Assembly (NCBI GenBank): GCA_965116025.1
Contig: OZ220480.1
Span: forward strand, 928,001 to 992,000
DNA length: 64,000 bases
Direction: 5' to 3'
DNA from: an uncultured candidatus Porisulfidus sp.
Lineage (GTDB): Bacteria > Pseudomonadota > Gammaproteobacteria > Poriferisulfidales > Poriferisulfidaceae
A program made the position numbers and the translations under genes. Numbering within the stretch: position 1 is the stretch's first letter; the number at the start of each line of letters is the position of its first letter. Shown piece by piece: positions 1-64,000 of this stretch. The notes beneath the pieces are model-generated. The model saw nothing but the letters and a program-made list of their open reading frames with translations, did no database searches and was not told where the DNA came from.

Positions 1-1455
1 GACCGGAGTCTCGATGGAGATGGGGTCGCGGGCGATGGTCTGCACGCGGCGGACCTTGTTCTCGGGCAGCTCCATGCGCTCCGCCAGTTCCGCGGCGGTG
101 GGATCCCGGGCCTGCTCCTGCATGATTTGCCGGGAGATGCGGTTGACCTTGTTGATGGTTTCCGTCATGTGCACGGGCACCCGGATGGTGCGCGCCTGGT
201 CCGCGATGGAGCGGGTGATGGCCTGACGGATCCACCAGGTCGCGTAGGTGGAGAACTTGAAGCCGCGGCGGTACTCGAACTTGTCGACCGCCTTCATCAG
301 ACCGATGTTGCCCTCCTCGATCAGGTCCAGGAAGTGCAGGCCACGGTTGGTGTACTTCTTGGCGATCGAGATGACCAGCCGGAGGTTGGCCTCGACCATC
401 TCGTCCTTGGCTTTTTGCGCCCGCGCGTCGGCGACGCGCAGATCCTCCAGAAGGGATTTGATGATGGGGATCTTCAGGCTGTGCTCCTCCTCCAGTTTCG
501 CCAAGCTCTTCTGGTGGCGCTCGATCTCCTTGCGCGCCTCGCGCAGGCCCTCCTTGTAGTCAATTCTCCGGCGCAGGCAGTTGCTGATCCAATTCGGCTT
601 GGTGGCGTTCTTCAGGAAATCCTCCTTGAAGTCTTCCGGCGGCATGCCGGCGCCCAGACAGAGCTCGCGGATGCGGCCCTCTTCCCGGTCGACGGTGTCG
701 CTCATCTTCCGCACGATCACACGCAGGCTCGCGGCGACCGCTGGGGGCAAGCGGAACAGGACGAAGTAGTCGGCCACCTCGGCGCGGCGGCGGCGGTAGG
801 CGTTCGGGTTGCGCCGGACATTGTTGTGCATGGCCCGCGCGTGACGCTTCCCCAGCTCGCGGAATCGGATTTGGACCTGGCGCTTGGTGGGCGAGCGGTC
901 CTTTTTGCTGTCCGGGTTGATCTCCACCTTCTCCGGTTGGACGCGCGGATTCTCGAAACCGAGCGCCAAGTCGGAGATCTTGCCGTCCTTCAGCTTGAAC
1001 TCCTCGTATTTCTCGAGCAACGAGTCGATCACGCGCGGGCATTGCGCCATGGCGTAGGCGGCGTCGCTCTCGCTGATCTCGATCCGCTTGGCGATCTCGA
1101 TCTCCTTGGCCCGGCTCAGCAGGCTGACCGCGCCCATCGCTCGCATATACATGCGAATGGGATCCGAAGTGTGCGCGTCGTCCAGAGGAGGAGTCACGCC
1201 CTCGGGCGCGTCCGGATCTTTCCCATCGAGGTCCTCGTCCTCCTCGTCGGGATCTTGCTCCATGATCTCGATCCCCATGTCGGACAGACTCTCTGATAGG
1301 CTCTCGACCATCAGGGAGATCGCTTCGCTATCCAGCTCGTCGGACAGTCGCTTGTGGATCTCGTCCAGCGTTAGGTGCCCCCGCTCTTTCCCGCGCGCGC
1401 GCAGGTCCTCGACGACGCTATCAAGATCGGTCGAGGGATCGGGGCTTTTGCTCAT
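1..1455 (-). CDS. rpoD: RNA polymerase sigma-70 factor RpoD (3' end runs off window)
   Basis: Hand translation from ATG 1455: region 1.2 [11 protein letters not shown], region 2 [13 protein letters not shown]...[13 protein letters not shown]...[26 protein letters not shown]; window ends at DPISIETPV. Confidence 0.97.
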
Positions 1456-1575
1456 AATTTAAAAACTTCGTGTGCCGCGAGCGCTTGCTTATGCGGGCGC
1501 CTATTATATTGCCTGATTTCGGCTCTCCGTCTCTTGGGCGAGGATCTCGTGGCTGTGTTAAACTTCCCCGCCCAT

Positions 1576-1651
1576 TCCCCGGTAGCTCAGTTGGCAGAGC
1601 GGGTGGCTGTTAACCACTAGGTCGGCGGTTCGAGCCCGTCCCGGGGAGCCA
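1576..1651 (+). tRNA. tRNA-Asn (GTT)
   Basis: Cloverleaf with TCCCCGG/CCGGGGA acceptor stem, anticodon loop CT-GTT-AA, TTCGAGC T-loop, encoded CCA. Confidence 0.97.
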
Positions 1652-1716
1652 GCCTCTTCGCGGTCTTCCTTTTACTTTCGAGTTGGAGGGATTTCAGAGC
1701 CTTTCCCGCTCGCTCC

Positions 1717-2592
1717 TTACCGCCCGCGCGCGAGCCACGCTCCAAATTCCGCCCCGAGATCCTCTCGGCGCAGGGCGTATTCCACGGACGCTTGCAGGTA
1801 GCCAAGTTTGCTTCCACAGTCGTAGCGTTTTCCCACGAACTGGTAGGCGGTCAGCGCGGAGCCTTTCCGTAACTGGAGGGCGAGGGCGTCGGTCAGCTGG
1901 ATCTCGCCTCCCGCGCCGGGCGCGGTCTCGCGCAGGCGCTCGAAGATATCCGGAGTCAGGATGTAGCGTCCGACCACGCCGAGGTCGGAGGGCGCTTTAT
2001 CGGCGGGGGGCTTCTCCACGATGCCAGTGAGCGTCCACAGCCGCTCGCCGCGCGGTTTCCCCGAGATCACGCCATACCGCGAGATTCGCTCTGGCGGCAC
2101 GCGTTCCACCGCGACCATGCCCGTCTGGAGAGTGTGGAACGCGTCGACCATCTGCTTCAGGCAAGGGGTTTCTCCGCCGTCGATCAGGTCGTCCGCCAGA
2201 ATGACGGCGAACGGCTCGTCGCCGATGACCGGCTCCGCGCGCAGAACGGCGTGGCCCAGCCCCAGGGCTTGACGTTGCCGAAGGTAGACGCAAGAGACGC
2301 CCTCGGGGAGGATGTTCCGCGCTTCCTCGAGTTGCCCGGTCTTACCGGACGCTTCCAGTTCCGACTCCAACTCGTACGCCATGTCGAAATGGTCTGGAAT
2401 CGAGCGCTTGTTGCGCCCGGTGATGAAGACGAGCTGCTCGATGCCGGCGGCCACGGCCTCTTCCGCCGCGTGCTGGATCAAGGGCTTGTCCACGATCGGC
2501 AGCATTTCTTTGGGCATCGCCTTGGTGGCGGGCAGGAACCGCGTGCCAAGCCCGGCGACCGGGAATACCGCTTTACGTACGCGGGGAGTCAT
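1717..2592 (-). CDS. galU: UTP-glucose-1-phosphate uridylyltransferase
   Basis: [41 protein letters not shown] motifs. Confidence 0.96.
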
Positions 2593-2690
2593 CGGGTCAT
2601 TGTACCGGGTGGGCGCCGCGATGCTCTCGCTCGTTCGCTGGCTCGTCCCCTATGATAGACGCGCGAGAGACCCTGCTATGGAGAGAGACC

Positions 2691-3461
2691 ATGCGCGACA
2701 TTGATGACCTGTTGCGGATCATGCGCGAGGTGCGGGACCCCGACCATGGCTGTCCATGGGATTTGCGTCAGAGTTTCGCCACGATCATGCCGTACACGGT
2801 GGAGGAGGCCTATGAGGTGGCGGACGCCATTGAGCGCGAGGCTTGGGATGAATTGCGCGGCGAGTTGGGCGATCTTTTGCTGCATGTCGTCTATCACGCG
2901 CGGATGGCCGAGGAGCGGGGGCTGTTCCGTTTTGGCGATGTGGTGGAGGCGATCTGCTGCAAGATGATCGAGCGGCATCCGCATGTCTTCGGGGACGCGG
3001 GCTCGCGCGGCGAGGCCGAGATCGTGAAGGAATGGGAACGACGCAAGCTTCGCGAGCGCGCTGAGCGTGGCGCGGAGGGAGTCCTGGAAGGCGTCCCAAA
3101 AGCGCAACCGGCGCTGACGCGCGCGTTCCAACTGCAGAAACGCGCCGCCCGAGTGGGCTTCGATTGGGAAGAGGCTCGCCAAGTGGAGGATAAGGTCAGG
3201 GAGGAGTGGAACGAACTGCGCGCGGCCCGGGACTCGAAAGAGCGCGCGGCGGAGTTTGGCGATCTGCTGTTCGCCATGGTCAACTACGCGCGCCACCTCG
3301 GGATTCGCCCGGAAGAGGCCTTGCGAGGCGCTTGCTCGCGGTTCGCGGAGCGTTTCGAGCGCATGGAAGAGCGCTTGCGGGAAGATAGTGAGGATGTGGA
3401 GGCGGTTTCCACCGGCCGCTGGGAGGAATTATGGGAAGAGGCGAAGCGCGCCGAATCCTAG
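2691..3461 (+). CDS. mazG: Nucleoside triphosphate pyrophosphohydrolase MazG
   Basis: GCPWD, EEAYE, ELGDLL, RHPHVF, GFDW, EFGDLLF tandem MazG domains; start taken at ATG 2691 (2652 alternative). Confidence 0.95.
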   Translation: MRDIDDLLRIMREVRDPDHGCPWDLRQSFATIMPYTVEEAYEVADAIEREAWDELRGELGDLLLHVVYHARMAEERGLFRFGDVVEAICCKMIERHPHVFGDAGSRGEAEIVKEWERRKLRERAERGAEGVLEGVPKAQPALTRAFQLQKRAARVGFDWEEARQVEDKVREEWNELRAARDSKERAAEFGDLLFAMVNYARHLGIRPEEALRGACSRFAERFERMEERLREDSEDVEAVSTGRWEELWEEAKRAES

Positions 3462-3576
3462 TCGCCGTCGTTCGCTTCCCCTTATAAAAGCGAACGGCCA
3501 GGCAGGTACGGGGGTCGCCAGGGCGTTCTGGGGCAGCGTGGCGCGACGGATGAAACTATTCGTGAGCCTGTACACA

Positions 3577-6135
3577 TCACTTTAAATCTCGGGTTGGTTG
3601 CTTTGAGCGCACACGGTATGCGAGTGTAATGTCGGAAAGCTCGAGCCCTCTTCGGTTGATTTCGTTTCGCACCTCGTCATAGACTGGCGCGGTCCGCTCG
3701 ACATCGGAGATGGTCATGACGATGGTGAAGGGCACTCCAGAGTCGGGGAAAGCGTCTCCAGCCCGGGTTGAGGAACGGAGCGCTAAGTGCCAGTCGCTAG
3801 AAGTGCCGCGTCCTCGTGGCATGGAGAGGCAGTAGCGCTTAACGGGTGTCCACTTGAGTCCTGTCTTCAGGAGATAGGCCTCGGTATGATTAAGTCCAGT
3901 GGGCTGTTTGTCGTCGAAATGGCTGAGGCGGGACTTTGGGTCGTCTTCACCTGTGTCGGGATTGGTTTCAATTTGATACAGACGCGCGTCAAGCTGGACT
4001 CGCAGGCATTCGGCGCCGAATTGGGCATCAATTGGTGGTGCGAACGCCAAGGTGATATTGACCCTTCCGCGGCACTTTCCTGCGGCCGTGACTAGCGATT
4101 TTGGCCAAGAGAAAACGAATCGGAGCTCGCGGCGAAAGGAGAGAGATTCGGAAAAGACTAAGGTGATCGAGTGGGGCTCGTTTGAAAGGCACGCGTCGGC
4201 TGGGGGCGCTGTGCCGAAGCCAACGAAATCGCGCGCGACATGGTGTAACGCGACGTGTCGCATTGGTTCGCTTCTCCGCGCATGGTGGACCAGGAGAGCG
4301 ATAAGGGTTTCACGCGGCGCGGCTCCATTGAGTCGGTGATCGATCATAGCGACAGTGGAGGCGACCAAAGGGGCGGCGAAACTGGTTCCGTTGTTGTCGA
4401 CGACCGCGCTGTCAGGCGCGAGAGAAGAAAGCCCTGTTTTGTTTCCGGCGTGCGGTGACGCGCCGCCGTAGTGAGACAGGTCGGGTTTGCGCGCTCCGCC
4501 GGTGCCAGGGCCACGACGAGTGTAGGTGGTCGGAAGAGCGGCAATGTGGCCGGGGATGCCCGGGGGGTTGATCGCGCCAACCGATAGCCCGAGCAGGTGT
4601 TCAGCGGGTGCGGTGATGAACTCGTTGGTGGCGAATCCATGGGTCAATAGCCTCACCGCCTCGTCGCCGTCGCTCGGCCAAGGGGGTCGCGCTTCTGTTC
4701 CGTTGAGATTTCCGGCGGATACGACGAAGAGGATGTCGTGCTCCGCGGCGATGTCGTCTAGGGCCTGCGCGAAGATCGAATAATCAAGGCCTCGGCGTAT
4801 CCCGGGCATTCCGAGACTCAGATTGAAAACGCGAACGCCAGCGGATTTAGCGCGTATGACCTCTTCCTCCAACTGGTCGAAGAAGTCGGATAGCATGTCG
4901 TAGTAGCTGGAGACCAGGCCCTGCCGCGGCATGAGAGGAATGTCGAAGTAACGGCAACCCATGGGCTCCAGTTGCGAGCCAATCTGTGGATTGAGGGTTC
5001 GCGCGCCGGCGATGAGACCGGCGATGAAGGTACCATGCGAAAGGTCTCGATCAGCTGAATTAATCGAATCAGTGCCGCCCGCGCGCCAAGGCGTGAGCGG
5101 CGAAATATCGGCGACGCCGCCGTCGATTATTCCAACGACCGGCGTTCCTTGCTTAGGTGGAAGAGGCAATGTGGTCCGGTGTGGCGCTTGGGACTGGGTT
5201 AGTGGGGCAAGTTCGAGCGAAGGCGGTAGGTTGACTCGCCGAACCAATGGCTCGACCGCCATCTGTTCAAGGAAGCGCTGATGACGCTCTAGCGGAACGG
5301 CTCTGGTGGCCGAACGCGCCGCGCCGCGAGGCAGGTCTTGATGCGCTGAAGGTGGGTCGTCGAGGGGAAGTGAAACGAATGACTGGTCGAGGTCGTTGGT
5401 TAGTTGGATGGAGATTTGATAACCCCCGCGCGAATCACTGTTCTCGCGTGGAAACAGTGGTGAGGCCACGATGCCCCCCAGTCCGGCGAGGCGGTGGCGA
5501 AAACTCTCGATCATGGAATTTACAGCGACAGGGTCGACGGTGGGGTCGGGCCGGAAGAGTTCCACGAGATATGTGCCAAGCGTATCGAGGTGGCTGATCC
5601 ATTCGGCGGCTTCGCGGGCGGAAAAGGCGACGCGGTCGGCAGGCGTGGGAAGATGAATGTCTTGGATGCCACCGAGCTCGCTGCGATAAGCGGAAGGGCG
5701 AGACTCGAACTTCCCGGCCGCCTCGTTCAATCTCTGTCGAGGTTCGATTTCCGCTCGAGACTCGATTTGGCGATCCAGATGGTCAAGCGCGTTGGGTGTG
5801 CACTGGAAGAACATTTCGCCGATGTCCCCGCCTCCGACCAGACGGAACGAATTGGCTGGCGAAAAAAGAGAATTCAGGGGGCGATAGCTCTTCGCTAGTG
5901 CCACTTCGCGCATTCGCACGAAGATGAAGCCCGCCGCGTGGCCGTCGTGGCGCAAGGATTCGGATGAGTCCCGGATGCGTTGGCGCAACGCGGATTTGTG
6001 GCGCGAGAATCCGGGATTGTCACCGCCGAAAAAATCACGATTTCCACCACGTCGTCGGCTTTCCCGCACGGAGATGAACTGTCCGGTGTTGAGGAATACT
6101 TGGATGGGACGGGTAGCATCGTCTCGATCGGTCAT
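3577..6135 (-). CDS. S8 family subtilisin-like serine protease (IetS-like)
   Basis: Intact triad GIIDGG / HGT / GTSFAAP, VSAGN oxyanion motif, no signal peptide; 3 bp downstream of the AAA ATPase. Confidence 0.9.
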   Translation of the reverse strand: MTDRDDATRPIQVFLNTGQFISVRESRRRGGNRDFFGGDNPGFSRHKSALRQRIRDSSESLRHDGHAAGFIFVRMREVALAKSYRPLNSLFSPANSFRLVGGGDIGEMFFQCTPNALDHLDRQIESRAEIEPRQRLNEAAGKFESRPSAYRSELGGIQDIHLPTPADRVAFSAREAAEWISHLDTLGTYLVELFRPDPTVDPVAVNSMIESFRHRLAGLGGIVASPLFPRENSDSRGGYQISIQLTNDLDQSFVSLPLDDPPSAHQDLPRGAARSATRAVPLERHQRFLEQMAVEPLVRRVNLPPSLELAPLTQSQAPHRTTLPLPPKQGTPVVGIIDGGVADISPLTPWRAGGTDSINSADRDLSHGTFIAGLIAGARTLNPQIGSQLEPMGCRYFDIPLMPRQGLVSSYYDMLSDFFDQLEEEVIRAKSAGVRVFNLSLGMPGIRRGLDYSIFAQALDDIAAEHDILFVVSAGNLNGTEARPPWPSDGDEAVRLLTHGFATNEFITAPAEHLLGLSVGAINPPGIPGHIAALPTTYTRRGPGTGGARKPDLSHYGGASPHAGNKTGLSSLAPDSAVVDNNGTSFAAPLVASTVAMIDHRLNGAAPRETLIALLVHHARRSEPMRHVALHHVARDFVGFGTAPPADACLSNEPHSITLVFSESLSFRRELRFVFSWPKSLVTAAGKCRGRVNITLAFAPPIDAQFGAECLRVQLDARLYQIETNPDTGEDDPKSRLSHFDDKQPTGLNHTEAYLLKTGLKWTPVKRYCLSMPRGRGTSSDWHLALRSSTRAGDAFPDSGVPFTIVMTISDVERTAPVYDEVRNEINRRGLELSDITLAYRVRSKQPTRDLK

Positions 6136-6138
6136 CGT

Positions 6139-7377
6139 TTATACCGATACTTGGTTCTTCGGCGCCTCAGGATCAGGAGGCTTGAGGCGCCTGGAAATCG
6201 TGCTCTGCGAAACTCCGAGGACGCGCGCGGCTTCGATTTGCGTGAAGCCCGCGCTTTCTATCAACGCGTCGAGCAGCGCATCGTCCGAATGAAGGAGTTG
6301 TTCCTGCCGGCGGTCGTCGAAGAGCGAGGCGTTTAGGATGGCTTGGCGCCGCAACGCCGAGAGCAGGGTGGCGGGCTTGAGTTTCTCGCGGGCGAGCGCC
6401 GCGCGATTCTCGCGCAGGATCAGGTAGCGCTTGCTTCCGGCGATCAGGGTTTCGATATCCGAGCCGCTCATGCCCTCGGTGAGCCAAACCAGCATGCGCG
6501 TTTCGCTGTCGGACAGGCGAACCGGCGCGAGAAAGCGCTTGAGCATGGCGGCCCGCGTGTCCGGTTCGGGTTTGGGGATGCGGATGCGAGATTCGAACCG
6601 CCGCCACACGGCCGAATCTAACAGGTGTTCGTGATTGGTGGCGGCGAGCGTGAATCCCTGGACGTTTCTCGCGTCCAGGCATTGGAGCAAAGTGTTGACG
6701 ACGCGTTTGATTTCCCCGACTTCCTGGCTGTCGTCGCGCGCTTTGGCGATGGCGTCGAATTCGTCGAGGAAGAGAATGCAGCGATATCGGTCGGCGAAAT
6801 CGAACAACGCGCCGATGTTGCGCGCCGTAGTGCCGAGAAACGATGAGACCAGGCCGTCGAGCCTCGCCTCGACGACCGGCAGGCGGAGCTGGCGCCCGAT
6901 GAATCTGGCGAGAAGCGTCTTGCCGACGCCGGGGGCTCCGTAGAGGAGGCATCGCATGTTCGGTTTCACGCCCACGCGCGCCAGATCCTCGACCCGGTCC
7001 CATTCCCGTAATTGGTCGGAGATCGCCGCCTCCAGCGCAGGTTGCAGCATTGGAGCGGGACCGTCGCGGTCATCGGGAAACAGCACGCGTGCCAATGGGG
7101 CGCTGGTCTCCCGGTCGGCGGGCAGAGGCGTTGAGCGGGAAAGAGTCTCGCCCGGCAACCGCAACCTATCGCGGCGGACGCGCATTCGCTCCAAAGATAT
7201 AGGTGCCGCATCTTGCCGGAGCTTACGCTTGGCCAGCAACCTGCCGAGCTTCTTGGCCTGCTTTGGCTCGCTCTCCTGGAGGGCGTTCTGGAGGCGGGCG
7301 ATTTGATGAGCGACCTTCTCCTCATCTCCGTTCAGCGCCATGCGGGATAGCGAGAGAATTATGTCAAAATTCTCCAT
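6139..7377 (-). CDS. AAA+ ATPase with C-terminal HTH (IetA-like)
   Basis: Walker A GAPGVGKT, Walker B ILFLDEFD, AATN, VWRRF; C-terminal TQIEAARVLGVSQSTISRRL HTH. Confidence 0.9.
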   Translation of the reverse strand: MENFDIILSLSRMALNGDEEKVAHQIARLQNALQESEPKQAKKLGRLLAKRKLRQDAAPISLERMRVRRDRLRLPGETLSRSTPLPADRETSAPLARVLFPDDRDGPAPMLQPALEAAISDQLREWDRVEDLARVGVKPNMRCLLYGAPGVGKTLLARFIGRQLRLPVVEARLDGLVSSFLGTTARNIGALFDFADRYRCILFLDEFDAIAKARDDSQEVGEIKRVVNTLLQCLDARNVQGFTLAATNHEHLLDSAVWRRFESRIRIPKPEPDTRAAMLKRFLAPVRLSDSETRMLVWLTEGMSGSDIETLIAGSKRYLILRENRAALAREKLKPATLLSALRRQAILNASLFDDRRQEQLLHSDDALLDALIESAGFTQIEAARVLGVSQSTISRRLKPPDPEAPKNQVSV

Positions 7378-7469
7378 AAAATATCTTTTTATTCCATATC
7401 TATGCGAAAGAAAGACATATTATGCGCTATGACCAGGCAACGCGCAACCCTCGCTCTCTGGCATTCGAG

Positions 7470-8318
7470 TTAGGCGCGCTCCATCCGCATCGAGAAGTCC
7501 ACCGCTTTCACGTCCTTGGTTAGGGTGCCGACAGAGACGCGCGCCGCGCCACCGCCCACGTAGTCGGCGAGATTCCTCTTGGTGATTCCCCCGGAGATTT
7601 CCAGCGGAATGCCCGGGAACGCGGCGGCGGCCGCGCACGCCTCTCCGTCGCTGAAATTGTCGAGCAGGATGATGTCCGGACTGGCGGAATGGGCCCGCCC
7701 GAGCTGCACCATGCTCTCGACCTCCACGATGACGGGAACGTCCGGGTGGCGCGCGCGCGCCTCGCGGATGGCGGCCCGAATGTCGGGAATCAGGGCCCAG
7801 TGGTTCTCCTTGATCAGCACGGCCTCGGCCAGATTGGATCGGTGGGGGACGCATCCGCCACGCTCGACCGCGTATTTCTGCGCGTGGCGCAGGCCGGGGA
7901 TCGTCTTGCGGGTGTCCAGCAAGACACAGGAGGCGTTGGCATCGGCGTTGGCATCGTCCAGCGCCCGCGCGAACGCGCGCGCGCGGCTGGCGGTGGCCGA
8001 CAGAAGCTGCAGGAAGTTGAGAGCGGAGCGCTCGCCCTGCAGCAATGGCCGGGCCGGGCCCCGCAACTCGCAGACCGTGGCGTCGGCCTGGATTCGGTCG
8101 CCGTCCTTGGCTTGCCAGTCGAGCGTGATGGATGTTTCCAGTTGGTGGAAGACCTCCTCGACCCAAGGGATGCCGCACAGCACGGCCCGCTGGCGGCAAA
8201 GAATCCTTGCGCGCGCCGTTTGGTCGGGAACCAGCGCGGCGCTCAGGTCTTCGGTCGCCCGGTCCTCCCGCAGGGCCCGAGCGGCATCCTCGCGAACGAC
8301 GCTCGGGTCCAAGATCAC
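7470..8318 (-). CDS. nadC: Quinolinate phosphoribosyltransferase
   Basis: ERSALNFLQ, LDTRKTIPGLR, LIKENH, VEVES, ILLDNF, DFSM motifs. Confidence 0.95.
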   Translation of the reverse strand: MILDPSVVREDAARALREDRATEDLSAALVPDQTARARILCRQRAVLCGIPWVEEVFHQLETSITLDWQAKDGDRIQADATVCELRGPARPLLQGERSALNFLQLLSATASRARAFARALDDANADANASCVLLDTRKTIPGLRHAQKYAVERGGCVPHRSNLAEAVLIKENHWALIPDIRAAIREARARHPDVPVIVEVESMVQLGRAHSASPDIILLDNFSDGEACAAAAAFPGIPLEISGGITKRNLADYVGGGAARVSVGTLTKDVKAVDFSMRMERA

Positions 8319-8321
8319 GGC

Positions 8322-9647
8322 TTATCCGTCATCGCGTTCCCGGGTCAGCCGGAACACCACGGTCGACAGCAGCAGCATCGCGATCAGATTCGGCCACGCC
8401 ATCAGGGCGTTGAGCGTGTCGGACAGCAGCCACAGATTGTTCAGCGCGAAGGTCGAGCCGACGTACAGAGCCACGATCCACAGGATTCGGTACGGTAGCA
8501 GGACCCATCGCCCGAGCAGGAACTGGATGCATCGCTCGCCGTAGAAGCTCCAGCCGAGCACGGTGGTGAACGCGAAGACCGACGCGGCGACCGCGACGAT
8601 GGTTCCGCCAACCGCCGTCAGGGAGTGGTTGAACGCTTGAGTGGTCAGAGCCGCGCCGCTGGCTCCCGTAGTCCATTCCCCGCTCACGATGATGACCAGA
8701 GCCGTCATGGTGCAGATGATGAGCGTGTCGATGAAGGTGCCGAGCATGGCGATCCGGCCCTGCCGGACCGGGCTCGCGCTCTGCGCCGAGGCGTGGGCGA
8801 TGGCGGCGCTGCCGAGGCCGGCCTCGTTGGAGAAGATGCCGCGCGCGATTCCGAACTGGATGGCCATCATCACCGCGGTGCCGGCGAACCCACCGACCGC
8901 CGCGTGGCCGGTGAAGGCGGATTCTATGATCAGGGCGAGCGCGCCCGGGATCTCGGTCGCGTTCATCAGGATGACGACCAGCGCGCACCCGACGTAGGTG
9001 ATCGCCATCAGGGGGACCAGCCGCGCGGCCACCGCGGCGATCCGCTTCAGTCCGCCCAAGATGACGATTCCCGCCAGCGTGGCGATGACGATTCCGGTGA
9101 TCGATTCGGAGACGCCGAACTCGGAGTGCAGGGCGTCGGCGACGGAGTTCGACTGCACCATGTTGCCGATGCCGAACGCGGCGATGGTGGCGAACAAGGC
9201 GAACAGCATGGCCAGCCAGGTCCAGCTGGGCCCGAGCCCCTTCTGGATGTAGTACATCGGACCGCCGTGGAACTCGCCCTCCGGCGTCTCCTCGCGGAAG
9301 TTCACCGCCAGCACCGCCTCGGCGTATTTGGTCGCCATGCCGAACAGAGCCATGACCCACATCCAGAAGATGGCGCCCGGGCCGCCCATCGCGATGGCCG
9401 TGGCGACGCCGGCGATATTTCCGGTGCCGACGGTGGCCGACATGGCGGTCATCAGGGCGCGGAACGGCGGGATCTCGCCCGCCCCACTCGCGGCGGTTCC
9501 GCGCGCCAGCTCACGGAAGGCTAGGCCGATCTGCCGCAGAGGCAGGAAGCGCAACCCGACCATCAGGTAGATGCCGAGGCCAAGAAGAAGGATGATCGTG
9601 GGCCAGCCCCAAACGAAACTGTTGACGTCTTTCAGCCATTCGCTCAT
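8322..9647 (-). CDS. Alanine/glycine:cation symporter (AgcS/AlsT family)
   Basis: TVGTGNIAGVA, GGPGAIFWMW, GGPMYY, FSNEAGLGSA, FIDTLIIC. Confidence 0.93.
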   Translation of the reverse strand: MSEWLKDVNSFVWGWPTIILLLGLGIYLMVGLRFLPLRQIGLAFRELARGTAASGAGEIPPFRALMTAMSATVGTGNIAGVATAIAMGGPGAIFWMWVMALFGMATKYAEAVLAVNFREETPEGEFHGGPMYYIQKGLGPSWTWLAMLFALFATIAAFGIGNMVQSNSVADALHSEFGVSESITGIVIATLAGIVILGGLKRIAAVAARLVPLMAITYVGCALVVILMNATEIPGALALIIESAFTGHAAVGGFAGTAVMMAIQFGIARGIFSNEAGLGSAAIAHASAQSASPVRQGRIAMLGTFIDTLIICTMTALVIIVSGEWTTGASGAALTTQAFNHSLTAVGGTIVAVAASVFAFTTVLGWSFYGERCIQFLLGRWVLLPYRILWIVALYVGSTFALNNLWLLSDTLNALMAWPNLIAMLLLSTVVFRLTRERDDG

Positions 9648-9819
9648 CGCCAAACTCCCGGCGCGGCGCGCCGCAAAATCTATCGGGGAGCATTATAAGC
9701 GCGGCTTCTCGACCCCTCTCGCCAAGAGGTCCGGTTTCCGCGCGCCCGGCCTCTCGGAGCGCTTTTGGATTATCGCGGGGTTCCGTCTCTCGCCCCAGTT
9801 TTCTCGCGCCGGGGCGCGC

Positions 9820-10266
9820 TTACCTGATCGCCAAGACCACCACCGCGCTGACGATGCCCGTCGCCGCGCCGATCGCCAGTAGAAGGAAGCCCAGCGTCCT
9901 CTGGAACTTGGCGTTCATGTCCAGCTGGAGCTCATGCATCGATTTCTCCAGACGGTTCTCCATATCTTTCATGTCGGAGCGGATGCCGGCCTCCATGTCT
10001 CTCATGTCGGAGCGGATGCCAGCCTCCATCTTCTCCATCTTGCCTTCAAGCTTGGACTCCATTTGGTCCAGGTCGGCCTTGGTGGCCAGCTCGCCTTGCG
10101 CGCCCTGAATGACGTTGACGATGGTCTTCGCCTGCCGCCCGTTGAATCCCGCTTCCACCAAGCCTCCCGCCGCCTTCATGGTATCAAAATGTGGTCGCGT
10201 CCATCCCGGTTCCCGCGCGGCGGGGTCGGGCTCAGGCTTTCGCTGGGCGTTCGGGCTGGGGCTCAC
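9820..10266 (-). CDS. DUF1640/CCDC90-like coiled-coil protein with C-terminal membrane anchor
   Basis: FDT..AGF..QA head, ATKADL motif, coiled-coil stalk, hydrophobic C-terminus; start uncertain (GTG 10266 chosen). Confidence 0.7.
   Translation of the reverse strand: MSPSPNAQRKPEPDPAAREPGWTRPHFDTMKAAGGLVEAGFNGRQAKTIVNVIQGAQGELATKADLDQMESKLEGKMEKMEAGIRSDMRDMEAGIRSDMKDMENRLEKSMHELQLDMNAKFQRTLGFLLLAIGAATGIVSAVVVLAIR
9970..10035. repeat. Two tandem 33-bp repeats (11-aa unit MEAGIRSDM(R/K)D)
   Basis: catgtcggagcggatgccggcctccat at 9970 and catgtcggagcggatgccagcctccat at 10003. Confidence 0.9.
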
Positions 10267-10701
10267 GCGAGTGTCATCCTTGCCGAGTGGAAATTGAGGA
10301 GAGGAGCTTCTCTTGGGGGCTTTGGAATGGTTTGCGGCTATCATACATGAGCTCCCGGAGGCGAGAATCGGGTCGCTTGCCCACGCTCGCGCTTTTTCCA
10401 AGAAAATCAACGCTATGGAGCGTCTAGGCTCTCGCTTTTTTGGACTCTTGGCCGGGGTTCGTCGGCGCGGCGGGCGCGCGGGGCGTTGATTTTTCTAGGT
10501 TTTCCGCTCGGAGAAACGAAATCCACGGGCGTCGTCGGGCGAGTTCCGACCGGAACTCGCCCAGAATGGCTCGACGGCTCGCGTCGCGCAGGTTGGGATT
10601 TGATGCCGAAAAGCGGCGCGTGATCGCGCGCGATTCCGCCTCTGGAAAGAGGCTTTCCCGAGGCGCTCGTCTCGCCGAGAGGGGTCGGGATCCCCTTTCC
10701 C

Positions 10702-10719
10702 GTGTCAGAATGATGTAAT
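10702..10719 (+). promoter_or_regulatory. Putative Pho box upstream of phoB
   Basis: GTGTCAG-AATG-ATGTAAT resembles CTGTCAT-n4-CTGTCAT; about 30 bp before the phoB ATG. Confidence 0.55.
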
Positions 10720-10748
10720 ATTCCCCCCGCACACTGGCGCGGAACAGC

Positions 10749-11528
10749 ATGAGAACGCCTGTCGCCAAGATTCTTATCGTCGAGGACGAGCCCGCCATCC
10801 GCGAGATGGTGAGTTACGCCCTCCGGCAATCCGACTTCGATTTGCTGGAGGCGGAGAACGCGCTTCAAGCGTACGCGCTGATCGCCGCGCACAACCCGGA
10901 CCTGATTCTGCTGGACTGGATGTTGCCCGGGCAAAGCGGCCTGGAGGTGGCGCGTCGTTTGCGCAAGGACGAGCCAACGGCGGAGATCCCGATCATCATG
11001 CTGACCGCCCGCGGAGAGGAGGCGGATCGGGTGCGCGGACTGGAGTGCGGCGCGGACGATTACGTATCCAAGCCGTTCTCGCCGCGCGAGCTGACCGCCC
11101 GCATTCACGCCCTGCTGCGCCGCTCCGCGCCGCATGTAGCGAGTCCCGCTCTGCAACATGGAGCCATTCGGCTCGATTCGATCCGCCACGAGGTCTGGGT
11201 TGGCAAGAAACGGGCGGAGATGGGCCCCACGGAGTTTCGCCTCTTGCGCTTCCTGATGGCGCACCCCAATCGAGTGTACAGCCGCGTCCAGTTGCTGGAT
11301 CAGGTGTGGGGGCAGAATAGCTACATTGAGGAGCGGACCATCGACGTGCATATCCTGCGCTTGCGCAAGGCGCTAGGCAAGAAGGCGGCCGGCCATATCC
11401 GCACCGTCCACAGCACGGGCTACCAGTTCCATACCGAGTTGCCCCCGAAGAGCAAGAAGAAAGCCAACAAGGCCGAGAAGCCAAAAAAGCCGGAAAAGCC
11501 CAAAAAATCCAAGCGGCGCGCCGCCTGA
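10749..11528 (+). CDS. phoB: Phosphate regulon response regulator PhoB with Lys-rich C-terminal tail
   Basis: ILIVEDE, LLDWMLPG, GADDYVSKPFS, MGPTEFRLL, ERTIDVHI.RLRKAL. Confidence 0.93.
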   Translation: MRTPVAKILIVEDEPAIREMVSYALRQSDFDLLEAENALQAYALIAAHNPDLILLDWMLPGQSGLEVARRLRKDEPTAEIPIIMLTARGEEADRVRGLECGADDYVSKPFSPRELTARIHALLRRSAPHVASPALQHGAIRLDSIRHEVWVGKKRAEMGPTEFRLLRFLMAHPNRVYSRVQLLDQVWGQNSYIEERTIDVHILRLRKALGKKAAGHIRTVHSTGYQFHTELPPKSKKKANKAEKPKKPEKPKKSKRRAA

Positions 11529-11537
11529 CGACTTCGC

Positions 11538-12839
11538 GTGTGGGGCTCTCCGCTTTCCCAGGAGGCCGCGCGCTTGGCGCTGCTGGCGGCAGTTCTCGCC
11601 GCGGTCGGCTTCCCTCTCGAGGTCCCGCTCCCGGCGCTGACTCTGGCGTTGCTCCTGTTTCTTTCGTGGCACGCTTGGCAGTGGCGCCAGGTGCGGAGCT
11701 GGGAGCGGCGTCTCCCGCGGGCGCCGGTCCCGCGCGGTCTGTCGCCGATCTGGAGCTTGTGGGCCGCCGACCTGGCGGACCGCCATCATCAGGCGGCCCA
11801 GGTTCGAAGGGAGATGGAGCGGCTTCAATGGAAGCTCGAGTCCTTGTCGGCCGCCTTGCCGGACGCGGCCGTCGCCGTGGATACGGACTTGCGGATCGAA
11901 TGGTTCAACGCCGCCGCCGAATCCTTGCTGGACTTGCGGGCGGACGACCAGGGCCGTCTGCTCGCGCACATGGTGCGCGTCCCGGAGCTGGCGCGCTATC
12001 TGCGGGAAGGGGATTACGCGTTGCCGCTCAACCTGGAATCGTTCGCGGGAGTCTCGCACCCGGTGAGCGTGCAGGTCTCGCCGTTTGGTGGACGCGCCCG
12101 GCTGATCACGTTCCGGGATCTGACCCAGGAGATCCGCATGAACCGGTTGCGCCAGGAATTCGTCGCCAACGTGTCGCACGAGATCAAGAGCCCCCTGACC
12201 GTGGTTGCCGGCTATCTCGAGACCATCGAGGATCACGCGGGCCAGCCCCCGGAGCGGTCGATTCTCCGCGAGATGTCCCGCCAGTGTCAGCGCATGCGCG
12301 GCTTGGTGGACGACCTGCTGGAGCTGTCCCGGCTAGAGGCCAGCGAGCTGAAGGACCGAGATTTGCAGGACGTGGATCTGGCCGCGCTGGCGCAGGAGGT
12401 TCGGCGCGAGGCGCAGGCGCTGACCTCGGAGGCCCAGCACGAGATTCAGGTGGAAGGCGCGCCTGGCGTCAAGGTCCGAGGGCGCCCGGAGGAGCTGCAC
12501 AGCGCCCTGTTCAACCTGGTCAGCAACGCGTTGCGCTACTCGCCGGACGGAGGAGAGATCGTCATTGGGTGGCAACGCAAGGACGACCGGGTGCGCCTGT
12601 CGGTGACCGACCATGGAGTCGGCATTCGGAGGGAGCACATCGCCCGGCTGGCCGAGCGTTTCTACCGAGTGGACAAGGCGCGCTCCCGCGGCACTGGAGG
12701 CACGGGGCTCGGGCTGGCTATCGTGAAGCACATTCTGCAGCGCCATGGCGGGCGGTTGCAGATCGACAGCGCCTGGGGCGAGGGGAGCGTGTTCACGTGC
12801 GTGTTTCCGCTTCCCGCGCCGCGTCGCGATGGACGCTAG
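11538..12839 (+). CDS. phoR: Phosphate regulon sensor kinase PhoR
   Basis: TM, PAS, FVANVSHE, NLVSNA, FYRVDKARSR.TGGTGLGL. Confidence 0.93.
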   Translation: MWGSPLSQEAARLALLAAVLAAVGFPLEVPLPALTLALLLFLSWHAWQWRQVRSWERRLPRAPVPRGLSPIWSLWAADLADRHHQAAQVRREMERLQWKLESLSAALPDAAVAVDTDLRIEWFNAAAESLLDLRADDQGRLLAHMVRVPELARYLREGDYALPLNLESFAGVSHPVSVQVSPFGGRARLITFRDLTQEIRMNRLRQEFVANVSHEIKSPLTVVAGYLETIEDHAGQPPERSILREMSRQCQRMRGLVDDLLELSRLEASELKDRDLQDVDLAALAQEVRREAQALTSEAQHEIQVEGAPGVKVRGRPEELHSALFNLVSNALRYSPDGGEIVIGWQRKDDRVRLSVTDHGVGIRREHIARLAERFYRVDKARSRGTGGTGLGLAIVKHILQRHGGRLQIDSAWGEGSVFTCVFPLPAPRRDGR

Positions 12840-12845
12840 CCGGAA

Positions 12846-13709
12846 TCAGCCGAAGCGGCCCGTGATGTAGTCCTCGGTCAGCTGGTGTTTCGGCGTGGTG
12901 AAGATGTCCTTGGTCGGGCCCACCTCGACCAGGTAGCCCAAGTGGAAGTAGGCGGTGCGCTGGGAGACGCGCGCGGCCTGCTGCATGGAGTGAGTGACGA
13001 TGGCGATGGAGAAGTTCTCGCGCAGCTCGCCGATCAGCTCCTCGACCTTGGCGGTGGCGATCGGGTCCAGCGCCGAGCACGGCTCGTCCATCAGGATCAC
13101 CTCGGGGCTGACCGCGATGGCGCGCGCGATGCATAGGCGCTGCTGCTGGCCGCCGGACAGGCCGGTGCCGGGCTGGTCCAGCCGGTCCTTGACCTCATCG
13201 AGCAGGCCCGCTCGCTCCAGCGAGGTGTGGACGATCTCCTCCAGGTCGGCGCGGTCGCGCGCCAGCCCGTGGATGCGGGGGCCGTAGGCGACGTTGTCGA
13301 AGATCGACTTCGGGAACGGGTTGGGCTTCTGGAAGACCATCCCGACCCGCGCGCGCAGCAGCACCGGGTCGACCTTGCGCGCGTAGATGTTCTTGCCGTC
13401 CATCTCGACCCGGCCTTCGACCCGGCAGCCGTCGATCGTGTCGTTCATCCGGTTCAGACAGCGTAGAAGCGTGGTCTTCCCGCAACCCGACGGGCCGATC
13501 ATGGCGACGACCGAGTTCGCCCCGATGTCGAGGTTCACGTTGAAGACCGCCTGCTTGGCGCCGTAGTGCACGTTGACGTCGCGGATCTTCATCCGGGGGT
13601 CTGGAACGGTGATGTCCCCGACCGTGGTCAGGTCTAGGTCGCGGCCGGGAGCGGCGGCCCCTTCGGATCGCTCCGGGATCGGCATGGCCAAGGTTTCGGT
13701 GGCGTCCAT
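12846..13709 (-). CDS. pstB: Phosphate ABC transporter ATPase
   Basis: [48 protein letters not shown]. Confidence 0.96.
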
Positions 13710-13748
13710 GGGATGTGCTCGGTGGATTATAGGGGACGGGAGGGCGGG

Positions 13749-15019
13749 TCAGAACCGCTTGGCGATCTTCTTGCGCAGGTAGACCGCGGTCGCGTTCATG
13801 GTGATCAGGAACGCGAGCAGCACCAGGATCGCGGCGGACGTGCGCTCGGTGAAGCCGCGCTCCGGGCTGTCCGACCACAGGAAGATCTGCACTGGCAGGG
13901 CCGTGGCCGGGTCCGTGAATCCGGCGGGAGGCTCGACGATGAAGGCGACCATGCCGATCATCAGCAGCGGCGCCGACTCGCCGAGCGCTTGCGCCATCCC
14001 GATGATCGTCCCGGTCAGCATGCCGGGCATGGCGATCGGCAGCACGTGGTGGAACATCGCCTGCATGCGCGAGGCGCCGATGCCGAGCGCCGCCTCCTTG
14101 ATCGAGGGGGGCACCGACTGGATGGCCGCGCGCGAGGCGATGATGATGGTGGGCAACGTCATCAGCGTCAGCACCAGTCCGCCGACGATGGGCGTGGAGC
14201 GCGGCATCCCGAACCAGTTGATGAAGATGGCGAGGCCGAGCAGGCCGAAGATGATCGAGGGGACGGCCGCGAGGTTGTTGATGTTAATCTCGATCAGGTC
14301 GATGAGGCGGTTGCGCGGCGCGAACTCCTCCAGATAGATCGCGGCGGCCACCCCGATCGGGAACGAGAGCAATAGGGTGACGATCAGAGTCAGGAACGAC
14401 CCCGTCAGGGCGCCGAGGATGCCGGCCTGCTCCGGCTCGCGGGAATCCCCCGCGGTGAAGAAGGTCGTGTTGAAGCGCCGCTCGATGAGGCCGGCCTCGC
14501 GCAGGTCGTCGACGTAGCCGATCATTCGATCATTGAGGCGCCGCTCGCTCTCGGGAAGGTCCCGGTCGATGTAGCCCTTCATGAGCATGTCGATGTCGTC
14601 GTCGGCGGCCAGCCACACGTTTCGCGTGGTCCCGATCAGGCCGGGATCGTCCAGCACCCGCTCGCGCAGGACGAACGCGCTCCCCCCGCTGATCATCCGC
14701 GCCAGCTCGCGGCGCCCGCTTCGCCCTTGAACCTCCGGGAAACGCGCGTAGACCGCGGTCTTGACCAGCTTCCAGTAATCGGCCGAGAACAGGGCCTGCG
14801 GGTCGCGCTCTCCGCCCGGATCGATGACCTGAGGGTCGAAATGGATCGGCAGCTCGATGTAGGTTTGGGTGAACGCCTTGTGGCCGTTGGCGATGATGCT
14901 GCCGAACAGCAGCAGCAGGAACGACATCCCCAAGAGAATGGCGACGATGCCGTAGATCTGGAACCGCTTCTCGGCCCGCTGTCTCCGGCCCAGTCCGGCG
15001 AGGATCCGGTCCGCGTGGC

Positions 15020-15023
<4 letters not shown>
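13749..15023 (-). CDS. pstA: Phosphate ABC transporter permease PstA (long N-terminal domain)
   Basis: AAIYLEEFA, NLAAVPSIIFG, GESAPL; ATG overlaps the pstC stop (ATGA). Confidence 0.93.
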
Positions 15024-16399
<1,376 letters not shown>

Positions 16400-16429
16400 C
16401 GGGGGGCGCCGAGGCTTTGGGGGAAGCCC

Positions 16430-16463
16430 ATTATTCCGGCGCCATGTGTCAGTTTGATTACAA
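16430..16463 (-). promoter_or_regulatory. Pho box and -10 element of the pstCAB promoter
   Basis: Minus strand TTGTAAT-CAAA-CTGACAC (16463-16446), then exactly 10 bp, then AATAAT (16435-16430): canonical PhoB promoter geometry. Confidence 0.8.
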
Positions 16464-16488
16464 CGGCGGGAGGGACGCCTCCCGGCGA

Positions 16489-16761
16489 TCAGGCCTCCGG
16501 GTCGGTGAACTCCCGAGGCTTCTCGGAGCCCTCCCCGAAGAAGTACTTCTCCATCTCGCCCTCCAGGAACTCCCGCGCCTTGGGGTCGATCGGGGTCAGG
16601 CGATACTCGTTGATCAGCATGGTCTGGTGGCGCAGCCAGCCAGCCCACGCCTCGGCCGACACCTCCTCGAAAATGCGCCGCCCGAGCGCTCCCGGGTAGG
16701 GCGCTCTCTCCAGGCCCTCGGCCTCGCGGCCGAGTTTCGCGCATTGGACCATGCGGGTCAT
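16489..16761 (-). CDS. yggX: Fe(II)-trafficking / oxidative damage protection protein
   Basis: C.KL.REAEGL...PYPG.LG.RI...[16 protein letters not shown]. Confidence 0.93.
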
Positions 16762-16846
16762 TTTCAGGGTCGCGCGTCTCGCGATCTCGCTGATTGGCGG
16801 AAAGACGGATTATAGAGCGCCCGAGAATCGCGCTCGGCTCGATTCC

Positions 16847-17686
16847 TCATTCGCATACCATGCCATCGCCGTCGCCATCGCGCATGAGCGGATACGCCTG
16901 GTGGCCGCGCGGCACCGGGGCGATGCCGTGGCGCCGCGCCTCGCGGCAAGTGATCCTCCCGTTCCCATCGTCGTCCCAAAGGCGCAGGGCCTCCACGTCT
17001 TCCGGAAGGCCCTCAGGACGAGCGGCCGGAGCCTTGGCCATGGATCGGCACTCCGGGCTTTCGATCTCGGCCGTGGCGCAGGAAGACAGGATGCGCTCCA
17101 GCGCGTCCGCCTCGCGCCGGTCCACGCTCAGGCCGTGCTTGAGGCGCACCGCGAGCACGCGGTGGGCGAACCAGCAGCGATTGCGGGCGGGCGTCCACCG
17201 GGACGCGTCGTAGGCGCGCTTCCGGTATCGGTTGAGGACCGGGTCCGCCAGCGTCAGGTTGAGGAGGTCGGAGCTGAATCTTTCCCGAACCGCGGCGCTC
17301 GCGCGGCACAGCCCGCTGTCGTGCGCTTCGGAGCGGGCCACGATATGCTCGATGTCGGTCTGCCGGACGCTGCCGAAGCACTGCCCCGTGTACGGGCTGT
17401 ATATCTTCCCGAGCTCCGCGACGATCTCGAGCTCGACCGAAGGGGGATAGGGGTAATCCTCGCCGCGATAGGGCGAGCAGCGGAATTCCGGCTCGACGAC
17501 GAGGCCGCGCCACGTCTCGGTCGAGGCGGCCGACGCCGGAAAGCCGGCGGCGAGGATCGCGCAAAAAGAGACTCGTCCCCACCATCGGGCGAGAACGCGA
17601 GGCGGCGCGGAGAACACGATCCGCGAGGGCGGAATCAGAAACGCCGGAGCGGGCGCGGGCCGGTCTCTTTGGAGCCCGGTTCCCAC
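16847..17686 (-). CDS. Putative secreted HNH/DUF1524-type nuclease with C-terminal Excalibur-like Ca-binding motif
   Basis: Signal-like AILAAGFPASAAS, DIEHIV...LNL...N..K HNH core, ends DGDGDGMVCE; true start probably downstream of 17686. Confidence 0.7.
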   Translation of the reverse strand: MGTGLQRDRPAPAPAFLIPPSRIVFSAPPRVLARWWGRVSFCAILAAGFPASAASTETWRGLVVEPEFRCSPYRGEDYPYPPSVELEIVAELGKIYSPYTGQCFGSVRQTDIEHIVARSEAHDSGLCRASAAVRERFSSDLLNLTLADPVLNRYRKRAYDASRWTPARNRCWFAHRVLAVRLKHGLSVDRREADALERILSSCATAEIESPECRSMAKAPAARPEGLPEDVEALRLWDDDGNGRITCREARRHGIAPVPRGHQAYPLMRDGDGDGMVCE

Positions 17687-17770
17687 GGAACCCTGACTCG
17701 AAGCGCGCCCGCCAACGCCGAGGTCCAGAAAATCGGAGGTCGCTCGGAGCCGCTCACGGCGGTGGTCTGG

Positions 17771-18643
17771 CTAGAAGTACCGCAGCAGCCGCATTCTCAG
17801 GCCGACCTCGTCGGCGTCCAGCTCGTGCGCGGACCGGACGCGCAGGTCTTCCGTGCCGTCCAGCTGCACCAAGGATTCCGAGCCGTATTCCATGTAATAC
17901 GTTTCCACCTGCAGGCCAATCCGCTCCGCTATTGGCGCGCGCATGCCCATCCCCAGAAGCCAGGCGGTGTAGTCTCGGTCGGTACGGACCTCGCTGGGCT
18001 CGAAGTCGCTCGCGCCGCAATATCCCCGCGCGGGAGACTGGAAGCAGCCGGTTCCGCCATTCACGTACTCGGCCTTGATCCGGCGCATGCCGGCCAGGAC
18101 GTACAGTCCGGCGTCGGGGCCGAACGCGGAGGTCAGCAAGTCCGGGCGCCCGCCGAGCCGGAACGTCACTCCGTAGCTGTAGTCCTTCTCGAAAGACCAG
18201 CGCTCCGTCCAGTTCTCCCCAACCTGCGGCCCGACCGAGAAGGCCGGAAGATCCGGGTCGTTCGCGTCGTTATGGGCCTTTCGCGCCGCGACGTCCTCGG
18301 TTCCCTGGATTCCGCCCCGCGCTTTTCCGCCGTGGTACGTCAGGTTGATCTCACCGCTCCAGAACATGTCCCCGAGGGAGCGCTGGTATCCGAGCGTCAG
18401 GCCGAACCCGCCGCCCGTCCGGGAGTTGGAGGAGCGCTCCGTGAAGGTTTTGCCCCGGGACAGGGTCATGTTTCCTTCGGGCGTGTTGTCGACGCTTTTG
18501 AAGGTCGAGACGTCCACCTTCTCCGCCGCCGCGGAGACGCCGAGATAGAGCCCCTCCTGCGCCGAGAGGGCGGTGGCCGGGACGCTGGCGGCCAGAAGAG
18601 CCGCGCAGGCCAGCGGGAGAGTCTCTCGGGTCAGGCTGCTCAT
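17771..18643 (-). CDS. Outer-membrane beta-barrel protein
   Basis: Signal peptide, GLYLG first strand, alternating amphipathic strands, C-terminal F. Confidence 0.7.
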   Translation of the reverse strand: MSSLTRETLPLACAALLAASVPATALSAQEGLYLGVSAAAEKVDVSTFKSVDNTPEGNMTLSRGKTFTERSSNSRTGGGFGLTLGYQRSLGDMFWSGEINLTYHGGKARGGIQGTEDVAARKAHNDANDPDLPAFSVGPQVGENWTERWSFEKDYSYGVTFRLGGRPDLLTSAFGPDAGLYVLAGMRRIKAEYVNGGTGCFQSPARGYCGASDFEPSEVRTDRDYTAWLLGMGMRAPIAERIGLQVETYYMEYGSESLVQLDGTEDLRVRSAHELDADEVGLRMRLLRYF

Positions 18644-18689
18644 CGTTTTCCGCCTTGGCGCTTTTGGATGGGCGTCGCGATGGCGAGGA

Positions 18690-19736
<1,047 letters not shown>

Positions 19737-19740
19737 GCCG

Positions 19741-21843
19741 TCAGAACAGGTCTTCCAGCAGTTTCCGCACGGCCTTCGCGCCCGTGTCGCCGATCTTCTC
19801 CTCGACTTTCTCCTCGATCTCGTCGGCGAGGGATCGCGCGCCCTCGTCCAGCTCCTCATCAATCCGCTCCTTCGCCAGCGTCGACATGTCCAGGGAGTGC
19901 GACAGGTCGTCGAAAGGCCCCTTGACGCGGACCGGAATCCGCAAACTCTCTCCGACTCGCGCGGTCAGCTGGTAGTCGATCCTCGAGCGCGGCAGATCGA
20001 TGTAGCCGCGCCCGTCCAGGGAGATCGAGCCCGCTTCCATCCGCAACTCGCGGCTGGTCAGGCGGCCGTCGTTGGCGTCCCAGCTCGCCCGCAGCAGATC
20101 GAACGGCAACGCGCCTCCAGGCGTGGTCTCGCTGGGGCGTTCCTGCAGCGCCGCGACGGCGGCCTCCACGGCCCGGGCGATCCCGCCGATTCGCACCGCG
20201 CCGTCGCGCGCCGCCAAGCTGACGAAGCCGGTGAGGGAAGGCCAGGCGGTGGCCAGGCGGCGCCCGCGCGCGTTCAGAGCCAAGTTCAGGTCGGCCGCGC
20301 CCTCAAGGGGAGCGCGGCCGCTCTCGCCCAGCGGAGCTAGAGCGCGGTCGAGGTCCAGCTGATCGACTTTCAGGTCCAACCGATATCTCGGGATTCCACC
20401 GGAGACGTCCAGCTCCGCTCCAGCCTGGAGCGCGCCGTCGCCAGCCCGTCCGTTCAGCTTATCGATTTCCCAGATTCCGCGCTCGGCGGTCAACTGGGCG
20501 CTCGCCTGGGTGAGATCAAGGCCTTGCCAGCGTAGTCGCTCCAGACGCAGCTTCGCCGCGATTCGCTGCCGTCGCAACCATTCGACGGGCAAGCCGTCCG
20601 TCGCCGCTTCGGCATCGCCGTCCACTCCGGTCGGGGAGTCCTGATCCCGCGGCAAGTATCGGTCCAGGTCAATCTCGCCCAGACGCAGGTCCAGCGCGAT
20701 CTGGGGCCGGTCGAAGTCCAGCAACGAGAAATCTCCCTGGATCGTGGTGGCGTCCAGCGTCGCGTCCAGCCCCGACAGCTGAACGCCGTTCGGGTGGATC
20801 TTGAGATCGCTTTCCCATTTCAGGAATCGCAGCGCGGTCGGATCTTCCAGCTTGGGCGCTTGGGCGCCCCACAGCTCGATCCAGCGCAGGACATCGATCC
20901 CCGTTCCCGCCGCGCGCCCGGTCAGCTCCGGCTTTTCGGAAAGAGACCTCGCCTCCAGCCGGTCGAACCGCAGGCTCGCTCCCTCGACGGTCGCGTCCGC
21001 TCCATCTAGGCGCAGGAAGTCGCGGGACGCGTCCCATTGGAAAGACCGCGCCTGGATCGCGGGGCTGACGCTCGCGAACGCGAACGCCGGCCCGGCCAGA
21101 TCCAGCTTCACGTCGAGGTCCTCGCCCGAGATTCTCTCCCCGCCCCCTTCAAGATCAAGGTCGGCGCTCATCTGGACTTGGGCGTTGATCCGGCTCTCGG
21201 CCTCCCCATCGAGCCAGGCCATCAGTTCGCCATCCAGCTGGGCTCGCGCGCTGGTGCCGAAGCCGATTCTTTCCAGGCGCAGGCTGAGATTCGACGCTCG
21301 CATGCGTCGATCGCGCGCCTCGTCCCAGATCGCGATGGTGGCGTCGCTCAGCCGGATTTCGGCCAAGTCGATCCCCGTGGCGTCGCCCGCGTCGCCCTCG
21401 GCTTCGGCCCGGTCTCCGGCCACGTCGCCGTCCAGCAGGCCGTCCCAGTTGGCGAGCCCGCTCGATTTTCGCCGCAATCTCAGCTGCAGTCCGTCGAGGC
21501 GGACGGAGTGAATTTCCAGATCGCCCATCAAAAGCGGAGCGATCCGCAAGTACGCCTCGACGCGCTTCGCGGTCAGCATGGGCTCTTGCCCGAACCCCGG
21601 CGGGTTGTCGAACGAGACATCGTGGATCTCGAACCCGACCAGCGGGGGGTCCAGGTGCAGCTCCAGCGCCCCCCCGATGGTGAACGCCCGGCCGGTCCGC
21701 TCCTCCACCAAGCCGATCAGATCGTCCCGATAATCGTCGGGCTCGAAGGTCATGACCAGATAGCCGACCGCCAGCAGGCCGGCGAGCGCCAGCGCCAGGA
21801 CGCCGAACGCGGCGTAACGAAGCGCCTTGAGCAGCGCGGCCAT
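19741..21843 (-). CDS. asmA: AsmA family protein
   Basis: N-terminal TM, TGR...I.G.L, NW..L, LDLDRYLP-like motifs; conserved position upstream of mutY. Confidence 0.85.
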   Translation of the reverse strand: MAALLKALRYAAFGVLALALAGLLAVGYLVMTFEPDDYRDDLIGLVEERTGRAFTIGGALELHLDPPLVGFEIHDVSFDNPPGFGQEPMLTAKRVEAYLRIAPLLMGDLEIHSVRLDGLQLRLRRKSSGLANWDGLLDGDVAGDRAEAEGDAGDATGIDLAEIRLSDATIAIWDEARDRRMRASNLSLRLERIGFGTSARAQLDGELMAWLDGEAESRINAQVQMSADLDLEGGGERISGEDLDVKLDLAGPAFAFASVSPAIQARSFQWDASRDFLRLDGADATVEGASLRFDRLEARSLSEKPELTGRAAGTGIDVLRWIELWGAQAPKLEDPTALRFLKWESDLKIHPNGVQLSGLDATLDATTIQGDFSLLDFDRPQIALDLRLGEIDLDRYLPRDQDSPTGVDGDAEAATDGLPVEWLRRQRIAAKLRLERLRWQGLDLTQASAQLTAERGIWEIDKLNGRAGDGALQAGAELDVSGGIPRYRLDLKVDQLDLDRALAPLGESGRAPLEGAADLNLALNARGRRLATAWPSLTGFVSLAARDGAVRIGGIARAVEAAVAALQERPSETTPGGALPFDLLRASWDANDGRLTSRELRMEAGSISLDGRGYIDLPRSRIDYQLTARVGESLRIPVRVKGPFDDLSHSLDMSTLAKERIDEELDEGARSLADEIEEKVEEKIGDTGAKAVRKLLEDLF

Positions 21844-22331
21844 CAGGAAGAGGCGGGCTCCCGCGTCCAGTCGCCCGAGCGCCCGCCGGACTTGCGCAGC
21901 AGCGCGACATCCTGGATGCGCATTCCCCGGTCGATGGCTTTGCACATGTCGTAGATGGTCAGCAGCGAGATCTGCACGGCCGTGAGGGCCTCCATCTCGA
22001 CCCCGGTGGGCCCGTGGGTCTCGCACCGGGCGAGGCAGCGGACGGCGGGCGGCTCGTCCTCCAGCTCGAGCTCCACCGCGGCATGGGTCAGGGACAGGGG
22101 ATGGCACAGCGGAACCAGGTCGGCGGTCCGCTTGGTGGCCATGATTCCGGCGACGCGCGCGATCCCGATCACGTCGCCCTTGCGGTGGCTTCCCGCCCGG
22201 ATTCTCTCCAGGGTCTCCGCCCGCATCAGGACGCGGCCCTCCGCCTCCGCCACGCGGCGCGTGGCTTCCTTGTCCGAGATGTCGACCATGCGGGCCTCGC
22301 CCTTGTCATTGAAATGGGTCAGATCCGCCAT
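21843..22331 (-). CDS. moaC: Cyclic pyranopterin monophosphate synthase
   Basis: LTHF...[39 protein letters not shown]. Confidence 0.97.
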
Positions 22332-22370
22332 GTGCAGAAAAACGCGACGACGCGACTTCTTATTGTATGC

Positions 22371-23228
22371 TCATGCCGTCTCGCCGTTCTTCCGCTGGAT
22401 CGCCGAGACCGGCACCGTGGTCGTCCCGTCTCGAGAGCGCGAGACGGGAGCGAGCGCGTGACCGTAGATCACCTCGTACGTCGCGCGCGCCCTCCCTTGA
22501 TCGTCGGTCGGATAAGCCTCGGCCAAGGCTCGCCATTGGCGGCGAGAGCAGAGACGCTCGGGAGGCGGTCCGACGCGGCTGGAGCCGATTCCGCGGAGCT
22601 CCCGGACCAACTCCTGGACCGAGGCGTAGGAGACGTCGAGTCGCTCGACATCCAGCACCGGGTCCTGGAAGCCTTCCTCCAGAAGCAGATCCCCGACCGG
22701 ATGCATGTCGGCGAATTCGTTGACTCCGCCCTCGATGCCAGCGGCGCGCTGCGCGGCGCGCAACTCGCGCAGGGTGTCCGGGCCGTACGTCGAGAACATC
22801 AGCAACCCGCCCGGGCGCGTCGCGCGGAGGATCTCCCGCAACGCGCCAGCCAGCGGCACGCACCATTGCAGGGTGGAGCTCGAGAAGACCAGATCGATCG
22901 ATCCAGGCGCGAGGGGCAACTGGAACGCGTCGGCCGTGATTGGGCTGCAGCCGGTTTCTCGTTTTCGACTCTGGCGCAGCATGGACCAGGAGAAATCCAC
23001 CGCGATGACGCGCGCTCGGGGATAGCGTTGGACCAGTTGGGCGGCGCCGTCCCCGGTTCCGGCGCCCAGGTCCAGAACGCGCTCGGGCTCCACTCGAATC
23101 AGGTCCAGCCGGTCGAGAAGACGCGAGGCGACCTCGCGCTGCACGCCCGCGAACCGGTCGTAGCGCGCCGCCGCCCGGTCGAATCTCCGGCGCAACCTGG
23201 CCTGGAGGGCGTGGTCGGCTTCGCTCAC
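22371..23228 (-). CDS. bioC: Malonyl-ACP O-methyltransferase
   Basis: F.RAA.RYD....QREV, LDLGAGTG, LQW, TL.EL, ATYEVIYG. Confidence 0.9.
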   Translation of the reverse strand: MSEADHALQARLRRRFDRAAARYDRFAGVQREVASRLLDRLDLIRVEPERVLDLGAGTGDGAAQLVQRYPRARVIAVDFSWSMLRQSRKRETGCSPITADAFQLPLAPGSIDLVFSSSTLQWCVPLAGALREILRATRPGGLLMFSTYGPDTLRELRAAQRAAGIEGGVNEFADMHPVGDLLLEEGFQDPVLDVERLDVSYASVQELVRELRGIGSSRVGPPPERLCSRRQWRALAEAYPTDDQGRARATYEVIYGHALAPVSRSRDGTTTVPVSAIQRKNGETA

Positions 23229-23962
23229 TCGAGCGACCGCCAGAACGCCCGCGCCAGTTCCGCGCATCGATCCGGCCGCGCCAGCGGAAGCGCGTGTCCG
23301 GAATCGGAAATTCGGTCAATGCGGGCCTCGGGCCGCAGGGCGCGAAGAGACGGGATCGCGCTCGCCGGGAGCAACGCGTCGGCGTCTCCCAAAACGCATT
23401 GCTGGGGAGTTGGGCAACGCGCCCACGTCGCGCGCTCGTCGGCGCGCTCGAGAAGGTCCAGTCCCGCGTCGAGCGTCGCCTGGTCCGGGATGGGCGCGCC
23501 GCGCAACCGGTCGCGAATCTGGCGCGCTCGGTCGTCTCCCTGGGCGACCAGTCCCGCGAAATGGCGCATGGCGGCGGCGCGGTCTCGCCGGACGCGGGCG
23601 CGGAAATCTCGAAACGCCGCGGGTTCGATAGCGTGGGGCCAGTCGTCGCCCGCGACCATGCGCGGCTGCGCGGCGATCAGGGTCAGGGAGCGCGGGCGAA
23701 GTCCGTCCGCAAGCGCGCGCAGCGCCACCAGCCCTCCCATCGACCAACCGATCCAATGCGCGTCCTCATGCGCCGCCAGCCGCTCGGAGTCCGGCCCCTC
23801 GGTCTCGCCGGCATTCCCGCCGTAGCCGGCGAGCGGGAACGGATGGACTTTATAATTGGGGGCGAGCCTCCTCGCCATGGGCTCCCATATGAACGAGCCG
23901 AACCCGAATCCGTGAATCAGGATCACCGGCGTCGGCGCGCTGCTGGAATTCGGATTGCCCAT
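23225..23962 (-). CDS. bioH: Pimeloyl-ACP methyl ester carboxylesterase
   Basis: LIHGFG, GWSMGG nucleophile, D..L, GH; overlaps the bioC start. Confidence 0.8.
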   Translation of the reverse strand: MGNPNSSSAPTPVILIHGFGFGSFIWEPMARRLAPNYKVHPFPLAGYGGNAGETEGPDSERLAAHEDAHWIGWSMGGLVALRALADGLRPRSLTLIAAQPRMVAGDDWPHAIEPAAFRDFRARVRRDRAAAMRHFAGLVAQGDDRARQIRDRLRGAPIPDQATLDAGLDLLERADERATWARCPTPQQCVLGDADALLPASAIPSLRALRPEARIDRISDSGHALPLARPDRCAELARAFWRSLE

Positions 23963-24584
23963 GAGCGCTGACATTTACTCTTCGCTGGTGCTGCTGGCCG
24001 TCGCGCTGGGCGGTTATCTTATCGGCGCGGTCAACAGCGCCTTGATTATAAGCAGGGCCTTCGGTCGGCCGGACCCGCGCGCCGAAGGCTCCGGCAATCC
24101 CGGCGCGACCAACATGCTGCGGGTCGGCAAGCACAAGGGGTGGGCCGCGGCCACCTTGGCCGGGGATATGGGCAAGGGGGCGCTGGCGGTGGCGTTGGCG
24201 GCCCACTTCGCGGAGCCATACGTCTCGACCGGCTGGCCATCGCCGGGCGTGGTGGCCGCCGTGATGGCGGTGGTCGGCCACGCGTGGCCGGTCTACCACC
24301 GCTTTCAGGGAGGCAAGGGCGTCGCGACCTTGGCTGGAGCGGTGGCCGTTCTGCATCCTGGACTGCTGGCGATGGGGCTGGCGACCTGGTCGCTTGGCTA
24401 CGCGCTGTACCGTCGGGTGTCGGCCGCGTCCATCGCGGTGGGCGTGGCGTTGCCGCTCTACGCTTGGGCAGTGGGGCGGGACTGGGATCTCCCGCTGGCG
24501 GGTCTGGCTCTGGGCGCGCTGCTGCTCTACCGACACAAGGAGAACTGGGAGCGCCTGCGTCGCGGCGCGGAAACGAGCCCGTGA
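23961..24584 (+). CDS. plsY: Glycerol-3-phosphate acyltransferase
   Basis: GSGNPGATN, D..KG, GH.WPV...F.GGKGVAT, RHKEN..RL. Confidence 0.95.
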   Translation: MSADIYSSLVLLAVALGGYLIGAVNSALIISRAFGRPDPRAEGSGNPGATNMLRVGKHKGWAAATLAGDMGKGALAVALAAHFAEPYVSTGWPSPGVVAAVMAVVGHAWPVYHRFQGGKGVATLAGAVAVLHPGLLAMGLATWSLGYALYRRVSAASIAVGVALPLYAWAVGRDWDLPLAGLALGALLLYRHKENWERLRRGAETSP

Positions 24585-24752
24585 ATCGAGAAGGACTGGT
24601 GGCCGGAGCCGAATCTTCGCTCCCGCCTAACGAGGTTTCGGGGGCGGGCTTGGCCATTTTGCGAAGTCCTTCTCAAAGCGCGCTTGGTGGTGGAACGTTC
24701 GTCGGCGTGGTGTCGCCGCGGTGCGGATTCCCGACCCGCGCCAGTGGAGCGA

Positions 24753-25284
24753 TCACTCGTTGGAGAGACTGGCGACAGGGTCGCGCGCGAGAAGCTCCAA
24801 TCGCTTGAAAATCTCGTCGTGCGGCAAAAAAAACCGCTCTGTCTTCCTTCCAGGTATTGAGCGCTCGAATCAGCGCGGTTCTCGCGCAGCTTCCGTTCGC
24901 GTAAAATTCGTCGACTATCCAAAGAACGCCGTGCGCGCGCAAGCCGCGCTCAATGGCCACCCTGCGAAGCGCCGCGTCGCCGGTCAGCAAAATGCCCGCA
25001 TAGGCTTTCGCGGTGACGAGACAGAAGCAATCATTCGCGGAAAGGCCCGGATGGCGTGCCTTGAGCGCGATGGCTTGACCGATTTCCTCCGGCGTCAGAT
25101 CTCGCGTGATCATGCCTGCGGCCTCAAGCGCTCGCCATTGTCGCGGGGGCATGTCGAGCATTTCATGCTCGCGTATGGGGAGAGGAACCACAACCCGATA
25201 GGGCAAGCGGCAAAGCTCCTCCAGCAAGCCGCCTTTTCGCAAATCGATCAGGCAGGAAGCGTCATTCACGAGAATCCGCGTCAT
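24753..25284 (-). CDS. PIN-domain protein (apparent +1 frameshift in a T8 run near the 3' end)
   Basis: ILVNDASCLIDL, LS.ND, LLTGD..LR, HGVLW; removing one T at 24826-24833 gives ...VFLPHDEI...* at 24753; as read it runs to 24673. Confidence 0.8.
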
Positions 25285-26366
25285 TCGGGTGGTGGTCCAC
25301 TGATTTGCCGCTCGACGAGATCCAGAGGCTGATCCAGAAGCTCGGCCGCGCGCGCGGGAGAAATCAATTCCTCGCTGACCGCTCGCGCGACGAGGCTCTT
25401 GAAGCGGCGAGGCTTCTCGAAGGCCGCGAACCCGTGATCCGGGCCGATAGGATCCGGTTCCGATTTGCGCCAAGTTTTCGCGAAGGTCATGAAAGCGCGG
25501 CGCACGGAGGCGGTCGTCAAGACTCCGACTTGCCCGAGACGGATCAGCACGGCCGCCGCCGAGACGCCGAAGGCGCGCTTTAAGCGGATGATCTCGTAAT
25601 AGGAAACCCGCCGGCGGCTTTCTCCAGCCTCCTCCCGGAGGCGCTGGCCGGGGATCAGGAACGCGCCGGCAAAACGGTCCATCGCCGCTTCCAGCCCAAT
25701 TTCCGAATCGCCAGTGGAGCGAACGATTCTGTGGGCGAGCTCGTGAGCGAGCGTGAAGCGCTTGCGCTCCACGCCAATCCGGCTAGAGACGACTACGGCC
25801 TCGGCGACGCTCTCGTTCCCCCGCATGGCATGGCAGGAAAGGCCGTTGACGCTCTCGGGGAGGTTCGCGTCCACCACCTTGATCCCTTTTTCCTCGAGCA
25901 GCTCGCACAGGCTGGGAATCGGATCCATGCCGAGGCCCCAGTGATCGCGCAGCTGGTTGGCCCTGTCATCGATCTGGGCTTCGCTGGTGACGTGGCCGCG
26001 CCACCACCCATCGATCCAGTCGGCGGTGACCCGCATGTCGAGAATCCGCTCGACCGCCAGGTAGCGTTCCAGGTTATCTATCAGAATCGCTTCGGCCTTG
26101 GCGCGATCACGGACGGAAGCGCCGGAGCGCTTACGAAACTCAACGCCATCGATCTCCTCGACTTGCGCGCTCATAAGGAAGTCCAGAGAGACGTTGAGAG
26201 CTTTGCCGAGTCCGACCAGAACGGCCGAGGAGGGAAGCATCTTCCCCGTTTCGTATTTGCTGATCGCCTGCGCGGTCACTTTCGGGGTCGCCGCCTCGGC
26301 GAGCGCCCGCATGGACAGGCCCGCCCGCTTGCGGGCGAGCCGTAGTCGTTGCCCAAACATCGTCAC
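25281..26366 (-). CDS. XRE HTH + ImmA/IrrE metallopeptidase-domain protein
   Basis: N-terminal HTH (AISKYETG), RFTLAHELAH, FAGAFLIP, FGVS. Confidence 0.92.
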   Translation of the reverse strand: MTMFGQRLRLARKRAGLSMRALAEAATPKVTAQAISKYETGKMLPSSAVLVGLGKALNVSLDFLMSAQVEEIDGVEFRKRSGASVRDRAKAEAILIDNLERYLAVERILDMRVTADWIDGWWRGHVTSEAQIDDRANQLRDHWGLGMDPIPSLCELLEEKGIKVVDANLPESVNGLSCHAMRGNESVAEAVVVSSRIGVERKRFTLAHELAHRIVRSTGDSEIGLEAAMDRFAGAFLIPGQRLREEAGESRRRVSYYEIIRLKRAFGVSAAAVLIRLGQVGVLTTASVRRAFMTFAKTWRKSEPDPIGPDHGFAAFEKPRRFKSLVARAVSEELISPARAAELLDQPLDLVERQISGPPPE

Positions 26367-26624
26367 ATCCTCATACCCATATAATGAAACTTGAAGTTGA
26401 CATTATAAGTTTTCTATGAAAAATTTTCAACCAATTGCTTTCTTGGGGAGGCTTCTCCGCGCGCGACGTCGGGACGGAAGTCGAGATTCTCGCTCAAAGG
26501 CGAGCTCTGGAACGTTTCGCTTGCGGGAGTCCGGCCCACGCGGCTCTCGTTTTCGGAAAGGGCCCTAAAAAACCATGAAAATTAGAACTATAGATTCTAT
26601 TTTTCATGGTATTATTCGCTCCTG

Positions 26625-27776
26625 ATGAGACCTCGGGACATGCATTTGCGCGCGCTGGAGAGGCGTATTCGCGCCAACCCGGTCGTGTGCATGCTGGGAG
26701 CTCGGCAAGTGGGCAAGACGACGCTGGCGCGCGAGCTGGCGCGCCGCCGGCGTGGGAAGTCGCACTTCTTCGATCTCGAAGCCTCCGCCGACCTGGCTCG
26801 GCTGACGGCGGATCCGTCGCTGGCGTTGTCGCCCTTGCGCGGACTGGTGGTTCTGGACGAGATCCAGCGACTCCCCGAAATTTTTCCGACCCTCCGGGTG
26901 CTGGCCGACCGCCCGCGCAGTCCGGCCCGATTCCTGATACTCGGAAACGCCTCTCCAGATCTGTCGCGCCAAAGCTCCGAGACTCTCGCTGGGCGCGTTT
27001 CCTACTACTCGTTGCCGGGATTCAACCTCCAGGAGATCCCGGCCCGCGAATCCGATCGTCTCTGGATCCGGGGCGGTTTTCCACGTTCGTTCACGGCGCG
27101 TGGCAATGCTGACAGTCTTCGCTGGAGGAGCGATTTCATCCGCAGTTTTCTGGAGCGGGATATCGGACAGCTGGGGATCACGATTCCGAGCGCGACTCTG
27201 GACCGCTTTTGGGCCATGCTGGCGCATGCGCACGGACAACTGTGGAACGGTTCCGAGTTGGGCCGCGCGTTCGGCGTGTCATACCATACCGTCCGTCGCT
27301 ACCTGGACGCGCTGGAATCGACGTTCATGATCCGGCGCCTGAAGCCTTGGCATGCCAACCTCCGCAAGCGACAGGTGAGGTCCCCGAAAATCTACTTCCG
27401 GGATACCGGTTTGCTGCATAGTTTCTTGGGGACGTCGACGCGCGAGGAGCTGGAGCGGCATCCCAAGGTTGGGGCTTCTTGGGAGGGTTTTATCATCGAG
27501 AACCTGATCCAGGCCCTGGACGCCGAGGGACGGCGGTGTTATTTCTGGGCCACCCACTCCGGGGCCGAGATCGATCTGGTGGTGAACCAGGGTGGCCGCA
27601 TGCGCGGCTTCGAGATCAAGCGCACGGTGGCCCCCAAACTGACTCGCTCCATCAAGACGGCCTTGGAGGATCTCGATTTGAGTCGGGTCGACGTAATCCA
27701 TGCCGGAGAGGAAAGCTTCCCGTTGGCTCGAAAGGTTCGGGCCGTCGCGGCGCGGCGGATGCTGGAGGAGATATAG
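26625..27776 (+). CDS. AAA_14 ATP-binding protein with DUF4143 / PD-(D/E)XK C-terminus
   Basis: GARQVGKTT, LDEIQ, ETLAGR, GGFP, PKIYFRDTGL, EIDL...FEIK. Confidence 0.9.
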   Translation: MRPRDMHLRALERRIRANPVVCMLGARQVGKTTLARELARRRRGKSHFFDLEASADLARLTADPSLALSPLRGLVVLDEIQRLPEIFPTLRVLADRPRSPARFLILGNASPDLSRQSSETLAGRVSYYSLPGFNLQEIPARESDRLWIRGGFPRSFTARGNADSLRWRSDFIRSFLERDIGQLGITIPSATLDRFWAMLAHAHGQLWNGSELGRAFGVSYHTVRRYLDALESTFMIRRLKPWHANLRKRQVRSPKIYFRDTGLLHSFLGTSTREELERHPKVGASWEGFIIENLIQALDAEGRRCYFWATHSGAEIDLVVNQGGRMRGFEIKRTVAPKLTRSIKTALEDLDLSRVDVIHAGEESFPLARKVRAVAARRMLEEI

Positions 27777-27912
27777 CCGGGGAAGCGAGCCTTGGCGGGG
27801 AATCTGGAAGAGGCTCGCTCCATGTCGGATCCGGGACGCGCGGTGGGCGATTCGCCGCGCAAGCGGCGCGCGGACGCTCCCGGCCCTGCGAACAAGTAGA
27901 ATAGAGACGCGC

Positions 27913-27986
27913 GCGGGTGTAGTTCAATGGTAGAACATCAGCTTCCCAAGCTGATAACGAGGGTTCGATTCCCTTCACCCGCTCCA
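27913..27986 (+). tRNA. tRNA-Gly (CCC)
   Basis: GCGGGTG/CACCCGC acceptor stem, TT-CCC-AA anticodon loop, TTCGATT, encoded CCA. Confidence 0.97.
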
Positions 27987-27999
27987 CCGTCGCACGCTG

Positions 28000-29112
28000 A
28001 TGGACGATACGGCCACCTTCGCCAGCTTGGACCCGCAAGCGTTCATGCGCGATATCCTGCAGCGCGTCGCGACCGGCCCGGAGTACAGCAAGGATATTTC
28101 GCGGGAAGAGGCGCGGGGCGCGGTCAACGTTATTCTGGATGGCCGAGGAGACTTGGTGCAGGCGGGGATTTTCCTCATCGCGATGCGCATGAAGCGGGAG
28201 ACTCTGGAGGAGAACGCCGGAGCCTTGGACGCGTTGCGCGACCACGCCGAGTCGGCGGTGGCGGACGTGGACCGGGTCGTGGTCGTGGCCGAGCCTTGCG
28301 ACGGCTTCGTTCGGGGATTGCCGGTCGGGGTCTTCCTGCCGCCCGTCCTGAGCGCCTGCGGGACGCCCGCGATCTGCCATGGCGCCGAGATGGTCGGGCC
28401 GAAGTTCGGGGTGACGCCGAGGCAGGTCTTCAGCATCTGTGGCGCGAGCGTGGACCATGAGATCGTCGACGCGGCCGCGCGGGTGGCGGATCCCGAAATC
28501 GGCTGGTGCTACGTGGACCAGTCGCGGTCCTGTCCCGCTCTGCATCAATTGCAGGGCCTCCGAGAACGCATCGTGAAACGTCCGTTGCTGAGCACGGTGG
28601 AAGTGCTGCTCTCGCCGGTGCGCGGGCGCGCGGAGACGCATCTGGTGACCGGGTATGTGCATAAGCCCTATCCTCCGGTGTACGCGCATCTGGCCCGCGT
28701 CGCGGGATTCGCCTCGGCGCTGATCGTGCGCGGCGTGGAGGGCGGCGTGTTCCCGTCGCTGAAGCAGGCCGGAAAGGCGTTCGGGTTTCATGGCGACGAG
28801 GAGGAGACGGAATGGAACTTTCATGCCGACGACGTGGGACTCGCGCGCGACAGCCGCGCGGTGCCCCTGCCGGACGATTTGCCGGACGATAAACCGGCGT
28901 GGAGGGATCGGGTGACGCGGGCGGCCGGCATGGCTGGACTCGACGCGATGCTCGGGCGGGACGGGCCGGCCAAAGACAGTCTGCAGTACGCCGCGGCGGT
29001 GATCCTGGCGCACCTTGACGGTAGCCGGGACATCCGCCGCCATTATCGAGCGGCGCGCGAGGCCATCGAAAGCGGACGGGCGCGGGCGCGCTTCGAGGCG
29101 GGGGCGCTCTGA
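28000..29112 (+). CDS. Anthranilate phosphoribosyltransferase-like (glycosyltransferase family 3 / YbiB-like) protein
   Basis: ATGP..SKDISREEA, QAGIFLIAMRMKRET..E, HG...GPK.G, RGVEG; lacks the TrpD GTGGD motif. Confidence 0.75.
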   Translation: MDDTATFASLDPQAFMRDILQRVATGPEYSKDISREEARGAVNVILDGRGDLVQAGIFLIAMRMKRETLEENAGALDALRDHAESAVADVDRVVVVAEPCDGFVRGLPVGVFLPPVLSACGTPAICHGAEMVGPKFGVTPRQVFSICGASVDHEIVDAAARVADPEIGWCYVDQSRSCPALHQLQGLRERIVKRPLLSTVEVLLSPVRGRAETHLVTGYVHKPYPPVYAHLARVAGFASALIVRGVEGGVFPSLKQAGKAFGFHGDEEETEWNFHADDVGLARDSRAVPLPDDLPDDKPAWRDRVTRAAGMAGLDAMLGRDGPAKDSLQYAAAVILAHLDGSRDIRRHYRAAREAIESGRARARFEAGAL

Positions 29113-29127
29113 GGGGCCGTGGTGGCG

Positions 29128-29553
29128 ATGGACGAATCGACCCGGCTGGCCCTGGAAAGCGGCATCGCGGCGTTCGCGTCGAAGCAGTTCGCGCGCGCCC
29201 TCCAATTGCTGACCCCGCTGGCGGAGGCGGGAGAGCCGGAAGCCCAGTATCGATGCGCGATCATGTTCCAGAACGGACTTGGGTGCGTGGCGGACGCCGA
29301 GCGGGCCTTCGCTTGGATGACCGCCGCGGCCGAGGCTGGCTTGGCGCTGGCGCAGCACGGCCTCGGCTTCATGTATATGGAGGGGGAGTGCGTCGAGCAG
29401 GACGGGGAGCGCGCCGCGCTCTGGTACGAGAAGGCGGCGGCCCAGGGCCTCGCCGGCTCGCTGACCACGCTGGCCATGATGTATGAGGAGGGGAAGCTGG
29501 TGCCGCGGGATCCGGAGCGCGCTCGGGCGCTGTACAAGAAAGCGGGGTTCTGA
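29128..29553 (+). CDS. Sel1-repeat protein
   Basis: Three SLR units (AQ..LG.MY..G..V.QD...A..WY.KAA.QG). Confidence 0.9.
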   Translation: MDESTRLALESGIAAFASKQFARALQLLTPLAEAGEPEAQYRCAIMFQNGLGCVADAERAFAWMTAAAEAGLALAQHGLGFMYMEGECVEQDGERAALWYEKAAAQGLAGSLTTLAMMYEEGKLVPRDPERARALYKKAGF

Positions 29554-29558
29554 GCGCG

Positions 29559-30605
29559 ATGCGCCCGTCTCAGCTGGCCCGGGTGCTGGAGGAGGAGTTT
29601 CGCGGCGCCGCTCGGGGGCACCATACGCCGGCCATGGTCTGGGGGCCACCGGGCGTCGGCAAGTCGCAGATCGTGGCGCAGGTCGCTGACCGCCACTCGG
29701 CTCCGGTAATCGATATCCGGCTCTCGCAGATGGAGCCGAGCGACTTGCGCGGGATCCCGTTTCGCGTGGACGACACGGTGGACTGGGCGATTCCGGCCAT
29801 GCTTCCGAACGAGGAGCGCCACGGCCCCAGCGGAATCCTTTTTCTGGACGAGATAACGTCGGCCGCGCCGACCGTCTCCGCCGCCGCCTACCAGTTGATT
29901 CTGGACCGACGGCTCGGCCACTATCGGGCGCCGGAGGGCTGGGCCATTTTCGCGGCCGGAAACCGGCAGGGCGATCGGGGAGTAACCTACGCGATGCCTT
30001 CGCCGCTCGCCAACCGTTTCGCGCACTTCGAGCTGGAGGTCCATCTGGACGATTGGGTTCGATGGGCCTACGGCGCGGGGATTGACGACCGGGTGATCGG
30101 CTTCCTCCGATTGCGTCCAGAGTCGCTGTTCGACTTCGATGCCGAGCATAATCCCACCGCGTTTCCCACCCCGCGCTCCTGGGAATTCGCGCATCGGGCG
30201 TTGCGAAAGTTCGAGTCCGATCCCTCAGTGCTGGGCGAGGCGCTCCGGGCCTGCGTCGGGCCGGCGGCGGGAACGCAGCTGCATGCCTTCGTCCAGCATG
30301 CCGCGGAGTTGCCGGACTTGGAAGACGTGCTGGCGGGGAAGGACGCGGCCGTTCCAGAGTCGGTGGATCTGCAGTACGCCGTGGCGGCCGCGCTGGTGGG
30401 TCGGGCGGTGCGCGCCGCCGAAGAGTCCGCGCTCGACGGGACGCTGGGCCCGATCCTGACGTACGCCAAGCGATTCCCGCAACGCGAGATCGGCGTCATG
30501 CTGGTCTGCGACTTGCTGCGCGGGGTTGGGGAAGAAGTGGTTTTCCAAGCTCCGGAGTTTCGACCTTGGGCGGATCAGGTCGCGGAGCTGCTGGTCTACG
30601 ATTGA
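29559..30605 (+). CDS. MoxR-like AAA+ ATPase
   Basis: WGPPGVGKS, DIRLSQ, GILFLDEI, AAGN, LANRF, PTPRSW. Confidence 0.9.
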   Translation: MRPSQLARVLEEEFRGAARGHHTPAMVWGPPGVGKSQIVAQVADRHSAPVIDIRLSQMEPSDLRGIPFRVDDTVDWAIPAMLPNEERHGPSGILFLDEITSAAPTVSAAAYQLILDRRLGHYRAPEGWAIFAAGNRQGDRGVTYAMPSPLANRFAHFELEVHLDDWVRWAYGAGIDDRVIGFLRLRPESLFDFDAEHNPTAFPTPRSWEFAHRALRKFESDPSVLGEALRACVGPAAGTQLHAFVQHAAELPDLEDVLAGKDAAVPESVDLQYAVAAALVGRAVRAAEESALDGTLGPILTYAKRFPQREIGVMLVCDLLRGVGEEVVFQAPEFRPWADQVAELLVYD

Positions 30606-31738
30606 TGCCAGCGGCGCGCGACGCGAAAATCCGGCTGGCGCGGGCCCGTGCCCGACTGGTTCTGGATCGTCCGTTTTTGGGCGCGCTGGCGTTGCGACTG
30701 CCTCTGGTGGAAGGTGGGGACTGGTGCCGGACCACCGCCACCGACGCGATCAATTTCTACTACAACCCGGACTACATGGACCGGCTGACCGGAGAGGAAA
30801 TCCAGTCGGCGCTCTGTCACGAGGCGCTCCACTGCGCGCTTCTTCATCTGCATAGGAAAGGGCGCCGCGCGCGAGGGCGCTGGGATGTCGCCTGCGATTA
30901 CGCGGTGAACGGCTTGCTGGTCGCCGAGGACATGATCCTCCCCCAAGGCGCTCTGCACGAACCGAAGTTCGCGGATCTCACCGCGGAGGAGATCTATCCT
31001 TGCCTCGACGAGATGGAGGACAAGCGGACCCAGGATTTGCATATGTACCGCGACTCGCCGACTCGGGACGTTCCGCTCGGGGGTCCACCTCCGCTGGATT
31101 CAGCGAAGCGGGAGGCCATGGCTTCCACTTGGCGAGCCCGGGTCGCGAGCGCTCTGGAAGCGACCCGGCGGGCCGGACGGTCGTCCGAGAGTTTCGAGCG
31201 GCATTTCTCTGCGCAGTCGACGCCGCGCTTGCCGTGGAGGCAACTGCTCGCCCGTCACGCTGGCGCGCTGGCGCGCGACGACTACAGCTATCAGCGCGCT
31301 TCCACGCGGCGGGAAGGCCCCGCCATCTACCCAAGCCTGCGCGGTCGCGAGATCGATCTGGTCGCCGCTTTGGACGTCAGTGGCTCGATCTCGGAATCCG
31401 AGATCGCGGAGTTCGTTGGTGAGGTGAACGCGATCAAGGGAACCTTGCGCGCTCGCATCACGTTGCTGTCCTGCGACCAGGACCTGTCCCCGGAAGCCCC
31501 GAAAACGTTCGAGCCTTGGGAAACGTTGGAAATGCCGACCCGGGTTAGCGGAGGCGGCGGCACGTCATTTCGGCCGGTCTTCGAATGGGTGGGTCGCCAA
31601 GACCGCGCGCCAGACCTGTTGCTGTATTTCACGGATGCCCAGGGCCGCTATCCGGACTCCGAGCCGCGCTATCCGGTATTATGGTTGGTCAAGGGCCGCG
31701 CGCGCGTGCCGTGGGGCGAGAGAGTCCAGTTGAACTGA
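30605..31738 (+). CDS. DUF2201-type metallopeptidase + VWA domain protein
   Basis: TTATD, HEALH (HExxH), D..VN, MIDAS DVSGS, GGGGTSF.PVF, YFTD. Confidence 0.88.
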   Translation: MPAARDAKIRLARARARLVLDRPFLGALALRLPLVEGGDWCRTTATDAINFYYNPDYMDRLTGEEIQSALCHEALHCALLHLHRKGRRARGRWDVACDYAVNGLLVAEDMILPQGALHEPKFADLTAEEIYPCLDEMEDKRTQDLHMYRDSPTRDVPLGGPPPLDSAKREAMASTWRARVASALEATRRAGRSSESFERHFSAQSTPRLPWRQLLARHAGALARDDYSYQRASTRREGPAIYPSLRGREIDLVAALDVSGSISESEIAEFVGEVNAIKGTLRARITLLSCDQDLSPEAPKTFEPWETLEMPTRVSGGGGTSFRPVFEWVGRQDRAPDLLLYFTDAQGRYPDSEPRYPVLWLVKGRARVPWGERVQLN

Positions 31739-31740
31739 CC

Positions 31741-32835
31741 GTGCCGCTGGCCGAGTCCGATTCGCTACGTTTGAACGTGCTGCTGACTCAGCCGTTGCGA
31801 GCGATTCGCATCGATGAGTCGCGAATGCGCTTGGAAGCCTTGACCGAGCGGGGCGAGGCGCGGGTGCCCCTGCATCCGAACGCCCGCCCGGAATCCTATC
31901 TGCGCGAGGTTCGCGCCTTGCTGTCCACTCGGGTCCTAGGGTCGCCGGGCGGATATCCGTTGTACATCCGGCGTTGGACCCGCATGGGCCAAGCCCGCGA
32001 CGATGGCGCGCTGGAGCGCTTGCTGCTTCTGGGCGAGCCGGAAGCGGTGGCGGCGGTGGTCCATGCGCCGGGCCTGACGGAGGAGCTCGCGCGACGGGCA
32101 TGGTGGGCGGAGCCGAACGCGGAGCACGCCCGCCGGATGCTGGATAGCGCGGCCGTCTCTGACGGCGCGCTGGGCGCGACGCTGGTGGAATATCTCCTCG
32201 AATTCTTGCCATTCGAGGAACAGCCTGGCGACGTCATCGCGTCGCTGCGGCGCCTGCTACCCCATCCATCGCTAACGGAAGAGCGCAGAGCGGATTTGTG
32301 GAAACGGACCCAGCGACAGTCCGCTTACTTGGTCGGATTCTTATCGGCCGGGGCTGAGAGTCTCCCGAAGACGCATCCGTCGCACCCGAAGGTCGAGGAA
32401 ATTCGGGCGGGCCTCGAAGAAAATCCAGAGGGTCCTCTCGCGGCGCGTCTTCTATGGGCGTTCGGGGCCTCGGGTCAGGGGTTTCTCGCGGCGGCCCGAA
32501 AAGCGCTCGCGCGACCGTCCAACCAGGACGTCGCGGTCGCTCTGTTGAACGCGATTGGAAAGGCGTTCGCCTTGCCCGAAACGACCGCGTCGTTCCGAAC
32601 GATCAAAGCGTTGGAGGCGGACGCTGAGGCCGAGCCGAGTGGATCTCCGTGGGAGGAGAAGAAAGGTTTTTCCGAATTCCGCCGCTCCGCGCTGTGCTTA
32701 GCTCGGGTCGGGGAGCGCCTTCTCGATCCGATCTTCGGGGTGAGCGACGCGGTGGGATCGGTCATGCGTCGTCGCATCGAGCCGGTCGTTCTGCCGATCC
32801 AGCAATACCTGGAGCGTCTGTCTGGCCATGAATGA
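31741..32835 (+). CDS. dsrS: Sulfur oxidation protein DsrS
   Basis: LRLNVLL....AIRIDES, LGSPGGYP.Y..RWTRMGQ, LLLLGEPEAV.AV, ARRAWW, GSVMRRRIEPV recognised as DsrS family. Confidence 0.85.
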   Translation: MPLAESDSLRLNVLLTQPLRAIRIDESRMRLEALTERGEARVPLHPNARPESYLREVRALLSTRVLGSPGGYPLYIRRWTRMGQARDDGALERLLLLGEPEAVAAVVHAPGLTEELARRAWWAEPNAEHARRMLDSAAVSDGALGATLVEYLLEFLPFEEQPGDVIASLRRLLPHPSLTEERRADLWKRTQRQSAYLVGFLSAGAESLPKTHPSHPKVEEIRAGLEENPEGPLAARLLWAFGASGQGFLAAARKALARPSNQDVAVALLNAIGKAFALPETTASFRTIKALEADAEAEPSGSPWEEKKGFSEFRRSALCLARVGERLLDPIFGVSDAVGSVMRRRIEPVVLPIQQYLERLSGHE

Positions 32836-33679
32836 AAACCTGAGAATGACCCTGCCGGACGGGCGGGCGCTGGCCTACGCGGAATATGGGGCGCCCAATG
32901 GTGGCGCGGTTTTAGGATTGCATGGCACGCCGGGGACCCGGCACATCTTTTCGCTGGCTGACGCTTCGGCTCGCGAGCATGGGTTGCGCTTGATCGCCGC
33001 GGACCGGGCGGGAATCGGGGACTCGGAGGATCGCCCAGAGCACAGCGTCGCCGGGCATGCCGAGGATGCCGTGGCGTTGATGGATCGCCTTGAAGCGAAG
33101 AAGTTCGCGGTTCTGGGTTTTTCTGGCGGAGGACCTTACGCGGTGGAGGTCGCGCGGCGGGCGGGGCGCAGGATTCTGGCGGTGACGCTGGTTAGCGCGC
33201 ACGCGCTCGACGTGCCGCCTGGCCCGGCGCACCAAGCCTTGATGAGGCTGGCCAGCGCCAGCGTTCCGACAGCCCGATTGGCGTTCATGGCGATCGCGCT
33301 TCCCGCGGTTGCCGTACCGGTTCTCGTACGCTTGCTGGTGGCTTCCGGGCTCACTCGGCGTGATCGAAAGATCATGAGGAATCGGGAGATTCGTCGTTGC
33401 CTGACGAAGGGAATCGCCGGAGTCCTTCGGGGTGGGCGAGCGACCGCTTGGGAAGCGAGGAATTTTTATCGCGAGCGGCCTCCCGCGTCAATCGCGCTGG
33501 ACGCGCCAGCGCGGATCTGGCACGGGACGAAGGATCGGATCATTCACCCGGAGGCGGCGCGTCGCTATTCGCGCATGTTGCTGGGCGCATCTCTGAACAT
33601 GATTCCGGGCGGCGGTCACCTGTGGGGCTTGGCGGCCTACGATCAGGTGCTCAAGGCTTTGGCGGAAGACATGCGGTGA
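32828..33679 (+). CDS. Alpha/beta hydrolase
   Basis: LPDGR.LAY.EYG, HGTPG, GFSGGG, WHG..D, GGGH. Confidence 0.88.
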   Translation: MNENLRMTLPDGRALAYAEYGAPNGGAVLGLHGTPGTRHIFSLADASAREHGLRLIAADRAGIGDSEDRPEHSVAGHAEDAVALMDRLEAKKFAVLGFSGGGPYAVEVARRAGRRILAVTLVSAHALDVPPGPAHQALMRLASASVPTARLAFMAIALPAVAVPVLVRLLVASGLTRRDRKIMRNREIRRCLTKGIAGVLRGGRATAWEARNFYRERPPASIALDAPARIWHGTKDRIIHPEAARRYSRMLLGASLNMIPGGGHLWGLAAYDQVLKALAEDMR

Positions 33680-33806
33680 TGACGATGGCGCGATTTTTGG
33701 CAGAACGTTCAGATGGTCGCGCGGGAACGCGCTTGGAGTTTGGAAAGCTAGGCTATGGGAGGTTGAGGCGCAATGGCTATACTGTCCTTTGGAGGGCTTG
33801 TTTCCC

Positions 33807-34301
33807 ATGCGCCAACTGATTCTCGTTCGTCACGCCAAGTCTGATCGCGATGGCCGGATGGTTCCGGATATTGATCGTCCGCTCGCTCCGAGAGGAGAGC
33901 GAGACGCGCCAGAAATGGGGCGACGGCTGGCGGACCGTCAGGAAGGCGTTGACGCTCTGTATAGCTCGACCGCGCGCAGAGCGCTGGATACGGCGGGCCA
34001 TTTCGCCGCGGCGCTGGAAATGGATGCCGCCAAGATCCGATCGCGAGAAGGCCTCTACACCTTCTCGTCCAATGACCTGTTGCGGGAGTTGCACGAGTTG
34101 GACGACGCCGATGACCGGATCGCGGTGTTCGGCCATAACCCGGCGACCAGCGGGGTGGCCGCGTACTTGACCGGTGAAACCTTGGGAGACCTTCCGACTT
34201 GCGCCGTGGTTCGGCTGGATGTGGACTGCGGCTCTTGGCGGAACTTGGGCCCTTCGGTTTGCGCTTTGCTTGAGATCGATACGCCGAAGAATCCGGCGTG
34301 A
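33807..34301 (+). CDS. SixA-like phosphohistidine phosphatase
   Basis: LVRHAKS, D.DRPL..RG, SSTA.RA..T, FGHNP. Confidence 0.88.
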   Translation: MRQLILVRHAKSDRDGRMVPDIDRPLAPRGERDAPEMGRRLADRQEGVDALYSSTARRALDTAGHFAAALEMDAAKIRSREGLYTFSSNDLLRELHELDDADDRIAVFGHNPATSGVAAYLTGETLGDLPTCAVVRLDVDCGSWRNLGPSVCALLEIDTPKNPA

Positions 34302-34333
34302 TTGGGCGCGCGGGACGGAAAATCGATCCGGTT

Positions 34334-35284
34334 TTATGAGGAAGGCGGCATCCAGTATTTCGGATCGAGCACTCGGACTCCGGTATACAGTGGGTGGGTG
34401 AGTTGGAGCAATCTTTCCGTGTCGGTGACCGGAGCGCCGCCAACCAGAAGCAGGGCGTTCTCCCTCTCGCCCGGATAGGTGCTTTCCAGATAGTTCAGCC
34501 AGTCGACAGCGTCTTGCGCCTCGTCTTGGAAGTAGTAGGGTATCACCCCACCATGGCGCGTTCGCCAACAAACGGCCACTGATCGCCCGCCCGCATACGT
34601 GGGAAGGTCCGCTTGTGGGGTCGTAGGATTTCTGGCCTCCCATAGCGCGACTCTCTTGGAAAGCGCGCTCAGCCGCTCTCGCTCCTCCTCTCCACCCGTG
34701 CCGAGTTTCACGGCTTCGCCCCGCGACTCCGACCATACCGCCCAGCGATGCTGCAGATACGTGCGAGCCTGGATCTCGAAACGCATGGCGATGCTGGTCG
34801 TTTCGGTAAGGGGTTGCTGCAGTTTCATTATGTGATTGATTCCGCGATAGCCGGTCGACGCGGGCGAGGCGATGTAGTCCTTCATGCGGTAGAAGCTTGA
34901 CGAGGACTGGATGCGGTCGCTCAGGCTCCTGACCGTAGACAGGTTCTGACAGATGACCCTCGCGCCAATCACGTCATCCAGCCGGCCGAGGGAGAAATTG
35001 GTGTCGGGTCGTCCGATCTTCCGGCGGATGCTGTCGAGACGCTTGAGGCGAACGCTGACGGCCGCTTCGCGCGGAATCTGACACGCGTCGACTATCGCGA
35101 GAGTTGTCATCAGGCAACGCATGCGGAAAGCCCGGTAGTGCTGCAGATCGGCAACGCGCTGAGGGTTTTGCGCCGACTGGCAAAAAGCGTCACCGATCCG
35201 GTCGATAGCGCCAAGGCTCGAGAATGGGGGACGAGATTCCGGGACCGGGGAGCAATCCATAATCGTACGCGTGGCCATCACCAC
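34334..35284 (-). CDS. RelA/SpoT SYNTH-domain protein, fused CapRel-like toxSAS architecture
   Basis: RLKR.DSI.RK, DVIGARV, KDYI..P..TGYRGINH, EIQARTYLQH.WA; C-terminal A..W...LE...LLLV...L..THPLY resembles the CapRel antitoxin domain. Confidence 0.8.
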   Translation of the reverse strand: MVMATRTIMDCSPVPESRPPFSSLGAIDRIGDAFCQSAQNPQRVADLQHYRAFRMRCLMTTLAIVDACQIPREAAVSVRLKRLDSIRRKIGRPDTNFSLGRLDDVIGARVICQNLSTVRSLSDRIQSSSSFYRMKDYIASPASTGYRGINHIMKLQQPLTETTSIAMRFEIQARTYLQHRWAVWSESRGEAVKLGTGGEEERERLSALSKRVALWEARNPTTPQADLPTYAGGRSVAVCWRTRHGGVIPYYFQDEAQDAVDWLNYLESTYPGERENALLLVGGAPVTDTERLLQLTHPLYTGVRVLDPKYWMPPSS

Positions 35285-35314
35285 GGATGAGGTGGCCGAA
35301 TCTCGACGGGGCGT

Positions 35315-36142
35315 TCAAGCGCTCTCATTGACATCGACGAACGTCTGCCGAAGTCGTCGGAAGGACTCGGCGTAGGTCTCTCCTATGCACACCGCGGGGA
35401 CGATCTCAATTCCGATAGATTCGTCCATGAGGCGTTGCAGTCGCTCGTCGATATCGGCGTGGCTTTCTCCAGTGTTTTGGTGAATCTTCTCGACAATCTC
35501 CTGGCGAGTCAGTACTCCATCGCTTTTCGGATTTCGCGCTTCGTCAAGCGCATGCAATCGTCCAGTCTGGATGATCTCACGCAAGCCAAGAATAGCCATA
35601 AGCCGGTGCTGGCCATCAAGCGCATAGAATCCGGTCTCGCTATCGTCCATATCCCAGTATGTTCCAGCGGGATTCAACCCTTGAAGAGTAAGACTATCAT
35701 TCATGGCGCGCGCGTCGGTGCCCCACCGTTCATGCCGCTCATCGTGGACCCAGCACTGATACCCGGTGAGGAGGAGTGGAGGAAATTTGTGGTGCTTGCG
35801 CACTGCCAGATACGTGGCCATTTCAATCTGGCGGCGCCAGTCAGGTTGCCGGTGCCGTATCTGCTCCATGATTTCGGGATCCGCTTGGATTCGCCTGGAA
35901 CCTTCCCCTCCTTCTTGAAATATTGGCAGATTGGCCGCGAATCGGACCTTGGTGGCGACCCACTTGAGAGTGGTGGACGTAAGGTACGAAGAAACCCCAC
36001 CCATGCGGACTTGATGCGCCAAGTGATGGTTCTTCTGGACTCGGAGCTTCTCCAGCAGATGACTGAGAACTACTTGCTCTCTTCGCTGATCCTTCGTGGA
36101 ATCCAGAATCTCGGCCATGTCCTGTTGCGGGGTTGCGCTCAT
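35315..36142 (-). CDS. DGQHR-domain (DndB-related) protein, apparently N-terminal part only
   Basis: R.PD.RR...M..YL, FPPLL, ALDGQHRL, ends at FVDVNESA*. Confidence 0.85.
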   Translation of the reverse strand: MSATPQQDMAEILDSTKDQRREQVVLSHLLEKLRVQKNHHLAHQVRMGGVSSYLTSTTLKWVATKVRFAANLPIFQEGGEGSRRIQADPEIMEQIRHRQPDWRRQIEMATYLAVRKHHKFPPLLLTGYQCWVHDERHERWGTDARAMNDSLTLQGLNPAGTYWDMDDSETGFYALDGQHRLMAILGLREIIQTGRLHALDEARNPKSDGVLTRQEIVEKIHQNTGESHADIDERLQRLMDESIGIEIVPAVCIGETYAESFRRLRQTFVDVNESA

Positions 36143-36192
36143 TTTCGATTTCCCTTGATAATCGCGCCAAGTCTTCTTCGAGTCACACTGTC

Positions 36193-37361
36193 TAGTGTAG
36201 TGTACGTCAATAATATATATTTATGCTACACTTCGCCGGATTGCCGCGATCAGGAGGAGAACCGCATGCGCCGCGCCATTCCCATCGAGCTCAGCGCCGA
36301 GGAGCTCGCCGCCCTGAGCGAGACGGCTCGCTCGAGCCTCTCCAGCGTTCGCGACGCGTTTCGCGCTCGCGTCGTGCTGCTCGCCGCCGAGGGCCGGCGC
36401 ACCATCGACATCGCCGATCAACTGGACGCGAGCGCCAGCACGGTGGCGAAGTGGAGGAACCGCTTCGCCGAGCGGCGCCTGGCCGGGCTGTCCGACCGTC
36501 CTGGGCGAGGGCGCAAGCGGACCTACGGCGACGACGTGGTCAAGCGCATCGTCGAGGACACCCTGCATGACGCTCCCGAACAGGCCACGCATTGGTCGAC
36601 CCGTGGCATGGCTCAGCACGCCGGGGTGAGCCACGCCACCGTTCACAAGATCTGGCGCGCGCACGGGCTGAAGCCGCATCTGGTCCAAACGTTCAAGCTG
36701 TCCACCGACGAGCGTTTCGTCGAGAAGCTGCGCGACGTCGTCGGGCTGTATCTGGACCCGCCTGAGCATGCCTTGGTCCTGTGCGTCGACGAGAATTCGC
36801 AGATCCAGGCGCTGGATCGCGCCCAGCCCGGATTGCCGATGAAGAAGGGGCGCGCCGGAACCATGACGCACGACTACAAGCGGCACGGGACCACCACCTT
36901 GTTCGCGGCCCTGAACGCCGTGGACGGCACGGTGTTCGGGCGTTGCTACCAGCGCCATCGGCATGTCGAGTTCCTGCGCTTCCTGCGGGAGATCGACGGG
37001 CACGTCCCGAAGGAGCTGGAGGTCCACCTGATCGTGGACAACTACGCCACCCACAAGCATCGCAAGGTGAGGGAATGGTTCGCGCGGCGGCCGCGTTTCC
37101 ACGTCCACTTCACGCCGACCTCGGCGTCCTGGCTGAACCTGGTGGAGCGGTTCTTCCGGGAGCTGACGGAGCGGCGCGTGCGGCGGGGGGTGTTCCGAAG
37201 CGTGCGGGAGCTGACCCGGGCGATCCACGATTTTCTGGATCATCACAACGCCGACCCGAAGCCGTTCTCGTGGAGCAAGACGCCCGAGCAGATCCTGGAC
37301 AAGCTGGCGCCCCTCCGCGCCAAGCAAGTATAAATATCTCTAATTAGATTACACTACACTA
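36193..37361 (+). mobile_element. IS630-family insertion sequence
   Basis: Terminal IRs ctagtgtagtgta (36192-36204) and tacactacactag (37350-37362), CTAG/TA target; GC-rich inside a lower-GC island. Confidence 0.92.
36266..37333 (+). CDS. IS630 transposase
   Basis: SD caggagga; HTH, CVDE, THDYKRHGT, DNYATHK, SWLNLVERFF DDE motifs. Confidence 0.95.
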   Translation: MRRAIPIELSAEELAALSETARSSLSSVRDAFRARVVLLAAEGRRTIDIADQLDASASTVAKWRNRFAERRLAGLSDRPGRGRKRTYGDDVVKRIVEDTLHDAPEQATHWSTRGMAQHAGVSHATVHKIWRAHGLKPHLVQTFKLSTDERFVEKLRDVVGLYLDPPEHALVLCVDENSQIQALDRAQPGLPMKKGRAGTMTHDYKRHGTTTLFAALNAVDGTVFGRCYQRHRHVEFLRFLREIDGHVPKELEVHLIVDNYATHKHRKVREWFARRPRFHVHFTPTSASWLNLVERFFRELTERRVRRGVFRSVRELTRAIHDFLDHHNADPKPFSWSKTPEQILDKLAPLRAKQV

Positions 37362-37661
37362 GCATGACCGATGTCTCCGGCCATCATAGTACATCACGCT
37401 CACGCTCGTCTTTTGAATCTTGGAGTGCTGAATGCGACAGAGATTGAAGCCGACGAAAGGCTGATGGCAAAGTCGAACGATAGGAGAGTATCGTCGTGTG
37501 CTGTATGATGCGGGGAAGCTCGTTTTACGGTTGTGGGTTCATCATTTGCTAAAGTACGGAAGATGGTTCAAACTGGTCCGGGATGGATTGAAATCAATTA
37601 AGTTTACTTCCTACCCAGAGTGGTTACTATGATCACCAAAATTCGCACTTTATGACAATTA

Positions 37662-38477
37662 ATGGGCATGAATAAAAACGCAATCCGCCTTCCTCGAGGA
37701 CGAACGCAACTTGTCCAGGTGCTGTCCATGGCCGGTGACGTGATTCGCGTCGGCGATGTGGTGATTGCCCTTCAACTTGATCGCGCCGCTGCCGCCCAGC
37801 GTTTATCTCGCTGGGCTGGACAGGGATGGCTGAGACGGGTGGGCCATGGGGCTTATGTCGCCGCTTCCATTGACACCATGGGGTCGAATCGTGTCCTTGA
37901 TGACCCGTGGGTGCTCGTTCCCGCACTTTTCGCGCCAGCCTACATCGGAGGACGTACAGCCGCTGAGCATTGGAACTTGACCGAACAGATATTCAAGGAT
38001 ATTTTCGTGGTGACCGCGCAGACTGTACGCCAGAAACGTCAAGAGCGGCACGGCACGATCTTTTCGCTGAAACACATCGATGAACGGAAGATTTTTGGCA
38101 CGAAGAACATTTGGTGTCATAAAACGAGAGTGCCCGTTTCCGACGTGCACCGTACGATCATCGACATGCTCGATAACCCGGCAACCAATGGCGGCATCCA
38201 GCATGTGGTTGACTGCTTCGCGGCCTATCTGCGACGTGATGATCGGAATGACGATAAGATCGTCGAATATGCGGTGGGATTTGGCAACGGAGCCGTCTTT
38301 AAACGCCTAGGGTTTCTGGCCGAACGTTTTTCTGGCGGTGTCGAACTGGCCCGTCTTTGTGAGCGACATCTGAGCGGTGGACACGCGAAGCTCGACCCTG
38401 TCCAGGATGGACCACTCATCGTGCCGAAATGGCGGTTGCGCGTACCGGAATGCTGGGCTCGCGCGGAAATGATATGA
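37662..38477 (+). CDS. AbiEi-like (type IV TA antitoxin) transcriptional regulator
   Basis: wHTH with GWL.RV.HG.Y, YIGG.TA..HW.LTEQ, VSD..RT.IDML, KRLGFL. Confidence 0.8.
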   Translation: MGMNKNAIRLPRGRTQLVQVLSMAGDVIRVGDVVIALQLDRAAAAQRLSRWAGQGWLRRVGHGAYVAASIDTMGSNRVLDDPWVLVPALFAPAYIGGRTAAEHWNLTEQIFKDIFVVTAQTVRQKRQERHGTIFSLKHIDERKIFGTKNIWCHKTRVPVSDVHRTIIDMLDNPATNGGIQHVVDCFAAYLRRDDRNDDKIVEYAVGFGNGAVFKRLGFLAERFSGGVELARLCERHLSGGHAKLDPVQDGPLIVPKWRLRVPECWARAEMI

Positions 38478-38565
38478 ACGCTATGGAGCTGTTTCTAGAA
38501 AAATTGTTTCCGGGCGTGGTTTGGACGGTGGGCGCTCGCGATAGATTGACAGCGCGGGTGTAGTT

Positions 38566-39438
38566 GTGGCGAGTCTGTCATTGGCGTTGGCGGTCAAGGA
38601 AGAGCCGCCGCAATTCGTCCTCAAGCGTCAGGACAATCTTGAATTTATGTCGGAACTTCCGGATGGAATATTCAAACTGATCGTCACGTCTCCACCTTAT
38701 AATCTTGGCAAGCCCTACGAGAAAAAACGCCTTTCCACGGATGAATATGTCGAAAAACAGTCAGCGGTGATACGGGAATGTATTCGCCTGCTCCATGATC
38801 AGGGTTCTATTTGCTGGCAGGTGGGGAACCACGTAGAAAATGGGGAAATCGTGCCATTAGACGCTTTGCTCTATCAGGTTTTCGCTTCCCATGGATTGAG
38901 GCTTCGGAACCGTATCGTTTGGCATTTCGGGCATGGCCTCCACTGCACTAGGCGCCTTTCCGGGCGATATGAGACCATAAACTGGTGGACCAAGAGCGAC
39001 GATTACACATGGAATCTTGATCCTATTCGAGTTCCATCCAAATACCCGGGGAAGCGTTATTTCAAGGGGCCGAACATTGGTAAGTTGTCCTGCAACCCAA
39101 AGGGGAAAAACCCGAGTGATGTTTGGGAGTTTCCAAACGTGAAAAGCAATCATCCAGAAAAAACCATTCATCCATGTCAATATCCTGTCGAACTTGTGGA
39201 ACGTCTCGTTCTCTCGATGACGAACGAGGGTGATGCCGTTCTAGACCCCTATGTCGGGGTAGGTTCTTCGGCGGTCGCGGCTCTCAAGCACGGCCGCGTG
39301 GTTTATGGATGCGATGTGGTGGAAGATTACATCCGCATAGCGAACCGGAGGATTGAGGAATTATGCGCCGGCACGCTCAAGACCCGTCCCATGGGAAAGC
39401 CGATCTATGATCCATTAAAGCCGAAAGGAGGACATTGA
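38566..39438 (+). CDS. Type II N4-cytosine/N6-adenine DNA methyltransferase (beta class)
   Basis: VTSPPYN, NPSDVW, HPCQYP, VLDPY.G.GSS. Confidence 0.93.
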   Translation: MASLSLALAVKEEPPQFVLKRQDNLEFMSELPDGIFKLIVTSPPYNLGKPYEKKRLSTDEYVEKQSAVIRECIRLLHDQGSICWQVGNHVENGEIVPLDALLYQVFASHGLRLRNRIVWHFGHGLHCTRRLSGRYETINWWTKSDDYTWNLDPIRVPSKYPGKRYFKGPNIGKLSCNPKGKNPSDVWEFPNVKSNHPEKTIHPCQYPVELVERLVLSMTNEGDAVLDPYVGVGSSAVAALKHGRVVYGCDVVEDYIRIANRRIEELCAGTLKTRPMGKPIYDPLKPKGGH

Positions 39439-40049
39439 TGGAGATTGGGGCGACGTACTCGCACCTCAATGGAATGGAGTACCTGATGGTCCATCATGCC
39501 GAATTATGGGATGAGGTCTTGGAGGTGATAGCTGGCGTGGATGCTCATGCCTGCAAAAACAAGGTTTCCAAGGAGCGAACCATGAAGGGGAAAATGCTGT
39601 ATTCCCCGGGAGACATGAATAGGGCATTTCGCTTCAGATTTGGTAATGCTGGATGGAGAGAGCAACGCGATACGTTCTGGGTCACGAAGGACGAGAAAGT
39701 CGCGCGGAAGATATCCGGCCAATCACCGGAAGTGCAAAAAGCAACCATAGAAAAAGCTGGGTATGTCCCGATAATGTCATACAACCAGACAGATTTCGTG
39801 AAAGGTCGCGTCGCTGTGGAAGTGCAGTTCGGCAAATACGCTTTTGTGGCGCACGACTTGTTCGTCAAGCACATGAGTTTTTATGTCTCTGGCGTTATTG
39901 ATGTTGGAATCGAGGTATTGCCGATGAAGTCGATGGAACGTGAAATGTCCTCAGGTGTCCCTTATTACGAAAGGGATTTGATGAATGTCGTTCGCCAAGG
40001 GCGCGGGGTTCCGGCTGTTCCTTTGGTTCTCATTGGCGTTACGCCATAG
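39438..40049 (+). CDS. BglII/BstYI-family restriction endonuclease
   Basis: YSHLNG.E, KVSKE.T, LYSP, NQTDFVK.RVAVEVQFGKY; TGATG-coupled to the MTase. Confidence 0.88.
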   Translation: MEIGATYSHLNGMEYLMVHHAELWDEVLEVIAGVDAHACKNKVSKERTMKGKMLYSPGDMNRAFRFRFGNAGWREQRDTFWVTKDEKVARKISGQSPEVQKATIEKAGYVPIMSYNQTDFVKGRVAVEVQFGKYAFVAHDLFVKHMSFYVSGVIDVGIEVLPMKSMEREMSSGVPYYERDLMNVVRQGRGVPAVPLVLIGVTP

Positions 40050-40119
40050 CCAAGTATCTGACGTGGCGGCGGGTATCTTTTCAAGGCGTAGGATCGGTTG
40101 CGGGCTCCTGGATGTGTTT

Positions 40120-40128
40120 TGTTATAAT
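40120..40128 (+). promoter_or_regulatory. Extended -10 promoter upstream of dndC
   Basis: TG-t-TATAAT, 43 bp before ATG 40172. Confidence 0.6.
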
Positions 40129-40171
40129 CGTTCCATTAGAAGAGCTTCCATCTAGAAAATCCCACAAGTAA

Positions 40172-41420
40172 ATGGCCGTAGCTATTCAGGGAAGTCCCCT
40201 ACCGTCTGCCACCAAAAGTGTTTCTTTTCTGAAACACTCAGAAGGACTCGACCGAATTAAAGGGGGGGGGGGGGGGGGGGGGGCTAACCTCTAACGTTCC
40301 CTCCGACAATACTTTCGAGGGAATCAGACGAGAGATTTACGAAGAGTACACAGCGCTTCACGACAAGCCTTGGATCATCGGGTACTCTGGAGGCAAAGAC
40401 AGTACGCTTGTCGCGCACCTTGTAATTGAAACACTAATTTCCCTGCCGCGCAGTGAGAGGCGTAGGACTGTCCATGTAGTAGCAAACGATACGCTTGTCG
40501 AGAGTCCATTGGTAATGGAACATGTTCGAATCGGACTCTTGGAAATCGAAAAGGCGGCAAGGGCATTTGATTTACCTGTTGTTGTCGCCACCACAGCACC
40601 AGAACTGAATCAGACTTTTTGGGTCAACCTCATTGGTCGAGGCTACGCTTCGCCCAACCGCAATTTTCGCTGGTGTACTGATCGGATGAAGATCCAGCCA
40701 ACCAGTAAATACATTCGAAAACAGGCGGGAATCTCTGGCGAGGTGGTGCTTCTCCTTGGTGTTCGCCGGAGGGAAAGTGTCGCACGGGCTGGTATGGCGG
40801 CCAGGTATGACAATGGCGCACGATTGAACAGGCACAACGACCTTCAGGGCTGTTGGGTGTTCAGGCCAATACTTGAGTTAGGCGAGGACGATGTCTGGGG
40901 TTTCCTCGCGGAGCACAAACCACCTTGGGGGTGTAGCCATGATCGTTTGATCCGACTGTATCGAGATGCAGGTGGAGGAGAGTGTCCGGTCGTAACATCC
41001 GCGGCGGATGCGCCTTCATGTGGGACAACATCTTCACGTTTTGGATGCTGGACCTGCACCGTGGTCGAGAAGGACAAGAGTTTGGCAGGCTTTGTCGCTT
41101 CTGGATTCGACCACTTCACGCCGTTGCTTGAGTTTCGAGACTGGCTCGTAGCAATTCGCAACGATCCCAAGCGTAGGCTCGCCCGTCGCCGTAATGGTCG
41201 TGTGACGATTACCAAGAAAGGCGTGTTCGTACCCGGTCCGTTCAATTTAGCCACCCGGAAAGAAATTCTTGATCGACTACTGATGTTGCAAGAGTGCTCA
41301 GGGATGGCTTTGATACAACAGTCCGAGGTAGAGCGTATAAGGGAATTGTGGGCGGAAGACGCGGTGTCCAGTGTTGAGCGAAATGCTGAAGAGAGGCGCA
41401 CCCATATTGGGAGGGCATGA
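40172..41420 (+). CDS. dndC: DNA phosphorothioation sulfurtransferase DndC, out of frame across a G22 tract as sequenced
   Basis: Frame from 40284 gives PWIIGYSGGKDST, NDTLVE.P, RWCT..MKI.P, GVR..ES, CP...SCG..SRFGCWTC; only upstream ATG (40172) joins it if the G count is a multiple of 3. Confidence 0.88.
40262..40283 (+). repeat. Poly-G homopolymer (22 G)
   Basis: Counted 9+10+3 G between a40261 and c40284. Confidence 0.9.
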
Positions 41421-41626
41421 TGTCGAATGGTAATGTCGCGCTATTTCATAGTAAAGCAGGACGAAACCTTGTCCTTTCCAAATGCAGGGCAGAGGGACTA
41501 GATCCGAAGGTGCTTGAACGATTAGTTGCTGTAGAGATAAAGCAACAAGGAAAGCTAAAAAAGCGCGGAATAACGAGTGCTTTTGATGAAATTTTTGACA
41601 GCATAGAAGTCGAAGAGGGTGAATGA
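41417..41626 (+). CDS. Small protein associated with DNA-modification operon
   Basis: 69 aa, ATGA-coupled to dndC and dndD; RGI...FDEIFD acidic C-terminus. Confidence 0.75.
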   Translation: MMSNGNVALFHSKAGRNLVLSKCRAEGLDPKVLERLVAVEIKQQGKLKKRGITSAFDEIFDSIEVEEGE

Positions 41627-43704
41627 TGCACCTCCGTTCAGTTGAACTAGTCAATTGGCGTTCGTATCGTCACACGCACTTTAATTTTCCAATATCGGAT
41701 GGCAATCGGAATGTCATACTTATAAAAGCACCAAACGAATATGGGAAAACTTCTTTTTTCGAAGCTATAACGCTTGGATTGTTTGGGCGTGAGGGATTGC
41801 GTTTCGTACCTAGGGCCCAACCTCGGGTTGTCACCAATGACGGCATGGAAAATTTGATCAAGATCAGCTATAGCCAATTTCTCGGTAAAGTGCTTCATAG
41901 ACGAGCTACCGAAAACGGTCCGGCGAAGTGTTCAGTGTCAATCAAAGCTGATGATGACACTGGAGTACCTATCGAACTTACGCGGATTTGGCATTTTCAG
42001 CGAAGTGGTCTCCACAAGCCAGCCGACGATGAAATTAATATTCTGTATGGCCATAAGAGGGAGCCCGTTCAACCTCCACCTGGTATTGAAGATAGTGGTC
42101 TATGGTTCCGTGACTGGATTGCGCTGCACTTTTTGCCACCGAGTTTGGCCGTGTTCTTTCTTTTTGATGGCGAACAGGTGCAACAGTACGCGAGACAAGA
42201 AATGAGCCAACAGGTGCGATTAGGGATCGAAAATCTGCTGGGTCTTAATATCTTGAACGAGCTCCGGGATTCGCTCGCAAATTATGCTCAACGAAAACGG
42301 AAATCCGTACCACTACCGGCCAACAGTGTGATTAAGGAAGTAGAGGATGATATCGCTACCATTTCGGAAGATATTGAGCGCAATCAAAAAACATTTGACA
42401 AAGCAGTAGGAATTTTGGGCGAACTTGAATTAGAGAGAGATCAGTTATCCCAAGTCATTGGTGGGCGTGATGGGACAGTAGCTGAGGTCGGAAACCTCAT
42501 GAAAGAAGAAGCCCGATATCGGGAAGAGGCGCGGAGCGCGATGAAGGCACTACTGGAATTAATCCAGGAAGACGTTGCTTTAGCTGTTGCGGGTGCTAAT
42601 CTACGGGAAAGCACGCGTGCCACCCTCATGGCAGAAGCAAAGCGTGAGCGATGGGAGTCTGGCCGTAACGAAGGCACCCAGAATCTTGACCGCTTCGCTC
42701 TTGAACTTAGAAAGTGCGTTGATGCTTTTGATCCGCCACTTAATGAAAAATATTGTGTAGCTGTGGTTGAAGCAGGCAGACAGGCATGGAATTCACTATG
42801 GAATCCAGCACCCGAAGGGTGTGCTGAGGTTTATCGCCATCCGTCCATCAAAGGCACGATGCGTGACCGTGCGATTGAGTTGCTACTATCCTTAGATAGC
42901 CATACCAAAGGAGAGCTGAAAGACCAAGTGGATAGATTCAATGTTGCCGTCGAACAGGCCGAAGCCAAAAAGCGAGAATGGCAAGAAACAGAGGCAACGG
43001 CTCAGGAAATCAGCCCTCATTTAGATCGACTTAAGAATCTATCCGAAAATATCTCGACTCATAAGGGTCAGAGGGATGAGGCTGAACGGGCGATTAGAAG
43101 CAAAAAATCAGATCTCTCTGATAAACAAGCAGAATTTGGCCGCTATGTGTCGGGCAAAGTAAAAAGTGGTCCCGCATTGAGGCATGCTACCTTTGCTGAT
43201 CGTTACGCTACCCTAATCCCCAATCTCGTAGAGGATGCTTGGCCAAATGAAGTTAACGAGGTCGCTGTGGAAATGACTAAAGCATGGAAGAAAATGGCCA
43301 ATCACCCGGAACGTGTGGACCGGATTGAGATCACTCCAGACTGCAGAGTTAGGATGCTGGCTGCAGGGGGCGGGGATTTACACGATATCGACATGTCAGC
43401 GGGTGCCAGCCAAGTGTTTACGCAGGCCTTAATTTTGGCTATAACCAAAGTCAGCGGACGGGCCTTTCCGTTTATAGTCGATACACCATTGGCTCGCCTG
43501 GGCAGGGTTCCGCGAATTGGGGTCCTGAAAACGTTTACAGACCGAGCAGGCCAAGTGATTCTCCTTTCTACTGACCAAGAAGTTGTGGATGACAAGCTTG
43601 ATGCAATTAGAGAGCGTTTGGTGGCTGCCTTCGAATTAACAGTCAATCACGACAAAGGTGTTTCAACAACAAGTGTCCTCGAACTCGATATAGGGAAACT
43701 CTAA
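41623..43704 (+). CDS. dndD: DndD-like SMC/ABC ATPase
   Basis: L.NWRSY, N.YGKTS, LFG, FFLFDGEQ, coiled coil, SAG..Q, PFIVDTPL.RL, QVILLSTDQE. Confidence 0.9.
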   Translation: MMHLRSVELVNWRSYRHTHFNFPISDGNRNVILIKAPNEYGKTSFFEAITLGLFGREGLRFVPRAQPRVVTNDGMENLIKISYSQFLGKVLHRRATENGPAKCSVSIKADDDTGVPIELTRIWHFQRSGLHKPADDEINILYGHKREPVQPPPGIEDSGLWFRDWIALHFLPPSLAVFFLFDGEQVQQYARQEMSQQVRLGIENLLGLNILNELRDSLANYAQRKRKSVPLPANSVIKEVEDDIATISEDIERNQKTFDKAVGILGELELERDQLSQVIGGRDGTVAEVGNLMKEEARYREEARSAMKALLELIQEDVALAVAGANLRESTRATLMAEAKRERWESGRNEGTQNLDRFALELRKCVDAFDPPLNEKYCVAVVEAGRQAWNSLWNPAPEGCAEVYRHPSIKGTMRDRAIELLLSLDSHTKGELKDQVDRFNVAVEQAEAKKREWQETEATAQEISPHLDRLKNLSENISTHKGQRDEAERAIRSKKSDLSDKQAEFGRYVSGKVKSGPALRHATFADRYATLIPNLVEDAWPNEVNEVAVEMTKAWKKMANHPERVDRIEITPDCRVRMLAAGGGDLHDIDMSAGASQVFTQALILAITKVSGRAFPFIVDTPLARLGRVPRIGVLKTFTDRAGQVILLSTDQEVVDDKLDAIRERLVAAFELTVNHDKGVSTTSVLELDIGKL

Positions 43705-43706
43705 AA

Positions 43707-45245
43707 ATGAATGCTGGATTAGAAGATCTTATGACTTCTACATTCCGGACAACCCGGACTGCAGACAAGATTTGTGCTGATCTCAACGAAAAATTGGGTT
43801 GGAAGAGTCGGTATGTTGCTGCTCGCTTGGCTCTAGGAAGATCGCTATCCCACATTGAGCAACCGCCTGAACTTACATCTAAAGAAACCGAAGAAATGGC
43901 GACCCCCATGCGTGGCATGCAACTATTTGGCGAAGGAGCACAGGCCGCAGTTTGGCTAGCCATCATCACGGAACATAGCAGTGAAACAGAGATGACCAAA
44001 AGGAGCCTGCAGGGGTTGGTTTCACGCCACTGGCATAGGGGTGCATTTCTTCTCGGCCAAGACTGGAATGATTGTGGTTGCGCCATGGATAAATTCGTTG
44101 CGCGCTTAGCTGAACTTGCCGATTTTTCTGGAGATGGTGGTGGGAGTGATACTATTTCGGCCCCCAGTGCTCCCACGTATGCGGAAGAAATTAGATTACC
44201 GGTAGGAGAGATTGCTCACGACCTCCAATCAGGCGAGCAAGTAACATTCTCATTGAATGGAGAAGGCGGTAGCCCACATATGGCCATCATGGGCGGGGTT
44301 GGATCTGGTAAGACCAGGACCGCCGTCCACATGCTTCGCATGTTGCGCCAATACTGCGAGCTCCCGCTTCTCGCATTCGATTTCAAGGGCGACCTCGCCG
44401 ACCGCCTTGTCGCTAGTTTTGGTGCCACCGTGGTTTCCCCGCCAGAAGAAGCCATCCCACTGGATGTTTTGTATATCACATCTCGTGATGATATATTGAT
44501 AAAAACCTCTGCCGGTCGCATTCGGGACTCGATAGCCAAAGTGAAACGGGGCAGAGTTGGTGGTATCCAGCTAGAAGCGTTACGCGAAGCGGTTGAATCA
44601 GCTCTGCGCCATGGGCCAGCATCTACGCCAGCGACCCTTCCCGACGTTGCCTCAGCACTGAAGTCCGGGTATGAAGACCGCAATCGGCCTCCAGACGAAT
44701 TGACGGTGACATTGAACGAGCTAACACAGTTCGTGCTTTTCGAACCAAAGTTTTCACCAGCCGAATTCTTTTCAAAAAGTTGGATTATTCAGCTTCCACA
44801 AGGTGGCTCTGAAGAAATGAGGCGGCTGATTATCAATCTGACACTTGACGCATTAGACCGTTGGATCAACTCTCAACCTGATGCGCCAACGGATGATCGA
44901 GGCGTTCGCGCTCTCCGCCATTTGACCATGCTTGATGAAGCTCATGTGATCTTGTCAACGAAGCTTCCCGCTCTTGGAAATCTCGTTCGCATGAGCCGGT
45001 CCAAGGGTGGTTCTATTATGTTGATATCACAATCGCCTGATGATTTTGAGCGTGCCGAAGATGGTTATTTGGATAATATGGGTATGACCTTGGCCTTTAA
45101 TACTCAAGCTAAGCCTGGGCCAATAAAACGCATTTTCGTTGACAATACCTGCCGCTTAACGAGTTTGAAGGCTGGTGAAGCAATGTGCCGGCTTCGTTTG
45201 GAGGCCCGAACACAGAAGATTCTTTGCTGGAAGCCTGAAGATTGA
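43707..45245 (+). CDS. dndE: DndE domain fused to HerA/DUF87-like P-loop ATPase (DndEi-like)
   Basis: N-terminal Y..ARLALGRSL...LFG...HW.RG DndE pattern; then HMAIMGGVGSGKT, FDFKGD, LDEAH, R.SRSKG, SQSPDD. Confidence 0.8.
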   Translation: MNAGLEDLMTSTFRTTRTADKICADLNEKLGWKSRYVAARLALGRSLSHIEQPPELTSKETEEMATPMRGMQLFGEGAQAAVWLAIITEHSSETEMTKRSLQGLVSRHWHRGAFLLGQDWNDCGCAMDKFVARLAELADFSGDGGGSDTISAPSAPTYAEEIRLPVGEIAHDLQSGEQVTFSLNGEGGSPHMAIMGGVGSGKTRTAVHMLRMLRQYCELPLLAFDFKGDLADRLVASFGATVVSPPEEAIPLDVLYITSRDDILIKTSAGRIRDSIAKVKRGRVGGIQLEALREAVESALRHGPASTPATLPDVASALKSGYEDRNRPPDELTVTLNELTQFVLFEPKFSPAEFFSKSWIIQLPQGGSEEMRRLIINLTLDALDRWINSQPDAPTDDRGVRALRHLTMLDEAHVILSTKLPALGNLVRMSRSKGGSIMLISQSPDDFERAEDGYLDNMGMTLAFNTQAKPGPIKRIFVDNTCRLTSLKAGEAMCRLRLEARTQKILCWKPED

Positions 45246-45301
45246 GAACAAGCATCTTGATGGCTTGAAAGCATCTCACCTTGAGCTTGATGTCGGTCCT
45301 G

Positions 45302-47083
45302 TCAGAGACGGATCCCGTCCACGTGTTGCTGCAGCCAACTTTCTAAGGCCGCCGCGTGCCACAGAAGGCTGCCGTCCAGAGCCGTCCGATGCCGTAGCGG
45401 TTCCTGAAGCAACCGGTTCAGATATTCTCCCCGGAACAATCCCCGCCCTCGGCATTCTGGGCGGTTCAGGGTCTCCCGTGCCCAGTCCAGAAACGACCCC
45501 CGCACGTACTTGAGGGCGGGCACCGGGAAGTATCCTTTCGGGCGGTCGATCACCTCCGTCGGCAGTCGGGACCGCGCCAGGGCGCGTAGCGGATACTTGC
45601 CGCCATCGCGCAATTTCAGTTCCGCCGGCATTCCCGCGACGCATTCCACCAGTTGATGATCGAGGTAGGGCACGCGCGCCTCGAGGCCCCAGGCCATGGT
45701 CATGTTGTCGACGCGCTTGACCGGGTCGTCGGTGATCAGCATGGTCGCGTCCATGCGCAGCACGGAATTCAGGAACTCGACATCCTCGCCACCTTCCAGC
45801 CGTTCGGAGAGCAGCGTCCGGGTGTGGTTCTCGCCGACCCATTCAGGCGCGAGAGCCGCGCGCAGGTCCGCGTGAGAGCGGTCCAGGTAATGGCGGCAGA
45901 AGGCGTCCAGCCCGTCAGCCCGCTCCGCATGCATTTTCGGATACCAGGAGTAGCCTGCGAACACCTCGTCCGCGCCCTGCCCGCTTTGCACCACCGAGAT
46001 GTCCTGCTTGACCTGCTCGGCCAGCAGAAAGAACGCCGCCGCGTCCTGCGCGACCATGGGTTCGCTCATGCATCCGATCGCCTCGTCTAAGCGCTCTAGT
46101 AGCTGGTCGTCGCGGATGAAGTAGCGGTGGTGCTCGGTAGCGTAATGCCACGCCACCGCGTCCGAGTAGTCGAATTCGTGCCCGGCCTCGCCGCCCGCGT
46201 CCTCGAAGCCGATGCTGTAAGTTCGGATGGGCGAGGAGCCGCGCTCGGCCAGCAGGGCCACCAGCAGGCTGGAATCCAGACCGCCGGAAAGCAGCACGCC
46301 AACCGGGATGTCCGAGGCTTCCGCGCGCTTGCGCACGGCCTCTCGAAGCTCGACATGCGCCTGCTCCACCCATTCTTCCGCGCTACGTCCGGGATCTGGA
46401 TCGCGCGCGTCCAGTTTCCAGTAGCGTCGTTCCGTCACCGAGCCATTCGCGTGGACGGTCAGGTGGTGCCCCGGAGCGAGTTTGCGGATCGAGCGCAGCA
46501 GGGTGCGCGGCGCCGGGACGACCGCGTGGAGACTTAGGTGATGATGCAGGGCGACCTCGTCGAGCGCGAGGTCGACGTCTCCGGTGGCGAGCAACGCTTG
46601 CGCGCTGGATGCGAAGCGCACCGCGCTGGAAGTCCGGTGGTAATACAGCGGCTTGATGCCCAGCCGATCCCGGGCCAAGAACAGCCGCTCCGCGCCCGGG
46701 TCCCACAGGGCGAAGGCGAACATGCCGTGCAGACGCCCGACGCAGTCCTCGCCCCATTCGGCATAGGCTTTCAGGATGACCTCGCTGTCTCCCGTCGTGC
46801 GGAAGCGGTGGCCGCGCTCTCGGAGCTCTTCTCTCAGTTCCGGGTAGTTGTAAACGCAACCGTTGAACGCCAGAACTCTCCCGGAATCGGGATCTTTCAG
46901 TGGCTGGTGCGCGCGGGGATGCAGATCAATGACTGACAGGCGGCGGTGTCCCAAGGCGACGCCGCCTTCATTCCACTGGCCTTCGTGATCGGGTCCGCGC
47001 CGCGCGAGCGGGCGAAGCATGCGAGCGACGCGGGCCGGGTCGGCGGGCCTCCGAAAATTCCGTTCTCCCGCGAATCCGCACAC
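45302..47083 (-). CDS. Asparagine synthetase-type amidotransferase (N-acetylglutaminylglutamine amidotransferase-like)
   Basis: GTG-CG N-terminus, RGPD, HRRL, FNG.VYNY, RDRLGIKPL, LSGGLDSS, GQGADE, DDPVKRVDNMTMAWGLEARVP. Confidence 0.88.
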   Translation of the reverse strand: MCGFAGERNFRRPADPARVARMLRPLARRGPDHEGQWNEGGVALGHRRLSVIDLHPRAHQPLKDPDSGRVLAFNGCVYNYPELREELRERGHRFRTTGDSEVILKAYAEWGEDCVGRLHGMFAFALWDPGAERLFLARDRLGIKPLYYHRTSSAVRFASSAQALLATGDVDLALDEVALHHHLSLHAVVPAPRTLLRSIRKLAPGHHLTVHANGSVTERRYWKLDARDPDPGRSAEEWVEQAHVELREAVRKRAEASDIPVGVLLSGGLDSSLLVALLAERGSSPIRTYSIGFEDAGGEAGHEFDYSDAVAWHYATEHHRYFIRDDQLLERLDEAIGCMSEPMVAQDAAAFFLLAEQVKQDISVVQSGQGADEVFAGYSWYPKMHAERADGLDAFCRHYLDRSHADLRAALAPEWVGENHTRTLLSERLEGGEDVEFLNSVLRMDATMLITDDPVKRVDNMTMAWGLEARVPYLDHQLVECVAGMPAELKLRDGGKYPLRALARSRLPTEVIDRPKGYFPVPALKYVRGSFLDWARETLNRPECRGRGLFRGEYLNRLLQEPLRHRTALDGSLLWHAAALESWLQQHVDGIRL

Positions 47084-47124
47084 GATGGCATATAGTAACG
47101 CTTTTTTTGGGAGCCTCTCCGCCC

Positions 47125-48177
47125 ATGTCCGAGTCTTTGCCGGATCTTTCGCGAGCCATTCGCCGATGGGGGCGGGAGCTGGGCTTCGACCAAGTTGGCA
47201 TCGCTGATTTGGACTTGGGCGAGCACGAGACGCGTTTTCTGGACTGGCTGAGGAAGGGCCGGCATGGCGAGATGGACTACATGCGCCGTCACGGAGTTCG
47301 TCGCTCGCGTCCGGCATGGTTGGTGCCGGGCACGCGGCGGGTGATCTCGGCCCGGATGAATTACCTTCCCCACGGGCTTGAGCGCGCGGAACGGGCGTTG
47401 GCGGACCCGGACCGTGGATACGTCTCCCGGTACGCTTTGGGCCGAGACTACCACAAGGTGTTGCGCGGCCGACTTCGGCGGCTGGCACGGCGCGTCGAGG
47501 AGGCGGCGGGTCCGTTCGGCTTCCGGGTATTCGTCGACAGCGCTCCGGCGCTCGAGAAAGCGTTGGCCGAGCGCGCCGGGCTGGGCTGGATCGGCAAGCA
47601 TACCAACCTGTTGGCTAAGGACGCGGGCTCCTGGTTCTTTTTGGGCGAGATCTATACGGATTTGCCGCTGACGCCGGACCCGCCGACCCGCGCGGGGCAT
47701 TGCGGGGATTGCCGGGCTTGCATCGATATCTGCCCGACCCGGGCGATCGTCGCGCCCTACCAGCTGGACGCGCGTCGGTGCGTCTCGTACCTGACGATCG
47801 AGCTGAAGGGCTCGATTCCCGCGCCGTTGCGGCCGCTGATCGGAAACCGGGTCTACGGTTGCGACGATTGCCAGCTGGCCTGCCCGTGGAATCGCTACGC
47901 TCGGCTGGCCGCGGTGAAAGATTTCCAGCCGCGCGCGGCGCTTGATGGTCCGTCACTGGTGGAGATGATGGCTTGGGAGGAAGCGGAGTTCCTGCGCCAC
48001 ACCGAGGGCACGGCCCTTCGCCGAATCGGCCATATCCAGTGGCTGCGCAACGTCGCCGTCGCGCTGGGCAACGCCCCGCGCGGAGAGATCGCGGTCACGG
48101 CCCTGGAAGCCCGGGCCGTCCATTCCAGTGAACTGGTCCGCGAGCACGTCGCGTGGGCGCTGGAGCGCCACGCGTGA
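47125..48177 (+). CDS. queG: Epoxyqueuosine reductase
   Basis: SRYALGRDYH, VDSAP.LE, GLGWIGKHT, CG.C.ACI..CPT, YGCDDCQ..CPWN. Confidence 0.96.
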   Translation: MSESLPDLSRAIRRWGRELGFDQVGIADLDLGEHETRFLDWLRKGRHGEMDYMRRHGVRRSRPAWLVPGTRRVISARMNYLPHGLERAERALADPDRGYVSRYALGRDYHKVLRGRLRRLARRVEEAAGPFGFRVFVDSAPALEKALAERAGLGWIGKHTNLLAKDAGSWFFLGEIYTDLPLTPDPPTRAGHCGDCRACIDICPTRAIVAPYQLDARRCVSYLTIELKGSIPAPLRPLIGNRVYGCDDCQLACPWNRYARLAAVKDFQPRAALDGPSLVEMMAWEEAEFLRHTEGTALRRIGHIQWLRNVAVALGNAPRGEIAVTALEARAVHSSELVREHVAWALERHA

Positions 48178-49891
48178 GCGCGGTCTCTGGGCATCTCCGG
48201 ACGCTGTATCCGGACGCGGACGCGGAGGAGTTACGGCGAAGAATCGCGGAGAGCTTCGAAAGGCATCCGTACGAGTCGCTCCGCCCGGACCGGGACTGGT
48301 CGGAGCGCGACGCGATGCTGATCACGTACGCCGACACCTTGATCGAGCCGGGAGCGGCACCGTTGCGCGTTCTGGCGGATTTTCTGGAAACCCGTCTGCG
48401 CGCCGCCTTCAGCGCGGTTCATTTGCTGCCGTATTTCCCGGCCACCTCGGACGATGGCTTCGCGGTTTCTTCCTATCGGGACGTGCGGCCGGATCTGGGA
48501 GATTGGGAGGATATCTCGCGCATCGCGGAGCAGTTCGACCTGATGACCGATCTGGTCCTGAATCATTGCTCGCGGGAGCACCCGCTGGCGCGGCGTCTAT
48601 GGGCGGGCGACGCTAGCGCGGAGTCTTGGTTTCACGTGGTCGATCCGGGGGTGGACACGTCCGCGGTCGTTCGGCCGCGGGCGACTCCGTTGATCACGCC
48701 TCTTCCGAAAGATCCGCGGGGTCGCGGCGTCTGGACCACGTTCAGCGCCGACCAGTTGGATCTCAACTACCGCAATCCAGAAGTCTTGCTCGAGGTCATC
48801 GACGTGATGGCGCGATACCTGTCCGCCGGCACGCGCTTGCTACGGCTGGACGCGGTCGCCTATCTTTGGAAGGAGATCGGCACCAGTTGCATCCATTTGC
48901 TCGAGACGCACCGAATCGTGCGGTTGCTTCACGCGATCCTTCGGGAACATGCGCCTGGTTGCCGGCTGGTCACGGAAACCAATGTCCCGCAGCACGAGAA
49001 CCTGAGCTATTTCGGGGCGGGAGACGAGGCGGACCTGGTCTACCAGTTCGCGTTGCCGTCTTTGGTTCTGCAGGCTCTGCACCGTGGCAGTTCCGTCTAC
49101 ATGAACCGATGGTTGCGCGACTGGCCGGAATTGCCGACGGGCCGCACGTTCCTAAACTTCCTCGCGTCCCACGACGGAATCGGCGTGCGTCCGGTCGAGC
49201 GGATCGTTCGCCCGGAGGAGCTGGAGGATCTGCTGGAGACGATGCGCCGCTTTGGCGGGCGGGTCAGCGCCCGGGCTGACGGCGATGGGCGCGAGCGTCC
49301 CTACGAAATCAACATCACGCTGTTCGACGCCTTGCGTGGCACCCGCTTCGGCGAGGACGATCTGCAAATCGCCCGGATGCTGTGCGCGCACGTTATTCTT
49401 CTGTCCTTGCCCGGCATACCGGCGATCTACATCCATAGTTTGCTGGCATCGCCGAACGACGAGAGCAAGATGCGGGAGACCGGCCGCGCGCGCTCGATCA
49501 ATCGCGGTCAGCTGGATCGGGTCGAACTAGAACGGCAGCTTGACGAGCCCGGGCATCCGCGCCGGCGGACCCTGGAAGCGTTGCTGGGCTTGATTCGCCT
49601 TCGGCCGCGCAACCCGCGTTCGCGCCCCAGGCGAAGATGAAGCCTCTGGCGCTCGGCTCCGGGCTTCTCGCCCTGACGCGCGAGGCTCCCGAACAGGCGA
49701 TTCTCCTGCTGTGCAACCTCACTCCGAGCGCGCAGCGAGTAAACTTGGACACGAGTCCGCTGGGGCGGCCGCGCTCGGCGCGCGACCTGATCGGGGGCGG
49801 GCGTTTTCGGGCGTCTCAAAGCCGGCTGGCGCTGGATCTGGCTCCGTACCAGTGTCTTTGGCTGACGGAGAACGGCGCCAGGAGAGGCTGA
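48174..49891 (+). CDS. GH13 sucrose/glucosylglycerate phosphorylase family protein, frameshifted near 49603
   Basis: LITYAD, HLLP.FP..SDDGF, WTTFS.DQ, RLDAV, TETNV, SHDGIG; one missing base separates ...LIRLR from AAQPAFAPQAKMKPL... (ORF 49637-49891). Confidence 0.85.
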
Positions 49892-50014
49892 GAGGATCGT
49901 CAGAATTCGCGGGGTTTGATAGGATTCCCAAGGTGGGCGCATCCAGCATAGCGGGCGCATGCCTGATTCAAAAACGGATTTTAGAGACGGCCGCGGGATC
50001 GGCAAGGAGATATT

Positions 50015-52318
50015 ATGGCGTATTGTGGAACGATCTGCATGCAGATCTGCGGGTTTTCCCTCTCGGGGCTGTTGGCCGTCATGGCGTTTTTGCTAACGAC
50101 GGTCACCGCGCACGCGCAGGAGGTCATCACGGTCTTCGGCGCCCGGGCGGTGTTCCAGCACGCTGGCGTTCCAACGGACACGCCGAATCTGATCCGGCTG
50201 GCACCCGGCGGCGCGGTCAACCGAAACGGCGCCCTGACCAGCATCCCGCAGTATCGGGGCATGCATACCTACCGGGTCCAGACCCATCTGGACGGTCGTC
50301 AGCCGCACACGGCGGGGCCCAACTGGATGGACAGCCCGTTGCATTACATGCCCAGCTCCCTCATGGACGTGGTGCAGGTGCATCGTGGCATCGCCCCGGT
50401 TCGAGTGGGCCCCGCGCTCGGCGGCTATATCGAGGCGGATTCACATACCAGCCGCTACAGTCTGTCCGAGGACTACGAGTTTCGCGCGCGGGTGACGGCC
50501 GACAACACCTCGCGCAACGACGGCAACAGCGCGAGCGCGTTCTTGTCGGCGTCGAACGATCAGGCTCGCTACCACGCGTACGGCGCGCGCGACGAGGGAG
50601 ACGAGGCCAAAAGCGGGGACGGGAGAGTTCCGGCCTCGCGCTATGAGCGGGATTTTTTCGGATTCGGCATGGGCCGCCAGTTTCGGCAGGGCGAGCTGAC
50701 GTTCGACTACGCCCGCAACAACACCGGGGAGTCCGGAACGCCCGCGTTGCCGATGGACATTGATTTCTACCATACGGACCTGGTGAATCTCCGTTATCGA
50801 GGGGACCTTGGCCGGTGGCGCGTGGAGGCGCAGCTCCACTATCAGAACACTGACCACCTAATGAGCAACTACGGGCTTCGCGCGCCGCCAGACTTCAGCA
50901 TGTCGATGGCGGATATCTTGCCGCCGTTCCGGGGGGCGGATCGCCGCTTGGTGTTCGTCGAGGGTCGGTCGGTCGGAGGCAAACTGGTCGGAGACCGTCC
51001 ATGGGGCGACGGGACCTTGCGCTTGGGCATGGACCTCCGGCAAAGCGAGAATGACGCGACGGTGCGCGACCCGGACGCGGCCCCGTTCTTCGTCGATAGC
51101 GTCAGCGACGCGACGACGGACGAATACGGAGCGTTCGTCGAATGGAGCGGCGCGCTCGGGGCCTCGTGGGAAGGAGACTTCGGGGTTCGGGTGCAGCATA
51201 CTCGCGCGGACGCCGACCCGGTCGACCACTTCCGGCCGACATGCCAGATGCTGTTGCGAGCCAACGCCAGTTCGGATCATCGGAAGTACGGTCGGGATGG
51301 CTCGCTCGCCGCGCGGGGGTGCGACGACCCGACCCTGACCCCGATGGATTGGATGCCCGCCCCGGCCATGTCGGTCGGGAGGCTGAGCGGACGCTACAAC
51401 CAAGCGGACCGAAGTCAGGAAGACACGGAGATCGACGCGACCGCCGTGCTGCGCTATCAATGGGGGGAGTTGACCGAGCTGGAGTTCGGCTTGGCGCGCA
51501 AGACCCGAGCGCCCGCCTATATGGAACGGTACGCGTGGGTCCCGCTCGAGGTAAACGGGGGGTTGGGAGACGGCAACAACTACGTCGGCGACATCAATCT
51601 GAAGCCGGAGGAGTCCTGGCAGATCGAACTGGGCTTAAACTGGGGGGATGGGGGTGGGAAGTTCTCGCCGCGCGTCTTCGCGCGGCGAGTGAACGACTAT
51701 ATCACCGGGGTTCCGGCCGAGGACGAGCATGCGATTCGGGTCAGCGAGGTACTCAACGGCGATCCGACCCCGATCCGGTTCGCCAACGTCGATGCCGAGT
51801 TTTACGGGGCCGACGCGGTGTTCGGGTTTCCGTTGAGCCGGGACTGGCGGCTGGACGGCACGGTCAGCTACGTGCGCGGCAAGTTGCGGGAGTCTTTCGA
51901 GAGCCAGAAGCGGGCGGACGGGACGACCCGGACGATTCGAGACGATAACGTCTACCGCATCCCTCCGCTACGCGGGCTGTTGTCCGTCTCGCGCGCCCTG
52001 GACGATTGGGTGGTGGCGGTCGAGGTGGACTGGGCCGCTCGCCAGTCGAAGGTGTCGAAGCTGTTGCTGGACGATCCTCGAAATCCGAAGAATCACGACC
52101 GCCCCACTTCCGGCTACGCGCTGTACAACCTGCGAGCGCAATATGCCAGTCCGTCCATGGGGCTCACCCTGTCGATCGGGGTGGAGAATCTGACGGATCG
52201 CATGTACGTCGACCACATGAACGGATTCAACCGGGTTGGCGGGGAAGACCTGGCGGTCGGGGAGCGTCTTCCGGGCCCGGGGCGCAACGCGTACGCCCGG
52301 ATTAATTGGGAGTGGTGA
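50015..52318 (+). CDS. TonB-dependent receptor, OprC/NosA-like
   Basis: Plug QYRG...GPNWMDSPLHY, LKPE, N.DA...G, ENL.D..Y, PGRN, terminal W; SD aaggag. Confidence 0.85.
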   Translation: MAYCGTICMQICGFSLSGLLAVMAFLLTTVTAHAQEVITVFGARAVFQHAGVPTDTPNLIRLAPGGAVNRNGALTSIPQYRGMHTYRVQTHLDGRQPHTAGPNWMDSPLHYMPSSLMDVVQVHRGIAPVRVGPALGGYIEADSHTSRYSLSEDYEFRARVTADNTSRNDGNSASAFLSASNDQARYHAYGARDEGDEAKSGDGRVPASRYERDFFGFGMGRQFRQGELTFDYARNNTGESGTPALPMDIDFYHTDLVNLRYRGDLGRWRVEAQLHYQNTDHLMSNYGLRAPPDFSMSMADILPPFRGADRRLVFVEGRSVGGKLVGDRPWGDGTLRLGMDLRQSENDATVRDPDAAPFFVDSVSDATTDEYGAFVEWSGALGASWEGDFGVRVQHTRADADPVDHFRPTCQMLLRANASSDHRKYGRDGSLAARGCDDPTLTPMDWMPAPAMSVGRLSGRYNQADRSQEDTEIDATAVLRYQWGELTELEFGLARKTRAPAYMERYAWVPLEVNGGLGDGNNYVGDINLKPEESWQIELGLNWGDGGGKFSPRVFARRVNDYITGVPAEDEHAIRVSEVLNGDPTPIRFANVDAEFYGADAVFGFPLSRDWRLDGTVSYVRGKLRESFESQKRADGTTRTIRDDNVYRIPPLRGLLSVSRALDDWVVAVEVDWAARQSKVSKLLLDDPRNPKNHDRPTSGYALYNLRAQYASPSMGLTLSIGVENLTDRMYVDHMNGFNRVGGEDLAVGERLPGPGRNAYARINWEW

Positions 52319-52787
52319 GCGCGCCGGGCGGGGGCCGACGCTGGATACGGGCTTTTCCCGAGTAGGGGGGGAGTTTATCCTGGCAGTCTCCGCAGATGCC
52401 GTACAGGTATAGAGAGTAGCTTTGCAGCTCGAAGTTCTTTTGTCGGGTGATTTCCCGGAGTTGCTTGACGATCTCCCGATTCTCGAACTCGATTACGGCG
52501 CCGCACTCCGTGCAGATCAGGTGCTCGTGCGGCGATTCGTCGTTGAGTTCGTAGACGGCCCGATCCGCGTCGAAGGTGTGGCGAACCACCACGCCGGCGC
52601 GGGCGAACTGGGCTAGGACCCGATATACGGTCGCGATCCCGATATCCTCATCCGCGTCCAGCAACTTTCGGTAGACGTCCTCGGCCGACATGTGCCGCAC
52701 ATCGCTGCTTTCCAGCGCGGCCAGCACCTTGAGTCGGGGGACGGTGCTCTTGAGCCCCGCCTTGCGCAATCCGGCATCGTTCGGCAT
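52302..52787 (-). CDS. fur: Ferric uptake regulator
   Basis: LRKAGLK.T.PR, HMSAEDVY, IGIATVYRVL.QF, H.HLIC..CG.VIEF, LYG.C..C. Confidence 0.93.
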   Translation of the reverse strand: MPNDAGLRKAGLKSTVPRLKVLAALESSDVRHMSAEDVYRKLLDADEDIGIATVYRVLAQFARAGVVVRHTFDADRAVYELNDESPHEHLICTECGAVIEFENREIVKQLREITRQKNFELQSYSLYLYGICGDCQDKLPPYSGKARIQRRPPPGALTTPN

Positions 52788-52865
52788 GCGGGTATTATCG
52801 CTGATTGAACATGGCTAAATACTCTAACACAGGACAGGGGACGAGATTCGGTCGTTTGGCGGCCG

Positions 52866-52954
52866 CCGCTCTCCCCGCGCGCCCAGTCCAGAGGACGCGG
52901 CCCGAACGGCGCTCTTCTTGTTCGACCCGCTCTCCCCGCGCGCCCAGTCCAGAG
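52866..52954. repeat. Two identical 28-bp direct repeats separated by 33 bp
   Basis: ccgctctccccgcgcgcccagtccagag at 52866-52893 and 52927-52954. Confidence 0.9.
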
Positions 52955-53195
52955 CCGAATTTCGGTGGTTGAATTCCGGTGAGTCCGCCTCATGGCATGG
53001 GCGGTCCTCGACGACGTTATTCCGACTGATCGCGCCGCTTCAAGCATGCTGATTTGCTACCATGGACATTAGGCTATGAGCGATTTCTCGTGCCAAAGAT
53101 CGGTCAGGTTCACTCACGTCATCTGAGAGCCGATTTTCCGTGAGCGGGTCGTTTCGATCTATCGCGTCCCGAGCCATCCGAGTACGATACGACGC

Positions 53196-54023
53196 ATGAC
53201 CGGCTTCTTCCAGACTCCCCGGATCATGGGGATCCTCAATGTCACGCCCGACAGTTTTTCCGACGGCGGGGTCTATCCCTCGACCAGCCGGGCCTTGGCC
53301 CGGGCTCTGGAGATGGTGGAGGAGGGCGCGACGCTGATCGATATCGGGGGCGAGTCCACGCGGCCTGGCGCCGACCGCGTGGACGCGAGCGAGCAGAAGC
53401 GGCGCGTTCTGGATGTGGTGGAGCAGGTCAGTCGGGCGGTTCCGAAAGAGGTGCTCGTCAGCGTGGACACGACGTTGGCCGACGTGGCCCGCGCGGCTCT
53501 CGACGCGGGCGCGGGCATGGTCAACGATGTTTCCGCGGGTCGCGATGATCCAGAGATGTTCTCGCTGGTAGCGGAGCGCGGGGTCCCGTATTGCCTGATG
53601 CATATGCGCGGCGCGCCCAAGACCATGCAGGACGATCCTCAGTATTCCGACGTGGTCAAGGAGGTGCGGATCTTCTTGGAGGAGCGCGCCAACTTGGCGC
53701 GGCGCGCGGGCGTCGCGCCCGACGATATCCTCGTCGATCCGGGAATTGGCTTCGGCAAGCGCACGGAGCACAACCTGCGGTTGATCGCGCGATTGGGTAG
53801 AATCGTGGATTTGGGCTACCCGGTGTTGCTCGGAACCTCGCGCAAGCGTTTCATGGGCGAGGTGTCCGGGGCCGCTGACCCGGGCCATAGAGCGCCCGCG
53901 ACCGTGGTGACGACCGGCTGGGGGCTATGCGCGGGAGCGCGCGTCTTCCGGGTGCATGACGTGTGGGAGAACCGGCAGGCCTTGGACGTGACGCGGGCTT
54001 TGCTGAAAGAGGAAGGCGACTGA
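53196..54023 (+). CDS. folP: Dihydropteroate synthase
   Basis: MGILNVTPDSFSDGG, DIGGESTRPG, DPGIGFGK, GTSRKRF, RVHDV. Confidence 0.97.
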   Translation: MTGFFQTPRIMGILNVTPDSFSDGGVYPSTSRALARALEMVEEGATLIDIGGESTRPGADRVDASEQKRRVLDVVEQVSRAVPKEVLVSVDTTLADVARAALDAGAGMVNDVSAGRDDPEMFSLVAERGVPYCLMHMRGAPKTMQDDPQYSDVVKEVRIFLEERANLARRAGVAPDDILVDPGIGFGKRTEHNLRLIARLGRIVDLGYPVLLGTSRKRFMGEVSGAADPGHRAPATVVTTGWGLCAGARVFRVHDVWENRQALDVTRALLKEEGD

Positions 54024-54054
54024 CCGCCGAGAGGCTTTCGGGCGGGTCGCGGCG

Positions 54055-54582
54055 TCAGTCGAGAAACGAGGCGAAGAACTCCATGGCCTCCGGCGAGTCC
54101 CACTCTCGTTCCCCGATCGCCCAATAACGAGCGCGTCCTTCCGCATCGATGAGGAACGTAGCTGGAAGCATCGGGACTTTCCAGTTCTCCAGAGCCAGCT
54201 CCGCATCCACTAGAACCGGAAATCCCACCGTGGTCTCCTCAAGAAACATCTCGATTTCCGCGCTGGGCCCCACGTGGACTCCGATGACCTGAAAGCCCTC
54301 GCCCGCCATGGCCTCATGGAGGCGGGTGAGCGCGGGCATCTCGCGCCGGCACGGCGCGCACCAGGTGGCCCAGAAATTGATGAGCAAGACTTGGCCACGC
54401 GCCTGACTCAGGGTCCAGGGCTCGCCGTCCAAGTTTGGGAGCGTGAAGTCGGGAGCGGGTTTCCCGGATGCCACCTCCATTAATCGCGGCGCGTCATCGC
54501 AACCGGCCGCGGCCAAGGCGAGCAGGCCGCAAAGCAGCGCGGCGCGCGGGCGTCGCGCGTTAATATCCAAGCGTTTCTTCAT
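54055..54582 (-). CDS. TlpA-like thioredoxin lipoprotein
   Basis: Lipobox LAAAGC, APDFTL, NFWATWCAPC..EMP, LP.TFLID. Confidence 0.9.
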   Translation of the reverse strand: MKKRLDINARRPRAALLCGLLALAAAGCDDAPRLMEVASGKPAPDFTLPNLDGEPWTLSQARGQVLLINFWATWCAPCRREMPALTRLHEAMAGEGFQVIGVHVGPSAEIEMFLEETTVGFPVLVDAELALENWKVPMLPATFLIDAEGRARYWAIGEREWDSPEAMEFFASFLD

Positions 54583-55924
54583 GCGCCCAGTTCGGGTCTT
54601 CCGGCCCTAGATCGCCGATCGGGGCGGCGAAGGCATCGGCCACGATTTCCGGCACGTTGGCGCCGGTCAGGGACCGCAGGAACGATTCCAGATCCTCCTT
54701 CTCCCGCTCGCTGAGGCTGAGTGGAACGATCAGGGGCGAGAGCAGCTCGTTCGGGATGCCGCCCTGGTCGTAGAAATCGATCACTTCCCGGAGAGTATCG
54801 AATTTTCCGTTATGCATGTATGGCGCGGTCAGCGCGACGTTGCGCAGGCTCATGGTGCGGAATTTCCAGCGGTCGTTCGGATTCTCGGTGACCCGATACA
54901 GGCCGAGGTCGTTGGGAAGTTTCTGCTGCGAGACCGACTCGATCTTCTCGTTCGAGATGTCCACGAACACGCCGGGCGCGAGCTGCACGCGGGTGGTTCC
55001 AGACTTCCCGCGGGAGCCCCTGTCGAATGACACCGAGAAGCCCAGGCCGGTGTTGTGGAATTTCTGGTCCGTGAACAGGGCGTGGTCCTTGCTCATGGTA
55101 TGGCATGCGACGCACTGGCCCTTTCCGGAGAAGACGCCGAATCCTCGCTTGACGGATTCATCGACCGCATCGGTCTGGTTGCCGAAGTGCCAGCGATCGA
55201 ACGGGGAATTGGCCGCCAGCAGGGTGCGCTGGTAGCTCGCCAGGGCCTGGCCGATGGTCAGGATGTTCGGTCCGGTTCCCTCGAAGGCTTTCTCGAACAG
55301 GCCGTCGTAGTCGCGCATGCGACGGATCTTGTTGATGATCCAGCCGATGGATGGCGCGGCCATCTCATTGTGCGCGGTGATGGGTTGCCAGACCTGATTC
55401 TCCAGGTTGATCTCGCGTCCGTCCAGAAACAGCCGCCTCAGGTAAGCCACGTTATAGAGGGAGGGGGAGTTGCGCAGGACGGAGCGACCCTCCACGCCGA
55501 TCGCGGTGCGCATCTCGTTGTTGGTGAAGCCCTGCTCCGGGATATGGCAGATGGCGCAGGAGAACGTGTCGTTGATCGACAGGCGACGGTCGAAGAACAG
55601 TTTGCGCCCGAGGTCGATCTTGTTCCGCGTCAGCGGATTTTCCGCTGGAATCGGCACGGGGGGAAGGCCCAGTGGCGGGCTTTGCGCGAAGCGGATCAGG
55701 TCCTTCTTGATTCCGCGCCGCTTCAGCAGGCTTCGCGACCGGGTCCGGTAGTCCTCGCTTTCGTACCCTTCCTTGATATCGCCGGGGCCCTGGGTATGGC
55801 TGGCATCGAATTCCTCTCGCGTCTCCAGCTCCCCGCTGGTTCGCGCGAAAGCCGGAGCGCAGAGACTCGCGGAGACAAGCGCCGCGGCGAGGGCGCGGCA
55901 ATGCCTCCGTGCCGATGGGCGCAT
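54560..55924 (-). CDS. MauG-like di-heme cytochrome c peroxidase
   Basis: LGRKLFFD.RLS, CAICH, RNSP, CVACH, LRNV..TAPYMHNG. Confidence 0.92.
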   Translation of the reverse strand: MRPSARRHCRALAAALVSASLCAPAFARTSGELETREEFDASHTQGPGDIKEGYESEDYRTRSRSLLKRRGIKKDLIRFAQSPPLGLPPVPIPAENPLTRNKIDLGRKLFFDRRLSINDTFSCAICHIPEQGFTNNEMRTAIGVEGRSVLRNSPSLYNVAYLRRLFLDGREINLENQVWQPITAHNEMAAPSIGWIINKIRRMRDYDGLFEKAFEGTGPNILTIGQALASYQRTLLAANSPFDRWHFGNQTDAVDESVKRGFGVFSGKGQCVACHTMSKDHALFTDQKFHNTGLGFSVSFDRGSRGKSGTTRVQLAPGVFVDISNEKIESVSQQKLPNDLGLYRVTENPNDRWKFRTMSLRNVALTAPYMHNGKFDTLREVIDFYDQGGIPNELLSPLIVPLSLSEREKEDLESFLRSLTGANVPEIVADAFAAPIGDLGPEDPNWAHEETLGY

Positions 55925-55932
55925 AGCGGGAT

Positions 55933-56625
55933 TCAGCCGGAGGGAGACTCCAGGAGGAGCGTTTTCAAGTCGTTGATCAGGATGTCGGCATGCAGGAACG
56001 CGACGCTATAGATATTGCGAACGCGCAGTTCCCGGTCAATCAGGAACACCCGTAGCGTGTGGGCGATATCTCCGGTATATTCGCCGCTCTCGTCGTACTC
56101 GCGCAAGGTGTACTGGCCGTAGTCGTCGAGAATGGGCTGGAGAGCTTCTCGGTCCTTGGTGGTGAGAAATCGCCAGTCGACACCGTCGCCGCCGAGACCT
56201 TTCCCGAACTCCCGCATGGCCTCGGGGGTGTCGCGCTCCGGGTCGAAAGAGATGGACAGCAGGCGGGTGGCCTGAGCCACTTCCAGACGTTTCCGCAGTT
56301 TCGCCTGAAGCTTGTGAAGCACCGCGTTGGCGAGAGGGCAGCCGTTGATGTCGTCGCACTTGGTATAGATGAAGCTGAAAAGAACGAGACGGTCGCCCAT
56401 CAGGTCGAACAATCGGGATTCCGCGCCATCCTCAAGCAACACGGCTCCGTCGGCCGCGACGGTGATGGGGGGCAACCGATAACTGCCCGCGGGAGGAGGC
56501 GCGTAGCTCAGGTTGGTCCACCCGGGCGCGAGGATATCGTCTCGCGCCATGGCGTCCGCGCCGCCGGCGACCAAGCCGAGGGCGGTGAGCCAGACGAGCG
56601 CGCGAGGGCTTTTTGATCGATCCAT
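55933..56625 (-). CDS. SCO1/SenC-like copper chaperone
   Basis: FIYT.CDDINGCP, SISFDP.RDTPE, W.FLT, H...VFLID; ATG 56625. Confidence 0.88.
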   Translation of the reverse strand: MDRSKSPRALVWLTALGLVAGGADAMARDDILAPGWTNLSYAPPPAGSYRLPPITVAADGAVLLEDGAESRLFDLMGDRLVLFSFIYTKCDDINGCPLANAVLHKLQAKLRKRLEVAQATRLLSISFDPERDTPEAMREFGKGLGGDGVDWRFLTTKDREALQPILDDYGQYTLREYDESGEYTGDIAHTLRVFLIDRELRVRNIYSVAFLHADILINDLKTLLLESPSG

Positions 56626-56677
56626 ACAGGTATTATAAGAGTAGCTCTGGGTCGCCAAGTTCCGTTTTCTTGGGCCG

Positions 56678-56710
56678 AAAAAGAAAGCCGCCCTAGGTAG
56701 GGCGGCTTTC
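56678..56710 (-). terminator. Rho-independent terminator after mtoX
   Basis: gaaagccgccct-aggt-agggcggctttc 12-bp stem, followed by a T run on the minus strand. Confidence 0.85.
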
Positions 56711-56741
56711 GATCAAGCGCGCGGCCTTGGGCCGCGATCGT

Positions 56742-58085
56742 TCATTCGGCCATGGAGACCCGGGTGTCGCCGTCCGGGCGTTTTCCGTACAGGGCGTAGG
56801 CGCCGAAACGCATCTGGTGCGAGCGGCCCAACTGCTCGGCGTAGAAGTCGACCGTCCACTGGTGCGCCAGCTTCTCTCCGTCCCAATGGTAGAGCTTGAC
56901 GTATTGCTCGTCCGCGTCCCCGGTCTTGTCCCAGTTGTTCAGCAGGGAGCTGGAGAAATACACGCGCTCGCCGTCCCAGCTCTGGGAGACCATGTTGACT
57001 TGGCTGCCGATCGCCTCCTCGAAGACCTGCTTGGGGGCGTGCGGGTCGGAAATGTCGAAGAAGCGCGTCTTACCGTCCATGAAGGTGTTGACCCACAGGC
57101 CGGTGTCGTCGGCGGTGATGGAGATGTCGACGGGCAACGGAACCTCGGCGGGGTTGCCGATCACGGCGACGTCCTTGGCGCGCCATTCGCCGTCCTCGCC
57201 CTCATACAGGAGCCAGATCTTGGAGGTCAGCGCCGTGGTGGTGAAGCAATAGCGGTTGTCCGGGCCCCAGGCGCAACGAATCTCCAGCGGAGCGCCCGGC
57301 ACGTCCAGCACCTTGAGTGGCTTGCGGGCATGCATGTCCCACACCACCATGGTGTTGCCGAAGCGCTGCATGGCGGTGCTGTCCTGCAGCATCTGGCCGA
57401 AGTCCATCATGTAGTTCGACCAGCCGGTGAAGGACGACGTCAGCATCACGTTGCTTTCCGCCTTCACGCGGATGTCGTAGCCGTAGCCGTCGGCATGCTC
57501 GCCGGTCTTGACCGCGCCGCGGAGGTCCTCGTCCGTCGGCATCCAGTGGGAGGCCACGAACTCGCCGGCGTTGTTGTATTCGGCCAGGCCCGTGCGTCCG
57601 CCGTGGTCGGCGTTGTTGGAGAGAGCCGAGATCATCACGCGCCCGGGCAGGGCGAAGAACGTGTGCGGGCCGACCATCCCTCCAGTCTTCTCCACGAAGT
57701 CGGTGATGACCTTATGCAGCTTGGGTTGCCGTGGGTTGGAATGGATGTCGAACACGAAAATCTTGTTGGAGTCCAGTCCGCCGGCCCACAGGTAATGGCG
57801 GTCGTCCGACAGTCCGGAATGGTGCGCCTCATTGCGCCCGCCGACCGACAGGACGCTGACCACTTGGCCGAAGGTTTGGGAATCCGGGCTGGTGTCGATG
57901 GTGACTAGCTTGTCCTGCTCGTCTCCCATGCCTTCCACGCCTAGGGTCCAGACGTACACGTAATCTTCCTGGCCTTGGATCTTGGCGATGTACGGCGACA
58001 TGCAGGTCTCGTCCGCCAGCGCCGGAACGGTCCACGCCATCGCGGCCAGCGCCGCCAGACTCGTGCGGAAAGTTGATTTTCTCAT
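56742..58085 (-). CDS. mtoX: Methanethiol oxidase / selenium-binding protein SBP56 family
   Basis: Signal peptide, DETCMSPY, GQED.VYVWTLG, EAHHSG, GPHT, GYGYD, MVSQSWDG.R.Y..SSLL..WD; upstream of SCO and MauG. Confidence 0.9.
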   Translation of the reverse strand: MRKSTFRTSLAALAAMAWTVPALADETCMSPYIAKIQGQEDYVYVWTLGVEGMGDEQDKLVTIDTSPDSQTFGQVVSVLSVGGRNEAHHSGLSDDRHYLWAGGLDSNKIFVFDIHSNPRQPKLHKVITDFVEKTGGMVGPHTFFALPGRVMISALSNNADHGGRTGLAEYNNAGEFVASHWMPTDEDLRGAVKTGEHADGYGYDIRVKAESNVMLTSSFTGWSNYMMDFGQMLQDSTAMQRFGNTMVVWDMHARKPLKVLDVPGAPLEIRCAWGPDNRYCFTTTALTSKIWLLYEGEDGEWRAKDVAVIGNPAEVPLPVDISITADDTGLWVNTFMDGKTRFFDISDPHAPKQVFEEAIGSQVNMVSQSWDGERVYFSSSLLNNWDKTGDADEQYVKLYHWDGEKLAHQWTVDFYAEQLGRSHQMRFGAYALYGKRPDGDTRVSMAE

Positions 58086-59104
58086 AAGGTTCCTCGTGGA
58101 GTTGAGTTATTTCGCGGGCTATCAGGACCGCGCCGCCACGCTAACTCCGGCGGCCGCCTCAATCGCCTGCTCCAATTATGGACGAAACTGCCCGCCCGTC
58201 AAGTTTCCGCTCCCATCTCTTCGAATCGCGACCACGCCCGATGGCTCAGGCGCGGTGACATGATTTTCAGCGGGGGAGCCCGCCAGAGCGAGCGCGACGC
58301 TTTCTCGGCGGCCTTAAATAAGGTGAGCGCCCGGCGGGTGTGGGGGTCGCCTGGGCGCTCTGGGGTGGCGCGGCGGGCAGGCCGCGCCTAAAACGACCGC
58401 GCGTTCGGTAGGGCGCGACAAAGCGGCCTGACGGTGCGGGACGGGTAGACGCGCGAGCCGCGCTTCTACCCAATGCTCGCTATTCTAACATGGAAACGTG
58501 GCCGGCGTACGAGCACGTCGTTTCCCCGAACTCCAACCGGAGGACGAAGAATGGCCCCGCTTCGTCGCCGGGATTGAGCCAAACGTCGTCTATGCCGAAA
58601 CAAACGGTCTTTCATGCCGTCGTTTTCATGCGCCAGCAATGTAAGGCTTCTTGTCTGCGAGCGGAACAAATCTGGGAGAACCGTTCGTCTGTATGACATA
58701 GTCAAAGGTCACCTCGTCATGGTCATCACTTCTAGTATCATCCTTGATTCCGAGCACCTTAATTGCTGCCCAATATCCATTCTCATTTTGTAATACGGCG
58801 ACTTGCCCAATGTTGGGTCGGCGGATCCTTGATGATCCATCATATTTACGAGCGTCAACGATGTTCTCAATTTCGCTACAATCCTTAGCAATTGCAATAG
58901 TACGAATACTACTCGGATCTTTAAGAATCTGTATATTCCGATCACTTGATTTGCTGAAAGCAATTTCAAACATTTGCTTGCCGCTACCTATGCAATAGCG
59001 GCCATTGTTATTTGTGATGGGATGGTTCGCCCCGCTTCCCTGCTTGGCCTTGAGCGGGCACAATGAGAGTACAACCAACCCATCGCGAAAGCGGGACGAC
59101 CCTT

Positions 59105-60151
59105 ATGAAGCAGACTCTACATCAACTCGCCATCGCCCATCTGGGCGTGGACCTGGGCAAGCAGGCGTTTCACGCCTGCGGCATGACGCGCGCCGGCAAG
59201 ATCGCGCTGGAGAGGCGCTTCACGCGGGCTCAGCTGGAACGCTTCGCGGAGGAGCTGCCGCCATGCCGGGTCGGGCTGGAGGCCTGCGGCGGCGCGCACC
59301 ATTGGGCGCGGCTGTTCCGTCGTCATGGGCACGACGCGCGGCTGATGGCGCCGTCCTTCGTGAAGCCGTTCGTGAAGTCGAACAAGAACGACGCGCGCGA
59401 CGCGGAGGCGATTTGCGAAGCGCGGAGCCGTCCGAGCATGCGCTTCGCGCCGGCACGGTCGGAGGCCGAGCAAGCGATCCAGCAATGCCATCGGACGCGG
59501 GAGCGGCTGGTGCGGAGCCGCACCCGGCTGGTCAACCAGTCGCGCGCGTTCCTGCAGGAGTACGGGATCGTCATGCCGAAAGGGATCGGGGTCTTTCGCG
59601 CGCGGCTGCCGGAGATCCTGGAGGACGGCGAGAACGGCCTGCTTCCGGAAGTCCGCGAGGCGCTGGCGGAAGGCTACGAGGAGGTGCGGGCGCTGGATCG
59701 GCGGGAGGGGGATTGCCGGGCGCGGATCCAGGCGCATGCCGAGGCCGATCCGGGCTGCCGGCGGCTGATGACGATCCCGGGCATAGGCGCGCTGACGGCC
59801 AGCGCCCTGGTCGCGAAGCTGGGCGACGGCGGCGAGTTCCGCAATGGGCGGGAGGCGGCCGCCTACCTCGGCCTGGTGCCGCGGCAATACTCCACCGGCG
59901 GAAAGCCGAAGCTCGGAGGGATCAGCAAGCGGGGGGACCGCGCCTTGCGCGGCCTGCTGATCTTGGGCGCGAAAGCGGTATTGCGCGTCTCGGACCAGCG
60001 CGAGGACGCGCTCGGCGCTTGGCTTCGCGGCCTGCGGGAGCGCCACCACGACAACGTGGCGGCGGTCGCGTTGGCGAACAAGAACGTCCGCGTCGCCTGG
60101 GCGCTGCTCCGGCGCGGCGGAACCTATCGGGAGGAAGCCCGCATGACATGA
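59105..60151 (+). CDS. IS110/IS1111 DEDD recombinase
   Basis: GVDLGK, GLEACG, KNDARDA (DEDD), IPGIG, YLGLVP..YSTGG (catalytic Ser), ALANKN.R. Confidence 0.95.
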   Translation: MKQTLHQLAIAHLGVDLGKQAFHACGMTRAGKIALERRFTRAQLERFAEELPPCRVGLEACGGAHHWARLFRRHGHDARLMAPSFVKPFVKSNKNDARDAEAICEARSRPSMRFAPARSEAEQAIQQCHRTRERLVRSRTRLVNQSRAFLQEYGIVMPKGIGVFRARLPEILEDGENGLLPEVREALAEGYEEVRALDRREGDCRARIQAHAEADPGCRRLMTIPGIGALTASALVAKLGDGGEFRNGREAAAYLGLVPRQYSTGGKPKLGGISKRGDRALRGLLILGAKAVLRVSDQREDALGAWLRGLRERHHDNVAAVALANKNVRVAWALLRRGGTYREEARMT

Positions 60152-60400
60152 GGCTTCCCTCCGTATCCCGGCGGGCTCTGCCCGCCGATCGGTTGCGGGG
60201 AAGAAGCGAAAAGATGGCGGAACAGGTCGGACCGACGCTCCGAGACCTTGGATTTGATACAGGCCTTCGAGGCCGTTATTGTGATAAGGACGGAGCGTGC
60301 GAAACCCATCGGGGCCCGGGAGGCGACGTCCTCCCATCAAGAGGCCGGATATATGTGCGCAGCCGATCGACCGTCGCTTCAGCTTCCGACTTGCAGGGAG
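60152..60400 (+). ncRNA. Putative bridge RNA / seekRNA of the IS1111-type element
   Basis: Two stem-internal loop-hairpin units (60236-60297 and 60298-60361) whose loops match the flanks and the element ends; transcript ends unknown. Confidence 0.75.
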
Positions 60401-61259
60401 GGGGCGAACCATATATAATCAAATGTGACGTGCCCCTTAGGCGATGAAGAGACATATTTTTCTGAGCTCGGCATGAATCTCTGATTCGAGAATTGCTTTA
60501 TCGTTTCGAACGGATTGTCGCCTATTGGAGGAACTGGGAGGATAGGCTCATCCAATAGTGACCTAAGCAATTCTTCGTATTTTTCCTCATACCTTAGATC
60601 ATCTCGAAAATCCACATAGAAGCGTCCCATTAGAAAGGTTGGTGTTGGTGCTAAATCAGTATTTGTATTATCACGAATCACCGGGATCACGTAATCCGCG
60701 CCTAGATCGGCCATTATTTTCGCCGTCATTATCTGTTTCTCATAACCTACGCCACCTTCCGTTGAGGTAGCCTTTCGCACGTAATTCTCTGAGCAGATGC
60801 ACAGTACACGATCGGATTCAGATAATCCTCTCTCGATAAATTCCGCCACGTCTTTTCCTAGGCTAAGGTTCCACTGATCCAATATCGCGTTCACTCCGTT
60901 ATGACGCAACCGTGTGGCCAACTGAAGCACCCAAGTCTTGTGGTTTTTGCTATCGTGCGAGTAAGACACGAATACTGACGGGGCCATTTTGCAGTTCCTT
61001 CTTGTTCGGGTTGTATCCCAGTATGGCGCGGTTGTTGAGTCTTGGCCTGCCCCTAGCGACTGGCCCAGTGTGAATTTTAGTGCATTGACGATTTCTCTGT
61101 CAAACTGGCGGTTTGCCTCGATATTCGAGCATCCCGAACGCGTGTCCACGCCCAATCGCCGGTTCCCGTCAGCGGGCGCCATAGTCGCACCAATTTTTCG
61201 CGGACCGCGTTTCATGGGGGTATCATGGAATCCCTCATGCGCGGCGCTCACATGATCAA

Positions 61260-61580
61260 ATGCCGGACTTTTTAACCTTGACGGCGGCGGCGGCGGCCCG
61301 GATCCGGGAGCAGTTGCCGGAGAGCGAGAAGGGCGTCGCCCTTCGTTTGGCGGTCCGCGCGCTCGAGGATGGCGGCTTCCAGTACGCGATGGGGTTCGAC
61401 AGCGAGAGCCGCGAGGGGGACCAGAGATTCCGCTCGCGCGAGATCCCGGTGGTGGTGGGGGCCGACAGCCTGGCGCTGGCGAGAGGCATGACCGTCGATT
61501 TCGTGGAGCTCGAGCCGGGAGAGAAGCGGTTCATTTTCCTCAATCCAAACGATCCGTCCTACGTGCCTCCGAAAGATTGA
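61260..61580 (+). CDS. dsrR: DsrR (IscA/HesB-like, cysteine-less)
   Basis: LT.AAA..I, LR.A....DG..QY.MGFD, DFVELE.G...FIFLNPND; lacks the IscA CGCG motif. Confidence 0.8.
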   Translation: MPDFLTLTAAAAARIREQLPESEKGVALRLAVRALEDGGFQYAMGFDSESREGDQRFRSREIPVVVGADSLALARGMTVDFVELEPGEKRFIFLNPNDPSYVPPKD

Positions 61581-62500
61581 TGTCCGGGCTGGAGTTGTCG
61601 GGGTGGATCGCGTCCGGACTGCTGTCGCTGGCGCTGGCCGCTTTCCTGGCTTGGGCATATTGGCGCAGGCTGGTTCCCTACGAGGCCGTCCGGCGGTGGG
61701 CGTTCCGGATGCGCGGCGGCGATCTGTCGGCCCGGATTCCGGTGCCGCGGAGAGGGGGATTCGAGGAGCTCGCGATCGACCTGAACGCGCTCGCGGAAAT
61801 GATCCAGACGCTGTCGCGGGATACCGAGGAGCAGTTGCAGGAATTCAGCGACTACACGGCGATGAGAGAGCGCGCCCGATTGTCCGCGGAGCTGCACGAT
61901 TCTCTGGCGCAAACCTTGGCCGGCATCAAGATGCAGGTGCGGGTGCTGGACGAGACCCTGCATCAGGGCGACGAGGAGCGGACTTGGCAGGAGATCGAGA
62001 AGATTGAGGAAAGCCTGGAGGAGGCCAATATCGAGTTGCGCGAGCTGATCGCGCATTTTCGCGCCCCGGTCGGCGAGGCGGGCCTGTTGCCGGCGATCGA
62101 GCGCGCGGTGGAGCGTTTTCGGCGAGATTGTCCGGACGTTCGCGCGCTTCTGCAGGTCCAATGGGAGAATATGAGTTTGTTGGCCGAGCATGAGTTGCAG
62201 GTCACGCGCGTCGTGCAGGAAGCCTTGGCCAACGTGCGCAAGCATGCCCACGCGAGCACCGTGAGGATATTGCTATCGGGAGACGCCGAGACTGGACGTT
62301 GCCGGGTGCTGGTGGAAGACGACGGGGTGGGGTTCGCGGATCCGCCACGGGAAGGAGGGGGCGCCCACATCGGGATGAGCTTGTTGCGAGATCGGGCGGC
62401 GCGTCTGGGCGGACGGATTCAGGTGGAGAGCGAGCCGGACGAGGGCGCGCGGGTGGCGCTGGAGTTCGACGCGACGCCGCGAGGGCGGGAGGCCGCATGA
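61580..62500 (+). CDS. NarX-like sensor histidine kinase (HAMP-HisKA_3-HATPase)
   Basis: Single TM, HAMP, ERARLSAELHDSLAQ, QEALANVRKHA, DDGVGF, H.GM. Confidence 0.9.
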   Translation: MSGLELSGWIASGLLSLALAAFLAWAYWRRLVPYEAVRRWAFRMRGGDLSARIPVPRRGGFEELAIDLNALAEMIQTLSRDTEEQLQEFSDYTAMRERARLSAELHDSLAQTLAGIKMQVRVLDETLHQGDEERTWQEIEKIEESLEEANIELRELIAHFRAPVGEAGLLPAIERAVERFRRDCPDVRALLQVQWENMSLLAEHELQVTRVVQEALANVRKHAHASTVRILLSGDAETGRCRVLVEDDGVGFADPPREGGGAHIGMSLLRDRAARLGGRIQVESEPDEGARVALEFDATPRGREAA

Positions 62501-63186
62501 CGCTCACGGTGACGATCATCGACGACCACACCCTGTTCCGGGAGGGCCTGCAAGGCTTGCTGGAGCGCCATGGGCTGAAAGTGCTGGACTCGGTCGGGGA
62601 CGCGGAGGCCGGCCGCGAGGCGATTGCCAAGCGTCGCCCGGAGATCGTCCTGCTGGACTTGCGGATGCCACGGGTTGGCGGGCTGGAGATCCTCCGAGCG
62701 CTGAGGGAGGACGGCGAATGTCCGCCAGTAGTGATGCTGACCACGAGCGACGAGGAGCGGGACTTAGTCGAGGCGCTGCGTTCCGGGGCGAGCGGATACC
62801 TTCTGAAGGATATGGAGCCGGATGCCTTGGTGATGGCGTTGCGCTCCGTGGTCAAGGGGGAGACCATCGTGGCTTCCAGGCTCACGCCGGCGCTGGCGCG
62901 GGTGGTGCAGGGCCACGAGCCGGAACCGCCAACGGCGGAGGAGGATCCGTTCGATGTTCTGACGCCCCGGGAGAGAGAGATTCTGGGTCTGCTCGCGGAG
63001 GGCATGAGCAATCGGGGGATCGGGAACGATTTGGGGATTTCGGAGGGAACGGTCAAGGTGCATGTGAAGGCGATCCTGCGCAAGCTCGAGGTGAAATCCC
63101 GGGTGGCGGCGGCGGTGCTCGCGGTGGAGCGGGGCTGGGGAAACCGGAAGCCCGCCGGGAGCGAAGGTGAGCCCGATTCGAATTAA
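62497..63186 (+). CDS. NarL/LuxR-family response regulator
   Basis: IIDDH.LFR.GL, LLDLRMP, GYLLKD, LTPRE.EIL, TVKVHVK.ILRKL. Confidence 0.93.
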   Translation: MTLTVTIIDDHTLFREGLQGLLERHGLKVLDSVGDAEAGREAIAKRRPEIVLLDLRMPRVGGLEILRALREDGECPPVVMLTTSDEERDLVEALRSGASGYLLKDMEPDALVMALRSVVKGETIVASRLTPALARVVQGHEPEPPTAEEDPFDVLTPREREILGLLAEGMSNRGIGNDLGISEGTVKVHVKAILRKLEVKSRVAAAVLAVERGWGNRKPAGSEGEPDSN

Positions 63187-63394
63187 GCGCTTAAAAGTTT
63201 GATTTTCTGATTATTTTTTGGGACGTGCGCGCGGCGTCGTGGCGGACGGTCGCGTCCGTCGGGAGGAGGAGAGGCGGTTGGTGGGGAACCGCGGTGGAGC
63301 GAGGCCGGTTCCAATATTCTTGTAACATCTCGCGCATACCATGCGCGCTCGGAATTTCCAGAATTTCGTCACAATCTTTACAAAGGAGGCCCCC

Positions 63395-64000
63395 ATGGTC
63401 ACGTGGAAATCAAGGTTCGCGGTTCCCGCCGCATTAATGCTCGTCGCGTCGTTGCCGGCTTCCGCCTTGGCGGGCGCCAGCGAGGAGATCGAGCATCTCA
63501 AGCGCGAGAACGCTCAAATGAAGGAGATGCTGATGCAGATGCAGCGGCAGCTCCAGGATGTCATGATGAAGACCAACGCCATGGAGCGGCAGGCGAGGAA
63601 GGCGGCCGAGGTGGAAGGCGAGAAGAAAGGCGGCACGGTCGCGTCCAAGAAGGAAGACATCACCATTTCCACGACTGGCGGCGGCATCAAGGTCAAGTCC
63701 AGCAATGGAAACGAATTCAAGATCGGCGGACGATTGATGTTCGACTTCGATTCCTACGATGAATTCTGGGCCGAAGAGAGCGCCGAGGAGAACGAGATTC
63801 GCCGCTCGCGTTTCACCCTCAGCGGCAAGGTTGGCAAGAACTGGTCCTACAAGTTCACGACCAACATCGATCATGAGGACGATGAGGCTTCTGTCGATAC
63901 CGGCTTCTTGAAGTACTCCAGCAAGCCGGTGTACATGAGACTGGGCAAGTACAAGCGTCCCGGCATGCTTGAGATGCGCACCAGTTCCAAATGGATCTCG
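63395..64000 (+). CDS. OprO/OprP-type phosphate-selective porin (partial)
   Basis: SD aaaggagg; signal peptide, coiled coil, F.IGGRL.FD, EIRR.R...SG, G..K.P..LE..TSSKW. Confidence 0.85.
   Translation, partial: MVTWKSRFAVPAALMLVASLPASALAGASEEIEHLKRENAQMKEMLMQMQRQLQDVMMKTNAMERQARKAAEVEGEKKGGTVASKKEDITISTTGGGIKVKSSNGNEFKIGGRLMFDFDSYDEFWAEESAEENEIRRSRFTLSGKVGKNWSYKFTTNIDHEDDEASVDTGFLKYSSKPVYMRLGKYKRPGMLEMRTSSKWIS

Follow-up and report, generated by a model that had tools for sequence, protein, structure and literature searches.

In the genome of an uncultured candidatus Porisulfidus sp., translation of the DNA phosphorothioation gene dndC depends on a homopolymer of 22 G (G22), which separates a short leader from the part of the gene encoding the conserved enzyme and which is so placed that a length change by one unit would switch translation of DndC. 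The assembled state is OFF. We favour, at a probability of roughly 0.55, the view that the run is a slippage-prone contingency tract, which would turn translation of DndC, and hence phosphorothioation, on and off. Such G runs fill this genome, so that the sulfur backbone mark is probably switched at random.

Reading frames at the 5' end of dndC

The window (the whole stretch of 64,000 nucleotides that was analysed) shows the following features around the start of the gene:

40120..40128, + strand: extended -10 promoter-like element TGTTATAAT, 44 nt before the ATG, putative promoter
40172..40261, + strand: leader of 30 codons (MAVAIQGSPLPSATKSVSFLKHSEGLDRIK; MAVAIQ...DRIK), from sequence and frames
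40262..40283, + strand: G22 homopolymer, poly-Gly if its length is divisible by 3, from sequence and the run count of the window
40284..41420, + strand: DndC core, 378 codons and stop, with PP-loop SGGKDS and conserved Cys cluster (TIGR03183, PADLOC)
40292..40294, + strand: TAA closing the ATG frame at 22 G, from translation

A BglII-like restriction gene ends at 40049, and a 120-nt spacer lies between its stop codon and ATG 40172, which is directly preceded by an in-frame TAA (40169-40171). The ATG, the 30 open codons and G22, as given in a preliminary description of this DNA, can be read directly from the letters. With 22 G, the ATG frame reads ...DRIK GGGGGGG ANL* and renders a 40-residue OFF product, translation stopping at 40292-40294, shortly after the tract, as had been claimed; with 23 G, the run is followed by GGC TAA (read by eye). 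Both wrong frames therefore end one to four codons past the run. The frame starting right after the run, on the other side, is open for 378 codons, including SGGKDS, and the ATG frame and the DndC frame join only at G counts that are multiples of 3 (18, 21, 24), which agrees with the read-through into the DndC core predicted earlier for exactly these lengths. Upstream, the DndC frame is shut by TGA 40230, and its first ATG, GTG or TTG is TTG 40509, located beyond the SGGKDS motif; the statement that this frame offers no start between the two positions is thus correct. The leader frame is the sole frame started by ATG, GTG or TTG that is able to feed DndC. As assembled, dndC has no usable start of its own, ATG 40172 being one base out of frame, and G21 or G24 would fit. 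It should be noted that the earlier caveat concerning the exact G count, which is unreliable, still stands.

G22 is the sole G/C run of at least 10 nt in the window, where it accounts for all 13 overlapping G/C 10-mers; shuffled windows contained a mean of 0.40 such 10-mers, and 0 of 100 shuffles reached 13.

The extended -10 named in the preliminary description is present (TGTTATAAT at 40120-40128), and TGNTATAAT occurs once in the window, both strands searched, namely inside this element; as to chance, 18 of 100 shuffles had at least one copy anywhere in the window. A two-hexamer promoter scan gave nothing at 39800-40600, because the element has no -35 match, and promoter and terminator scans were likewise empty at 45000-45500 and 39800-40600. 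Rfam models (E up to 1) had no match at 39800-40600, and no RNA dataset was listed as containing the stretch. No evident Shine-Dalgarno sequence lies upstream of ATG 40172, and a 30-codon open frame ahead of the run is not improbable by chance. Compared with the N-termini of homologues, the leader scores -0.9 with an HMM of 31 homologue extensions, a value equalled or exceeded by 1276 of 2000 shuffles. A second copy of 40050-40261 was not detected in the genome by BLAST, and the upstream flanks of the G/C runs of the genome cluster solely within paralog families; a common 'promoter-leader-run' cassette is hence absent. ATG 40172 is the putative start codon of DndC, for which the arrangement of frames, its position 44 nt past the unique extended -10 and the length of the closest homologues (see below) speak.

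The dnd module and its island

Downstream of the DndC core, three further genes follow:

41417..41626, + strand: small ORF, 69 aa, no family match, with 4-nt overlaps at both ends (dndC stop, start of the following gene)
41623..43704, + strand: DndD-related ABC ATPase (PbeC-like), 693 aa (PADLOC PbeC, TIGR03185, Pfam AAA_23)
43707..45245, + strand: DndE domain fused to a HerA/FtsK-type ATPase, 512 aa (Pfam DndE, DUF87, TrwB_AAD_bind)

The DndC core reaches 367.7 bits with the NCBI equivalog model TIGR03183 (cut-off 290.4) and matches PADLOC DndC at E=2e-117, SspD merely at 4.5e-9. The SGGKDS PP-loop and a conserved cysteine cluster are motifs of DndC, and S35-T41, C131, C234, C246, C255 and C258 are invariant in an alignment of five DndC sequences. 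The 693-aa ATPase scores 618 bits with PADLOC PbeC over its full length and 204.5 bits with TIGR03185 (DndD), which is under the cut-off of 245.85, and the 512-aa fusion reaches 28.5 bits with Pfam DndE (cut-off 25), next to PADLOC matches to the C-terminal region of DndH. A DndD-type ATPase and DndE are thus encoded beside DndC. As to the cysteine desulfurase, two IscS/NifS-like genes are found elsewhere in the genome (432 and 376 bits, DndA cut-off 480), such matches being present in 14 of 14 control genomes as well.

The same architecture, i.e. DndC, a small ORF, a DndD/PbeC-like ATPase and DndE fused to HerA/FtsK, is described in PMC10853773, where PbeC is classed with the CxC-type ABC ATPases and PbeB is portrayed as a small protein that evolves rapidly. 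The gene content at our locus is identical to that of the Pbe-type clusters presented there, and the 69-aa ORF appears to hold the position of their 'rapidly evolving small protein'. In the main text of that paper, supplements aside, neither 'phase-varia' nor 'homopolymer' occurs.

DndB, DndF, DndG and DndH were not found in the genome with one model each; the models for DndF and DndG matched no control genome, so that these two blanks are weak. The SspE model gave just weak generic matches of the DUF262 type in the genome. With this reservation for DndF and DndG, the genome-wide search is in keeping with the lack of a restriction arm stated in the preliminary description, and as no DndF, DndG or DndH was found, the OFF state should be tolerated. 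Since dndC, the small ORF, the DndD-like ATPase gene and the DndE-HerA fusion gene overlap or abut, an untranslated dndC would probably lower the rest as well, by lost coupling or polarity; both such polarity on the downstream genes and the PT activity of the module are predictions. The module lies in an island (~37.4-45.3 kb) of ~50% GC versus ~65% in the flanks, which also carries an AbiEi gene and a BglII-like R-M pair.

G/C runs across the genome

Investigating the whole genome, a single contig of 2,018,984 bp with 62.7% GC, we observed 45 G/C runs of 15-39 nt, zero runs of 9-14 nt and nine of exactly 8 nt. By its QueG protein, the organism is closest, among named relatives, to Gammaproteobacteria of the Acidiferrobacterales/Sulfurifustis type (about 68-71% identity). 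Divided by 3, the lengths of the 45 runs leave the remainders 0, 1 and 2 in 13, 14 and 18 cases, respectively, which implies that the runs are not kept at in-frame lengths. We clustered the ORFs lying downstream of them into families. One family comprises 24 ORFs of 889-1166 codons (23 of them above 1000) with the Pfam Autotransporter beta-domain and the run in the 5' end, and another one six FN3/autotransporter adhesins, including an ORF of 9613 codons; one pair of run-bearing ORFs adjoins GT2 glycosyltransferase genes, and the remainder are singles. Autotransporter and adhesin paralogs hence contain 30 of the 45 runs. In the 24 autotransporter paralogs, the run is found at the same codon position with lengths from 16 to 27, from which it follows that lengths do change in evolution. 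As assembled, the frame entering the long ORF has no upstream start in 16 of these 24 genes, which fits with a family that is mostly OFF.

Seven defence genes besides dndC also bear a run. They encode a type ISP R-M enzyme, a type IIG R-M enzyme, a type III Mod methyltransferase, a GmrSD-like protein, an N6-methyltransferase followed by a specificity-like part, a DUF499/HmaC-like ATPase and a HATPase_c_3 protein matching a PADLOC candidate. Including dndC, the frames differ across the run or a start is lacking in six of the eight genes, and two (those of Mod and the GmrSD-like protein) are in frame. MutS and MutL are both encoded in the genome, so that the case for instability has to be made from run length by itself.

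The run in relatives and in other samples

Runs of G15 or longer can also be found in 11 of 15 genomes of the same genus; a sister family has them in 9 of 12 genomes and a family with genomes of ~1 Mb in 0 of 12. In fragmented assemblies, the runs are often located at contig ends. Three public sequencing runs of one study (X1, X2 and X3) contain the stretch and were compared as contigs, with letters 40251-40291 masked. In X1, one contig (built from 31-letter words) extends over 39400-41600 with no differing letters and an unchanged total length, so that the run is 22 there as well, barring compensating changes; X1 may, at the same time, be the source of the assembly and is therefore not independent. 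In X2 (0.96 of words) and X3, no contig bridges the run, and the contigs from both sides end within the 41 masked letters. Estimates of the run lengths of X2 and X3 from these contig ends were dropped, as left and right ends gave inconsistent values.

The strain in X3 has diverged, differing at 15 positions over 851 nt upstream and at 122 over 1298 nt of dndC. Among the 40 of 136 differences that are listed, spanning 39432 to 40780, none falls in the leader (40172-40250) or in the extended -10. Past the run, there are 0 differences at 40298-40355, 25 at 40356-40780, in the DndC frame, and 97 (by subtraction) at 40781-41595; 20 of the 25 listed changes affect the third codon position, and of the 23 codons changed, 18 are synonymous. 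We considered whether the run marks a recombination junction between strains and ruled this out, since divergence rises gradually in dndC with no step at the run. The arrangement of leader, run and dndC therefore appears to be common to both strains, with the coding frame kept, and the distribution of the changes shows dndC to be under purifying selection.

DndC homologues and other dnd loci

The closest homologues of DndC (79-83% identity) possess variable, low-complexity N-terminal extensions of 45-50 aa, and 12 of 19 homologues compared are 410-422 aa long, the G21 form of DndC having 415 aa. The residues 'TSNVP', two residues past the run, align inside the coding sequence of the homologues; in the same alignment, the run together with eight codons has the appearance of a linker insertion. 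An ancestral start at the site of the run, suggested by homologues of 60-72% identity, which start 16-21 codons before a conserved helix, was dropped in view of the 45-50 aa extensions of the closer ones. Among the matches from a collection of 5.8 billion proteins there is no near-identical full-length protein, and the sole 100% match is a 301-aa gene call from this genome, which lacks the active-site loop. Only the out-of-frame allele was found, with no ON allele among the matches. Of the stochastic ON/OFF switching of the sulfur mark put forward in the preliminary description, the parts that hold are the reality of the run, the dependence of translation on its length and its membership in a genome-wide set, whereas an in-frame allele was not found.

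A class-wide search of 401 genomes, among them the unpublished G337, which was used for this tally only, gave six genomes with a match at E up to 1e-60, the best of 65% identity, and no closer locus. In a survey of dndC 5' ends for SSRs, as had been proposed, runs of 8 or more are present in 0 of 9 dndC-like loci of relatives (L002-L010), and 1 of 80 DndC loci of named public genomes has a run of at least 10 between -500 and +300 relative to the gene start. This one locus (L037) belongs to a 3.9x Roseococcus MAG and contains a C12 six codons past an ATG, out of frame with DndC; the case is weak because its assembly also has poly-G contig ends. In a Rhodobacterales MAG (L067), an in-frame G26 is found inside dndA, just upstream of dndC, where it coincides exactly with the conserved HGGG(H/Q)E(R/G)G stretch, and more runs of at least 12 G occur in that genome. 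Poly-Gly can thus be tolerated in dnd genes, as assembled.

Proposed mechanism and alternative explanations

We propose that transcription would begin from the extended -10 at 40120-40128 and translation from ATG 40172. With 18, 21 or 24 G, the run would be read as a short poly-Gly linker within a variable N-terminal extension, giving full-length DndC (415 aa at G21); with 22 or 23 G, the ribosome would halt one to four codons past the run and the PP-loop enzyme would not be made. Replication slippage may alter the length of the run at high frequency, and a clonal population would consequently mix cells with and without phosphorothioate marks.

Several other explanations have to be weighed against a contingency tract. 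That the run is a sequencing or assembly artefact, such as a poly-G read tail or a chimeric join, is highly improbable. Poly-G artefacts do exist in two-colour chemistry, and one assembly (G042) has poly-G contig ends, but an error of this kind would have to be reconciled with 24 paralogs sharing a run at the same codon position, with the complete absence of runs of 9-14 nt from the genome, with the recurrence of runs across many related genomes, with an X1 contig that is collinear across the run and with DndC homology resuming exactly at its 3' edge. The caveat raised earlier, that long G runs can be sequencing artefacts, accordingly does not apply here in view of the paralogs, the relatives and the X1 contig: the G22 run is genuine and not an isolated artefact. 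A real run might still not act as a binary switch at the DNA level, if its true length were 21 or 24 and DndC constitutive, or if slippage of RNA polymerase or the ribosome on G22 provided a steady in-frame fraction, in the manner of a 'dimmer'. In long accurate reads, the main error that remains is in long homopolymers, and slippage during transcription is established for long runs of A/T; the other possible indels in the window mentioned in the preliminary description and the in-frame G26 in dndA of L067 point in the same direction. The X1 contig, though maybe from the same data, nevertheless has the same total length as the assembly, multiples of 3 are not preferred genome-wide (13 of 45) and paralogous runs differ by many units (16 to 27), so that we regard this explanation as rather improbable.

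It is also conceivable, albeit unlikely, that the run is real and dndC simply knocked out, the run having expanded in the N-terminal linker of a gene acquired horizontally and the out-of-frame state being a decaying dead end and not a selected switch. The out-of-frame allele is the only one seen, the ribosome-binding context at ATG 40172 is weak, the leader is not demonstrably homologous to the N-termini of homologues, the island is foreign (~50% GC versus ~65% in the flanks) and the dndC genes of relatives have no run, all of which speaks for this explanation. Against it stand the intact 378-codon core, the three intact downstream genes and the preserved unique extended -10; the divergence of X3 is mostly synonymous (18 of 23 codons), and the X3 contigs also end at the run. 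Both wrong frames, moreover, stop at once, and the in-frame product matches the homologues in length. We therefore retain the slippage-prone contingency tract as the best explanation for G22 in dndC.

Comparison with known systems

In phasevarions, an SSR within a type III mod coding sequence (for example, in Haemophilus influenzae) undergoes slipped-strand mispairing, which leads to ON and OFF sub-populations with different genome-wide marks (PMC6435447, PMC12707154). The locus described here resembles them in that a repeat tract lies within the coding sequence of a DNA-modifying enzyme, and the genome also has a run in a type III Mod gene. It differs in that the enzyme is a PP-loop sulfurtransferase for the backbone phosphorothioate instead of a base methyltransferase and the repeat a 22-nt homopolymer instead of a tetranucleotide, and in that switching and any regulon are putative. 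Within marking defence systems, the nearest precedent that we found is the G tract in pglX of the Pgl/BREX system of Streptomyces coelicolor, described as phase-varying at a measured 10^-2 to 10^-4 (PMC4365076). Both cases concern a DNA-marking defence system in a high-GC organism with a G tract in the modification gene, whereas chemistry and proteins differ, and switching was measured there and is predicted here. Many homopolymeric G tracts in genes for surface structures and R-M systems, in a mixture of in-frame and out-of-frame states, are reported for Campylobacter jejuni (PMC8713573). In contrast to the poly-G contingency loci of this species and of similar bacteria with small genomes, the runs here are found at 62.7% GC in a genome with MutS and MutL and are concentrated in autotransporter paralogs. 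With 15-39 nt, they are also much longer than the runs commonly seen in Campylobacter. Our search of the literature for poly-G tracts with autotransporters in symbionts or MAGs found none.

Phosphorothioation is partial and heterogeneous between cells. A 2018 review considered phase variation as one possible explanation for partial PT modification, but stated that neither the dnd genes nor their promoter had been seen to contain SSRs (PMC6435447). We found no report of an SSR-controlled dnd gene in the literature searched, including PMC6459556 and PMC10587187, although supplementary files might contain some. The preliminary description, in which slippage switching was not known for Dnd systems, is in agreement with this search as well as with the review. 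SSR control of DNA-modification and defence genes is known; such control of a dnd gene has probably not been described previously.

Significance

Annotation pipelines for MAGs silently truncate genes of this type, as in the 301-aa call without the active-site loop. A dndC gene translated or not according to the length of a hypermutable G run would offer a concrete case, found in nature, of phase variation behind PT heterogeneity, and Dnd would join the defence systems that some bacteria gamble with, with a bearing on phage-host dynamics and horizontal transfer. More tentatively, and as a candidate only, the locus can be seen as a 'phosphorothioate phasevarion', in which a poly-G flips DndC and with it a genome-wide sulfur mark, alongside seven other tract-bearing defence genes and ~30 adhesin genes. 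If this were true, it would be the first SSR control of a non-methyl DNA modification and would explain, by a natural mechanism, why PT modification has long been noted to be partial and heterogeneous, and the cells of a clonal population of this organism would differ combinatorially in their epigenetic, immune and surface states.

Long G/C homopolymers in the genome and its relatives

Screening the whole genome of the source organism (G000, a single contig, C1), we observed 45 G/C homopolymers of 15-39 nt and none of 9-14 nt, while the longest A/T runs reach only 9-10 nt. The lengths of the 45 runs are distributed 13/14/18 modulo 3, and 32 of them have their G-rich strand as the leading strand, as assigned by cumulative GC skew. 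Among the relatives' genomes surveyed (G001-G040), G runs of at least 15 nt are present in 11 of the 15 genomes of the same genus and in 9 of 12 from a sister family; none were found in the 12 genomes of a related family, whose genomes are of about 1 Mb.

Defence and adhesin genes carrying runs

Besides dndC, seven defence genes of G000 contain long G/C runs, and such runs are also found in genes of adhesin type:

G000:C1 at 11481, 154914, 605518, 666483, 772596, 1038751 and 1683699: the seven run-bearing defence genes
G000:C1 1471950-1471970 and 1498267-1498287: places in the autotransporter family (2 of 24)
G000:C1:108730-137568 (approximate), minus strand: 9613-codon ORF after a C29 run

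The defence genes comprise a type ISP enzyme, a type IIG enzyme, a type III Mod, a HATPase_c_3 (PDC-M33A-like) protein, a GmrSD-like protein, an N6-MTase with a specificity-like part and a DUF499/HmaC-like protein. In each of the 24 autotransporter paralogs (about 1100-1160 aa), the G run is located some 23-24 codons past the leader ATG between near-identical flanks, and 16 of the 24 lack any start in the frame that runs through into the long ORF. The 9613-codon ORF, FN3-rich in residues 1-1100, is one of a six-member family in which autotransporter beta-domains occur.

Runs in dnd loci of other bacteria

Homopolymers were also observed in two DndC loci from other public genomes:

L067:2468-2493: in-frame G26 inside a dndA-type cysteine desulfurase gene (Rhodobacterales MAG)
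L037:318-329: C12 run at the 5' end of the gene for a DndC homologue, six codons past an ATG

The run-bearing gene of L067 sits directly upstream of dndC, its G26 takes the place of a conserved stretch, HGGG(H/Q)E(R/G)G, and further long G runs occur elsewhere in the same genome. The DndC homologue of L037 (68% identity) derives from a low-coverage Roseococcus MAG; its C12 is out of frame in the assembly, which also has poly-G at contig ends.

Surroundings and public annotation of dndC

Two ORFs are situated at the left edge of the island of low GC content that harbours the dnd genes:

window 35435-38477: IS630-type transposase ORF, then the AbiEi gene

The transposase ORF (632 aa) combines DDE_3 with duplicated HTH regions, and AbiEii was not recognised among the scanned ORFs. 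Relative to the window, the diverged strain X3 shows two 1-nt indels: an insertion at 40047, at the end of the REase gene, and a deletion at 41385, 11 codons ahead of the dndC stop.

In the public protein collection, dndC is represented solely by a shortened product:

window 40509-41420: 301-aa product (P0008), start TTG 40509

This entry is without the SGGKDS loop and illustrates how gene callers conceal such candidate switches.

Follow-up and report, generated by a model that had tools for sequence, protein, structure and literature searches.

The element and its transposase gene

The window, i.e. the entire 64,000-nucleotide stretch of DNA analysed, carries at positions 59017-60415 a 1.4-kb element assigned to the IS1111 group (IS110 family) and lodged within a low-GC gene for a TIR-domain protein (Table 1). 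Comparison of the 348-aa transposase with Pfam returned PF01548 (DEDD_Tnp_IS110; E = 1.3e-19) and PF02371 (Transposase_20; E = 5.5e-25), and the C-domain could be aligned with the IS621 recombinase of PDB 8wt6 (E = 1.2e-7), an alignment that places the Thr of the transposase STG motif against the Ser of ESG in IS621. The 12-bp subterminal inverted repeats, ATGGTTCGCCCC at 59022-33 and its reverse complement GGGGCGAACCAT at 60401-12, lie 5 nt and 3 nt respectively inside the element ends (the range published for the group being 7-17 bp; PMC11208160, PMC11187229), and the non-coding DNA amounts to 264 nt on the 3' side of the gene (60152-60415) versus 88 nt on the 5' side (59017-59104).

IS1111 members are described as having their non-coding region downstream, a transposase of 330-350 aa and a GL-P----S(t)G motif (Siddiquee et al. 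2024, PMC11187229). The element exhibits both domains, the subterminal repeats, a long downstream non-coding region and a 348-aa protein with the motif GLVPRQYSTG. Its insertion was furthermore site-specific with duplication of the shared core only, as judged from comparison of copies B and C with empty sites that are paralogues at a locus other than the occupied ones, and from a flank pattern common to seven copies. By these features the element is classified as a further member of the IS1111 group, a kind already known, and the stretch 59017-60415 looks active.

Table 1. Features of the element, its flanks and its predicted guide RNA, followed by the target-loop letters of the three guide classes found in the genome
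Feature	Position in window	Strand	Details
Host TIR-domain gene, split	58626..61251	-	N-part 60418-61251; C-part 58629-59016; TIR_2, E = 1.9e-23
Left target half-site TATTTG	59009..59014	+	4/6 against guide TTATTG in family register
Left core copy TG (predicted)	59015..59016	+	TG in 7/7 full copies; single TA in empty paralogous sites
Left element end	59017..59104	+	starts ATGGGATGG; subterminal inverted repeat ATGGTTCGCCCC at 59022-59033
Transposase/recombinase gene, 348 aa	59105..60151	+	DEDD RuvC-like N-domain; Tnp C-domain with motif GLVPRQYSTG
Conserved two-module RNA (putative seekRNA/bridge RNA)	60233..60364	+	covariance model R1, 126.4 bits for this copy
Target-binding module (predicted)	60236..60297	+	outer stem 60236-42/60291-97; inner stem 60247-49/60287-89; hairpin 60262-74
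Target loop 5' strand GGATTTGATACA, putative right target guide	60250..60261	+	6/12 positions vary among own copies
Target loop 3' strand GTTATTGTGATA, putative left target guide	60275..60286	+	5/12 positions vary among own copies
Donor-binding module (predicted)	60298..60361	+	closing stem 60299-301/60358-60; inner stem GGCC 60313-16/60343-46; hairpin 60318-35
Donor loop 5' strand AAACCCATCGG	60302..60312	+	reverse complement (C)CG-ATGGG = core + left end
Donor loop 3' strand GGATATATGTG	60347..60357	+	reads right end ATATA + core TG
Right element end	60365..60415	+	conserved CTTGCA box 60390-95; repeat GGGGCGAACCAT 60401-12; terminal ATA
Right core copy TA (predicted)	60416..60417	+	TA in copies A-D; TG in E, H; AG in F; GG in G
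Right target half-site ATCAAATG	60418..60425	+	TCAAAT of the guide displaced by one base; 2/8 in register
Guide class A-D			5' strand GGATTTGATACA; 3' strand GTTAT(T/C)GTGATA; D = GTTCTAGTGATA
Guide class E, F, H			5' strand GGTGTTGACATA; 3' strand GTACAAATGATA
Guide class G			5' strand GATGTTGATCTA; 3' strand GTACGAATGATA

At the right extremity, positions 60391-60419 comprise the CTTGCA box, 17 nt and then TATAAT (60414-19), an outward-facing promoter-like arrangement with a -35 match of only 3/6 that was not reported by the promoter scan. The TATAAT spans the right end, the core and the flank; in a circle, equal spacing would give TATGAT across the junction. The sole promoter-like match which that scan did return lay inside the target loop (60254-60282, 9/12), and was not accepted as real.

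A conserved two-module RNA downstream of the gene

The 264-nt region 3' of the transposase gene encodes a predicted two-module RNA, module 1 containing the target loop and module 2 the donor loop. The original prediction of a bispecific RNA of the IS1111 kind encoded downstream of the ORF was supported by the two Pfam domains, the 12-bp repeats and the long 3' region described above, together with an order of guide matches as published. Its component stems, which covary in homologues, were present as quoted: in loop 1, an outer stem of CGCTCCG (60236-60242) and CGGAGCG (60291-60297), an inner stem of CCTT (60246-60249) and AAGG (60286-60289), and the hairpin GGCCT-TCG-AGGCC (60262-60274); in loop 2, a stem of TGCG (60298-60301) and CGCA (60358-60361), and a hairpin of GGGAGG (60318-60323) and CCTCCC (60330-60335).

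A scan of reference genomes yielded 80 loci with relatives 45-68% identical, and one layout was common to the regions 3' of the genes. RNAalifold, applied to 18 sequences, gave 27 pairs with compensatory changes in 15, and in the homologue alignments such changes occurred in all three helices of the target module, the donor inner stem likewise changing from GGCC/GGCC to GGCA/TGCC. A search of 89 sources with a covariance model of the homologous 3' regions (R1: 137 positions, 23 pairs) located the structure after transposase genes and gave 90 matches, every one of which extended across the full length of the model. In the R1 alignment, 95.1% of pair cells were paired versus at most 38% with the partners slid, double changes were present in 19 of the 23 pairs and none of 500 shuffles reached any of these measures, although such pair statistics lean towards the model because the alignment behind them was fitted to R1.

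Both strands of the module 1 loop were 12 nt long in 18/18 aligned sequences, and thus have a fixed register. The 3' strand opens with a G, followed by six left-flank letters and then the core, and closes with an invariant tail; in the window copy these are 60276-81 (left flank), 60282-83 (core TG) and 60284-86 (tail ATA). The reverse complement of the 5' strand consists of two spacer letters, the core and eight letters equivalent to the right flank.

The fold of the single sequence was unremarkable (z-scores of -1.98 and -1.73); since the target is near-palindromic, its guide strands pair with one another in that fold and the internal loops are missed. The signal in excess of chance is that of comparison (stem covariation, and the shuffles of guides against flanks reported below), not that of the single-sequence fold. 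An Rfam scan of 58900-60600 at E values up to 1 returned nothing at 60152-60415, its sole match being a 16-bit Cis90_sRNA on the opposite strand inside the ORF, and the RNA is not covered by any Rfam family.

Copies within the genome and the letters of the target loop

The genome that contains the window (2.02 Mb, one contig) harbours seven full copies of the element (A, the window copy, to G) that are 90.5-100% identical, one partial copy (H) adjoining copy E, and fragments. Five copies (A-E) have an intact transposase ORF, whereas that of F is truncated and that of G broken. Copies B and C exhibit no differences over their whole length, and occupy two diverged paralogous sites with left flanks 78.6% alike, a combination that indicates recent site-specific insertion.

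Target-loop letters covary with the flanking DNA, both within this one genome and across homologues. Among the seven copies, variation affects 11 of the 24 target-loop positions and 157 of the other 1374 (Fisher p = 3.4e-5); stems and module 2 hardly vary, and the loops fall into the three classes listed in Table 1. As the original prediction would have it, loops and insertion sites also correspond in the other copies, and a change of site is accompanied by a change of loop. The guide of copy E, ACAAATGAT, is identical to its own left flank, which ends AACAAATGAT; the left flank of copy F ends CATAAATGAT, and the right flank of copy H begins TG-TCGCC. The left flank of copy C ends TTATTGTGAT, the TTATTG-TG of which is identical to the guide of the window copy, and the right flank of copy D is TA-TCAAATG.

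When guides and flanks were scored in the near subgroup, which comprised 17 loci and the 8 own copies, the cognate means were 3.9/6 on the left versus 1.6 for non-cognate combinations, and 4.8/8 on the right versus 2.2; on either side, none of 20,000 shuffles reached the observed sum. In the wider set, for which 77 of 90 rows were kept and the 13 with non-standard loop lengths dropped, cognate scores for 52 and 55 distinct guide-flank pairs exceeded all 20,000 shuffles. Poor fits were retained in these counts, notably copy G (0/6 left, 1/8 right) and L023 (1/6 left, 1/8 right), the left flank of L026 was assigned by hand, and the scores of Acidobacteria-type elements are lowered by a right half-site that looks one base further out than the register used.

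Taken from copies B, C and D plus the empty paralogous sites, the natural specificity of the A-D guide class would be about YATTG-TA-TCAAAY. The natural target is situated a few bases 5' of the start codon in a family of small coiled-coil/TM paralogues, for which Pfam gave a weak CCDC90-like match (E = 1.6e-4) below the cut-off. The genome retains no site that departs from the ideal 14-mer of the class by one mismatch or fewer, and four sites have two mismatches, including the empty paralogue near 254,706.

Several other features were recorded among the copies. R1 gave ten matches in the genome, two of which lack a transposase gene and lie in right-end remnants; these diverged copies of RNA plus right end (G000:C1:429144-429271 and 1475576-1475710) have no transposase domain nearby, and their target-loop letters differ from all three main classes. 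A ninth Transposase_20 match, at G000:C1:243245-243460 inside a 393-aa open frame with no R1 match, looks like a different IS110-family element. At G000:C1:1413620-1415664, copy E is followed directly by partial copy H, which starts at element position 750, and the left flank of E and the right flank of H jointly fit the E-class guides; one origin that would fit this arrangement is self-insertion at an internal ..GGCTG-AT-GACG.. site with subsequent recombination between the repeats. The window copy differs from B and C at eight positions, six of them clustered in the 29 nt at 59065-59093 just 5' of the transposase start codon; the remaining two affect the target module, one in its stem (60248, where a U.G pair results) and one in its guide (60280).

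The donor loop and the element ends

The complementarity originally read in loop 2 was confirmed: CCCATC (60305-60310) is the complement of GATGGG (59016-59021), and ATATAT (60349-60354) is identical to 60411-60416. Set out by strand, GGATATATGTG contains ATATA-TG, i.e. the right end plus the core, and the reverse complement of the 5' strand, CCG-ATGGG-TTT, contains the left end preceded by the core, whose first base is read through a G.T wobble.

Across homologues, left ends ATGGG, ATGGA and ATGAG are accompanied by donor guides CCCAU, UCCAU and CUCAU, respectively, apart from some G.U combinations. In 58 of 77 loci the donor guide matched the right end over 8 nt, at 41-49 nt past the model, and most of the 19 misses resemble the window copy in that the right junction carries the core of the target. 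Nine covarying classes of guide and end were distinguished, ATATA-TG, ATACA-TT, ATATA-AG, ATACA-CG, ATAGA-TT and ATGTA-CG among them, the elements so compared being related by shared ancestry. In five loci (L025, L027-29 and L036), AG replaces TG jointly in the left target guide, the donor guide and the right junction. The evidence from the wide set is partly circular because the ends were located via the donor guides, and the weight consequently falls on the fixed position of the match and on the changes of class. Among the copies of this genome, variation in the donor loop is small (6/66 positions), and its near-constant letters thus provide no natural test there. With the caveats of shared ancestry and guide-located ends, the second loop is complementary to what would be the joined element ends, the putative donor.

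The core dinucleotide and the two junctions

Similarity to contigs from three DNA runs stops at 59014-59017 and 60415-60416, and the loose contig ends that set the limit of the right end begin at 60415-60416. Within the same genome, the B/C site has three empty paralogues, which read CATTG-TA-TCGAAAC, CATTG-TA-TCGAACC and TATCG-TA-TCAAACG, and copy B reads CATTG-TG-[ATGGG...CCATATA]-TA-TCAAACG, from which it follows that the element extends from ATGGG (59017) to CCATATA (60415) with a T-R dinucleotide on each side. The core, previously regarded as ambiguous by about 2 bp, is thereby resolved to a predicted T-R dinucleotide, its window copies lying at 59015-16 and 60416-17. An alternative core of AT, which would restore the TIR frame, was dropped once the empty paralogues and homologues had fixed the register.

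Throughout this genome the left junction is always TG, and the right junction is the dinucleotide of the target (TA, TG, AG or GG). A left junction of TG was also recorded in L016, L017 and L038. The other homologues with a located left end (among loci L018-L095) mostly have the first core base followed by A (TA, AA or CA) on the left, and keep the guide-specified core (TG, AG, CG or TT) on the right. Empty paralogous sites in the genome of one homologue (G041, loci L097 and L101) read CTGAGT-AG-TTAC, and the A of the left junction is therefore not derived from the target. It is an unlikely though conceivable interpretation that the two core copies of the clade are systematically unequal so as to act as a lock on the inserted state: a mismatched core base would be passed on via one strand of a heteroduplex core, and copies with mismatched junctions would persist as poor substrates for excision.

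The window copy and the interrupted TIR gene

The window copy itself fits its guides imperfectly. The first of the two matches originally described, ATTTGAT (60252-60258), is indeed the reverse complement of ATCAAAT (60418-60424), but lies one base out of the family register, in which the right flank ATCAAATG agrees with the guide-expected TCAAATCC at only 2/8 positions. The second, GTTATTGTGAT (60275-60285), does equal GTTATTTGTGAT (59007-59018) minus one T, but the gap is needed and the last four letters are not target, the terminal TGAT being constant in 7/7 copies and made up of the core TG and the AT with which the element opens. Full guide matches are thus obtained only with one base skipped on each arm. 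The TIR site is an imperfect match, and so this copy is not the clean, complete set of recombinase, RNA and target that had been proposed.

The host gene has a GC content of 45-50% versus 64-67% in its surroundings. Its uninterrupted homologues are single 307-aa proteins that read ..VTFDYSNNNGRY.. across the break (VTFDY-S-NNNGRY); an intact host gene would require GTTATTTGT-R-TAATCAAAT, which is 2 nt more than the left flank, core and right flank joined by the family rule. Candidate explanations of this shortfall are slippage of a TA/TG unit, a frameshift predating the insertion, or an aberrant event. The window copy is most readily interpreted as an off-site insertion into a near-cognate target, and the one-base displacements together with the 2-nt shortfall suggest that the recombinase may tolerate bulged half-sites.

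Contigs from three DNA runs of one study, examined over 58400-61000, included none that bridged an empty window site and none with the right-end/left-end joint of a circle, the flanks of the window copy being covered by only one of the three runs. A search of 40 related genomes for the empty site with the left flank gave no match beyond the genome itself. The product of the TIR gene comprises the TIR domain and a conserved C-terminal domain without a Pfam match, and its 307-aa homologues are widespread (203 proteins at E values up to 0.001, the best being 89% identical).

Proposed mechanism and alternative explanations

The reading that best accommodates these data, and which is considered very probable, is that 59017-60415 is an IS1111-group element whose 3' non-coding region encodes a bispecific guide RNA. 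The target module would function as an internal loop, the 3' strand of which, equivalent to the left flank plus the core, pairs with the bottom strand. The donor module, likewise built, would read the abutted ends of the excised circle (..ATATA, core TG, ATGGG..). Once loaded with this RNA, the DEDD/Ser-type recombinase would exchange strands at the core dinucleotide to give left flank-core-element-core-right flank without further duplication. It is presumed, by analogy with the published work on IS621, ISEc11 and ISKpn4, that the RNA is produced and that the protein binds it; the circular intermediate and the order of strand exchange are presumed likewise.

A different division of labour, in which module 1 alone serves as the guide, in the form of a short seekRNA of ~80-100 nt, module 2 is a scaffold or part of a precursor, and the protein recognises the ends via the subterminal repeats plus target-like donor flanks, is judged improbable. 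It would accord with the account of ISEc11, ISKpn4 and ISPa11 (PMC11187229), in which the purified RNAs are short, with 82-96 nt predominant and target matches alone described, with the emphasis placed there, for ISEc21, on a donor that must carry target-sequence flanks, and with the slight variation of donor-loop letters among the copies of this genome (6/66). It does not, however, account for the joint change of donor strands and element ends over nine classes, including that of the core from TG to AG in L025, L027-29 and L036, or for the identity of modules 1 and 2 in internal-loop architecture and register, and donor-complementary loops in IS1111 elements figure in the description of Durrant et al. 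(PMC11208160). Given the published seekRNAs of 82-96 nt with target matches only, the donor module may belong only to a longer form of the RNA. That the stem-loops are simply the ordinary 3' UTR or terminator of the transposase mRNA, with coincidental matches of loops and flanks, can be set aside as extremely improbable: hairpin 60262-74 followed by GTTATTGTGA is terminator-like in a pattern scan (2 such sites versus 1.1 in shuffles) and the single-sequence fold is not exceptional, but it is the loops and not the stems that vary, the loops change in step with the flanks (0/20,000 shuffles), and the T-run belongs to the guide and is not the same in every copy.

Relation to known systems

The bispecific RNA proposed here may be compared with the seekRNAs described for ISEc11, ISKpn4, ISPst6 and ISPa11 (PMC11187229), elements which, by that published description, share with the present one a downstream non-coding region, subterminal repeats, a transposase in the 330-350 aa range and a GL-P----(S/T)G motif. 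In the same account the top-strand match of IS1111 seekRNAs lies 5' of the bottom-strand match (PMC11187229), and the target matches found here are likewise to opposite strands, with the top-strand one 5' and the two overlapping at the insertion point. Unlike those four elements as described, this one targets the beginning of genes in a small coiled-coil/TM family, and, in contrast to the seekRNA description (PMC11187229), it has a second, putatively donor-reading module that is backed by covariation. The best plasmid-borne relatives were at most 51% identical.

Bridge RNAs are described as having left guides that pair with the bottom strand and right guides that pair with the top strand, the core being present in all four, and for 93% of IS1111 elements they are predicted to lie in the right end (Durrant et al. 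2024, PMC11208160); the present element agrees with this description, including the core in all four guides. The likeness to IS621, as described in PMC11208160 and PMC11208158, lies in a pair of internal loops that each contain one guide for the bottom strand (left) and one for the top strand (right), in a core on both sides of the inserted element, and in a homologous C-domain, the N-domain having no similarity detectable by phmmer. Unlike that of IS621 in these accounts, the RNA here is in the right end rather than the left, the order of guides inside each loop is reversed, the core is T-R rather than CT, and the subterminal repeats are 12 bp long.

The two bases beside the right target guide, unlike the handshake guides described for IS621, do not consistently fit the donor. 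The handshake-guide rule was accordingly not adopted here: agreement of the spacer bases with the right-end TA is seen for the E class (UA), whereas class A-D and the majority of homologues lack it. The loop bases next to the hairpin in the window copy (60260-60261) occupy the IS621 handshake-guide position, and the CA of the A-D class matches the TG of the cognate target. In IS621, such pairing to cognate DNA is described as blocking recombination in vitro (PMC11208160; PMC11208158). Copies B and C nevertheless look recent despite this match.

A further parallel, drawn from descriptions and not from sequences, is ISPpu9 of Pseudomonas putida with its downstream Ssr9 (PMC12288879), an element of the IS110 family whose transposase gene is followed by one for a small RNA, of which further copies exist elsewhere in the genome, much as two of the ten R1 matches here lack a transposase gene; unlike the element described here, ISPpu9 targets REP sequences (PMC12288879).

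Significance

Both the class of element and its logic were published in 2024, and the finding therefore extends known biology without changing it. RNA-guided IS110/IS1111 recombinases are under development as programmable DNA-insertion tools, and natural examples that reveal which letters of the RNA set specificity are useful for that reason. One 2-Mb genome provides three classes of guide in copies that are otherwise 90-99% identical, and offers five intact copies of the recombinase gene together with both occupied and empty target sites. The family alignment in turn fixes the register for the clade: a left guide of six letters plus the core, and a right guide that comprises, 5' to 3', eight letters, the core and a two-letter spacer.
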